This document shows, one piece after another, positions 1-32,000 of a stretch of 32,000 nucleotides of DNA. The stretch's first letter is position 1. The number at the start of each line of letters is the position of its first letter. The stretch is taken from the NCBI GenBank assembly GCA_030614005.1, contig JAUWKS010000024.1, forward strand, positions 16,166 through 48,165, given 5' to 3'. The DNA comes from Candidatus Heimdallarchaeota archaeon (GTDB taxonomy: Archaea > Asgardarchaeota > Heimdallarchaeia > JABLTI01). The notes below the pieces were generated by a model. The model was not told where the DNA came from, ran no database searches, and saw only the letters and a program-made list of their open reading frames with translations. The position numbers were made by a program, and so were the translations under genes.

Positions 1-1
1 T

Positions 2-853
2 CATAAAATAGCACTCGATTACGGTAAATTCACTAAGGATTTCAACGGTTTCAAATTTGCAGCCAAGTCAGGTACTATTCATCAATCTGAAACAATAGGT
101 ATTATTGGTCCTAATGGTATTGGTAAAACTACTTTTGCTAAGATCCTTGCAGGGGATGAAACACCTACTACTGGTAAAGTGAGACTTGATGTTGATCTTC
201 CAGAGATTTCTAAAGAGGAAAACGAAGAAGACGACAAAATAAAAGAAAAGCAAGGAGTAAAAATCGCTCATAAACCTCAATACATAAACTTAGAGTTTGA
301 GGGAACAGTTGAAGAATTCTTCCGCACAATTAGTGACACATTATTAGCTGATCCTTGGACAAGAGCTGAAATAATTAGACCACTCAAAATTGAAAGTTTA
401 TTAACTAGAAATATCTCGGGCTTAAGTGGTGGTGAATTACAAAAAATAGCTATTGCCGGAACACTTGCACAATCATGTGATATGTATTTGATTGACGAAC
501 CTAGTGCTTATCTGGATTCAGAAACAAGATTGATTGTTGGTAAAGTGATTCAAAAAATAGTTCGATCCAGTGGTAGAGCAGCATTCGTTATTGATCACGA
601 TCTTATGTTCATCGATTATCTTAGTGATAGTTTAATGGTTTTTGAAGGAGAATCTGGAGTAAGTGGTAAAGTTAAGTCACCAACTACTTTGCGAAGAGGT
701 ATGAATAAATTCCTCAAAGCAGTAGATGTTACTTTCCGAAGAGATAAAGTCAGTGGACGACCTCGAGTTAATAAGAAGAATTCGAGATTAGATCGAACAC
801 AAAGAGATGTTGGCGAATTCTATTATGTCCCTACTTCATTAGAAAAAGAGTAA
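2..853 (+). CDS. rli: ABCE1/RLI ribosome-recycling ABC ATPase, C-terminal NBD2 (5' end lies outside the window)
   Basis: The frame of ORF 179..853 is open back to base 2 (HKIALDYGKF...) and contains Walker A GPNGIGKTT, KPQY, signature LSGGELQ, Walker B YLIDEPSAYLD, VIDHD and the ABCE1 hinge TFRRD..SGRPRVNK..SRLDR.Q. Confidence 0.95.
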   Translation, partial: HKIALDYGKFTKDFNGFKFAAKSGTIHQSETIGIIGPNGIGKTTFAKILAGDETPTTGKVRLDVDLPEISKEENEEDDKIKEKQGVKIAHKPQYINLEFEGTVEEFFRTISDTLLADPWTRAEIIRPLKIESLLTRNISGLSGGELQKIAIAGTLAQSCDMYLIDEPSAYLDSETRLIVGKVIQKIVRSSGRAAFVIDHDLMFIDYLSDSLMVFEGESGVSGKVKSPTTLRRGMNKFLKAVDVTFRRDKVSGRPRVNKKNSRLDRTQRDVGEFYYVPTSLEKE

Positions 854-873
854 GAAAAAGTGAAGAATTACAG

Positions 874-2295
874 TTACATGAAATTAACTGTTTCTTCATC
901 ACTGGGATCTTGACCATAAATGCGTTCATGAGCCCATGAAAATGGTCTTACTTTTTTATCCATTTCTTCAAGCAACCAATCCATGATCTTTTCACCAACA
1001 TTTTCACCATAGATCTTCTTGGCATTTCTCATAGTCTTGATTGTTTCAGTATCTTCTTTGATGAATTCAACGATATTTTTGATATTTTCGGGAGTGGATG
1101 GTGGAACAAGGACATTGGATTGGGCATCAAAAATCGATTCCGGTCTATCGGTGTTAAAGCGCAGTGTTAAGCATAACACTTTTTGAATCTCGTTTAGTTC
1201 TTCCTGGATACTACCTGAATCAGTAAGCTCTGCAAAGCATTTGCCGCTCTTCCAAAATTCGATCACTTGACCATACTCTCTCCATAGTGGAGTGAAAATA
1301 AAATTATCGTATTTATCGTGAGCTTGTAAAACTTTCTTTCGTAAATTGAATTCTTCAAGAGCCCGCTTAGTAGCATTTAGTTCACACCAAGTTATTGGTA
1401 CACCATCTTTAACAAGGTCTAATACACCACTAACAATAGCTTTGAATCGTTTTGCAGTAAGATTACCACGACGATGAACGTCTACTCGTATCCAGTCATC
1501 ATATTTCTCAAGATCCGGAAAGTCATCAAAAGCAGAGGTTTCTGGTTTGGGGACGAGATTTATGGCATCAACAACAGTATTTCCAACGACTCTAATTGAT
1601 TTCTCAGGATATCCCTCTCTTAACAAATGCCCTCTTGCTGTCTCACAAGAAGCAAAGAGATATGATGCACCAGCTCCTGCAATAAAAGTATCCCATTGTT
1701 CCGGCCAAGGTTCAGCTCGATTCAATTCCCATTCACCATACCATTGCTTTTGAATAAAATCTTGAACATCGGGAATTGTTTCTTTGAGCTGATTGATCTC
1801 ATGGAAAGATTTTGGATGCATACCCCTAATTCCCGCTTCATTCTGGCCAACACCAGAGCGAGTAGACAGAAACCAAGCAGCAGAAACGATAGCTGCTGTC
1901 AGCGTATCACCATGAGGTATTGGTAAAACAACTCTCTTAGGATATTCCCTTTGTAACCATTTACCAATGTGACCTATTTTATAGAAAATTTCAACTGACT
2001 TTTGCAGTAAATCCCCTTTTATCTGTAAATCAATTAGCGGATTCATCTGAAATTCTTGTATTCCATGACCCAATAAATTATCGTAATGTTGACCTGTTGT
2101 TGTACATATCACAGGTATATTTTTCTTATTTGCCCAATAAAGAAGTGGGGCTTGCTTGTAGAAATCAGGTTTTGTCCCAATTGCAACCATTAAAATCCAT
2201 TTACTTGTATCTGAACCTTCTATTACTTTTCTAATTTCTTTTTCATTTACTTTTGGTGGGCTAAAATCTGGTTTTGGTTGCTCAAATGAAGTCAT
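874..2295 (-). CDS. wecB: UDP-N-acetylglucosamine 2-epimerase (non-hydrolysing WecB family), divergent
   Basis: Motifs GTKPD (cf. GTRPE), TGQH, HGDT, EAGIR, PWPE, VGNTVVDA, HRRGN, TDSGSIQEE, LRFNTDRPE. Confidence 0.88.
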   Translation of the reverse strand: MTSFEQPKPDFSPPKVNEKEIRKVIEGSDTSKWILMVAIGTKPDFYKQAPLLYWANKKNIPVICTTTGQHYDNLLGHGIQEFQMNPLIDLQIKGDLLQKSVEIFYKIGHIGKWLQREYPKRVVLPIPHGDTLTAAIVSAAWFLSTRSGVGQNEAGIRGMHPKSFHEINQLKETIPDVQDFIQKQWYGEWELNRAEPWPEQWDTFIAGAGASYLFASCETARGHLLREGYPEKSIRVVGNTVVDAINLVPKPETSAFDDFPDLEKYDDWIRVDVHRRGNLTAKRFKAIVSGVLDLVKDGVPITWCELNATKRALEEFNLRKKVLQAHDKYDNFIFTPLWREYGQVIEFWKSGKCFAELTDSGSIQEELNEIQKVLCLTLRFNTDRPESIFDAQSNVLVPPSTPENIKNIVEFIKEDTETIKTMRNAKKIYGENVGEKIMDWLLEEMDKKVRPFSWAHERIYGQDPSDEETVNFM

Positions 2296-2420
2296 ATATA
2301 ATCACTCTAATATCTACTGTGAAATAGAATATTTATACGTCTTTTATTTTTAAAACTTTTTAAAATAATAATACAAAAAATGACCCAAATCCCATATTTA
2401 CCCTATAAGTAGCACTAAAT

Positions 2421-3401
2421 TTAGCTTTGAATGCTTTTCTTTAGCATCTCACTATTTATTTTTCCAAATGAATGGGTTTTTCCAGTACTTGTATTATTAA
2501 CATTTAATTTCGCAGGAGCAAAGATAGCAGGATCTATCTTGTAAAAATCACCCTTCGCTTCCTTAACAATTTCATAAAATAATGAACCATATTTTGGTGA
2601 TGTTTCTGAAGTTGCTTTCTTGAGATATTCAATCAGTTTATTTTCGTCCTTACATTCAACTTGTAAGAACACCTCTGCACCATAAATTAACATATCATTC
2701 GTTCGTCCCATCATTAAATCAGTGTTACTCTGATGAATGGGTGCAATTGGTGCGGAACCACTTGCAGAAATAATTTGAGAAACATCCATTCCAAGATCAA
2801 ATAATTTATGTAAAGCCGTTTCAACGGATCTCCCAGAAATTTGGGTAGAGCCTGCAATGCTGGTTGTAGAAACAAGAACAACATATAGACAATCTAATTC
2901 AACGTGACATTTATCAGCTATATATTTCAAAACTTTATCAGTAGGATATTTATCCGTTTCTAAAACAATAACAGTTTCCTCAATTTCTTCAACTAATGGT
3001 AACTTCTCGAATATGTGCTTTGGTTTTCGAGCAAGGACTCTTGCAGGACCACTACCCATTGCTTTGTAATTGTCTTTATCAATTGACCACCCTGCGAATT
3101 GTGATCCCAAAGTCGCTTCAACGGGGAAGTCTGTTATAATAGAGATAGATGAAAGAGAAAAATCATCAGTAAACTTTGTCGTAGTAAGTGAAACGTCTCC
3201 AATACCACCTAAACAAAGTTGAGTTACATATTCTCCCGCTAAGTAGCCTCCTTTTGCTTTAATGCCAAAATCAATAATTATTGGTCCAAGCTTTGTTTCT
3301 AGAACTTTAGCTTTTAGCACATCACTATTACTTAGCATTTCATCGAATAGTTCGATAGCAGCGGCATTCAAATTTGACTGAATAGTTTTTTTACTTGGCA
3401 A
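2421..3401 (-). CDS. mch: Methenyltetrahydromethanopterin cyclohydrolase
   Basis: Motifs IDFG, LCLGG, LGSQFAGW, MGSGPARVLARKP, STQISGRSVETALHKL, MGRTNDMLIYG, IDPAIFAPA. TTG start with GGTGG SD. Confidence 0.95.
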   Translation of the reverse strand: MPSKKTIQSNLNAAAIELFDEMLSNSDVLKAKVLETKLGPIIIDFGIKAKGGYLAGEYVTQLCLGGIGDVSLTTTKFTDDFSLSSISIITDFPVEATLGSQFAGWSIDKDNYKAMGSGPARVLARKPKHIFEKLPLVEEIEETVIVLETDKYPTDKVLKYIADKCHVELDCLYVVLVSTTSIAGSTQISGRSVETALHKLFDLGMDVSQIISASGSAPIAPIHQSNTDLMMGRTNDMLIYGAEVFLQVECKDENKLIEYLKKATSETSPKYGSLFYEIVKEAKGDFYKIDPAIFAPAKLNVNNTSTGKTHSFGKINSEMLKKSIQS

Positions 3402-3425
3402 CTTAATTCCACCATTCTCTTCGCA

Positions 3426-4313
3426 TCAAATAAGCTCTTTCAAATTAATATTAATAGAACCTAATTTTCCATCATAATTTGAGCTAGTAATTTTCAATAC
3501 TCTCTTGTCAACCTTGAGAACATTAATTATACTACTCATAGCTTTTTTCATTTCATCAATGTTAATAGCGTTAATGACTATTTCATATGCACATTTGCCA
3601 TCTTTTGGTAGAGAACTATCTTCAATTTTATCCTTAAGAGTGGGGCAGAATTTATGATTTGTAGATTCATTCATAAACGAGTATTTTGAACCTATCTTTG
3701 ATCCGGCACGGCAAATTCCACCAGGAAATGCAGTAATTCCTTTTGCACCGGAATTTTGTAAAGCTTTAATCCCATCTCTTGCTGCATTAAGTGTATCTAT
3801 TTCAGATTCACCTATTATTATCAAAACTCCACCAGCAATTCCTTTGCCCATTTGGAATGATTCCTCGATTAGAAAAGAACCATCCATTACAGGAATATTC
3901 CACATTGTTTTATCAAAAAGTGTGACTTTCTTCTGATGCCCATCACCAAAATAAGAAATCAATTTACCAATAGGTTCTGATTTATCTCCATCTTCGAGCA
4001 TATTGAAGATGTTTGTAGTAGGAGCTGTAAGAGCACTTTGTGATAACCTTGCTAACAATGCTTCTTTCATCTTCGAGCTATTTTGAGCCCAAATTTGAAT
4101 TATTACTCCTGCTCTTCCATCAGGTGTTTCAGTTGGATTCAAAATTTTTTCTATTCCTGCTTCAGCAGAACACATTATTATACTGGTAGCAAAACCTACG
4201 GTATTGTTTGCAGCAATTAATGCTAATTCTAAATCAGCTGCAGTGATTAATATGCGTGAATAACGCATTTTAAAACATTCAGAAAAAGTATCTTCAACCT
4301 TTGCTTGACTCAT
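3426..4313 (-). CDS. ftr: Formylmethanofuran:tetrahydromethanopterin N-formyltransferase
   Basis: Motifs EDTFSECF, SRILITA, FATSIIMCSAEAGIE, TPDGRAG, PVMDG, GIAGG, FPGGICRAGSKIGSKY, STNHKFCPTL, AYEIVINA, NYDGKLG. Start moved to ATG 4313, 1 nt after the upstream stop codon. Confidence 0.95.
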   Translation of the reverse strand: MSQAKVEDTFSECFKMRYSRILITAADLELALIAANNTVGFATSIIMCSAEAGIEKILNPTETPDGRAGVIIQIWAQNSSKMKEALLARLSQSALTAPTTNIFNMLEDGDKSEPIGKLISYFGDGHQKKVTLFDKTMWNIPVMDGSFLIEESFQMGKGIAGGVLIIIGESEIDTLNAARDGIKALQNSGAKGITAFPGGICRAGSKIGSKYSFMNESTNHKFCPTLKDKIEDSSLPKDGKCAYEIVINAINIDEMKKAMSSIINVLKVDKRVLKITSSNYDGKLGSININLKELI

Positions 4314-4314
4314 T

Positions 4315-4761
4315 TTATCTTCTCTCAGGTATATTTTCTTGTTGGTGTTCATGGTCAAGTATATGTTCGTTAAATGCTCTTTGCCACCGAGATTCAGTTA
4401 CTATGGGAGCAATCCCAAATGTGCAAGCCCCTAGAATAACAAATGTTAAGACAGCTTTAATTCCAATTGAACAATTTTCTGGGCTTTGTATACACGAAGT
4501 GCGAATATGATCATAAAGCAGAGTGTATTTAATATAAATTGGATAGAATGGGAAGATAAATAGAAAAATCAGCATAGTAGTGGGGTTAGTTATCAAAGGA
4601 TAAGCTCTTGGTTCTGTTTCAAACGCTTTCTCGTGATGTTCCTCAAAATCTTGGAATAGCCAATATTGGTATATAATATAATAAATCCCAAAAGTTACTA
4701 TTGATAAGAATAACACTCGTCTATATTTTCTCATAGTTCCAAATTTGTGTTCTTTAGGCAT
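4315..4761 (-). CDS. DUF4234-like small membrane protein
   Basis: Two related segments LFLSIVTFGIYYIIYQY and VILGACTFGIAPIV. Start reassigned to MPKEHKFG (ATG 4761). Stop abuts the ftr start. Confidence 0.6.
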   Translation of the reverse strand: MPKEHKFGTMRKYRRVLFLSIVTFGIYYIIYQYWLFQDFEEHHEKAFETEPRAYPLITNPTTMLIFLFIFPFYPIYIKYTLLYDHIRTSCIQSPENCSIGIKAVLTFVILGACTFGIAPIVTESRWQRAFNEHILDHEHQQENIPERR

Positions 4762-4900
4762 TCTGCAACACTCCACAAAGCCGTTGATTAATAAAACAAC
4801 AATCATTACTATTAAAGACTTTTCAAGGAATAGAATTTCGTTACTTGAATTTTTGAAGAAAAAAAGAGGCAGAAGATACCTTGTAAACAAGGTAACTTTC

Positions 4901-5641
4901 TTATTTTAACATCTCAGTGGTTTTTAGGCTATCCCAAGCTTTCGCATCCCCACGTTTAATCTTCCTAAATTCAGGAAGATGTCTTATGGTTATTACAAGC
5001 CACATCCCAAGGGCATAAAGAAGGATAAAAGGCCACCCGAGCTGTCCATCTGTGAAATAAATATGAGGCCAGAATGCTATAAACAGATCAGCTAATCCTA
5101 AAGAAGCAGAAATTGTATCTACAAGATACCAGAGCGGAGAAATGAAGAGTAACGACCAACAAGAGCCGATACCAGAAAAGCCGCTTACACGTATCATAAC
5201 AAAAACGGCAACCATCCAGAATAAAGCTGTAGGCCAATAAATATAGACAAATAATCCAAGGCAAGTACCTAAACCTTTACCGCCTTTAAATCCTAGATAA
5301 GGCATCCAACAGTGACCAGCCACTGCTGCAATTGCGCATAATATTACATAAAATTGTGTATAGAAGCCTTCTGAACTAGTTTCTACAATTGGCGCTATAA
5401 GGTATTCAACTATTGCTACTGCAAGGGCTCCTTTTACAATATCAACTGAAAAAGTTATTGTGCCCCATGGCCATAACCCTGCGGCACGAATAGTATTTCT
5501 TGTGCTTACAGAACCTGAACCAAATTCTCTGGGGTCAATACCAGCAACGCTTTTACTGACAATATACGCTGTTGGGAATCCACCAATAAGAAAACCAATT
5601 ATAGGTGATATAAAGAAAGGCCAAATAAGTGCGAACGACAA
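4901..5641 (-). CDS. plsY: Glycerol-3-phosphate acyltransferase PlsY family (acyl-phosphate type), divergent motifs
   Basis: Multi-TM protein with GGFPTAY, DPREFGSGSVSTRN (motif 1), DIVKG, AVAGHCWMPYLGFKGGKG (motif 2) and RHLPEF (motif 3). Confidence 0.85.
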   Translation of the reverse strand: MSFALIWPFFISPIIGFLIGGFPTAYIVSKSVAGIDPREFGSGSVSTRNTIRAAGLWPWGTITFSVDIVKGALAVAIVEYLIAPIVETSSEGFYTQFYVILCAIAAVAGHCWMPYLGFKGGKGLGTCLGLFVYIYWPTALFWMVAVFVMIRVSGFSGIGSCWSLLFISPLWYLVDTISASLGLADLFIAFWPHIYFTDGQLGWPFILLYALGMWLVITIRHLPEFRKIKRGDAKAWDSLKTTEMLK

Positions 5642-5741
5642 ATTAAATCACTAGTGCGTTCTATAATTTCCGCATTTAAAAAAAATTCGCTTGTAATGAC
5701 TCTTTGACAATCAAATAATGGAAAAAGAATTGAAAAAATGG

Positions 5742-6449
5742 TTAAGCAAGACTTACTTTATTCTTAGCTAATAGAAGCAACCCATGCGTTTCCAACTCAA
5801 CTAAGCGTTCATCTAAAGTTTCTTCAGAAATATGGAGGATAATAGACAAATCTTTAATTTCCAATATTCCACCTCGAGATGCCAATGTTTGAACAATGCG
5901 TTGATCCATTCGTTGAGGTAGCAGCTCAAAAGAAATCGCGCGAATTTGGCGACGTATATTAGAATATGTTGCTTCTGCAATTGATTTTGCAACATTTATA
6001 TCTTGAAGTTCCACACCTAGGCTCTTCAACAATTCACTATATTCCGAAAGTTTACTTGTGGAATGTGGTTGTTTAGCTAACTCAGCGCATTTTTGGACTA
6101 TTTCATCAAGTTCTGGAAAATCATCAGGTGTTTGGATAGCTATTTTCGGAACATCAAATAAACCAATATCAAACATTTCAGGAGAAATCTGTACTTCAAC
6201 ACGTACAGCTCTTGCAATTGAATAATACCTACGAGGAGCGCCTTGACCAGCATCTTTGAAATCAGATTCAAGCAAACCGGCTGTTTCAAGTAATTGAAGA
6301 TGTCTGAAAATGGCTTGTTGACCTAACTCAAGTTGGTATGATAATTGAGAAAGGTACATTGGTTCTGATGCAAGCATAGAAAGTATTTTTCTCCTTGTAC
6401 CACTCTTTAGAGCCAAGAATATCTGATCAGTATCAGTCATTTTCATCAT
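5742..6449 (-). CDS. phr: Phr/HSR1-like heat-shock transcriptional repressor (ArsR-type wHTH) with an extra C-terminal wHTH-like segment; start uncertain (6440-6476)
   Basis: TRRKILSML..PMYLSQLS..LELGQQAIFRHLQLLETAGLLES...GAPRRYY resembles Pyrococcus Phr as recalled. Lies directly downstream of hsp20-cdc48. Confidence 0.75.
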   Translation of the reverse strand: MMKMTDTDQIFLALKSGTRRKILSMLASEPMYLSQLSYQLELGQQAIFRHLQLLETAGLLESDFKDAGQGAPRRYYSIARAVRVEVQISPEMFDIGLFDVPKIAIQTPDDFPELDEIVQKCAELAKQPHSTSKLSEYSELLKSLGVELQDINVAKSIAEATYSNIRRQIRAISFELLPQRMDQRIVQTLASRGGILEIKDLSIILHISEETLDERLVELETHGLLLLAKNKVSLA

Positions 6450-6513
6450 CTTTTTACCGTTTTTTCTTTTATTCAATATTTATGTCATTGTATATTTCTT
6501 CATTCTACTTACT

Positions 6514-8757
6514 CTAAATGAAAGTTGAAACTTCGCCATCCTTAAACTTTTCATTTATACCACGATATCGTTTCAAATCTTCAGACGTTCCTTTGTGGAT
6601 TTTTGCCAAAGCTTGTTCGAATAGTTTATGGGAAATTGTAAATTCTTTCTTTGAAAGTTTCTCAATAGCTTCTTCTTGTGTCATTGATTTGGTAATAAAA
6701 TTTCTAACGGCTAACATACCTGTTTCTTTTACCATCGAGGCTATATCTGCTCCAGTAAATCCTTCTGTTTCTTTAGCAAGAGTACTAAGATTTACATTAC
6801 TTGATAATGGCATATTTTGAGTATGTATTTTCAAAATCGCTTTTCTACCTTTGAGATTTGGTAAATCAATACTAATGTAGCGATCTGTTCTTCCAGGTCG
6901 TAGGATTGCAGGATCAATAATATCTGGTCGATTAGATGCCATAATAACTACCACATTCTTTAGCTTTGATAAGCCATCAATTTCGGTTAGTAATTGACTA
7001 ACTACTCGTTCAGTGACATTATTATCACCTGATCCTACACGTCGAGGAGTTATACTATCAACTTCATCCATAAAAATGATACATGGTGCAGATTGTCGTG
7101 CCTTACGGAAAATTTCTCGAATCGCTTTTTCTGATTCACCGACCCATTTACTCAGCATTTCAGGACCTTTTATACTAATGAAGTTGGTTTCACTCTCCGT
7201 TGCCACTGCTTTTGCTAAAAGAGTTTTACCTGTTCCTGGAGGACCATATAAAAGTATTCCTTTGGGTGGATCTATACCAGCTGCAGTAAAAACTTCAGGA
7301 TATTTGATTGGCCATTCTATTGCTTCTTTTAATTGGTGAATAGCATTTTCTAAACCACCAATTTGATCCCATGTGACATCGGGTTTTTCAACAAATACTT
7401 CACGCAGAGCAGAAGGTTCTACCATCGCCAAAGCGTTTTGGAAATCGTTTTGTGTGACTTCAATTTCTTGTAACACTTCAGGTGGTACCGTTTCTTCTTG
7501 CCAATCAATTTTCGGCAAAATATTTCGTAAAGCACTCATTGCTGCTTCTTTTACAAGAGCAGCCATATCTGCACCTACAAAACCGTGAGTAACTTTTGCA
7601 ACTCGTTCCAAATCAAAATCTTCTGTAAGAGGCATTCCTCGAGTATGAATTTGAAGTATATCAAAACGACCTTGGGCATCAGGCACACCAATTTCTATTT
7701 CACGATCGAATCTTCCTCCACGCCTTAGTGCAGGATCAAGGGAATTGGGTCTGTTTGTAGCAGCAATTACAACAACTTGTCCACGACTCTGGAGACCGTC
7801 CATCAATGCAAGTAATTGAGCAACAACTCTTCTTTCAACTTCACCAGTTACTTCAGAGCGTTTTGGAGCAATTGCATCAATTTCATCAATAAAGATTATA
7901 GATGGAGCGTTATCTTCTGCTTCTTTGAAAACACCACGAATATTGGCTTCACTTTCACCATAAAATTTCGACATAATCTCTGGACCGCTCAAGTGTATAA
8001 AATGACAATCTGTCTCACCAGCAACAGCTTTAGCTAACATTGTTTTACCAGTTCCAGGAGGACCGTATAAAAGCAATCCTTTGGGAGCTTCTACACCAAG
8101 TTTTTCAAAGATTTCTGGGTACCTCAAAGGAAGCTCAATCATTTCTCGGAGCTTCTGGATAACATCCTCTAATCCACCAATATCCTCATAGCTAATTTGA
8201 GCTATTTTTGTATCCTCAGCAGAAATAGGAGCAGATCGTAAATCGATAGATGTTTTCTCTGAAACAATGACTGTATTTATTTGTTTAGGAGAAACTCTTG
8301 CAACTTTGAAAACGATTTGATTTCCTCCGAGTATTTGAATTCTAATTTGATCACCTATAGAAACAGGTCGACCATTAAGAATTTGTAGAAGAAATTTACC
8401 ATCCAGTTCCCCTCTAATTTGCTGTGTTGGAGCAACGACCACTTTTGTTCCAGTAGGAGGTTTTATTGGTTGTATTGTAACAAATTCATCTAGCTTTACA
8501 CCAGAATTTAACCTAATAGTACCATCTATTCTGATGATTCCTTTTTTCTCGTCTTCAGGATATCCCGGCCAAACTTTTGCAGCAGTTCGTGTTTTTCCAA
8601 CTACTTCAATAATGTCTCCAGCAGATAATCCCAATTGTTTCATAATTGAATGACCGATTCTGGCTAAACCTTTGCCTACATCCCTGTACTGTGAATCTGA
8701 CACTCGTAAACGTATTAATTTATCTCTATTTTTATCTTCTATTCCAGTAGATGACAT
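6514..8757 (-). CDS. cdc48: CDC48/VCP/p97 family AAA+ ATPase
   Basis: N-domain (DVGKGLARI) plus two AAA modules: [35 protein letters not shown] and [27 protein letters not shown]. Confidence 0.97.
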
Positions 8758-8817
8758 ACTATTCCATCTCCATTAAATATGTAATATTTTGCTTACTGAT
8801 TTTAAAAAGTAAAAATC

Positions 8818-9402
8818 TTATTCGATCTTTACTTCAAATCCTTGCTCAGCCTTAGCATGTTCTTTTCTTTCCACAGTTAGTTCTAGGATTCCGTTGCGGT
8901 ATTTTGCAACAGCTGTTTTTGGATTAATCTTTACAGATAATTCTCGTTCGCAAGAGTAATTACGATCAGGACCTGTTGCACTGATAATAATCTTTGAGTC
9001 AGTAGTTTTAACATTAACTTCGTTTTTTGCTACACCAGGAAGTTCTGCAACAACTCGAACAACCTTATCTTCAATGAAGACATCTACAAGCGGTTCGCGA
9101 TCTTTTGTAGCGATAGGAGCTCCTTTTAGTGATGGTTTTACATTTCCAAATTCTTTGAAAACTGGTTTTCCGTCAGGACCTATACTCATATTCCATCCCC
9201 ATGTTAGTGGACCCATTTTTTTTCTAAATGCTTCAGGATCCGAAGCATCAAAATTTTCCATCATTTTGTTTACTTCTTCCATTAGTTGAGCAATGAATTC
9301 TTCATTAAAAACTCCACTATTTTCGAATAAATCAAAAGGCAACCATGGGAACATTTCTTTCCATTTCTCATATTCATCGTCTTTTTTTCTTCTCCAAGAC
9401 AT
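8818..9402 (-). CDS. hsp20: Archaeal small heat-shock protein Hsp20
   Basis: GPLTWGWNMSIGPDGKPVFKEFGNV, REPLVDV, AELPGV, AKYRNGILE. True start taken as MSWRRKK (ATG 9402) with GAGGT SD; the longer 9582 extension looks non-coding. Confidence 0.93.
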   Translation of the reverse strand: MSWRRKKDDEYEKWKEMFPWLPFDLFENSGVFNEEFIAQLMEEVNKMMENFDASDPEAFRKKMGPLTWGWNMSIGPDGKPVFKEFGNVKPSLKGAPIATKDREPLVDVFIEDKVVRVVAELPGVAKNEVNVKTTDSKIIISATGPDRNYSCERELSVKINPKTAVAKYRNGILELTVERKEHAKAEQGFEVKIE

Positions 9403-9454
9403 TATTAGTACCTCATTTTTCAGTAATTTGTTGAAATAGTTCTTTTTCTCACAG

Positions 9455-9475
9455 TTTAGAGAGTTACTCACTAAA
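9455..9475. promoter_or_regulatory. Candidate operator palindrome for the hsp20-cdc48-phr cluster
   Basis: TTTAGAGAGT-T-ACTCACTAAA, 9 of 10 arm pairs complementary. Lies between the TATA-like box (9506-9513) and the hsp20 start. Confidence 0.6.
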
Positions 9476-9505
9476 AAGTTAATAGTAAAACAACTATCTA
9501 AGCAA

Positions 9506-9513
9506 TATTTAAA
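9506..9513 (-). promoter_or_regulatory. Putative TATA box of hsp20
   Basis: TTTAAATA on the minus strand preceded by purine-rich GATAAGG (BRE-like), about 105 nt upstream of the ATG. Confidence 0.45.
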
Positions 9514-9611
9514 CCTTATCATATTGATTGAAAAATAACTAATCAAGTAAAAGCTAGAAAAATAAAGTAATGGAAAAAACAAGAGAAAAAGTTGTTAGAT
9601 AAGACTAACAA

Positions 9612-10424
9612 CTAATTAATATCAACTTTGACTCGTGATAGAATTTCATACATATCATCGACTTTCTTGTTGATACGCATCACGTTCTTCAGGACAATTG
9701 CTCTATTAGATCGGATAGGAGTTAGCACAAGTGTTCCAGAGCGGAAAATGAGTAATTCAATTAGATCAGGAAATTCTTTCACAATGGACATATCGGAAGC
9801 TGGAAATCGTTCAATGCCACCACCAAACCCTTTGTGATGTAATAATTCATTCCCTTCAACGATGTAATAGTTGAATAATGCACTTAGTAGCGTAAATACT
9901 AAGATAAAGAGTAACAATGCAGCTATTATATAGTAAACCCAATAGGAGAAATAGATACTCATCTCAATACCAGTTCCACTGCCACTTGTAAGAAAACCCG
10001 TGTAAGCATTTACAAGTAAGAGAACAGCAATCAAAGCAACAAACAAAATTGCAAGAATAATAGTTGTTGCACGATCAAAGTCGAATGCAATCAGAATAAG
10101 ATTTAGTGAAAAAATTACTAAGAATATAATACCAATTATATTCCCATACCCATTTCCTACACTTGCTTCGTCATAAGGCATAGCAATTGTTAAATCTAAA
10201 CTCATTTGAACAATCCCGCAAATAAGAGCAGTGATGAATGAAGGGATAAATAATATCATTGAGGAATAAGAGCGAATAATCATTCTATCTTTGTATTCCT
10301 TACCCGTATCATCTTCGGGATCAACTTGTTTATCTATATAAACTGTTTGAATTTTTACATGTTCATTGGAAGCATTAGTAGGTTTCATAGGAACTCCTTC
10401 ATTTTCAATTTCGGTTTCGGACAT
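9612..10424 (-). CDS. Hypothetical membrane protein (about 4 TM; possible bacterial-PH-like C-terminal domain)
   Basis: 270-aa ORF with acidic N-terminus, four hydrophobic stretches and a soluble C-terminus; GGTGA SD. Confidence 0.7.
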   Translation of the reverse strand: MSETEIENEGVPMKPTNASNEHVKIQTVYIDKQVDPEDDTGKEYKDRMIIRSYSSMILFIPSFITALICGIVQMSLDLTIAMPYDEASVGNGYGNIIGIIFLVIFSLNLILIAFDFDRATTIILAILFVALIAVLLLVNAYTGFLTSGSGTGIEMSIYFSYWVYYIIAALLLFILVFTLLSALFNYYIVEGNELLHHKGFGGGIERFPASDMSIVKEFPDLIELLIFRSGTLVLTPIRSNRAIVLKNVMRINKKVDDMYEILSRVKVDIN

Positions 10425-10448
10425 AGAATATCACCATACTGAAGAGTA

Positions 10449-10472
10449 AAGCTTTATGATAAAATAAAGCTT
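10449..10472. promoter_or_regulatory. Perfect 9-6-9 inverted repeat in a divergent promoter region
   Basis: AAGCTTTAT-GATAAA-ATAAAGCTT, 25 bp upstream of the 10424 start. Confidence 0.4.
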
Positions 10473-10586
10473 CTTATGGAAGAAACTAAGAGCAAAAAAA
10501 TTGTTTGTAGGCAAAAAGTCTAAAAAGATAGATATTTAACTTCAAACACCTAATAATTAGATAGGTAGAACCTTTTCAAAGGATCA

Positions 10587-11264
10587 ATGGAGATTTTAAT
10601 GTCACCACCCGATTACAAAAAATTATACGAAATCGTTTGTGATCTCTATTCTAACACAGAGCACTTCTATTATGGACAGTGGGATGAAACATTTTTTACC
10701 CTACGTGTTTTTGAGACTTGTAAAGATTTAATCAAAAAATCGAAAGCAAATGTTGAAAAAGAGGTAATTCTTACTGCAGCGATTTTCCATGATATTGGTA
10801 AAACTAAACTAAACACAGAAGAGAAAATCAAAAAAGAATGGGATGATCACCCGATTTATGGCGCTAAATTAACCCGTGAAATATTGTCTAAACAAGGTAA
10901 ATATGAAAATGGCTTTATAGAAAAAGTTGTTGACCTTGTAAAACATCACGATGACAGACCAGGCAAAGTAGATATGATTCGCTCAGATGAATTGAAAATC
11001 TTACAGGATGCAGATCTATTGGCAGATATGGGCATTGCTAGTTTTATCCGACCATTTCTCTATAGTGGAAAGAACAAACGAAGAACACTAGAAAATGTAA
11101 ATTATATCAAAACAGAGAGAAGAACAAACGGCGGAATATCGAAAGAAAACCTATATCGCTTAAATCTCAAATCATCAAAACGTTTTGCGAAAAAATTAAT
11201 GAAAGAAGCACAAAAATTAGACAATAAGATATTAAAAATGACACAATCAGAATTAGTGGAATAA
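10587..11264 (+). CDS. HD-domain metal-dependent phosphohydrolase
   Basis: AAIFHDIGKT, DHPIYGA, KHHD, LQDADLLADMG; the first His position reads FFTLRV. Confidence 0.85.
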   Translation: MEILMSPPDYKKLYEIVCDLYSNTEHFYYGQWDETFFTLRVFETCKDLIKKSKANVEKEVILTAAIFHDIGKTKLNTEEKIKKEWDDHPIYGAKLTREILSKQGKYENGFIEKVVDLVKHHDDRPGKVDMIRSDELKILQDADLLADMGIASFIRPFLYSGKNKRRTLENVNYIKTERRTNGGISKENLYRLNLKSSKRFAKKLMKEAQKLDNKILKMTQSELVE

Positions 11265-11398
11265 CATTATTGGCTTCTTTATAAATTTGCGCCGAAAACA
11301 TTTGAACTTCGCAGAGGAATCTATCAAATAAGTAAGTGTTCTATTTCTTTTTGAGCTTATCATTGAGAGTCTATGTAAGCGAAATTGCAAAGAAATTA

Positions 11399-12108
11399 TT
11401 AAGAACTCTTTATCAACCTAAAGAAAATGAAATGTGGATTAGCTAAAAGTTGTTCATATATTTCAGGGTTCTTTTCTTTTGCTTCTTTTATCGGCAGAGG
11501 TTCCAAAAGAATATCAACAAAGAATCCAGTCTTTCTGAATATTGCAAACATACTTGCCAATGTTCTATGATAATAACTAACAGGGTAAGTTTTTCCATTA
11601 ATAGTCCAAGATTCACTGTAAAGCTCCTTTTTGAAGTAATTAGGTTTATTGAACCAACGCCATCTGCATGAGGGTGATGTGTGGAAAAAACTACGTAACC
11701 ATTTTTCTTAAGAATACGACTGAATTCTGTGAATACAATCAACCAGTTACTGATATAATGAAGAACAAGTGAGGAAACAATAACATCAATAGAATTATCT
11801 GAAATGAAATCAAGAGGTTTGCTAAGATCAGCCACAAGAACCTGTGCTTTATCGCCTAATCGTTTTTTCGTACATTTGACCATTTCTTCACTGATGTCAC
11901 AAGCGATAACATTCGCACCTTGAGTCACTAACCACTCTGTTAAACTCCCAGAACCACAACCTGCATCTAACACTTTATTACCTTTAATATCTGGCATTAT
12001 TGCTTTTGTTGCAGGGCGCTCATACAAAGCATTATGCAAACTGGTTTCATTCTTTTGAGCATAAAGCTCTGCCATATCATCATACTGTTTTGATGGATTA
12101 GCATTCAT
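11399..12108 (-). pseudogene. Class I SAM-dependent methyltransferase with a 1-nt frameshift near 11662
   Basis: VLDAGCGSG, DISEEM, SSLVLHY, FSTHHP. Restoring one base (GAT GG -> GAT TGG) gives a natural continuation DWRWFNKPNYFKKELYSESW...YHRTLASMF...GFFVDILLEPLP...IKSS, stop at 11399 (236 aa). Confidence 0.8.
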
Positions 12109-12220
12109 AATTTTTATTATTACTTCAAGGATTAAAAACTGTTTATATTATAAATGCGATTTACTGAGTAATTAACAAAGGTTCATATTTAAGTTTAGAA
12201 AAATAGGATAGTGTTAGAGA

Positions 12221-13744
12221 GTGAGTGATATGAGTTACGTAGAAAAATCTGTTTACAGGTATTTGAAAAATATTGTTACCTCTGGTTTTAAAGCGCTGTT
12301 TACAAAGAAATTTTTGATTTATACAATCTTTTTCTTAGTCATTATTGCAACAACAACAATAACAGCCATAATCACAAAATCTCCTACGCCAACTATCTTT
12401 GGCGTTCCTTCTGCTGATATGATCAATTACCTTTTCTATTTTGAATTAGCATTTGCTTTATCGTATATTCTTGTCGGGTTTGCATTAGCTAAAACACCCA
12501 CATTTATGCACGTATTATTGGTAATTTTATTTGCAAGTGGAATTACAACAGGCTTTATTTTACTTAATAATATTGTAATTGCCTTGATTATTTGTTCTGT
12601 GTTATACGGTCTTTGGATGTTTATCACTGTAGTTTCATCATATTCTTTTAGCAAGAATTTACTTGGAAGTAGAGTAACTGGTAGTATTCTATTTATGGGT
12701 AAAAAAGAAGGAGGAAATTCATTATTCAGTGGGATACTTACTCCACTCATCATTGCCTGTATCGGATTGAACGGATATCTTCTATATCAAGGAATAATTT
12801 TAACTTCTTGGCTCTATATTTCTACAAGCGCAATTGGTATCTTAATGGGTGGATTTTTACTATTAGTTATTTGGCGATTAGCAAGAAAAGATGATGTTTT
12901 TTACACCATTCTACCATTCTTTTATCTAATGACGAACACTCGTGCAATACAATTAGTTATTCGACTTGTTAAAGGAGACACCAACTATGTTGCTTGGGTT
13001 AGTATTCTAATTTCAGCGTTTTTCTTGTTAAACACTATCTCCAAATATTATCGGAAAGTAAAGAAATTGGATGCAGATTTTCTACCAAGAGAAACAACAG
13101 AGAAAACAATCGATGTTACAACACCAGATGCTACCAATCAAAATGAAACTCAGGAAGAAGTGAAAGAGGAATTCTACATTAGTGACGTGTTTAAATTTAT
13201 TTCCGATAGGGGAGTAGTTATGATGATATTGGGATTTGCACTAGCTTATCATAATATGGTTCTACAAATAGTATTTAACACCGATAATATCGAACAAATT
13301 CTCTTTTTCGATCAAGTAGGGGTTGTTCAAATTGGTCATAGCATTACAATGATTTTTGCTGCTTTAGTTGTTATTTTCAGTGTTATACTCTATTCTTCAA
13401 GTAGTAAATTCAAAAGCTATACTTCACCACATATCTATCGCTTGAACTTTCTTCCACCATATGAAGATGTTGAAAAATTTGTCATTGATGCTAAAGCCGG
13501 TAGAATTAATTGGAAGATTTTTGCTCGAGATGCTACTGTTACTCTCGCAAAAAAGGGATTGAGCGCTTCTACAGAAATTGGTGTTTCAGTTAAAGAGCAA
13601 TCTATTGATCTTGCTAAAAAAGGAATGGACGTTGTAAAAACAAAGACTTATTCAGTTGTTGAGAGATTGCGAAACAAAATAAGTGGTGCAGTAGTAGAGG
13701 ACTCAGAAGAAATTATTGTTGAAGAAGCAGATGATGATTTCTAA
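12221..13744 (+). CDS. Hypothetical polytopic membrane protein
   Basis: 507-aa ORF with roughly a dozen hydrophobic segments, an acidic cytoplasmic loop and an acidic tail; no family recognised. Confidence 0.75.
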   Translation: MSDMSYVEKSVYRYLKNIVTSGFKALFTKKFLIYTIFFLVIIATTTITAIITKSPTPTIFGVPSADMINYLFYFELAFALSYILVGFALAKTPTFMHVLLVILFASGITTGFILLNNIVIALIICSVLYGLWMFITVVSSYSFSKNLLGSRVTGSILFMGKKEGGNSLFSGILTPLIIACIGLNGYLLYQGIILTSWLYISTSAIGILMGGFLLLVIWRLARKDDVFYTILPFFYLMTNTRAIQLVIRLVKGDTNYVAWVSILISAFFLLNTISKYYRKVKKLDADFLPRETTEKTIDVTTPDATNQNETQEEVKEEFYISDVFKFISDRGVVMMILGFALAYHNMVLQIVFNTDNIEQILFFDQVGVVQIGHSITMIFAALVVIFSVILYSSSSKFKSYTSPHIYRLNFLPPYEDVEKFVIDAKAGRINWKIFARDATVTLAKKGLSASTEIGVSVKEQSIDLAKKGMDVVKTKTYSVVERLRNKISGAVVEDSEEIIVEEADDDF

Positions 13745-13751
13745 CGCCTAA

Positions 13752-13778
13752 TTTGAGGTGTTTTAAGAGCACCTCAAA
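13752..13778 (+). terminator. Hairpin immediately after the stop of 12221..13744
   Basis: TTTGAGGTG-TTTTAAGAG-CACCTCAAA, 9-bp perfect stem. Confidence 0.45.
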
Positions 13779-13942
13779 AAAATTTCATTTTAGAACAACG
13801 AAATTTTGAAACTAGAGTAATTATAGTGAAATAAAAAAATAGTCGATTTTATGACTTGAATTTCCCAAATACATCATTTTATATATTGAAGACTTGACTT
13901 TTGTTTTATTGTTATTGTAAAAAAAAATAGGCTATTGAAATA

Positions 13943-14299
13943 ATGTCAATCAAAGATGAGCTAACTAATAGAAATCTCGAAGAAATTGTTCGTAATGCAA
14001 ACTCTCGTTCGGGAGCATGTATTTCTGTAGAAGATTGTATTCAAAAGTTGGATTTACAAACCGCAAAAGAAGCATTGGATGAATTCAAAACAATACTAAA
14101 AACTGAAACATTAGATATAGAAATATTACAAGATACAATAGCTTTATTATAGATCTTTCATGATTTAGGCAAAATCACTTTTCCAAGTCAAGATTATGGC
14201 ATTGCATTGTCAGTGCAAAATATTGCATTAATAAATCAGAAAGAGCTAGCTACGAAATTATTGCTCTTCCTTGAAAGAAATATTACGATTATCGAGTAA
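13943..14299 (+). pseudogene. Hypothetical 118-aa protein interrupted by an in-frame TAG at 14150-14152
   Basis: The 69-aa ORF continues in frame after TAG for 48 sense codons (IFHDLGKITFPSQDYG...ITIIE) to TAA at 14297-14299. Confidence 0.45.
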
Positions 14300-14422
14300 A
14301 AGCATTGTTAAGATTTGTTAATTGCAATTCAAATTAAAAATGAAAAAGAAAGAAAGAAAATTTATTAGAATATTTTATAAAGCAAGTAAAAGCTGCATAT
14401 AATTACTTTCGGAATTGATTGT

Positions 14423-14833
14423 ATGTCTTCAAATGTATCAATTAAAACGTTGGATGATTTCGGTTTCCTTTTTTGTTTAATAGGTGGAATTTTAACAGTT
14501 GTAATGGGATTAATGTCATTTATTATTGCAATTGCAGGCGAAAAAATCAGTTGGTTTTTAGGTGCTGGTTTTATTGGACTTGCAAATGTCATTGCTGGTT
14601 CAATAGTTTCGATGATTTTTGGTGCACTTGCTGTAGTAATAGGCTTGAAATTATTTTTAGCGAAAATCTACGAATTTATTACTAAATTTGATTTAATTAT
14701 TACTGCCATTGTAATGATAGTTATTGGCATCATTGTCTTTGGTATTAGTGGATTAATTATATTAGTTGCAGGCATACTCGTACTAGTTTATAGGTTACTA
14801 CCAGATGGAGCTGCCAATCCAAATGGCAGATAA
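14423..14833 (+). CDS. Small hypothetical membrane protein (about 4 TM)
   Basis: 136-aa Gly/Ile-rich hydrophobic ORF. Confidence 0.7.
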   Translation: MSSNVSIKTLDDFGFLFCLIGGILTVVMGLMSFIIAIAGEKISWFLGAGFIGLANVIAGSIVSMIFGALAVVIGLKLFLAKIYEFITKFDLIITAIVMIVIGIIVFGISGLIILVAGILVLVYRLLPDGAANPNGR

Positions 14834-14922
14834 CAACGACAAATCCTAATTGAGTAATATAAAAAAAATGTAAGAAACATAGGATTGTCAAAAAAAATTG
14901 ACCAATAAAGCAATGAAATAGG

Positions 14923-16734
14923 TTATTTTGAAAAAGCTTCACTCATTTCTGAAATCCATTCAGCAGATTGATGTTTAAAGTAGGTTTCATAAAGTTCAGA
15001 ATAAAGCCCTTTTTCGTTCATTAGACTATCGTGGTCTCCTTGTTCTACAAGCTCACCGTGATCAAGGACAAGAATCCTATCAGAGTTTTTGATAGTAGTT
15101 AAACGATGAGCAATAACAATTGATGTTCTATTAGAGAGGAGTTTTTCAAGAGCATCTTGAATCTTGGATTCAGTATATGCATCAACAGCAGCAGTTGCTT
15201 CATCTAAAATTAGTATTTTTGGATTGGTCAATAATGTTCGCGCGAAAGAAACCATCTGCCTTTGACCTGCAGATAGACCTTTACCACGCTCACCAAGAAT
15301 GGTTTCTAAACCATTGGGTAAAGCATCAATAAATTCTTGGGCAGAAACTATGCGTAGAACTTCCACAATTTCCTCTATTGTTGCATCAGGTTTACTATAG
15401 CGAATATTATCAAGGACCGTACCACTGAAAAGAAAAACATCCTGACTTACTAAACCAATTTGTGATCTAAGATTTTGGATATCATAAGCTCGTAAATCAA
15501 CACCATCAATTTTAATGGAGCCTTCATTGATATCATAAAACCTCATTAGTAATGACGCGATAGTTGTTTTGCCAGCCCCAGTGTGTCCAACGATTGCTAT
15601 AGACTCACCAGATTTTATATCTAGATTAATATTCTTTAATACAGGCGTGCCTTCTACGTAATATTGATGTACGTTCTCAAAAGTAATTTGACCGTCAATT
15701 TCTTTGACTATTGGATTCTCTGGATTTTTCACAGTTATTTCTGCGTCGATAATACTGAAGATTCGCTCCATAGCAGCAAAACCACTTTGTATAGTAGATA
15801 TTTGTGCTGCAACACGCATCAGTGGATAGAGAAATCTATTCAGCAGAAATATGAAGAGCAGTATGGTGGAGCTTGATGCAAGGTTTTCGAAAAACAACCA
15901 GCTACCAAATAGATTGATGCCAAATACTCCAAGAATACTTATTCCATCCATCACGGGCCAAATACCTGTTATTGCAAATGCTCTTTTTCTTGCAAGTTGA
16001 AATGTTGTATCATTTATTACTTCGAATTCTTCTTTCGATTTTTCTTCACGACCAAATGCTTTCGCAACTGATATTCCTGATACGCTTTCTTGGAATGAAG
16101 CATTTACTTCGCCAATTGCAGCACGCCATTTTCCACTTGTTTGTCTAATTACTCGTCTAAATAGAAGACCAACTAAGAAAACAATTGGACCCATACCCAA
16201 TGTTACTAGAGCCAATCGCCAATTAACGTAAAACATAACACCTAGAACTGAAAAAACTATCACAAAATTCGAGATGAAGTTAGCAACCACATTAATCATT
16301 TCGTTAAGTTCTTGCGAATCATTTGTCAATCTAGACATTATTTTACCAGTGGCTTGTCTATCAAAGAAGCTTAAATCATGTTCTTGCAAGCTTTGGTAAG
16401 TTTCCATCTGGATTCTTTTTATTATTTTTTGAGTAACAATGGTAACTATAATTGATTGCACCACTTGTAAACCCCATAACAGTATTGATAGACCAACATA
16501 GGTTATGGCATATGGTGCAACGACAGTCCACTCTTCACCCTGCTCCAGTCGATCATACGCCCATCGAATCATCATTGGAGGCAGAATGCTAACACCTGCA
16601 ATTATTAAAATACCAATAATAATGAGCAATAATTGTGATTTGTAAGCTGATAAATATTTCCAGAATCTTCTAAGAAGTTCTTTATCAGTATATACTCTAT
16701 CATAATCTTCTTTGTAGCTTCTAGATTCTGCCAA
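14923..16734 (-). CDS. ABC exporter fused permease/ATPase, subunit B of a heterodimer (MdlB/TM288-like)
   Basis: TMD plus GHTGAGKT, LSAGQRQ, ILILDEAT, AHRL. Start reassigned to TTG 16734 (GGAGG SD; 1 nt after the partner's stop). Confidence 0.92.
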   Translation of the reverse strand: MAESRSYKEDYDRVYTDKELLRRFWKYLSAYKSQLLLIIIGILIIAGVSILPPMMIRWAYDRLEQGEEWTVVAPYAITYVGLSILLWGLQVVQSIIVTIVTQKIIKRIQMETYQSLQEHDLSFFDRQATGKIMSRLTNDSQELNEMINVVANFISNFVIVFSVLGVMFYVNWRLALVTLGMGPIVFLVGLLFRRVIRQTSGKWRAAIGEVNASFQESVSGISVAKAFGREEKSKEEFEVINDTTFQLARKRAFAITGIWPVMDGISILGVFGINLFGSWLFFENLASSSTILLFIFLLNRFLYPLMRVAAQISTIQSGFAAMERIFSIIDAEITVKNPENPIVKEIDGQITFENVHQYYVEGTPVLKNINLDIKSGESIAIVGHTGAGKTTIASLLMRFYDINEGSIKIDGVDLRAYDIQNLRSQIGLVSQDVFLFSGTVLDNIRYSKPDATIEEIVEVLRIVSAQEFIDALPNGLETILGERGKGLSAGQRQMVSFARTLLTNPKILILDEATAAVDAYTESKIQDALEKLLSNRTSIVIAHRLTTIKNSDRILVLDHGELVEQGDHDSLMNEKGLYSELYETYFKHQSAEWISEMSEAFSK

Positions 16735-16735
16735 T

Positions 16736-18490
16736 TTATATGCCCTCCATTTTTTCCATCGGGGGTAACTCCGAAAATCGCTCAAATAACCGCCTATAGT
16801 CAATATTTCGTAGAATGAGCTCTGAGTGAGTTCCATTATCCATGAGAGAACCATTTCGCAAGACGATAATTATATCAGCATTTTTTATCGTTGCCAGTCT
16901 ATGAGTAATAATAAACGTGGTTCTATCCTTCAAAACATTTGCAATTGCAGTTTGAATTTTCCGTTCTGTTTCGGCATCAATCGCGCTACTTGCATCATCT
17001 AAAATTAGAATTGCAGGATTAACGAGGAGTGCTCTAGCGATGGCTACTCTCTGTTTTTGACCTCCAGAAAGTGTGACGCCACGCTCACCTACAATGGTAT
17101 CATACTTGTTTTCGAAAGCCATTATGAACTCATGAGCTTGAGCCATCGTTGCTGCGTGTTCAATTTCCTCTTGGGTTGCATGAGGGTTACCATAAGCAAT
17201 GTTGTCTCGAATAGTCTTACTAAATAGAAAAACTTCTTGCTCAATAACACCAATATTATCTCTGAGATTAGCAATATTTATGTCTCGAATATTTATATCA
17301 TCAACGTAGATAGTTCCACTAGTAGGATCATATAATCTCATTAAAAGCTTAATCAAAGTAGTTTTACCCGAACCGGGATTCCCAATAATTGCTACTGTTG
17401 CTCCACCAGCAACATTGAAATTGATGTTATTTAATGCATTGTTTCTGCTACTTTTGTCCGTATACGAGAAAGAAACATTTTCGAATTTAATGTCACCGAA
17501 TCGGTTTTGCCATTCTTGAGGAAACACTGGTTCTGGCACATATTCTTCTCGTTCTTTCATTTCGTAAATCCGTTTTGATGCAGCCATACCAATCTGAAAT
17601 TGAGTAATGGTCCATCCAACTTGCCATGTAGGCATCATTAAAGTCATCATCAACATAACAAAAGTAATAAGATCAGCTAAGACCATATTGCCAACTGATA
17701 CTTCATAAGCACCCCATAAGAAACTAACAGCAGTAATAATAATGGTAATAATAATTGCATAATATCTTGCGCCGATTATACCTCTTCGAGTGTTTATTTC
17801 TCTTAACTTTTCAGTTTCTTTATCAAACGCAGAAATTTCTTCTGCTTCCTTCACAAAGGCACGAGCAACACGTATACCTGTTATACTTTCTTGCAATCGA
17901 GAATTCATAAGACTGTTTTGCTCCACTTGTGCTTTTGAAATGGGTCTCAATTTTCGATTATATTCCCAAATGGCAAGTATATAAAATGGTAAAGCACCAG
18001 CAATTAGGAGGGTTAATTTTGGATTAATCCAAATCATCAAAGAAACTGAAAAAGTAATGGTGAAGAATGCTTCAAAGAGAAATTTTAATCCAGGGGAAAT
18101 AAAAATATTCATCTGCCGTGTGTCATAAGTCGCTCGAGCCATGACATCACCAACTTTTATCCTATCATGAAATTCTTGGCTCTTTTCTAACATATCATCA
18201 TAGAATTCTTCTGTAACATTTTTTGTTACTTTATGAGCAATCAATTCATTAGTATAACTTTGAACGTAATCACCCACAGTGCGTATCACTCCAGCTATTA
18301 CAATATAAAGTGATGTTAGAAGTATCGGCTGAAAGGCTCCATCAGGTTTAGCTAATTCAGCAAAAACATCACCAATTAATAATGGAGTAATGGAAACCGT
18401 GGCAATATACAATATTAAAAAAAACAGCATTACTAGAAACAGTAACTTTTCTTTAAAGATATGTTTTACAAACCATTTTTTGTAGCCCAT
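16736..18490 (-). CDS. ABC exporter fused permease/ATPase, subunit A of a heterodimer (MdlA/TM287-like, degenerate Walker B)
   Basis: TMD plus GNPGSGKT, LSGGQKQR, ILILDDAS (catalytic Glu replaced by Asp), THRL. Confidence 0.92.
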   Translation of the reverse strand: MGYKKWFVKHIFKEKLLFLVMLFFLILYIATVSITPLLIGDVFAELAKPDGAFQPILLTSLYIVIAGVIRTVGDYVQSYTNELIAHKVTKNVTEEFYDDMLEKSQEFHDRIKVGDVMARATYDTRQMNIFISPGLKFLFEAFFTITFSVSLMIWINPKLTLLIAGALPFYILAIWEYNRKLRPISKAQVEQNSLMNSRLQESITGIRVARAFVKEAEEISAFDKETEKLREINTRRGIIGARYYAIIITIIITAVSFLWGAYEVSVGNMVLADLITFVMLMMTLMMPTWQVGWTITQFQIGMAASKRIYEMKEREEYVPEPVFPQEWQNRFGDIKFENVSFSYTDKSSRNNALNNINFNVAGGATVAIIGNPGSGKTTLIKLLMRLYDPTSGTIYVDDINIRDINIANLRDNIGVIEQEVFLFSKTIRDNIAYGNPHATQEEIEHAATMAQAHEFIMAFENKYDTIVGERGVTLSGGQKQRVAIARALLVNPAILILDDASSAIDAETERKIQTAIANVLKDRTTFIITHRLATIKNADIIIVLRNGSLMDNGTHSELILRNIDYRRLFERFSELPPMEKMEGI

Positions 18491-18599
18491 TGTTCATACC
18501 CAAGTCTTCAAAAGTTTTTAAACGCTCAATACATATTGAAGCATTATGTAGGTCTTTTTTATACTTTACGTTTAAACTATTAAATAGAAAAAACAACTC

Positions 18600-19493
18600 T
18601 CACTTCATCAACCAATTTTTATCAAATTCGCCAATATAACAGAGACAAACTGATTTTGGGCCTGAAATAACACAACAAATATTTCCAGCTTCGTACAAAT
18701 GAATGTTTCTACTTTGAGTATTAACTTTTTGTATTTCATCAAAAATTTCCTGTGCTAAACCTTGATTTCTAACATGATAAAGAAATACTTCATTTATTTC
18801 AGTATGCTCAAGAATTTTTTTACCATATCTCGCCATCTGAGTAACAACATTCTTTTCCCCTTTAATAACACCAAGTGGAATTACAATGCCATCTTCAAAC
18901 GAAACAACAGGAGACATGTTAAAAGCTGAAGCCAATATTTTTTTGGCGCGACCAATGCGACCTTGTTTATATAAATAATTGAGATCCTTAAGTACAAAAA
19001 CATTGTTAACTCTTGGTTGGATGTAAGTTAATCTTTCAAGAATCTCTTTTTTTGTTTTTCCTTCTTTTGCCATTCTTGCTGCTTCTAATACTTGTATTCC
19101 TATACCCATCATAGCTTGTTTAGAATCAAAGATAGTAATATCCTTACCAGGAAAATGATTTTGAACAATCTTTTGAGCGCTTTCAACGGTGGCAGATAAT
19201 TTTGCTCCAACAAAAATAGCAATAACTGAATCTGAGATACTTAGAGCTTTTTCAAAGGCTTCAACAAAAAGACCTGGTGAAGGGACAGAAGAAGATGGAA
19301 GGTATTCTTTAGATATTTTTTCAAGTTTAATATGGAAATCTTCAGTTGAAATCTCACATTTATCTCTGCCCCAAAGCTTGTAGATTTCACTACCAAAAAT
19401 AATTCTAAGAGGAACAACAGAGATATCATATTTTTTGATTATTTCATCCGAAAGATCGCTTGATCCATCGGTAACAATAGCTACTTTAGACAT
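18600..19493 (-). CDS. degV: DegV/FakB family fatty-acid-binding protein
   Basis: AIVTDGSSDL, SSSVPSPG, LSATVESA, DSKQAMMGIG, LNYLYKQGRIG, C-terminal VISGPKSV. Confidence 0.88.
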   Translation of the reverse strand: MSKVAIVTDGSSDLSDEIIKKYDISVVPLRIIFGSEIYKLWGRDKCEISTEDFHIKLEKISKEYLPSSSVPSPGLFVEAFEKALSISDSVIAIFVGAKLSATVESAQKIVQNHFPGKDITIFDSKQAMMGIGIQVLEAARMAKEGKTKKEILERLTYIQPRVNNVFVLKDLNYLYKQGRIGRAKKILASAFNMSPVVSFEDGIVIPLGVIKGEKNVVTQMARYGKKILEHTEINEVFLYHVRNQGLAQEIFDEIQKVNTQSRNIHLYEAGNICCVISGPKSVCLCYIGEFDKNWLMK

Positions 19494-19736
19494 TGAGTAA
19501 TAAACTCCTAATAGATAGAATAGTTAGTAATTAATTAAATAATAGTAAAGGAGATTTATATTTTATTTGGTTTACTTGTTTTTCAAAAAATCTGGCGACA
19601 GAAGTAACAGAAAAAGATGAAAAGGAATTTAGAGAAGAAATAAAAGACTTCACTAACTCTAAAACCAACAAAAAATTATCAGAAAAAACAAAGAATGAAC
19701 AATAGGATATAGAAAACATAAACGAAGAAAAGGAAA

Positions 19737-19770
19737 TGGTGGCTGAGGCGGAATTCGAATCCGCAATCAC
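19737..19770 (-). repeat. tRNA 3'-end repeat R1
   Basis: TGGTGGCTGAGGCGGAATTCGAATCCGCAATCAC; 2 mismatches to consensus TGGTGGCCGAGGCGGAATTCGAATCCGCGATCAC. Confidence 0.92.
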
Positions 19771-19831
19771 TAAAATATTTATACTTTATTTAATCCAATA
19801 ATCGCTCTAATATTTCTACAACACTAAATTC

Positions 19832-20356
19832 TTATGCTAGTTGTTTTAAAACTTTTAAATCGAGGGATTCCTTATAATTTAACAGAATATTTTTGACATC
19901 AGTAATATCCTTTTCACTACGCATACCTGGCAGAAGTTTAGCAGTAATTTGTAATTCGGGGGTTGTAAGCCAAATATCTAAATCATCTAAAATTGTAATC
20001 TTAACTTTATTTGACATTGTCACTCTATCCAGAGAAGAATAAACCCCTTTAAAATCTACACGATAAAAGTAAGTTTGGGTATCAAAAGCAGTAATATGAC
20101 TTTTCTCAAGTAATCCTTGTAGCATGTCTTCTTTAATTAATTCAATATTAGAAGAGTGAAGACAATTTGTTAAATTTTTTATTTGGTCAGTATTCTTGAA
20201 GGATAAATCAACAATTACATCCAAATCTTCTGTTGAGCGAACAGAACCATAATAACTAGCTGCAATGGCACCAACAATACAGTAATCAATGGAAGCTTCA
20301 TTCAAACAATGAACAGTGCGTCGTATTAGTCGTTCAAAGGCGCCTATTTCGCTCAC
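19832..20356 (-). CDS. Minimal nucleotidyltransferase (DUF6036/MNT-like); probably truncated by a premature TAA (full end at 19790)
   Basis: YCIVGAIAASYYGSVRSTEDLDVIV (GxxxxxxxG...DxD) and KD..D. After the TAA the frame continues EFSVVEILERLLD*. Confidence 0.75.
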   Translation of the reverse strand: MSEIGAFERLIRRTVHCLNEASIDYCIVGAIAASYYGSVRSTEDLDVIVDLSFKNTDQIKNLTNCLHSSNIELIKEDMLQGLLEKSHITAFDTQTYFYRVDFKGVYSSLDRVTMSNKVKITILDDLDIWLTTPELQITAKLLPGMRSEKDITDVKNILLNYKESLDLKVLKQLA

Positions 20357-20516
20357 GATCTCTCACCAAATTTTTCAAATAATCAATACGTTCTGCAGGA
20401 CTAAGGGTAGAAAAACGAGCTTTAAGTGAACTAAGAAAAATAGCTAAAGCTGTGTTGGATAAATCACAAGTGATTTTTACTCGTTGTTCCGGAGATAACT
20501 TGGATTCAGGTGGCAA
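20334..20516 (-). CDS. Small helical partner protein upstream of the nucleotidyltransferase (toxin-antitoxin-like pair)
   Basis: 60 aa, LSPEQRVKITCDLS...LKARF...SPAERI; overlaps the nucleotidyltransferase start by 23 nt. Confidence 0.6.
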   Translation of the reverse strand: MPPESKLSPEQRVKITCDLSNTALAIFLSSLKARFSTLSPAERIDYLKNLVRDRERNRRL

Positions 20517-20585
20517 AATAAGAAACGTCCATATAAAGAATATAACTAAAATGAATATAAAAATTTAGTAGGCATTAGGAGAAAA

Positions 20586-20619
20586 TGGTAGCCGAGGCGG
20601 AATTCGAATCCGCGATCAC
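20586..20619 (-). repeat. tRNA 3'-end repeat R2
   Basis: TGGTAGCCGAGGCGGAATTCGAATCCGCGATCAC; 1 mismatch to consensus. Confidence 0.92.
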
Positions 20620-20661
20620 AATAGAAAATTAATAAGATGAATTATCAAAAATCAATTTTTC

Positions 20662-21324
20662 TTAATCGATTTCATCTAGCGCAGGAGATTCCAAAACATA
20701 GTCATCGACTTCTATGATTTCAGTATCTGTAGTTGATTCATCAAATAACTGGTGGTATTCTTCATTATCTATATCATCAAGCGGGTTGGAAACTCTCAAT
20801 GGATCAAATAAGTTAATTTCAGAAATCGCTGCAAAGAATCCTATTACTATCATAAGTCCAAAAATGATTGTCACTGAATAGAACAGCACACCTAATTTGT
20901 AAATGAGTGAAAATTTGTTTAGGTGGTTAATGAAATTAGCAAATAGCATCATTGCGATAAAACCTAATATGCCGCCAATCATATGAAGACCCCTTGTAAC
21001 TCTCCAAATAATTATTTGAGGTTTATAGGAGAAATTTTGAGAACGTGTCATTTGACCAACAGTAGTTGAAAATAAACCTCCGAGAATAAAGCCGGTAAAG
21101 AAAAGCGGTTTTATTGCAGCGGAAAAACCCCAAACAACATCATATGTATAACTTGTTGTTTCATATGTATGAGTATCCAATATAACAGAATAACCCCAAA
21201 TCCAGATACTTTCACTTAGGTTAAGTAGTTCACCTGAAGCAACTGGTAGAAGAAATATCAATCCAATTGAGAGATTTAGAAAAGGATACAATATACTAGC
21301 TATTTTAGGAAATTCGAATTTCAT
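20662..21324 (-). CDS. Hypothetical membrane protein (about 4 TM, acidic C-terminal tail), cassette cargo
   Basis: 220-aa ORF filling the R2-R3 interval; stop 42 bp from R2. Confidence 0.7.
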   Translation of the reverse strand: MKFEFPKIASILYPFLNLSIGLIFLLPVASGELLNLSESIWIWGYSVILDTHTYETTSYTYDVVWGFSAAIKPLFFTGFILGGLFSTTVGQMTRSQNFSYKPQIIIWRVTRGLHMIGGILGFIAMMLFANFINHLNKFSLIYKLGVLFYSVTIIFGLMIVIGFFAAISEINLFDPLRVSNPLDDIDNEEYHQLFDESTTDTEIIEVDDYVLESPALDEID

Positions 21325-21432
21325 TTAATGACACTTTCTTTATACCAGTAATAACAGTTGATTTAATATTTTTTGGTAAAAAGAAATGATCAAACAATTG
21401 GATATAAATAATACAAGATGAATAAATTAAAA

Positions 21433-21466
21433 TGGTGGCCGAGGCGGAATTCGAATCCGCGAACAC
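21433..21466 (-). repeat. tRNA 3'-end repeat R3
   Basis: TGGTGGCCGAGGCGGAATTCGAATCCGCGAACAC; 1 mismatch to consensus. Confidence 0.92.
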
Positions 21467-21535
21467 CATCTCCAAAAATAAAAAACCAAGTACTACTGCT
21501 CCTTGTTTATAAATGGAGGTTTTTATACTTGCATC

Positions 21536-21553
21536 CACTTAAGCTGTTAAGTG
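21536..21553. promoter_or_regulatory. Candidate autoregulatory operator of the cassette ArsR gene
   Basis: CACTTAA-GCTG-TTAAGTG, perfect 7-4-7 inverted repeat, just downstream of TTTTTATA (21520-21527) and upstream of an AGGTGAGG SD. Confidence 0.5.
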
Positions 21554-21590
21554 CTTATTTGGTATTACACCACAAACACAAGGTGAGGAT

Positions 21591-21875
21591 ATGTCAGAAG
21601 AAACAATGGTTATTGAGCCAGGCAGAACGAGTATAGTAGCTAAAGCTCTTAAAGCCAAGAGTCGCGTGATGATACTCAAAATCTTATATGAAGAGGATAT
21701 GAACATCACTAGTTTAGCTGAAAGGATGGGTATGTCAATTGCTGCAGTCAGCGAACACATCAAGATTCTAGTGGAGGCAGGGCTGACTACCATTCACTAC
21801 AAATCAGGCATGCATGGTGGTGTAAAGAAGGTTTGCAGTACTAATACCAAGAATGTTGTGTTTAACATAAGGTAG
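21591..21875 (+). CDS. Stand-alone ArsR-family wHTH regulator, cassette cargo
   Basis: AKALKAKSRVMILKILYEEDMNITSLAERMGMSIAAVSEHIKILVEAGL...GMHGGVKKVC; strong SD. Confidence 0.85.
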   Translation: MSEETMVIEPGRTSIVAKALKAKSRVMILKILYEEDMNITSLAERMGMSIAAVSEHIKILVEAGLTTIHYKSGMHGGVKKVCSTNTKNVVFNIR

Positions 21876-22035
21876 TTTCCAACATTCGTTCTTTCATTTA
21901 ACTATACGGACTGCAGAGTCTATAATCCAAAACAACTATTTACTTGTTAGCCAAACGACTTTTTGATTGTTTGGAATGTTTTCTGGACGACTTTCATAGA
22001 CAACCAATAGAGAGAGAAAAGAAGGGAAAAAATAT

Positions 22036-22069
22036 TGGTGACCGGGCCGAAATTCGAATCCGCGATCAC
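22036..22069 (-). repeat. tRNA 3'-end repeat R4 (chimera of tRNA-Pro and repeat consensus)
   Basis: TGGTGACCGGGCCGAAATTCGAATCCGCGATCAC; tRNA-Pro-type bases at positions 10 and 12, repeat-type bases at 20, 28 and 33. Confidence 0.88.
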
Positions 22070-22134
22070 TAAGATATAAGTTTGTCATTTATGAAACAAT
22101 TAAGAGATCAGGGAATCTAACCACATAAATTTGA

Positions 22135-22770
22135 TTATCTAGTGAACCTTTTTTCGTTCTTCTTTTCATTATCTAAAATTTGTTGTACTAACTCAACAAT
22201 AAAAGTTGAAGGATTACTATCAAGAGATAAGAGGTCAACACCTAAATCACGGTGTTGTCTATTTAATTTCCTAGCATTTATTATCGCACCACCTCTCTTA
22301 TCAAAAAGTGATTCAAAATACTCTTTCGATTTGTTATAGTTTGGAATATAATTAGTGAGTTTTTGAAGCAAATTAGACGTAGAGATTGGTGTATAGTAAT
22401 ACGTGTAATGAAGTAAATACCACAACTCGAAACAAGGATTTGATAAACAGAGATTGATATTAGATAGCTCAGCTGATTGTCTTGCTGCGGCAAGATTTGC
22501 AGGAGTATTATTATCGGCATCAAAAACACACCAAACTTGATCTCCATAGTCGAAATCTATCCCATATCTTTGTATTTGACTTATAGCAAATTTCACCAAA
22601 TTTCGTGGATCCGTAACATTTGTATTAGGAGTTAATATCATTAAACCATTATTCCGTTTCCTGTATTTATTAAAATACAACCGTTCAGTTTTTTGACCTT
22701 CACAAATTATTAGGAACATTGCGACTTGTTCTCGAACGCTAGTTTTTCTTGTGGAATAGCCTTTTGCCAT
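22135..22770 (-). CDS. rloB: RloB-family TOPRIM-like protein (AbiLii-like)
   Basis: FLIICEGQKTERLYF, VWCVFDAD, LSNPCFELWYLLHY, NPST. Confidence 0.88.
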   Translation of the reverse strand: MAKGYSTRKTSVREQVAMFLIICEGQKTERLYFNKYRKRNNGLMILTPNTNVTDPRNLVKFAISQIQRYGIDFDYGDQVWCVFDADNNTPANLAAARQSAELSNINLCLSNPCFELWYLLHYTYYYTPISTSNLLQKLTNYIPNYNKSKEYFESLFDKRGGAIINARKLNRQHRDLGVDLLSLDSNPSTFIVELVQQILDNEKKNEKRFTR

Positions 22771-22783
22771 TTTAACCCATTCC

Positions 22784-24007
22784 TCACCCAGTTATGAATG
22801 GTAAAGCACCATATCTTCCAGCGAGATACCCTCGCTCAATGTCTTTATCTTTCCTTGGACTAAATTCAGTCAACGAAAAGAGGTCAGTATTTCCATTCTC
22901 GTTATTTTTTTCAGTAAACCATACTTGATCTCTTCTAAACAGAGTCTGATCTAACAAATTGGTATTATGAGTAGTAAATATTAGCTGTGCATTTGTATTA
23001 AGATTACTTTGATTATGAAAGAGTTCAATTAAAAAAACATTCAATTTATGATGTAATTTGATATCCAATTCATCAATAACGATAATACGATTATGCTCTA
23101 AGGCATCTAACCAAGGACCAATTAGTGAGAAGAATCTTTTTGTACCTTCAGATTCTTCATCAAAGTAATCAAATAAAACACCTTTATGGGAGGTTTTTAT
23201 ATTGATCTCTTCTAGTGGCAAAGCTTTTACTAAGCTAATATAACTTCTAATTTCGGGAGGTAAGGATTCAGGGATTTTATTCAATAACTTTGAGTTTATT
23301 TTAATATCGACTAAAGCTAAATCAGCTTCTGATAATATTTTCAAAACTCGTTCCTTATTCTTGATACTTTTTTGAATATAAGCTAAGGTCGGTCGTTCAG
23401 AACCAATAGGTTGATATGAACTAATGAATTGTAATTGATCTTTAAACCAATAAAAAACAGGAAAAACAACTTTATAATTCTCTTGAGTAGCTTTTGATAA
23501 ATAAAGAGTATTATCTAGGGTTCGTTCAGCGATGAAGCTCTGAATGTTTTTATCTCGAGTAAATCGAAAGACATCCTTTTTTCTTTCGAAGAGCAATGCT
23601 CGTCGGGTATTGCCATACCAGTAAAGGGTTTCTTCGAGAATTTCTGCCCCATTAAAAGCTACTGAGTAATCGTATTTAATATTATTTTGAATGAAGATGA
23701 TTTGAAATTTGGTAGGAATTTGCAAACAATTCTTATCTAACTTGAAAGGCTCATACTTTATTCCCTGACCTTTCTGATGATTGTGCGAATTGAGAACAAG
23801 TGCTTTGAAGAAATAAAAAGCCTTAATTACATTGCTTTTACCAGAAGCATTAGCACCATAAATCACCGCACTACGTAATAAATTATCTGTCTTGAAACCA
23901 TTCGTAATAAGATTCTTCTGTAAAGAGTTATCTTTAGTAGCAACCATACTAAAAACTACTTTATCTTTGATAGACCGAAAATTCTCAATACTAAATTCAA
24001 CCAACAA
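22784..24007 (-). CDS. AAA_21/ABC-type ATPase (RloA/AbiLi-like), partner of RloB
   Basis: MLVEFSIENFRSIKD, IYGANASGKSN, EESEGTKR, IVIDELD, QLIFTTHN, RRDQVWF, YLAGRYGA; 13 bp upstream of rloB. Confidence 0.88.
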   Translation of the reverse strand: MLVEFSIENFRSIKDKVVFSMVATKDNSLQKNLITNGFKTDNLLRSAVIYGANASGKSNVIKAFYFFKALVLNSHNHQKGQGIKYEPFKLDKNCLQIPTKFQIIFIQNNIKYDYSVAFNGAEILEETLYWYGNTRRALLFERKKDVFRFTRDKNIQSFIAERTLDNTLYLSKATQENYKVVFPVFYWFKDQLQFISSYQPIGSERPTLAYIQKSIKNKERVLKILSEADLALVDIKINSKLLNKIPESLPPEIRSYISLVKALPLEEINIKTSHKGVLFDYFDEESEGTKRFFSLIGPWLDALEHNRIIVIDELDIKLHHKLNVFLIELFHNQSNLNTNAQLIFTTHNTNLLDQTLFRRDQVWFTEKNNENGNTDLFSLTEFSPRKDKDIERGYLAGRYGALPFITG

Positions 24008-24030
24008 AGTAAAACACCGTTAAATGTCAT

Positions 24031-24053
24031 TTTTTGTGATTTTTTCACAAAAA
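24031..24053. promoter_or_regulatory. Perfect 9-5-9 inverted repeat upstream of the ATPase-RloB operon
   Basis: TTTTTGTGA-TTTTT-TCACAAAAA, 23 bp before the TTG start and downstream of a TTATTAAA box on the minus strand. Confidence 0.5.
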
Positions 24054-24157
24054 CCAAGCTTTAATAATTAGCTTGTTTTATTTAAAGATTATGGAACACA
24101 TGAAGAAAAATATGCAAAAAACAATAGGAAAAAAGAGAAAAGAAGGAAAAAAAGTAT

Positions 24158-24191
24158 TGGTGGCCGAGGCGGAATTCGAGTCAGTAATCAC
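24158..24191 (-). repeat. tRNA 3'-end repeat R5 (T-stem 5' strand decayed)
   Basis: TGGTGGCCGAGGCGGAATTCGAGTCAGTAATCAC; 4 mismatches to consensus, clustered at positions 23-29. Confidence 0.88.
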
Positions 24192-24463
24192 TAGATGTTT
24201 ATTCTTCCAAAACAAGATTAGGGATCAAGGGAAAATATTTGGTCTTTTTATAGATAATCTCAGACATTTAATTGTACAATAATTTGTTGGTAGGTAGTAA
24301 TGAAAAACAGCACTATTACTAAAGAAGAATGTATTGAAATGATGAGTTTAGAGTTTCTTTTATTGAAGGATAATGTTCTCTCTCTCCGGAGATGTAAGGG
24401 ATGTTACTGCAGAGAAGAAAGTAGTAATATTAGGATACAGAAAGAATTGACTGATAAGGGAAA

Positions 24464-24571
24464 TGGTGGCCGGGCCGGAATTTGAATCCGGGATCTCCTA
24501 CTAATTCGCAATTGGGATTTCCTCCCATATTGTCCCAAAGCAGGAATCATACCGTGCTAGACTACCCGGCC
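24464..24571 (-). tRNA. tRNA-Pro: tRNA-Pro(UGG) with encoded CCA and a 31-nt intron
   Basis: Cloverleaf: acceptor GGCCGGG/CCCGGCC, anticodon stem CCTGC/GTAGG with loop TT-TGG-G|A, T-arm CCGGA-TTCAAAT-TCCGG, 3' ACCA; 77 nt mature. Confidence 0.93.
24503..24533 (-). other. tRNA intron at 37/38 with bulge-helix-bulge motif
   Basis: ACAATATGGGAGGAAATCCCAATTGCGAATT. Central helix TTTG/CGAA, 3-nt bulges GG|A and TT|A, outer helix CAAT/ATTG + TGGGA/TCCCA. Confidence 0.9.
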
Positions 24572-24720
24572 GTTTGTTTTGCTTTTCTAGCATTCTTTTA
24601 TCGTTCTTTTTTTCTTTTTGAATCTTTCGTTTAGTAGCGATTAGTTTAATTATCTTTTATTTTCTCTTGTTATTAAAAGGAAGCATAAAATTTAACTTAT
24701 TGGACTAGAAATTTATCTTC

Positions 24721-25101
24721 ATGTCTCTTGAACCTGTTGCAATAAGTATTCTTGTTCTTGTCTTCATCCAGATTTTACACATTTTCGAAGAAATAGCAAT
24801 GGAAGCTTATACTCTAATTCCGAAGGGTTCATTGTCAAAATATCTTCTAGCAGCATCGGGATTAGTGACCCTTAGTATGGTTACACTTCTGATGATTTTA
24901 TTTGAGTTAGTGGTTGGTTATTATTTCGGTTTGGTTGTATCGGTTTTGGCAATTGGTAATTTTCTTATACATACTATTGGGTTAATTAAGAATAAGAAAT
25001 TTAAAGGAACACTTGCTGCGGGGTTTTTTACAGGTATACTCCTTGGAGGCATGGGGGTCTTTACGTTTATCTTATTAATCCAAGTAATTATTACAAGCTA
25101 G
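24721..25101 (+). CDS. HXXEE-domain membrane protein
   Basis: QILHIFEE motif in the first TM helix; four TM segments. Confidence 0.75.
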   Translation: MSLEPVAISILVLVFIQILHIFEEIAMEAYTLIPKGSLSKYLLAASGLVTLSMVTLLMILFELVVGYYFGLVVSVLAIGNFLIHTIGLIKNKKFKGTLAAGFFTGILLGGMGVFTFILLIQVIITS

Positions 25102-25102
25102 G

Positions 25103-25330
25103 GTGTGTAGTGCAAAGTTGTCTCAAACAAAGGAGAAAGCATTAAAGAAGCAAGCAAAGAACATTTGGGGAACGAAGTGTAAAGAATGCGCTTATTCTGG
25201 CTCTTTAAAATATAGCTTCGTGTCAGAGAAGAGCTATAAAGCCATCATTACTGAATGTCCTAAATGTGGTTTTCTTATTTTTCTTGGAGAGGATGGAAAA
25301 CAGCGATGGGTTATCAGAGAAAAAAAATAA
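25103..25330 (+). CDS. Small zinc-ribbon protein (start uncertain)
   Basis: CKEC...CPKCG. Confidence 0.6.
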   Translation: MCSAKLSQTKEKALKKQAKNIWGTKCKECAYSGSLKYSFVSEKSYKAIITECPKCGFLIFLGEDGKQRWVIREKK

Positions 25331-25624
25331 ATAATGAATTTTTGTAAGAGCTATTTCAGTTTCAGGTCATATCTTATTCTACTACTAACTATAGATTGAC
25401 TATCAGAATATTTTTCATCTTTCCCGCATTTTGCACATTTGTCGTCGTTCTTCAAGACCTACACAAACTTTGTTTTCACTTATGATACTTTGAGAGATTA
25501 GATTAAAAAAACATTGGGAGGACTCAATGGTCTTTATAGATTTGTTGAGAACCAATAAAATTCTAAAATAAAAATAATTAATCCCTTTTCATTTAGGGAT
25601 TAGTTATTGATTACAGTAAATTCA

Positions 25625-26116
25625 CTATGGAATAGGCATTGCAGCTAAGGAAGCGCTTATACCACTTAATACTAATACAGCAACTCCTAAGAACAAATTT
25701 ATGGGTATTAAAATCATTCTTGCTTTCATTAGTGCTTTTGAAGTTGATTTCAATCTATCAAGGATTTGACTTCTAGTTAAAGCAATTACTACCATTAAAA
25801 TAACTAGAATGTGTTTTATATTAAGCACTATTGAATAATCATTTGTAAATGAAAAAAATCCATCATAGTGCTTTGCTAAAGCTTGAGTACTCATTAGTAT
25901 TCCTGTTACCATTAAGCCAACCATGCTTATGTAAACAACTATATTAAGTCTTTTTTCAGCTTTCTTTTGGAAAGCTAGTCCTTCTTTTTTATCTTCAAAA
26001 TATTTTCGAACTACTGGCACGAGAATTAAAACCATAAATGCCAGACCACCAATCCATAACGATGTAAACAGATCGTGCAAGAAATTTATCAAACCAAATA
26101 TTATTGGACTCGCCAT
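25625..26116 (-). CDS. CopD/DUF4149-like four-helix membrane protein
   Basis: FLHDLFTSLWIGGLAF, TGILM, LNIKHILV; GAGG SD. Confidence 0.7.
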   Translation of the reverse strand: MASPIIFGLINFLHDLFTSLWIGGLAFMVLILVPVVRKYFEDKKEGLAFQKKAEKRLNIVVYISMVGLMVTGILMSTQALAKHYDGFFSFTNDYSIVLNIKHILVILMVVIALTRSQILDRLKSTSKALMKARMILIPINLFLGVAVLVLSGISASLAAMPIP

Positions 26117-26136
26117 TGTGTAACCTCAGGGTTTCT

Positions 26137-26156
26137 TTGTTTAACATGTTTAACAA
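26137..26156. promoter_or_regulatory. Near-palindromic candidate operator upstream of the CopD-like gene
   Basis: TTGTTTAACATGTTTAACAA (also a tandem TGTTTAACA x2), immediately downstream of TAAATATAAAA on the minus strand. Confidence 0.45.
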
Positions 26157-26265
26157 GTTTTATATATTTAACGGTTCCTACTTTATTTATAATACAGTTA
26201 GTTTAAGAGCTGAGAATAGACACAGAATACAATTTTTAGCTGGAATTATGGACAGATAATCAACG

Positions 26266-27177
26266 ATGAAGAAAAGTAGTATAGTACAAGATAACTATAA
26301 GCTAAACTCAAAAGTAGTTACAATTAGAGATTTAGATAAAGAATTATTTGAACGCTTTTCTTCGCTCACAAAAGTTTGGGGAAAAAATACCGGAACGATT
26401 TTCACAAATATTATCAAAAATTTTTTAGCAGGAAATGGATCAAATGTTTTTTTACCTCCTCTTGAGAATCACTTTAGGAGGAAGAACTTTGAACATCTTG
26501 AAATAATCGAAAATGAAGAGGAATTAATTATTAATAAAAAGGATTTGACATCTTTACCTGATAATGTGAAATTTTACTTCAGCAATATCAGAAAATTAGT
26601 TATTGCTGAAGACATTGATACAACCACTTTATTAAAATACATTTATCGAATTAAAAACTCAATTGTTGTTGTTCCAGATAGCATTGAAAATATACCCTTT
26701 CTATCTCTTTTACAAAATCATCCACAGTATCAATTCAGTGACCGCCAAACAAAAGATGTAACTATACGCCATGTAAATGAACAGACATGGAATGATTTCA
26801 CGGCCTTTTGTCAAATAAACAATACAAAAATTGGTTTCTTGTTAAGCGAAATTTTATGGGAAATAATCCCAGAAATGGAAATTACTCAGATCTTGCTCAG
26901 TAAAATCAAAGAACCTCACGATAATATCATTGTTATTTCAGCATTGAATTCAACTGAAATAAATCATGCAAATATTAATGCAATTAGTACAAAGATGGTT
27001 TTGTTTCATAGAATTAATGAATTGATATTTCAAGATGATATGACCAACAAAGATTTTCTTGAAAAAGTAGTTGGAATATACAATTGTCATAAAACAGTTT
27101 TTCCTAAATCATTTTCAAAATTGCTGAAACTTTCTCGAATACATAAATATCCTGTTTTTACTCCTTTGAAGGAGTAA
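26266..27177 (+). CDS. Hypothetical protein with an internal tandem duplication, each half starting with a ribbon-helix-helix-like motif
   Basis: KVVTIRDLDKELFERF...GTIFTNII and KDVTIRHVNEQTWNDF...GFLLSEIL, each followed by similar F.NI..LV..ED / FHRINELIFQDD segments. Confidence 0.7.
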   Translation: MKKSSIVQDNYKLNSKVVTIRDLDKELFERFSSLTKVWGKNTGTIFTNIIKNFLAGNGSNVFLPPLENHFRRKNFEHLEIIENEEELIINKKDLTSLPDNVKFYFSNIRKLVIAEDIDTTTLLKYIYRIKNSIVVVPDSIENIPFLSLLQNHPQYQFSDRQTKDVTIRHVNEQTWNDFTAFCQINNTKIGFLLSEILWEIIPEMEITQILLSKIKEPHDNIIVISALNSTEINHANINAISTKMVLFHRINELIFQDDMTNKDFLEKVVGIYNCHKTVFPKSFSKLLKLSRIHKYPVFTPLKE

Positions 27178-27327
27178 GTGCATGATTTTCTGATAATAGA
27201 CGTTATTTGTATGCCCTTATTAGTAAGGAAAGGCAAGTGCTATTTTATACGGAAGAGTTATATAATAATTAAAATATTCTCTCAATGTACTATTATTATT
27301 GTCGTATGAAAAAATGAGGTTTGTGAA

Positions 27328-27870
27328 ATGAAATACTATCGTTTGTTATTAGTATTAGGATTATTAATTCTTCCACTATTTTCCACTCCACTTCAAAATA
27401 TCATGATGACCCCAGAACAAGATACAACACTCTCAACACAGAGGGACCAATGTGGAACAGAACATAATTCTATTGAATATATTATCCGTGGTTTTTGGAT
27501 ATGCATTGATCACGCATATTATTATGACTTAGATGCCGATGGAATGGAGGATGATGTGTATACCATTATTACCGTTTATACTCTAAGTGGGTACGCAGAA
27601 ACAATTGATGCAGATATTTATCAATATCTAACTTTACCGTCCGGACTAACATACTATTTCCTTATTCAAGTAACTGGTTATGATTCCTGTTATAGCATAC
27701 ATGTGGAATGGTTTGATGTTGCAACCGAACCGGGTTGGTATACTATGAGAGCTACAGTTGCCAATTACAATTATTATGGATTCTCATATGATGAAGCTAT
27801 AGTAATTTTTGACCCCCCTGAAACAGCGCCAAATAGCGGTACTCCAAGAGTAAGTTGTGAAATATATTGA
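27328..27870 (+). CDS. Secreted hypothetical protein with a DxDxDG Ca-binding-like motif
   Basis: Signal peptide MKYYRLLLVLGLLILPLFS; DLDADGMEDD; Tyr/beta-rich body; GAGGT SD. Confidence 0.7.
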   Translation: MKYYRLLLVLGLLILPLFSTPLQNIMMTPEQDTTLSTQRDQCGTEHNSIEYIIRGFWICIDHAYYYDLDADGMEDDVYTIITVYTLSGYAETIDADIYQYLTLPSGLTYYFLIQVTGYDSCYSIHVEWFDVATEPGWYTMRATVANYNYYGFSYDEAIVIFDPPETAPNSGTPRVSCEIY

Positions 27871-27893
27871 AGAATTAAAAAAAATCAAAGCGA

Positions 27894-29012
27894 GTGTGTA
27901 ATTATACGCTAGAACTAACTCAAAAACATCTCTGTGTTCTCATTGCTATACAAGAGAACCCCCTTGGAACCTATGATTGGATTTCAAGTCGTGTCGGCCT
28001 TTCCAAATCAATTGTATTTGGAATTATTCAAGATCTTTCCTCACCTAAGCAACCTTTTTTCAACGTCGTTGCTACTACAAATATCTGGAATTTGGGAAAG
28101 GAAAGTATTGATCTTCTAATTGAAGCAGATAATGAAAAAAAGCTACAATTCGTTGAGAAGTTGTGTTATGAGCATCCGTATACACATTATCAAGCAAGAT
28201 GTTTTGGAGATAAAAATGGATTACTTGTTCAATTTAGTATTCCGAAAGAGACACGTAATTCTGTTATAGAATTATTTAACATCATTAAAGAGAAGAAGCT
28301 AATCGATGAATTTGATATTCTACCATTCGAAGGCGTAGAATCAATATATACAGCACCAAATGCAGATTTTTGGAACCCAATAACACACCAATGGCAATTT
28401 GATCTTGAGGAATGGTTCACGTGTGATGTTAAAAGTAAAAAAATCCCTCTACCAACAACAGAAGCAGGGTCAGCAAAAAATTGGTTGACACAATCACATA
28501 TTGCTATTCTGAAACATCTTGTTAAAGATGCCCGGAGAAAAAATACTGATATTATTGTTGATCTAAAAAAAGAAGGTTATGAATTTACCCCACAAACGTT
28601 TAGTCGCTACATCAAAAAAGTGAAAGATGAATGTATCAGTAATTACAAAGTAAATCTGGCTCCAACAATATTTGATTTGTATAGCACCGCGTTAATTTGG
28701 GGTTCTGCAAAACAATCTGGAATTAAAGATTTGGAATCCCGAATACTACAACTTTCATTCCCGTTCAGTTCTACATTTAAAACCAAAAATAATAATCTAT
28801 TTTGGTATCTGCATTTGCCCCCAAGTCATTTATCCAATGTTCTCTCCTACTTACGAAAAACATTGACAGATATGCATTTTAACTATGTAGATTTCAATCG
28901 AGCTACCTCATTTTTGCCATGGCCACCAACATTTGATAACGAAAAACATGATTGGCGAACAGATAGCGAATTTATGATTGATGGTGTTCTAAAAGGACTA
29001 AAAGTCCGTTAA
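27894..29012 (+). CDS. Lrp/AsnC-like transcriptional regulator with duplicated HTH + effector architecture
   Basis: ENPLGTYDWISSRVGLSKSIV and LVKDARRKNTDI...TFSRYIKKV HTH-like segments, each followed by a beta-alpha domain ending W.FD. Confidence 0.6.
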   Translation: MCNYTLELTQKHLCVLIAIQENPLGTYDWISSRVGLSKSIVFGIIQDLSSPKQPFFNVVATTNIWNLGKESIDLLIEADNEKKLQFVEKLCYEHPYTHYQARCFGDKNGLLVQFSIPKETRNSVIELFNIIKEKKLIDEFDILPFEGVESIYTAPNADFWNPITHQWQFDLEEWFTCDVKSKKIPLPTTEAGSAKNWLTQSHIAILKHLVKDARRKNTDIIVDLKKEGYEFTPQTFSRYIKKVKDECISNYKVNLAPTIFDLYSTALIWGSAKQSGIKDLESRILQLSFPFSSTFKTKNNNLFWYLHLPPSHLSNVLSYLRKTLTDMHFNYVDFNRATSFLPWPPTFDNEKHDWRTDSEFMIDGVLKGLKVR

Positions 29013-29069
29013 TCAGACAGTCAATCAATCATAAACTCTATCCATACAATGAATAGAAATTAGTTATTT

Positions 29070-29411
29070 TTAATCCACGAATTTAGTTTGTGTTGTTGGT
29101 CTTGGAGTTTTTATTACAAGTATACGTAAAATTGACTTGCTAGTATTATACCAACAGTGAACAATATTTGCGGGACTTTCAATTAAAGTATCAGCATCTA
29201 CTTCTTTTTTCTCTTCACCAATCTCTACTGTGCCATTCCCTTCTATAACGTAAAATATAACGTCGACTGGAGTAATATGCCTTAGTAGTTTTTCACCGGG
29301 TTGCAAAGTTAAATGGATAACATTTGCTTCCACCTTATTATACAATTTTCTAGAATCTACTTTATGTGGGTTGTCAAGCTTATCAACTTCTGCAGGTTTT
29401 TTTGTAATCAT
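29070..29411 (-). CDS. Cupin-domain protein
   Basis: LQPGEKLLRHITPVDVIFYVIEGNG...ESPANIVHCWYN; ATG 29411 preferred (AGGTGA SD). Confidence 0.85.
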   Translation of the reverse strand: MITKKPAEVDKLDNPHKVDSRKLYNKVEANVIHLTLQPGEKLLRHITPVDVIFYVIEGNGTVEIGEEKKEVDADTLIESPANIVHCWYNTSKSILRILVIKTPRPTTQTKFVD

Positions 29412-29502
29412 TATTATCACCTAATGAATAGAAGATAAAGAGGATTTTTTACAATAGCTCTTCATAAAATAAGGTTTCAAAATGATTTTTCTTAACATCT
29501 TA

Positions 29503-30333
29503 TTATTTTAGGTGTTTGTACAAATTAACAATACTCATTTGATAAGCGGGTTTTGTCGCATCTTTAGGCCAATAACCAGATGGCAAAGAAGGATGCTCAA
29601 TTACTTCCTCTACAGTTAATCCCTTTGCTTTTAGTTTAGTAACTGCTTCAAGTAATTGTTCAAATAATTCACGCACTTTAATTAAATAATTGATATCAAT
29701 TTTCGGTCCATGACCAGGTAAATAAGCAGCTAAGGACATTTTTTCCCACAATTTTAAGGTTTGAATCCAAAGACCAAAATCATTATCAGGTTCACCGAAA
29801 TAAGGTGAAACTTCAACTTGCAATAAATCTCCAGCAATCATTATTTGTTCTGGTTGGAAATAAATCGATGAAGAACAGTTTGTATGCCCACCTGTTACTT
29901 GAATTTGGATTTCCTTATTTTTACCTAACGTCCTTGTATTCTCAAACCAGATCGATGGCATGAAAAGTTTTACTACTTTTGCTGCTTCTGTAAAAGTAGG
30001 GAAATAGATTTCAAAACTCGCTACTATTTCTTTGGTAAATTCAGCTATAACAAAGCGTTCGATTTTTTCTTTAGAGGCAGTCGGAGCAATTACTTTTAGA
30101 TCTGAGAAAGCTCCCATACCAAAGAAGTGGTCTATGTGCCCATGAGTTAATATCAGGGTACTTGCTTTTTTGCCAAACTTTAGCTCCATATTTTTTCTAA
30201 ATTCAGAAGCAATAGTGGTATTCATCCCGGCATCCACAAAAATAAGCTCATTTTCCAATGAAATACAAACAGAATTTGATCCGAATTCGTTTTGAGCTAA
30301 AACTACTGATTTGGAGATCTCTTCATATGTCAT
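29503..30333 (-). CDS. Metallo-beta-lactamase-fold hydrolase (cyclase-like)
   Basis: FVDAG, LTHGHIDHFFG, GGHT, AGDL, PGHG. Confidence 0.88.
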   Translation of the reverse strand: MTYEEISKSVVLAQNEFGSNSVCISLENELIFVDAGMNTTIASEFRKNMELKFGKKASTLILTHGHIDHFFGMGAFSDLKVIAPTASKEKIERFVIAEFTKEIVASFEIYFPTFTEAAKVVKLFMPSIWFENTRTLGKNKEIQIQVTGGHTNCSSSIYFQPEQIMIAGDLLQVEVSPYFGEPDNDFGLWIQTLKLWEKMSLAAYLPGHGPKIDINYLIKVRELFEQLLEAVTKLKAKGLTVEEVIEHPSLPSGYWPKDATKPAYQMSIVNLYKHLK

Positions 30334-30423
30334 ACTTTAAACTTTAGAAGAAACAATATTAATTTTTAGAGAAATCTGAAAAAATGACAAATGTCAAAAA
30401 GAACGCTAAAAATATTAAATGAA

Positions 30424-31842
30424 CTAGTTTGTACTAGTTCCAACGAGTAATTCTTTACCCATACTTTTCAAGAAATTTTCAATTAAAGGTGTACTATAAG
30501 ATTCTTCGAAATACGCCATAGTAAAAAGTAAATTGTCTTCAAAAGTCATCGTTCCCATTAGAAAACCAGGTGCTTTCATATATGGTGTGAGCATAAAAGC
30601 ATCCACAGCATCTACTCCTTCAAAAGTAATATCATTTGCTTTTGTGAGTCCAATATTTGTAATAACAGGAAAAGAAGCTTTTAGCTCTACTTGTTCCTCA
30701 AGCGTTTTCCTAAGTATTTCCTTGGATTTCTTGAAAGGCATACTAAATAACAAACGAAGGAATAAAGCTGTCTCTAATCCTGTGCCTTTTCTTTTCATTT
30801 TGTTAGTGGATTTGTGGATTCGTTTAAGAGAGGTAGCAAAATCCTCTCCAGGAATATTACTAAATATTGGATGGACAGAAGCGGACAAGTTACAAAGTGA
30901 TTTTGCTTTCCTATTTGGCATATATGCTCGGAGGTTAGCTGTTATAGTGCCATAGATTTTTTTCTTGGCAGGAATATCCGTGATTTTAAATACTGCTCTA
31001 AAGAAAGCAGTGAGAATCAAATCAGTTATTGTCACCTTCGCTTTCTTGCTGAATTTCTTAATCATACGGTATTGATTTTTCGTGAAGCGATAAATAGCAT
31101 ACTTTCGGGTTTTAGCTTTAACTGCATCCCAAGGGAAAGCCCAAGTTGGAGGACGAATTTTAAATTGACTTATCACATGAATTTTTCTCCAAATACTCAA
31201 GTGTTTGAAAACTTGCTTTAGTGAACGATCGCTTTCAACATTTGGTTCAGGAAGATAAGTTGGATCTTTCTTTAGCTTATTGTAAATCTCTGACAATAAA
31301 ACAACATAATCTTGAATACCTCCACCATCCAAGACAAGATGGCTTGCTTTCAAACAAAGGGAATCGCCCCTTTTTGTTCGGAGAAATTTCAATTGTAATG
31401 GAATATCAGTAGTCGCATCGCAAGTAGCTGTAAGGAAATCTGAAACAGATTTATCAAGATCATTTGTTTCTTCAAAAGAACAGAGATTTAGTTTATGGAG
31501 ATCTTCTCTTCGTTTCCAAAAAACTTCTTCAGGCATTTCAACAAAACGACAACCAAGAACAGGTTCGGCATAAAAGGTAGTAGCTACAGCACGTTTCATT
31601 CTTGCAATATCAAAGAAACCTTCAAAATGTACAACACAATTAATTTGTTGGTCGGCAATGTAACCAAAAACATAGGTTAATTTGTCAAGCTCACCTGCAG
31701 CAAATTTCCTAGGAATCTTGGTTTCTAGTTGATATAAGTCAGAAAAATCAGCATTGCTTATACCTGTTTCAATTTCAGATAATTTAGAAGCAGTATTATC
31801 AGATATTGATTCGCGTAATAGATTCATATCAGTAACGTCCAT
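30424..31842 (-). CDS. Condensation-domain/CoA-dependent acyltransferase (PapA5/alcohol-acyltransferase-like)
   Basis: P.LGCRF, catalytic-type ASHLVLDGGG (HxxxDG), TITDLILTAF, ANLRAY, CNLS, TNIG. Confidence 0.75.
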   Translation of the reverse strand: MDVTDMNLLRESISDNTASKLSEIETGISNADFSDLYQLETKIPRKFAAGELDKLTYVFGYIADQQINCVVHFEGFFDIARMKRAVATTFYAEPVLGCRFVEMPEEVFWKRREDLHKLNLCSFEETNDLDKSVSDFLTATCDATTDIPLQLKFLRTKRGDSLCLKASHLVLDGGGIQDYVVLLSEIYNKLKKDPTYLPEPNVESDRSLKQVFKHLSIWRKIHVISQFKIRPPTWAFPWDAVKAKTRKYAIYRFTKNQYRMIKKFSKKAKVTITDLILTAFFRAVFKITDIPAKKKIYGTITANLRAYMPNRKAKSLCNLSASVHPIFSNIPGEDFATSLKRIHKSTNKMKRKGTGLETALFLRLLFSMPFKKSKEILRKTLEEQVELKASFPVITNIGLTKANDITFEGVDAVDAFMLTPYMKAPGFLMGTMTFEDNLLFTMAYFEESYSTPLIENFLKSMGKELLVGTSTN

Positions 31843-32000
31843 AGTTAGTAATAGTTAGTAATAATCCCAAGTTAGCAACAAGGGATGTCAAACAATACAA
31901 TAGGTTCATATCAATTATATTAAAGTTTTTTTAAGAAAAAAAAGAGAAATTGTAGCAGAATGAAATAACTCAAAAATGAAGACTTTAGAATAAAACAAAA

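Follow-up and report, generated by a model that had tools for sequence, protein, structure and literature searches.

A tRNA-Pro-anchored array of small, repeat-bounded gene units in a Heimdall-group Asgard archaeon, probably built by serial site-specific integration

How did a series of small gene packets, each bounded by a copy of a tRNA tail, come to lie behind a single tRNA-Pro(UGG) gene in a Heimdall-group Asgard archaeon? On balance, and with modest confidence, we read the locus as an additive tRNA-anchored genomic island built by serial site-specific integration. The window (the whole 32,000-nucleotide stretch that was analysed) lies on contig C8 of the host genome (G000), a 3.62-Mb, 126-contig MAG that is 90% complete. 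The array is anchored on tRNA-Pro(UGG), which has a 31-nt intron and an encoded CCA (24464-24571, minus strand; C8 c[40629,40736]) and is 95% identical to its orthologue in G010, the closest relative; because intron-aware ARAGORN accepts it, one end of the island is an intact tRNA gene. Five co-oriented 34-bp repeats, R5 to R1, start at 19737, 20586, 21433, 22036 and 24158, with start-to-start spacings up to the tRNA of 849, 847, 603, 2122 and 306 bp, in exact agreement with an earlier sequence-only reading of this DNA. Each repeat has 1-4 mismatches to the consensus, and 100 shuffles of the window produced no match. The genome-wide search suggested by that reading found the repeat confined to the array rather than scattered across the 3.62 Mb, the one exception being a weakly similar sequence on C55, part of another array.

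A 126-contig MAG with co-occurring strain variants at the R1/tRNA junction invites the suspicion that strain mixtures were collapsed or chained on the repeat of a metagenome bin. Such an artefact is scarcely credible here. Contigs assembled from other studies' runs bridge R5, R4, R3 and R2 in the identical order, so the array is not a product of collapse, which answers the misassembly concern raised by the earlier reading; moreover, orthologous arrays occur in five other species.

The packets carry mostly toxin-antitoxin and anti-virus genes. Next to the tRNA, the 306-bp unit has a gene-less filling of 272 bp (24192-24463, unstranded). Beyond R1 lie an AbiLi-type AAA_21/AAA_15 ATPase of 407 aa (22784-24007, minus strand; Pfam AAA_21 1.9e-32, PADLOC AbiLi 1.2e-95) and its partner, an AbiLii/RloB-like protein of 211 aa (22135-22770, minus strand; Pfam RloB 1.1e-38, PADLOC AbiLii 1.2e-27). 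These are followed by an ArsR/HTH_5 winged-helix regulator of 94 aa (21591-21875, plus strand; Pfam HTH_5 1.1e-10), the only cargo gene oriented opposite to the tRNA, and by a multi-pass membrane protein of 220 aa (20662-21324, minus strand) with no Pfam match. The latter is a near-orphan, whose only other match in 82 genomes of the class is a pseudogenised copy in a sister genus. The profiles support the ArsR and RloB-plus-ATPase cargo proposed in the earlier reading, and identify the second as an AbiL pair. The outermost of the five intervals holds two overlapping ORFs on the minus strand (19832-20516), one of 60 aa (20334-20516) and one of 174 aa (19832-20356), which had been called a nucleotidyltransferase pair. 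That name stands on a G-S...D-x-D nucleotidyltransferase motif in the 174-aa ORF and on Atlas features that score 0.96 to AbiEii clusters (AbiEii/DUF2204); Pfam, PADLOC and PDB sequence searches returned no match to the pair. The motif and the AbiEii/DUF2204 resemblance make a toxin-antitoxin-like module the probable identity of the pair. No family was matched by the ORFs that overlap R5 and R3.

Gene-to-repeat distances also agree with those first reported: in the co-oriented units, genes start 69-150 bp past one repeat and stop 42-65 bp short of the next. Every unit has its own leader, of 69-243 bp across the array. A DegV-family gene beyond R5 (18600-19493, minus strand; Pfam DegV, junction analysis) is probably a sixth unit. 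It has no distal repeat here, is flanked on both sides by tRNA-Pro repeats in G006, and is missing from the tRNA-Pro site in G010 and G008. The distal flank of the island is an ABC transporter gene (16736-18490, minus strand), the first of a conserved pair, and this flank is conserved in G000, G010 and G008.

The repeats themselves bear on how the units arrived. Each extends from the variable loop/T-stem through the T-arm, acceptor strand and CCA and is joined by a T-rich tract; the units share this 34-bp core and tract and nothing beyond. The claim that they are tRNA 3' ends holds insofar as they are displaced T-arm, acceptor and CCA sequences, but they are not copies of the present tRNA: relative to the host 3' end they carry 5 differences, among them a compensated T-stem pair, and their type is that of the tRNA-Pro in other species of the genus. 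All five lie on the minus strand. In R1 (24158-24191), the repeat type is kept in the right half, from T-loop to CCA, and the left half (T-stem 5' strand) has diverged. R2 (22036-22069) is a hybrid with a genus-typical GCGGA T-stem on the left and G000's own tRNA type on the right (T-stem 3' strand and acceptor), and the displaced repeat that follows AbiL in G009 can be aligned with it. R3 (21433-21466) and R4 (20586-20619) lie further out, and R5 (19737-19770), the most distal recognisable copy, carries an acceptor mismatch and would no longer be able to complete the tRNA. A repeat in G010 has the same composition as R2: GCGGA of the genus type on the left and, on the right, T(T/C)CGG with the acceptor of the host. 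In both hybrids the T-stem is mismatched, which is what an attR formed by exchange in or near the T-loop should show, and their left/right make-up points to strand exchange at that place. The T-arm is a near-palindrome, with a 5-bp stem flanking a 7-nt loop, a layout typical of tyrosine-recombinase core sites, and a block running from T-stem to CCA is, as Williams reportedly set out in 2002, what integrases that target the T-loop should leave.

Comparison with relatives was the next step called for by the sequence-only reading, and it found that content between tRNA-Pro and the ABC flank differs between congeners in repeat-bounded steps. All the genomes compared are MAGs of 64-92% completeness, so absences among them are weak evidence. 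Variable content between conserved flanks is present in G000, G006, G008, G009, G010 and a strain variant, and the idea of a fixed gene content fails because content varies between relatives as well as strains. G010 has the nucleotidyltransferase unit alone between the ABC flank and one repeat; relative to it, the membrane, ArsR and AbiL units of G000 exactly fill the R4-R1 interval. A CBS unit is found in G005, in G008 and in a metagenome contig, its place in the array varying among them. The AbiL unit sits directly behind tRNA-Pro in G009, another species, where its AbiLi ATPase is 78% identical to that of G000 and the unit is closed by a copy, with 3 mismatches, of G009's own, different tRNA 3' end. 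Amino acid identity between the two genomes is 66-78% for AbiL and 57-78% for neighbouring core genes; since AbiL is no more similar than the core, vertical descent with gene conversion could account for this unit. Finally, contigs from two studies, representing a co-occurring strain, precisely lack the 306-bp unit (joint 24167->24474). This joint falls within the acceptor strand and outside the T-loop, and is thus not a simple excision product of the present arrangement.

Similar arrays occupy three or more tRNA loci within G000, with repeat cores of 27-34 bp across arrays. Behind tRNA-Ala(UGC) there are 4 copies with units of 16.4, 3.6, 2.7 and 1.0 kb; the array begins with the 16.4-kb unit, a defence island, and its first two copies share about 50 bp past the tRNA end, giving at least 80 bp of homology in total. 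Fragments resembling tRNA-Val bound two VapBC pairs. A DUF5615/DUF433 toxin-antitoxin unit is third behind tRNA-Ala(UGC) in G000 and first behind tRNA-Ala(GGC) in G008, and homology between the two begins exactly at the repeat.

Some of these observations would suit a process that needs no site-specific recombinase, in which the repeats act as homology patches and host homologous recombination inserts, deletes and shuffles units after DNA uptake from relatives. The position of the strain joint, in the acceptor segment and outside the T-loop, fits such shuffling, as do the extended homology of the tRNA-Ala copies, the bounding of the G009 AbiL unit by the host's own sequence on both halves, and the fact that no integrase was found. 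We nevertheless judge it improbable, because repeats of 27-34 bp with several mismatches are a poor substrate, because the identity block always starts at the T-stem, and because the hybrid repeats of two genomes switch type at the T-loop; the latter two are hallmarks of T-loop-directed, site-specific exchange.

Which enzyme could have performed serial site-specific integration? Profile searches found no recombinase in the window, as the earlier reading had held, and there is no tyrosine recombinase on contig C8. The G000 genome has a single PF00589 match, a XerA-like gene on C58, and no match to PF16795, PF00239 or PF07508. No recombinase adjoins the arrays of G005, G006, G008, G009 or G010, although mobile integrases may be missed in MAGs, and the 12.8-kb island of G010 and the 16.4-kb island of G000 lack an integrase as well. 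Neither an integrase within the island nor a cognate element of the same site was seen, within the limits set by MAG incompleteness. IMG/VR scans for Pro-, Ala- and Val-type sites found no viral contig with a site, integrase loci of the genus showed no tRNA-like site, and the searches recovered neither a cognate integrase nor any unit in free or circular form.

Under serial integration, the T-arm of the chromosomal gene would have undergone repeated recombination with circular DNA bearing a copy of a tRNA-Pro 3' end. Each event would have restored the tRNA, displaced the previous 3' end outward and left one 34-bp fragment, and what is seen today would be the remainder, compact units of 0.3-2.1 kb that are gained and lost whole at the repeats. 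As no unit encodes a recombinase, the enzyme must come from elsewhere, for example from an unbinned virus or plasmid or from the host. We infer that a tyrosine recombinase was the agent, that it acted in trans on small units, and that events followed this order. It is plausible that units lacking an integrase were captured in trans. The earlier reading had proposed this as repeated capture of non-autonomous cassettes; the integrase-less array and its repeat-bounded variation agree with that proposal, whereas the trans-acting integrase was not found and the 306-bp unit looks like the end of a larger island. An arm-dependent integrase could not serve all the units, because they have nothing in common beyond the 34-bp core and the T-rich tract.

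A broader version of the same idea is speculative, and we think it unlikely. It supposes that minimal att-only modules, each a toxin-antitoxin pair, an Abi system or a surface protein with a T-arm/acceptor site of 27-34 bp, move from species to species, and that a core-site-only tyrosine recombinase acting in trans, possibly XerA-like, inserts them at several tRNA genes, the site being re-sampled from the host tRNA at each excision. In bacteria, Xer recruits IMEX elements and pdif modules. A dedicated, integron-like platform, in which a host recombinase such as the conserved XerA-like protein brings att-only cassettes to tRNA T-arms, would go further still and is very improbable. It could draw on the XerA-like gene being the only tyrosine recombinase found in several array-bearing genomes of the genus, on the presence of arrays at multiple tRNA loci in one genome and on the fact that units need only the 27-34-bp core; yet nothing ties XerA to T-arm sites, MAG incompleteness can conceal mobile integrases, and the array lacks intI, attC-type sites and a common promoter, has one cargo gene inverted and gives each unit a separate leader.

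A different origin, possible though doubtful, is that viruses or plasmids, formerly larger and equipped with an integrase, integrated in tandem and were stripped by deletion of the integrase and most other genes until only the present units were left, and that differences between genomes are deletions between repeats rather than captures. Toxin-antitoxin and defence genes would then have survived because their loss is costly, in keeping with their enrichment in the cargo. About 240 bp of the 272-bp filling aligns with the distal end of the 12.8-kb island at the same tRNA in G010, and because of this homology decay of larger elements does contribute to the gene-less unit. The tRNA-Ala array likewise begins with a large defence island, DegV has lost its distal repeat, and the G010 orthologue of the nucleotidyltransferase pair, located between repeats, has in-frame stops. 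A review of archaeal recombinases ascribes integrase-less integrated elements to integrase loss (PMC8371274). Against wholesale decay, the gene-bearing units are as compact as the ordinary genome, with leaders of 69-160 bp and tails of 42-65 bp, and hold no pseudogene debris or integrase fragments; the same small units recur with repeat-precise ends in other species, where they occupy different array positions or lie behind other tRNA genes; and even the 12.8- and 16.4-kb islands have no integrase.

Serial integration also has precedents. Additive islands anchored on tRNA genes, as reported from bacteria (PMC4898812; 10.1101/2020.12.28.424599), have a matching arrangement, so the kind of array is known from Alteromonas and Prochlorococcus; what is seen here is a miniature version in an Asgard lineage, with no integrase gene nearby. 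In Alteromonas, flexible genomic islands of the additive type lie at tRNA/tmRNA genes and are marked by repeats of tRNA sequence (PMC4898812). As at our locus, these form tRNA-adjacent hotspots in which the number and kind of cassettes vary between close strains while flanks are conserved; the Asgard arrays differ in their host, in units of 0.3-2.1 kb with one or two genes, in the lack of a detected integrase at any array in six genomes, and in cargo dominated by toxin-antitoxin and Abi modules. The tycheposon islands of Prochlorococcus (Hackl et al.) consist of stacked elements separated by partial tRNAs, together with remnants (10.1101/2020.12.28.424599). Stacking at one tRNA with only partial copies between, newer arrivals pushing older ones outward, is common to both; degenerate remnants and additional partial tRNAs are also present in those islands. 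A tycheposon encodes both a tyrosine recombinase and replication genes of its own, and fragments of these occur in the islands, whereas neither such genes nor fragments were found here. Tandem islands have reportedly been mapped by Islander through displaced tRNA fragments.

In archaea, tandem integration and integrase-less integrated elements have been recorded for SSV-type and pNOB8-type integrases (PMC8371274), and tRNA fragments act as attR (PMC9897764). These elements share integration at tRNA 3' ends, theirs with direct repeats of 40-odd bp, but are viruses or plasmids of 9-23 kb, compared with 0.3-2.1 kb for our units. SSV-type (class I) integration was rejected, as there is no split int(N)/int(C), no PF16795 match in the genome and no family for the R5- and R3-overlapping ORFs. 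Casposon/Cas1 insertion was rejected likewise: unit ends show no convincing inverted repeats, and the repeats are 34-bp reciprocal hybrids rather than 14-15-bp duplications.

The CIMEs of streptococcal ICEs are att-bounded, have no recombination genes, can be moved by a related element's integrase and accrete at att sites. Our units resemble them in being att-bounded without recombination or transfer genes; for CIMEs the helper ICE and integrase are known and mobilisation was shown experimentally, whereas mobility here is deduced from comparisons only. Integrons and pdif modules offer small, mostly single-function cassettes with short recombination sites and no recombinase of their own, among which toxin-antitoxin cassettes are common. 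The array of small units, the short bounding sites and the toxin-antitoxin cargo match these features, but the recombination site here is made of a tRNA T-arm and acceptor strand, not a XerC/D-type dif site. The likeness to an integron drawn by the sequence-only reading therefore survives as a functional comparison and not as a structural one. An integron proper was rejected because there is no intI with attI and Pc, and no tyrosine recombinase in the window or on C8; attC sites were rejected because the repeats are T-arm, acceptor and CCA lying 5' of genes, with 69-243-bp leaders and one gene inverted. The comparison gave no sign of a descent link between the array and integrons.

Gene uptake by Asgard archaea is debated, and their mobile elements are only lately being described (PMC8813620, PMC11529989). 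At least one Heimdall genus keeps tRNA-tail hotspots that add and remove one- or two-gene modules, mostly of defence or toxin-antitoxin type, and these supply PCR-testable sites and 34-bp substrates for a recombinase search. If cassette exchange is the right reading, these archaea would possess a functional counterpart to integron cassettes or pdif modules, and genes would have a way of flowing into the lineage closest to eukaryotes. The anchor itself was missed by default ARAGORN and by Rfam and was recovered by intron-aware ARAGORN; since default tRNA scans overlook intron-bearing anchor genes, other such arrays may look like orphan repeats.

The genome studied here (3.62 Mb, 33.5% G+C, 126 contigs), in which the window spans 16166-48165 of contig C8, has introns in many of its tRNA genes, as called by intron-aware ARAGORN. 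Among these is the tRNA-Pro(UGG) gene of the window (24464-24571, minus strand); because it carries a 31-nt intron, it is missed by default ARAGORN and by Rfam at gathering thresholds, neither of which calls a tRNA in the window. Behind it lie five co-oriented 34-bp repeats, R1 (tRNA-proximal) to R5 (most distal), starting at 24158, 22036, 21433, 20586 and 19737. Their positions, and hence spacings of 306, 2122, 603, 847 and 849 bp, are as the sequence-only reading gave them, and by chance no such repeats would be expected in the window. When searched across the genome, the 34-mer was confined to the array, save one weak look-alike on contig C55 that belongs to another array. Read in the direction of the tRNA, the repeats run from the variable loop through the T-arm, acceptor 3' strand, discriminator and CCA to a T-rich tract. 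Genes start 69-243 bp past a repeat and stop 42-65 bp ahead of the next one, and the units are not distinct from the window in G+C content (0.305-0.373 vs 0.337). A casposon or transposon was considered as well, and a search for terminal inverted repeats found none. An assembly artefact is a very improbable source of the array, since contigs from other studies' runs span R5, R4, R3 and R2 in identical order, in a comparison of assembled contigs that gave no weight to uncovered parts. The 306-bp unit, a gene-less segment between R1 and the tRNA, contains a 61-aa ORF (24300-24485, plus strand) that extends into the 3' end of the tRNA. The closest relative, G010, keeps its first 14 codons but has an early stop, and the ORF is probably not a gene.

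The repeats had been described as fragments of the tRNA 3' end, which holds for their T-arm, acceptor and CCA, but their sequence differs from the present tRNA-Pro end of this genome. Whereas the present gene has the T-stem CCGGA/TCCGG and the acceptor CCCGGCC, R3, R4 and R5 have GCGGA/TCCGC and CTCGGCC, which is, except for one acceptor base, the tRNA-Pro type of other species of the genus. R2 is a hybrid that joins the GCGGA left half to the right half of the genome's own type, and the single repeat of G010 is a left/right hybrid of the same kind. Judged by sequence, such hybrids with a mismatched T-stem would be the product expected when strands are exchanged reciprocally within or close to the T-loop. 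The T-arm forms a near-palindrome with a 7-nt spacer at its centre, a layout that we infer to be typical of tyrosine-recombinase core sites. A T-loop class of tRNA integration sites was reportedly defined by Williams in 2002, and an identity block that begins at the T-stem is consistent with that class.

The cargo of the units was assigned mainly by Pfam. R1 and R2 enclose an AbiLi ATPase and an AbiLii/RloB protein, also recognized by PADLOC (1.2e-95 and 1.2e-27); R2 and R3 enclose an ArsR-type HTH protein on the strand opposite to the other cargo; and beyond R5 come DegV and then a conserved ABC transporter pair. Between R3 and R4 is a 220-aa membrane protein, for which a search of 82 class genomes gave a single further match, a pseudogenised copy from the sister genus. 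The unit between R4 and R5 (the NTase unit) pairs a 60-aa ORF with a 174-aa protein that has a G-S...D-x-D motif and resembles AbiEii/DUF2204 clusters by Atlas features only. Searches of Pfam, PADLOC and PDB sequences gave no name for the 174-aa, 60-aa and 220-aa proteins. In one public sequencing run, X8, a contig links window position 19994 back to 19047 via 18 foreign letters, a rearrangement that touches DegV and the NTase gene; the joint may stem from a different strain or locus.

Repeated capture of cassettes had been proposed for this locus, and its content does vary, with repeat-bounded differences in four relatives (G006, G008, G009 and G010) and in strain contigs. G010, read from the ABC transporters toward the tRNA, has a decayed R5-like copy, an NTase unit carrying in-frame stops, a single repeat, 240 bp of homology to the 306-bp unit, a 12.8-kb island and finally tRNA-Pro. 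The island (locus L029 on G010 contig C39, 2459-15269 in reverse orientation) lies between tRNA-Pro and the displaced copy and encodes an LVIVD-repeat protein, a subtilase with TSP3 repeats, an ABC ATPase with an FtsX permease, and a caspase-like protein; an integrase is absent from it. In the studied genome, the membrane, ArsR and AbiL units are placed precisely from R4 to R1, and DegV occupies the stretch from the flank to R5, its junction falling exactly at the DegV stop codon. The order in G006 is tRNA-Pro, a TldD/PmbA pair, a repeat, DegV and a repeat; in G008 it is tRNA-Pro, a 296-aa membrane protein, a CBS protein, a repeat, a 203-aa ORF and the ABC transporters. The CBS unit is found again in G005 and on one metagenome contig, at differing array positions. 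The AbiL unit lies directly behind tRNA-Pro in G009, where its ATPase is 78% identical in amino acids to ours; the homology begins 34 bp past R2 and stops 62 bp before reaching R1. In G009 the unit is closed by a duplicate of that genome's own tRNA end, with three mismatches, and the T-arm of the G009 tRNA (GGCGG/CCGTC) is standard and quite unlike that of the studied genome. Contigs of two studies join 24167 to 24474, lacking the 306-bp unit and having the tRNA end of G010, and both forms, with and without the unit, occur in one run. Homologous recombination alone could be invoked for such differences, the more so as a strain joint falls in the acceptor segment and thus not every event maps to the T-loop; it is nevertheless a doubtful explanation, given that the repeats are short and mismatched and that the repeat type changes at the T-loop.

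Two further arrays were found in the genome. The second (contig C110, 34604-58449; loci L007 and L008) consists of tRNA-Ala(UGC) and four more copies of its last 30 nt, the first two of which are alike for about 50 bp past the tRNA end. Its units measure 16.4 kb, 3.6 kb, 2.7 kb (a UvrD helicase) and 1.0 kb (a DUF5615/DUF433 pair), and a VapBC pair lies past the last copy; the 16.4-kb unit is defence-like, with an MmeI-type enzyme, a DEAD helicase, NERD, LAGLIDADG-HTH and metallophosphoesterase genes. The third (C55, 7053-8907; 4054-5908 of locus L040) is built on three 3' fragments that resemble tRNA-Val and fall into two T-arm types. Spaced 851 and 976 bp apart, they enclose one AbrB-PIN and one RHH-PIN pair, and no intact tRNA was found adjoining the fragments. 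Multiple tRNA-Ala-type copies are also present in G010 and G008. The DUF5615/DUF433 unit, third behind tRNA-Ala(UGC) here, is first behind tRNA-Ala(GGC) in G008, and homology between the two begins precisely at the repeat. An exact tRNA-Ala-type match in G044, a genome of another family, is merely its tRNA-Ala(GGC) gene.

As stated earlier for this locus, the array contains no recombinase, and the same is true of every relative's array locus. The sole PF00589 match in the genome lies on contig C58 (19780-20673), in a gene cut by the contig end. Its product shares 62% identity with a protein of 350-360 aa that most genomes of the genus carry once, so this product is XerA-like; neither an SSV-type integrase nor a serine recombinase was found in the genome. 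An integron-like platform run by the host, the arrangement that a resident recombinase of this kind might serve, is unlikely. At seven loci with mobile-looking integrases from the genus, no tRNA-like site was nearby, and tblastn with these integrases matched no array locus. Scanning IMG/VR for the Pro, Ala and Val-type sites gave zero matches, and pattern scans of metagenomes and genomes returned mainly short contigs carrying the tRNA itself and no integrase-bearing element. Two 'integrase-sized' ORFs that adjoin repeats, in G005 (286 aa) and G008 (296 aa), proved to be membrane proteins instead. On C58, whose end lies within the tyrosine recombinase gene, ARAGORN also reports a 'tRNA-His' with a 1057-nt intron (11178-12328), very likely a false call.

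The anatomy of the array, the hybrids and the repeat-bounded differences are consistent with site-specific integration, repeated in series at the T-arm of the tRNA. We somewhat favor the view that small units are gained and lost in trans. Such travelling units are supported by their compactness, by the lack of debris of integrase or other genes, and by the recurrence of the same unit, its ends unchanged, elsewhere in arrays, behind different tRNA genes and joined to the tRNA tail of a different host. That the units are purely the decayed remains of larger elements is a less probable reading, for which several observations speak: the 306-bp unit represents the terminal part of a larger island, one DegV repeat has been lost, the NTase unit is pseudogenised in G010, toxin-antitoxin genes are survivors to be expected, and the AbiL similarity to G009 is no higher than that of neighbouring genes.

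Precedents exist in Alteromonas, where tRNA-gene hotspots gather cassettes each marked by a tRNA repeat (PMC4898812), in the tycheposons of Prochlorococcus, which are stacked elements with partial tRNAs between them and remnants (10.1101/2020.12.28.424599), and in archaea, for which tandem integration and integrase-less integrated elements (PMC8371274) and tRNA fragments as attR (PMC9897764) are recorded. Thus, the array type itself is already known. Work on Asgard mobile elements describes tRNA-gene integration and a 2.6-kb integrase-less mini-element, and no such arrays (PMC8813620; PMC11529989). Distinctive in this case are an Asgard host, units of very small size, cargo made up of defence and toxin-antitoxin genes, the presence of several arrays in one genome, and the absence of a visible integrase.

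Two minor observations concern the tRNA genes. The T-arm form GGA-TTCAAAT-TCC, with A:U in place of the G53:C61 of nearly all tRNAs, occurs in tRNA-Pro (window 24464-24497), tRNA-Ala and tRNA-Gly(CCC) of this genome, with genes on C34, C99 and C110, and also in tRNA-Val(GAC) of G008; the tRNA-Pro of G009 is standard, and arrays were noted at Pro, Ala and one Val-type site. On contig C7 (19117-25179; locus L010), the last 30 nt of tRNA-Arg(TCG) are copied exactly, 6 kb off and inverted, which may be the trace of an inversion that took place between att copies.

Follow-up and report, generated by a model that had tools for sequence, protein, structure and literature searches.

Tandem copies of a tRNA-Pro 3' end in an Asgard archaeal genome as probable hybrid junction scars of integrase-less gene cassettes

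In a Candidatus Heimdallarchaeota genome, a tRNA-Pro(TGG) gene is followed by five copies of its own 3' end, which bound five small units (a to e) at spacings of 306, 2122, 603, 847, and 849 bp, and we consider it probable, at roughly three chances in four, that these repeats are hybrid att-like junction scars of integrase-less cassettes stacked behind the tRNA gene. Under this explanation, the T-arm part of a repeat (about positions 43-65) would ride on the cassette end and copy the G49:C65 version of this tRNA gene that is typical of the genus, and the acceptor end (67-76) would come from the tRNA side of the junction, which would have read CTCGGCC before the newest cassette came. The G49:C65 pairing would have been selected in a real tRNA, inherited by the repeat, and left to decay once off the tRNA, and the adjacent tRNA would differ because the lineage altered its own gene. 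We further infer that cassettes arrive as circles, which a recombinase supplied in trans links to the tRNA or to an older repeat; the crossover would mostly fall close to the T-stem/acceptor junction and so spare the host T-arm. The array itself contains no recombinase gene, and no cassette circle was seen. Direct support comes from the identity of the allele and the polarity of its change, from the decay of the repeats, from one junction placed at 65-67, and from the exchange of cassettes between species.

The window, by which we mean the whole stretch of 32,000 nucleotides analyzed (G000:C8:16166-48165), belongs to a source genome of 3.6 Mb that is 90% complete. In named genomes, matching sites all lie in metagenome-assembled genomes (MAGs) of Candidatus Heimdallarchaeota or unclassified Promethearchaeati, including those with the accession prefix JABLTI01, which we take to be the GTDB group known as Gerdarchaeales. 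The tRNA gene, which has HXXEE and CopD-like genes beside it, appears only when ARAGORN is allowed introns: without them the program reports no tRNA in the window, relaxed settings return only noise, and Rfam has no match at 18-27 kb of the window.

Table 1. Features of the tRNA-Pro(TGG) array (window coordinates) and copies of the related element (locus coordinates).
Feature	Position	Strand	Remarks
tRNA-Pro(TGG)	24464-24571	-	ARAGORN with introns; encoded CCA
Intron of tRNA-Pro(TGG)	24503-24533	-	31 nt, at 37/38
Cassette a	24192-24463	-	272 bp; lacks any ORF of 80 aa; missing from sister strains
R5	24158-24191	-	cassette-side T-arm copy (43-65) with two broken pairs; host acceptor end (67-76)
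Cassette b	22070-24157	-	AbiLi-type AAA ATPase and RloB/AbiLii (Pfam, PADLOC)
AbiLi-type AAA ATPase gene (cassette b)	22784-24007	-	Pfam, PADLOC
RloB/AbiLii gene (cassette b)	22135-22770	-	Pfam, PADLOC
R4	22036-22069	-	hybrid: G49, G57 with host-type G65, C67; G49.G65 unpaired
Cassette c	21467-22035	+	ArsR-type HTH gene 21591-21875, on the strand opposite to the others; end common to L043
R3	21433-21466	-	T-stem intact, G49:C65; G57, T67
Cassette d	20620-21432	-	220-aa ORF 20662-21324; no Pfam match
R2	20586-20619	-	T-stem intact; T67, T72
Cassette e	19771-20585	-	174-aa ORF 19832-20356; no Pfam match
R1	19737-19770	-	T-stem intact; T48, T67, A69 (acceptor mismatch)
DegV cassette, adjoining R1	18600-19736		distal repeat lost in source genome
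DegV gene	18600-19493	-	between repeats in G005 and G006; G010 lacks it here
Element copy (G000:C110)	L015:2831-18816
Element copy (G005)	L029:2926-12723
Element copy	L158
Element copy	L163

The repeats R1 to R5, numbered as tRNA positions 43-76, are 34 nt each and lie on the minus strand (Table 1). Over these 34 nt, R1, R2, and R3 differ from their own consensus at 2, 1, and 1 positions and the adjacent tRNA at 5, exactly reproducing the counts from which the original prediction placed the three closer to one another than to the neighboring gene; the loop TTCGAAT and the A53:U61 pair that it read in them are also correct. Their T-stem is GCGGA/TCCGC, against CCGGA/TCCGG in the adjacent tRNA, and the T-stems of R4 and R5 are broken at one and two unpaired positions, respectively. 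Searching with a 28-nt core at up to three mismatches gave four matches, and none in 100 shuffles. The acceptor strand of R1-R3 had been described as pairing with the tRNA 5' end GGCCGGG through a single G:U, which is true of R3 (and R5) but not of R2, which has a second G:U at T72, nor of R1, whose C4.A69 mismatch means that it could not complete a perfect acceptor stem. The tails 3' of the repeats are pyrimidine-rich like those of tRNA genes (81% and 80%, against 50% upstream), a pattern to be expected had every unit once been the one next to the tRNA.

Judged from sequence, R1-R3 stem from the orthologous Pro(TGG) gene as it usually is in the genus, with G49:C65. The stem GCGGA/TCCGC occurs in eight intact Pro(TGG) genes (congeners G005 and G006 and metagenome contigs L037-L040, L042, and L044), from which the repeat consensus differs by 2-3 mismatches as against 5 from the adjacent tRNA. 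G007, G009, and G011, an outgroup from another genus, have other T-stems, yet they too carry G49:C65, which is present in 10 of 12 congener Pro(TGG) genes as well as the outgroup. C49:G65 is confined to the source genome (G000) and G010, sisters on a SecY tree (support 100/98), and it was therefore the adjacent tRNA that changed and not the repeats: the compensatory swap at 49:65 is real, G49:C65 in the repeats and C49:G65 in the tRNA, but it happened in the opposite partner from the one first supposed. The adjacent gene is a derived allele with C28:G42, A44, and C49:G65, along with C67 (T67 in strains that lack cassette a). The features of the repeats left over from this comparison all occur in real Pro(TGG) genes (G57 in L040, A46 in L042, and T67 in G010), and the metagenomic L040 gene is a single mismatch from the predicted 28-nt core. 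A46 in the G000 and G010 repeats follows the host lineage, and equally fits an older host allele. The claim that the repeats are not simple copies of the adjacent gene thus survives, in that their origin is a different version of a tRNA gene, which the cassettes carry.

Strains without cassette a give the best view of where host and cassette sequence meet. Contigs of three runs from three studies join position 24167 to 24474 of the window, skipping 306 bp that include cassette a; one run (X3) shows the window's form, and another (X1) has the joined form together with a fragment of cassette a. The tRNA and R5 share only about 10 identical bases at the joined end, too few for repeat collapse, and an artefact of collapsed repeats or of the assembly graph is therefore unlikely. 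In the joined tRNA the host T-arm continues through G65 and position 67 is T, and the sequence over 39-76 is that of the G010 gene; that gene starts GGCCGGG and ends CTCGGCC, with a real G6:U67 pair. CTCGGCC is evidently the host's own acceptor strand, as in the sister G010 and the cassette-free strains. It follows from the strain junction that R5 owes its T-arm to the cassette side and its T67 to the tRNA side, and R1-R3 and R5 join a congener-type T-arm with T67 because their acceptor end came from the tRNA side. For cassette a, the switch between host and cassette would then lie between 65 and 67, at the T-stem/acceptor junction; two bases are informative for this placement, and had T67 of the tRNA mutated to C afterwards, the junction could lie anywhere after 65. 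The T-stem/acceptor junction is a described crossover subsite, J, and scars made of tDNA fragments are known (PMC4383910). The strain difference itself could be either an insertion or a loss of cassette a.

Other junctions fall at 50-56, at 58-64, or before 49. The G010 repeat after cassette a becomes host-type between 49 and 57, and R4 does so between 57 and 65. An independent case of mixed alleles is tRNA-Val(GAC), of which the genus has two alleles with nine differing positions from 49 to 66; the arrays behind it (L017, which is G000:C55, and L102, L103, and L104) mix repeats of both, the whole T-arm allele going with the downstream cassette. In G009, cassette b is flanked on both sides by that host's own T-arm. 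The G009 flanks and the scattered switches together imply that the host gene at times supplies a fresh T-arm copy, through other crossovers, conversion, or duplication. A crossover in the T-loop for all repeats was also considered and was dropped because the strain data place the best-mapped junction at 65-67. The copy on C55 had been a candidate Pro repeat in a foreign array, which we rejected on finding that it is the B allele of tRNA-Val(GAC).

The alternative that survives best draws on the same source gene by another route: at each insertion the whole 43-76 block could have been displaced or duplicated from the host tRNA, so that R1-R3 preserve the tRNA as it was before the lineage changed. 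We regard this as possible, if rather unlikely. A single ancestral allele (A46, G49, G57, C65, T67) would cover all the shared differences, the similarity to the tRNA begins at about position 43-44 in most repeats, the G009 repeat tracks the host T-arm on both strands, and the B allele at tRNA-Val(GAC) goes with the downstream cassette. However, after the youngest event that can be mapped, the host T-arm was still on the tRNA and R5 had another, worn one; a simple time series would not give the order in which R4 and R5 stand; and position 57 is G or C in 20 of 28 Pro repeats while it is A in 10 of 12 tRNAs.

The contents of the array support the reading of the repeats as junction scars of mobile cassettes in that cassettes are shuffled between genomes. 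Cassette a also occurs in G010 at a different array position, cassette b stands directly behind tRNA-Pro(TGG) in G009, and a homologue of cassette d (57%) in L037 lies directly behind a G49:C65 tRNA-Pro(TGG). The protein of cassette e is 88% identical to that of G005 and 83% to that of the sister G010, and DegV is 94.6% identical to its G005 counterpart, against 75-80% for the flanking ABC genes. The order also differs between G000 and G010: in the latter, a is directly followed by e, with part of d upstream of a. These patterns of identity and order indicate that cassettes circulate among species, mostly with the G49:C65 allele; the arrays carry defence and regulatory genes between species, and their repeats record the tRNA allele that a cassette met earlier. 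No integrase was found among the ORFs of the array, and no viral contigs were found to carry the site, and thus no attP of an autonomous virus. Our literature search, incomplete in coverage, returned no description of such arrays in Asgard archaea, and the present array offers a base-level, strain-supported junction for integrase-less cassettes in an Asgard lineage close to eukaryotes. As a separate observation, the AbiL cassette (window 22251-24121) is about 1% different in the strains free of cassette a while the neighboring DNA is nearly identical, which suggests a recombined tract.

Among candidates for the activity that joins the cassettes, a tyrosine recombinase acting in trans is our tentative default, by precedent; homology-driven exchange between copies has a smaller but real chance, and a Cas1-like integrase somewhat less than that. 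The only PF00589 match in the genome (L018:4781-5674, at the end of G000:C58) is cut by the contig end and has a cysteine-rich insertion. It belongs to a conserved chromosomal family, 63-89% identical in congeners and kept in at least five of them; a search near the congener copies turned up no tRNA end, and contig C8 has no PF00589 match.

Another account of the repeats, which seems doubtful to us, is that DNA is inserted at tRNA 3' ends by a Cas1-like (casposase-type) integrase that duplicates a stretch of the host on either side, in the way Cas1 duplicates a CRISPR repeat, and that the cassettes are its non-autonomous passengers. The proposal arises from an element family (Table 1) without PF00589 match that starts right after the CCA of tRNA-Pro(TGG) in G005, of tRNA-Ala(TGC) in G000 and G010, and of tRNA-Lys(CTT) in G004, and whose ORFs encode proteins with a putative Cas1 fold, a dead-helicase-like sequence, a DEAD helicase, and a LAGLIDADG-HTH combination; no family B DNA polymerase was found among the element ORFs scanned. 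The 498-aa ORF is predicted to fold like Cas1 or casposase: its model matches 6OPM (Foldseek E 2e-7; Z 17-18, rmsd about 3 over about 245 residues), although the model has a mean pLDDT of 60 and was built from 9 sequences. The likeness is seen only by fold search, and sequence searches of Pfam, PHROGs, NCBIfam, PDB, and Atlas gave none to Cas1. The repeat length of about 34 bp would suit such an enzyme, as would the casposase of Aciduliprofundum boonei, which targets a tRNA-Pro 3' end and reads a T-loop motif (PMC6614799). On the other side, neither cassette nor element ends have terminal inverted repeats (cassette ends were not above shuffles); the Cas1-fold element, or any Cas1 integrase, is absent from the Pro array of the source genome; and Cas1 matches are patchy among the genomes with arrays. 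Host-type copies stand on both sides in G009 and in the Ala array but not for cassette a, whose flanks are not identical, and flanking copies differ where a fresh duplication would match. Should the Cas1-fold protein nonetheless prove to be the enzyme, the system would naturally connect casposons with integrons and CRISPR arrays. A bolder version, in which the tRNA 3' ends of the genus serve genome-wide gene capture by a cryptic Cas1-fold integrase, with copies of CRISPR-repeat length separating traded gene-sized cassettes and T-arm alleles swapped into working tRNAs, strikes us as a long shot.

Read as a stack of junction scars, the array behaves like an integron; the systems nearest to it are tandem tRNA islands and the accretion known for CIMEs, and it falls outside the definitions of integrons, Islander islands, and casposons. 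As in tRNA islands (Islander, PMC4383910), a tRNA is followed by 3' fragments in the same orientation that bound foreign DNA, and one junction here is at the T-stem/acceptor junction. Unlike those islands, the array lines up five or six units of 0.3-2.1 kb, each without integrase and with 0-2 genes, and the scar retains about 22 bp of tRNA-like sequence 5' of the junction; Islander has only four tandems of three or more, in which every member has its own integrase (PMC4383910), and units here carry no tyrosine integrase each. CIMEs in the ICESt1/ICESt3 model (PMC5704250) and the Dehalococcoides ssrA islands (PMC3146451) likewise consist of att-flanked units without integrase, which pile up at a single conserved gene end and are rearranged from strain to strain, and accretion of integrase-less CIMEs provides a precedent (PMC5704250). 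The units of the present array similarly lie in tandem at one gene end, att-flanked and free of integration or transfer genes, with no ICE, IME, or integration module adjoining or in the array; they differ in their archaeal host and in looking like single-gene cassettes rather than decayed large elements. Integrons, including archaeal ones (PMC9668308), share the array of small, mostly co-oriented, shuffled mobile cassettes with defence cargo; the differences are that the sites here are tRNA ends and not attC, that the hairpins lack covariation and the strand bias of a bottom-strand attC hairpin, and that there is no adjacent integrase (IntI). Family 2 casposons (A. boonei, Methanosarcina mazei; PMC6614799) resemble the system in the predicted Cas1-fold integrase of the related element and in the use of tRNA 3' ends, including tRNA-Pro. 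They differ from it in their terminal inverted repeats and solo Cas1, neither of which was found in the array, and the element here occurs at three or more tRNA species.

It had also been proposed that the hairpin formed by each repeat is itself under selection as a recombination (attC-like) or RNA-processing signal, which we now consider improbable. Five pairs are kept in R1-R3, and the center of the repeats (52-63) is somewhat better conserved than the flanks. In an alignment of 27 repeats from five genomes and three metagenome contigs, however, 88% of T-stem cells are paired and covariation is at the level of shuffles (256 and 111 of 500 as high), while 13 intact tRNA genes are 100% paired, change on both sides at four of five pairs, and reach a score attained by 0 of 500 shuffles. 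Relative to the nearest tRNA allele, the repeats carry 16 breaking, 6 wobble, and 2 compensated changes; the T-stem is broken in 11 of 28 repeats and in 0 of 12 tRNAs, and breaks are commonest at 49:65 (8 of 27 repeats), where no double change occurs. The lack of covariation, with breaking changes outnumbering compensated ones and no matching tRNA in the genome, is the outcome that the original prediction itself took to speak against it. G>A changes number 11 and C>T changes 7 in the repeats, so that the hairpin of neither strand is favored. Folding z-scores of 0 to -1.8 are comparable to those of the tRNA's own end, and the most recent mapped event has its junction at R5, where two pairs are broken. 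The hairpin, on these alignments, is decaying and not preserved, and of the proposed signal there stands the part that the repeats are recombination junctions, without selected base pairing. The enrichment of G57 in the repeats (p 0.002) also bears on the hairpin, since G57 turns 53-60 into a perfect palindrome; the excess, absent from the Val and Ala repeats, fits a cassette-borne T-arm, and a preferred palindrome might contribute. The repeats were collected by similarity, are related and not independent, and form a small sample, so that p-values for them are indicative only. The compensated pair in the repeats is thus an inheritance from a real tRNA allele and not a signal, a mostly ordinary answer, which advises comparing congeners before reading selection into a scar.

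The original prediction also named as a source a second tRNA elsewhere in the genome, a Pro isoacceptor with the 5' end GGCCGAG, which we dismiss as scarcely credible: T67 is usual in Pro(GGG) of the genus and the G004 Pro(GGG) has a GCGGA/TCCGC stem, so isoacceptors do exchange or share features, and the assembly is 90% complete, but all three isoacceptors are assembled (Pro(TGG), Pro(GGG) on C63, and Pro(CGG) on C9), neither of the other two has the T-arm of the repeats, Pro(GGG) starts GGCCGGG and has T71, GGCCGAG begins no tRNA of the genome and none of the 5' ends that matched in 60 relatives, and the orthologous Pro(TGG) fits better.

Several observations on other tRNAs accompany these results. 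The tRNA-Pro(GGG) of G004 (L033:2642-2749) is of Pro(TGG) type over 49-67 and keeps T71, and looks like a T-arm transfer between isoacceptors. The working tRNA-Val(GAC) of G008 has the rare allele on a gene and intron otherwise like those of G001, which suggests replacement of the whole T-arm. A second, non-canonical intron in the T-loop is present in tRNA-Pro(GGG) of G000, G001, G006, and G008, and a similar one in tRNA-Val(GAC) of G007 (loci G000:C63:19590-19728, which is L034, and L089, L091, L092, and L077); ARAGORN misses such genes. Orphan tRNA 3' ends also lie behind tRNA-Ala(TGC), tRNA-Leu, and tRNA-Arg (G000:C110:51077-58450, C63:53783, and C7:25152), and the orphan Leu copy differs from the neighboring tRNA and has G57.

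Follow-up and report, generated by a model that had tools for sequence, protein, structure and literature searches.

Repeat R4 lies in an array of small gene cassettes behind a tRNA-Pro(UGG) gene of Candidatus Heimdallarchaeota archaeon, and cassettes of this array are gained or lost precisely at the repeat sites in natural populations. We put at about one half the probability that R4, a 34-nt mimic of the tRNA 3′ end, is an attR-type relic in which the exchange fell within nt 66-73 (tRNA numbering) and only nt 66-76, with the trailer that follows, represent a displaced older tRNA end. This reading is drawn from sister junctions at neighbouring sites, R4's own exchange event not being among those observed. 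Judged by sequence, another member of the family, R5, and not R4, is the demonstrable hybrid. Public metagenomes hold cassette-precise variants of the array, which place the exchange region at the acceptor 3′ strand without experiment and make the identity of the enzyme that moves gene cassettes in Asgard archaea a question directly testable at a defined site.

Array layout and cargo

The window, that is the whole stretch of DNA analysed, covers 32,000 nt of contig JAUWKS010000024.1 (GCA_030614005.1). The assembly to which it belongs (G000) is 3.6 Mb long at 33.5% GC, is ~90% complete and has many intron-bearing tRNAs. No tRNA was detected in the window by ARAGORN at default settings or by Rfam at gathering score, because the tRNA-Pro(UGG) gene that anchors the array has a 31-nt intron. 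The features are listed in tRNA sense.

24464-24571, minus strand: tRNA-Pro(UGG), 31-nt intron after nt 37/38, encoded CCA; from ARAGORN -i and from acceptor and T-stem pairing; anchors the array
24168-24473, minus strand: 306-nt variable unit, made of the last 10 nt of the tRNA, the 272-nt spacer and R5 up to nt 66
24158-24191, minus strand: R5, read from sequence as a hybrid site, with nt 43-66 from the 306-nt unit, and nt 67-76 and trailer matching the tRNA 3′ end of unit-free strains
22784-24007, minus strand: AbiLi-type ATPase (AAA_21; Pfam PF13304, 1.9e-32; PADLOC AbiLi, 1.2e-95)
22135-22770, minus strand: AbiLii/RloB-like protein, second gene of the cassette (Pfam PF13707, 1.1e-38; PADLOC AbiLii, 1.2e-27)
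22036-22069, minus strand: R4, mimic of the tRNA-Pro 3′ end (nt 43-76), distal border of the AbiL cassette
21990-22035, minus strand: pyrimidine-rich trailer 3′ of R4, resembling the R5 trailer in local alignments
21591-21875, plus strand: ArsR-type winged HTH gene, cargo of the R4-R3 interval (Pfam PF01022, 1.1e-10)
21433-21466, minus strand: R3, consensus-type repeat
20582-21428, minus strand: 847-nt variable unit, the 220-aa ORF cassette and one core
20586-20619, minus strand: R2, consensus-type repeat
19737-19770, minus strand: R1, consensus-type repeat, followed by the DegV gene
18600-19493: DegV gene, after R1; repeat-flanked in relatives

The repeat family has six co-oriented members, starting at 19737, 20586, 21433, 22036 and 24158, with the last 34 nt of the tRNA gene itself (24464-24497) as the sixth. 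On the minus strand each copy reads as tRNA nt 43-76 and so spans, after a single anticodon-stem base, the variable loop, T-arm, acceptor 3′ strand and terminal ACCA. Beyond these 34 nt the repeat unit continues into a trailer of ~40-50 nt that resembles the tRNA's own; by local alignments the R4 and R5 units are similar over ~110 nt, and the R4 and R5 cores have diverged by ~24%, comparable to their flanks.

Read along the tRNA strand, tRNA-Pro and a 272-nt spacer are followed by R5, the AbiLi ATPase and AbiLii/RloB genes, R4, the HTH gene, R3, the 220-aa ORF, R2, a 174-aa ORF, R1, DegV and then ABC transporters. The AbiL cassette (2.1 kb) is limited by R5 (or the tRNA) and R4. The HTH gene is the sole array gene on the opposite strand; the HTH domains of two PADLOC models, Csa3 and CasR, match its protein as well. 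The two 850-nt cassettes are not mutual duplicates, their proteins being unrelated, and simple tandem duplication was likewise rejected as the origin of the repeats, the cassette contents being unrelated. Nor are the repeats halves of a split tRNA, having neither a 5′-half partner nor a leader.

No recombinase domain was found with Pfam among the array ORFs or their neighbours, nor an integrase beside the orthologous arrays of five relatives. The single PF00589 match in the assembly is on another contig. Each genome encodes, away from the array, a tyrosine recombinase of ~355 aa. A 303-aa gene beside the tRNA (26266-27177, plus strand) has no recombinase signature in Pfam; its protein belongs to no known family, has an internal two-fold repeat and adjoins the tRNA-Pro array in the sister genome G010, the closest relative, and in metagenome contigs as well.

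Exchange points in metagenome contigs and relatives

Two joints found in metagenome contigs carry the main reading. The first, 24167→24474, occurs in the X1 and X5 contigs from two studies: the 306 nt are absent and the tRNA stands directly before the AbiL cassette. In the joined sequence G65 is that of the tRNA and T67 that of R5, which puts the exchange somewhere between nt 65 and nt 67. A join in a one-base window between two mismatches argues against homologous recombination, which rarely uses such windows. The second, 20581→21429, occurs in the X4 contig from a third study, where exactly the 220-aa cassette and one core are absent. Here eight letters are shared, and the joint falls within the shared ACCATTTT, 3′ of nt 72, which puts the exchange between nt 73 and +4. 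The two population exchange points enclose the acceptor 3′ strand at a distance of 7 nt from one another, a spacing (n = 2 junctions) compatible with the staggered cuts of a tyrosine recombinase; the staggered-cut reading depends on this spacing. In each of the samples X1 and X4 both forms of the respective unit are present as contigs, and the array seems, from these sequences, to be turning over at present.

Compared with the window, the X1 contig has 38 differences, of which 37 fall in 22251-24121 (~2%, the AbiL cassette), one in 20849-22250 and none in 24474-24700; R4 is unchanged. The pattern makes the AbiL cassette a separately evolving unit, bounded near R4 and at the tRNA/R5 join, and this supports R4 as its distal, attR-type border. 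To judge from the aligned contigs, a defence-system allele seems to have been swapped in X1 within the limits of the AbiL cassette; the array carries a defence system whose allele would be exchanged between strains at repeat borders. In the window the repeats flanking AbiL are R5 and R4; in X1, X5 and the sister species G009 the tRNA itself takes the place of R5, with a repeat at the R4 position on the far side. Among the public metagenome contigs aligned to the window no AbiL-free joint or contig was seen; two joints with 23-letter sides (22941 and 23157) and short loose-end contigs were left out as likely foreign. A pattern scan of metagenomes gave only seven short contigs, none with the R4 orthologue.

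Five genomes of the same genus (Heimdallarchaeota MAGs) have arrays at the orthologous tRNA with common host-gene flanks and with cassette content and order shuffled. DegV is repeat-bracketed in G005, G006 and G008 and stands directly after the tRNA in one metagenome contig; the 220-aa ORF does so in another. In G009 the AbiL pair (76% identity) directly follows the tRNA and a distal repeat closes the cassette, whereas G010 lacks AbiL and the next two cassettes.

These genomes provide further junctions. Two G005 contigs that have the right-hand cassette in common (C33 and C108) are identical at 79 of 79 bases from nt 72 onward, while their cores have seven mismatches in nt 45-71 and their left contexts are unrelated. 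The cores downstream of DegV in G005 and G006 have a derived A64 in common with the left context and diverge right after CCA. The tRNAs of G000 and G010 show no difference as far as nt 66; nt 67 differs, and their trailers are unrelated. The G010 repeat Rb, orthologous to R5, differs from it at exactly nt 57 and 65. Only at these two sites, too, does Rb depart from the consensus, with A57 and G65 as in the tRNA; its apparent switch is at nt 50-56, and its junction with an R2-type flank is apparently at +6/+7. The distal repeat of G009 resembles that genome's own unusual T-arm from nt 46 onward.

The orthologous site of G010 (C39, 3733-16362) is occupied by an island of 12.6 kb that encodes a caspase-like protease, an FtsX/ABC pair, a TSP3-repeat subtilase and an LVIVD-repeat protein; inside it is a remnant of R3 and the start of the 220-aa cassette.

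Origin of R4

The R4 34-mer occurs once in the window. The repeat consensus and tRNA-Pro(UGG) mismatch at plus-strand positions 10, 12, 20, 28 and 33, which are tRNA nt 67, 65, 57, 49 and 44. At nt 44, 49 and 57 R4 agrees with the consensus and at nt 65 and 67 with the window tRNA, and a single mismatch, G49/G65, interrupts its T-stem; the initial annotation, which had described mixed states at five sites and an imperfect T-stem, was correct on these points. R4 also has two changes of its own, T71 (position 6) and T62 (position 15), found in neither consensus nor window tRNA. Its four departures from the consensus are confined to the 3′ 15 nt (nt 62-71); the 5′ 19 nt (nt 43-61) have none.

No separate tRNA gene matches R4 throughout. 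The search covered the three tRNA-Pro genes of the ~90% complete assembly, UGG (C8), GGG (C63) and CGG (C9), none of which matched, and all assembly 34-mers within eight mismatches. The GGG gene was rejected as the source of R4, since its T-arm is different and it shares only T71 (and T67 with the consensus). That gene (C63, 19590-19728, minus strand) was missed by ARAGORN and has apparently two introns, one inside the T-loop; T67 and T71 are both present in its acceptor 3′ strand. The ARAGORN call at C9 (33124-33229) was tRNA-Phe(aaa) with an intron, but the sequence reads tRNA-Pro(CGG), with CCA not encoded.

Under the preferred attR-type reading, the 2.1-kb AbiL cassette would have been inserted at the tRNA-Pro(UGG) 3′ end with R4 as its distal border. 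Each small cassette would carry its own copy of the last 34 nt of the tRNA and ~40-50 nt of trailer, and a site-specific recombinase, probably of the tyrosine type and encoded elsewhere, would make staggered cuts around the acceptor 3′ strand (nt 66-72), insertion swapping only the last ~11 nt of the tRNA. In R4, nt 43-65 would then be the cassette's own site and nt 66-76 with the trailer the displaced older tRNA end. C67 fits a displaced tRNA end because it is the genus-typical base and pairs with G6. G65 would be on the cassette side of the cut, there by coincidence or from an earlier match with the host, and not a crossover marker; a cut at nt 66 leaves G65 in both R4 and G010 Rb unaccounted for. 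The likeness of the G009 repeat to its host T-arm, together with cores that travel with cassettes, would require either host-matched sites or exchange further 5′.

The initial annotation had instead proposed exchange by a tyrosine recombinase in the T-loop/T-stem (nt 58-64) between the host tRNA-Pro and a consensus-type site, predicting an R4 of consensus type as far as nt 57 and of tRNA origin from nt 65 on. We regard this as unlikely. In its favour are the confinement of all four R4 differences to nt 62-71, with none in nt 43-61, and the pairing of the R4 3′ part, complete with the tRNA 5′ half (G52-U62 and G2-U71 wobbles; C49-G65). G65 is also confined, among ~40 cores and 12 tRNA-Pro genes of the genus that formed the marker comparison set, to the tRNA-Pro(UGG) genes of G000 and G010, R4 and G010 Rb, and a passage of PMC8371274 that cites Williams 2002 recognises the T stem-loop as an integration sublocation.

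Against it, every mapped junction, whether in this array or in those of relatives, falls 3′ of nt 64 to 72, the two in the array itself at nt 66 and between nt 73 and +4. The expected consistent switching within nt 57-65 did not appear when the chimeras were compared: G010 Rb apparently switches at nt 50-56, junctions in relatives fall 3′ of nt 64 or 3′ of nt 71, and the array adds nt 66 and the stretch from nt 73 to +4. Exchange with consensus-type sites also predicts tRNAs with a C49/C65 mismatch, and there are none among the 12 tRNA-Pro genes. Finally, nt 67 is not diagnostic of the parents, as had been assumed: T67 is carried by the tRNA itself in the X1 and X5 strains (two other metagenome studies) and in G010, where it gives a G6-U67 wobble, and C67 is the majority state across the cores of the genus. 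By sequence comparison nt 65 is then the sole diagnostic marker left for an R4 chimera, a single-base case. If substitutions fell at random on the window consensus, two or more tRNA-state matches would arise in at least one of the five repeats with a probability of ~0.025, and matches that also mimic a single breakpoint with a probability of ~0.005, but this null needs an informative nt 67, which the later evidence has made uninformative; with nt 65 as lone marker, the probability that some repeat acquires G65 is 0.06-0.11.

Under the attR-type reading, nt 58-64 would be the edge of a similarity block and not the exchange site, the 5′ limit of the similarity between an attR and a tRNA marking where the shared block ends and not where the cut was made; caution is advisable wherever such an edge is used as a cut site. 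Of the earlier proposal of a recombination scar, there remains plausible a relic at the border of a mobile cassette, together with the lack of a full tRNA match; the crossover position does not stand. We also considered R5 and R4 as reciprocal products of T-loop exchange (R5 changes at nt 48-54, R4 at nt 62-71; ordering probability 1/70), and dropped this because the X1 and X5 contigs trace the R5 mosaic to the nt 66 junction.

Short-patch gene conversion or homologous recombination from the nearby tRNA into R4, and likewise in G010, with variable ends and no site-specific enzyme, is an improbable origin too. It would explain why both departures of G010 Rb are in the tRNA state (chance estimate ~0.001-0.003, from the per-site odds of the random-substitution calculation) and are exactly the sites that distinguish it from R5, and why the repeats of a genome tend to resemble its own tRNA, as in G009. 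However, the tract in R4 must fit between T62 and T71, at most 8 nt, and the 306-nt join falls in a one-base window, rare for homologous recombination.

We give similarly little credence to plain divergence, in which R4 is a diverged variant of a genus-wide site with point substitutions and no tRNA-derived part, G65 being coincidental. The nearest sequence found to R4, a G005 repeat (C108:1876), has only three differences from it and already has C67 and T71. The changes T67, T71 and T72 are recurrent C-to-T changes, T71 being found in the tRNA-Pro(GGG) genes of G004 and G000 and in several G005 repeats, and T62 recurs in the G010 repeat Rc and in an orphan fragment on C55 of G000. The chance of G65 in some repeat given above, and an R4/R5 core difference at the level of the flanks, point the same way. 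The clustering of four differences in the 3′ 15 nt (hypergeometric probability ~0.03) speaks against it, as does the finding of G65 only in genomes with a G65 tRNA.

Comparison with known mobile systems

R4 belongs to a known class of tRNA att-site relics and is in that respect an ordinary feature; its details are minor, as any tRNA gene used for integration can be expected to yield hybrid att sites. The array is unusual in its very small integrase-less units, its long repeat unit and its cassette-level turnover in populations.

Elements that integrate into tRNA genes by tyrosine recombinases include the lambda and P4 types in bacteria and the SSV, pTN3 and SNJ2 types in archaea. As in these attL/attR elements, direct repeats of the tRNA 3′ segment flank the insert, here co-oriented with the tRNA, and the tRNA is kept intact and the site re-used, yielding tandem arrays. 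They differ from the present case in that no integrase is found here in the cassettes or beside the array, the units measure only 0.3-2.1 kb and hold two genes at most, or none, the trailer takes the repeat unit ~40-50 nt past CCA, and the mapped exchange is in the acceptor 3′ strand and not in a loop. Integration into the 3′ part of tRNA genes, tandem arrays by site re-use and the frequent later loss of the integrase gene are established for archaea (PMC8371274, PMC6563490), and mobile elements at tRNA genes have already been described in Heimdallarchaeum (PMC8813620).

By analogy, the array is integron-like in behaviour without the defining parts of an integron. Like integrons (attI, attC, IntI) it has co-oriented, mostly single-gene cassettes with one recombination site each, cassette-precise presence and absence among strains, an order shuffled among relatives, and defence cargo. 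Unlike them, its sites are copies of a tRNA 3′ end and not attC hairpins, its anchor is a tRNA gene and not attI, and no IntI-type gene adjoins it.

Casposons, in work by Beguin et al. in 2016, reportedly target tRNA 3′ ends, including that of tRNA-Pro, with tandem insertions, and are said to have 14-15 bp target duplications and terminal inverted repeats and to carry cas1 and polB. The target and the tandem insertions are the same here, but the cassettes lack the target duplication, the inverted repeats and both genes, and their repeat comprises 34 nt and a trailer; an origin of the repeats as casposon target duplications was rejected on the lack of inverted repeats, cas1 and polB.

A wider reading, which we hold only tentatively and consider possible but doubtful, is that the array is a living tRNA-anchored cassette system of Heimdall-group archaea, in which single-gene units, each with its copy of the tRNA-Pro 3′ end, would enter, leave and pass between strains through a recombinase encoded elsewhere whose cuts would flank nt 66-72, with R4 as a working site. 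If true, a tRNA gene would here form the base of an integron-like platform, every event rewriting only the last 11 nt of the tRNA.

Other tRNA 3′-end copies were noted in the same assembly. The orphan fragment on C55 (7904-7937) has the acceptor strand CTCGCCC, like that of tRNA-Pro(CGG); it lacks a 5′ half and probably represents a further att relic. On C110 a tRNA-Ala(UGC) gene (34604-34714) is followed by two more copies of its 3′ end, at 51079-51104 and 54646-54679 (16 and 20 kb downstream), which probably mark another integrated element or array.
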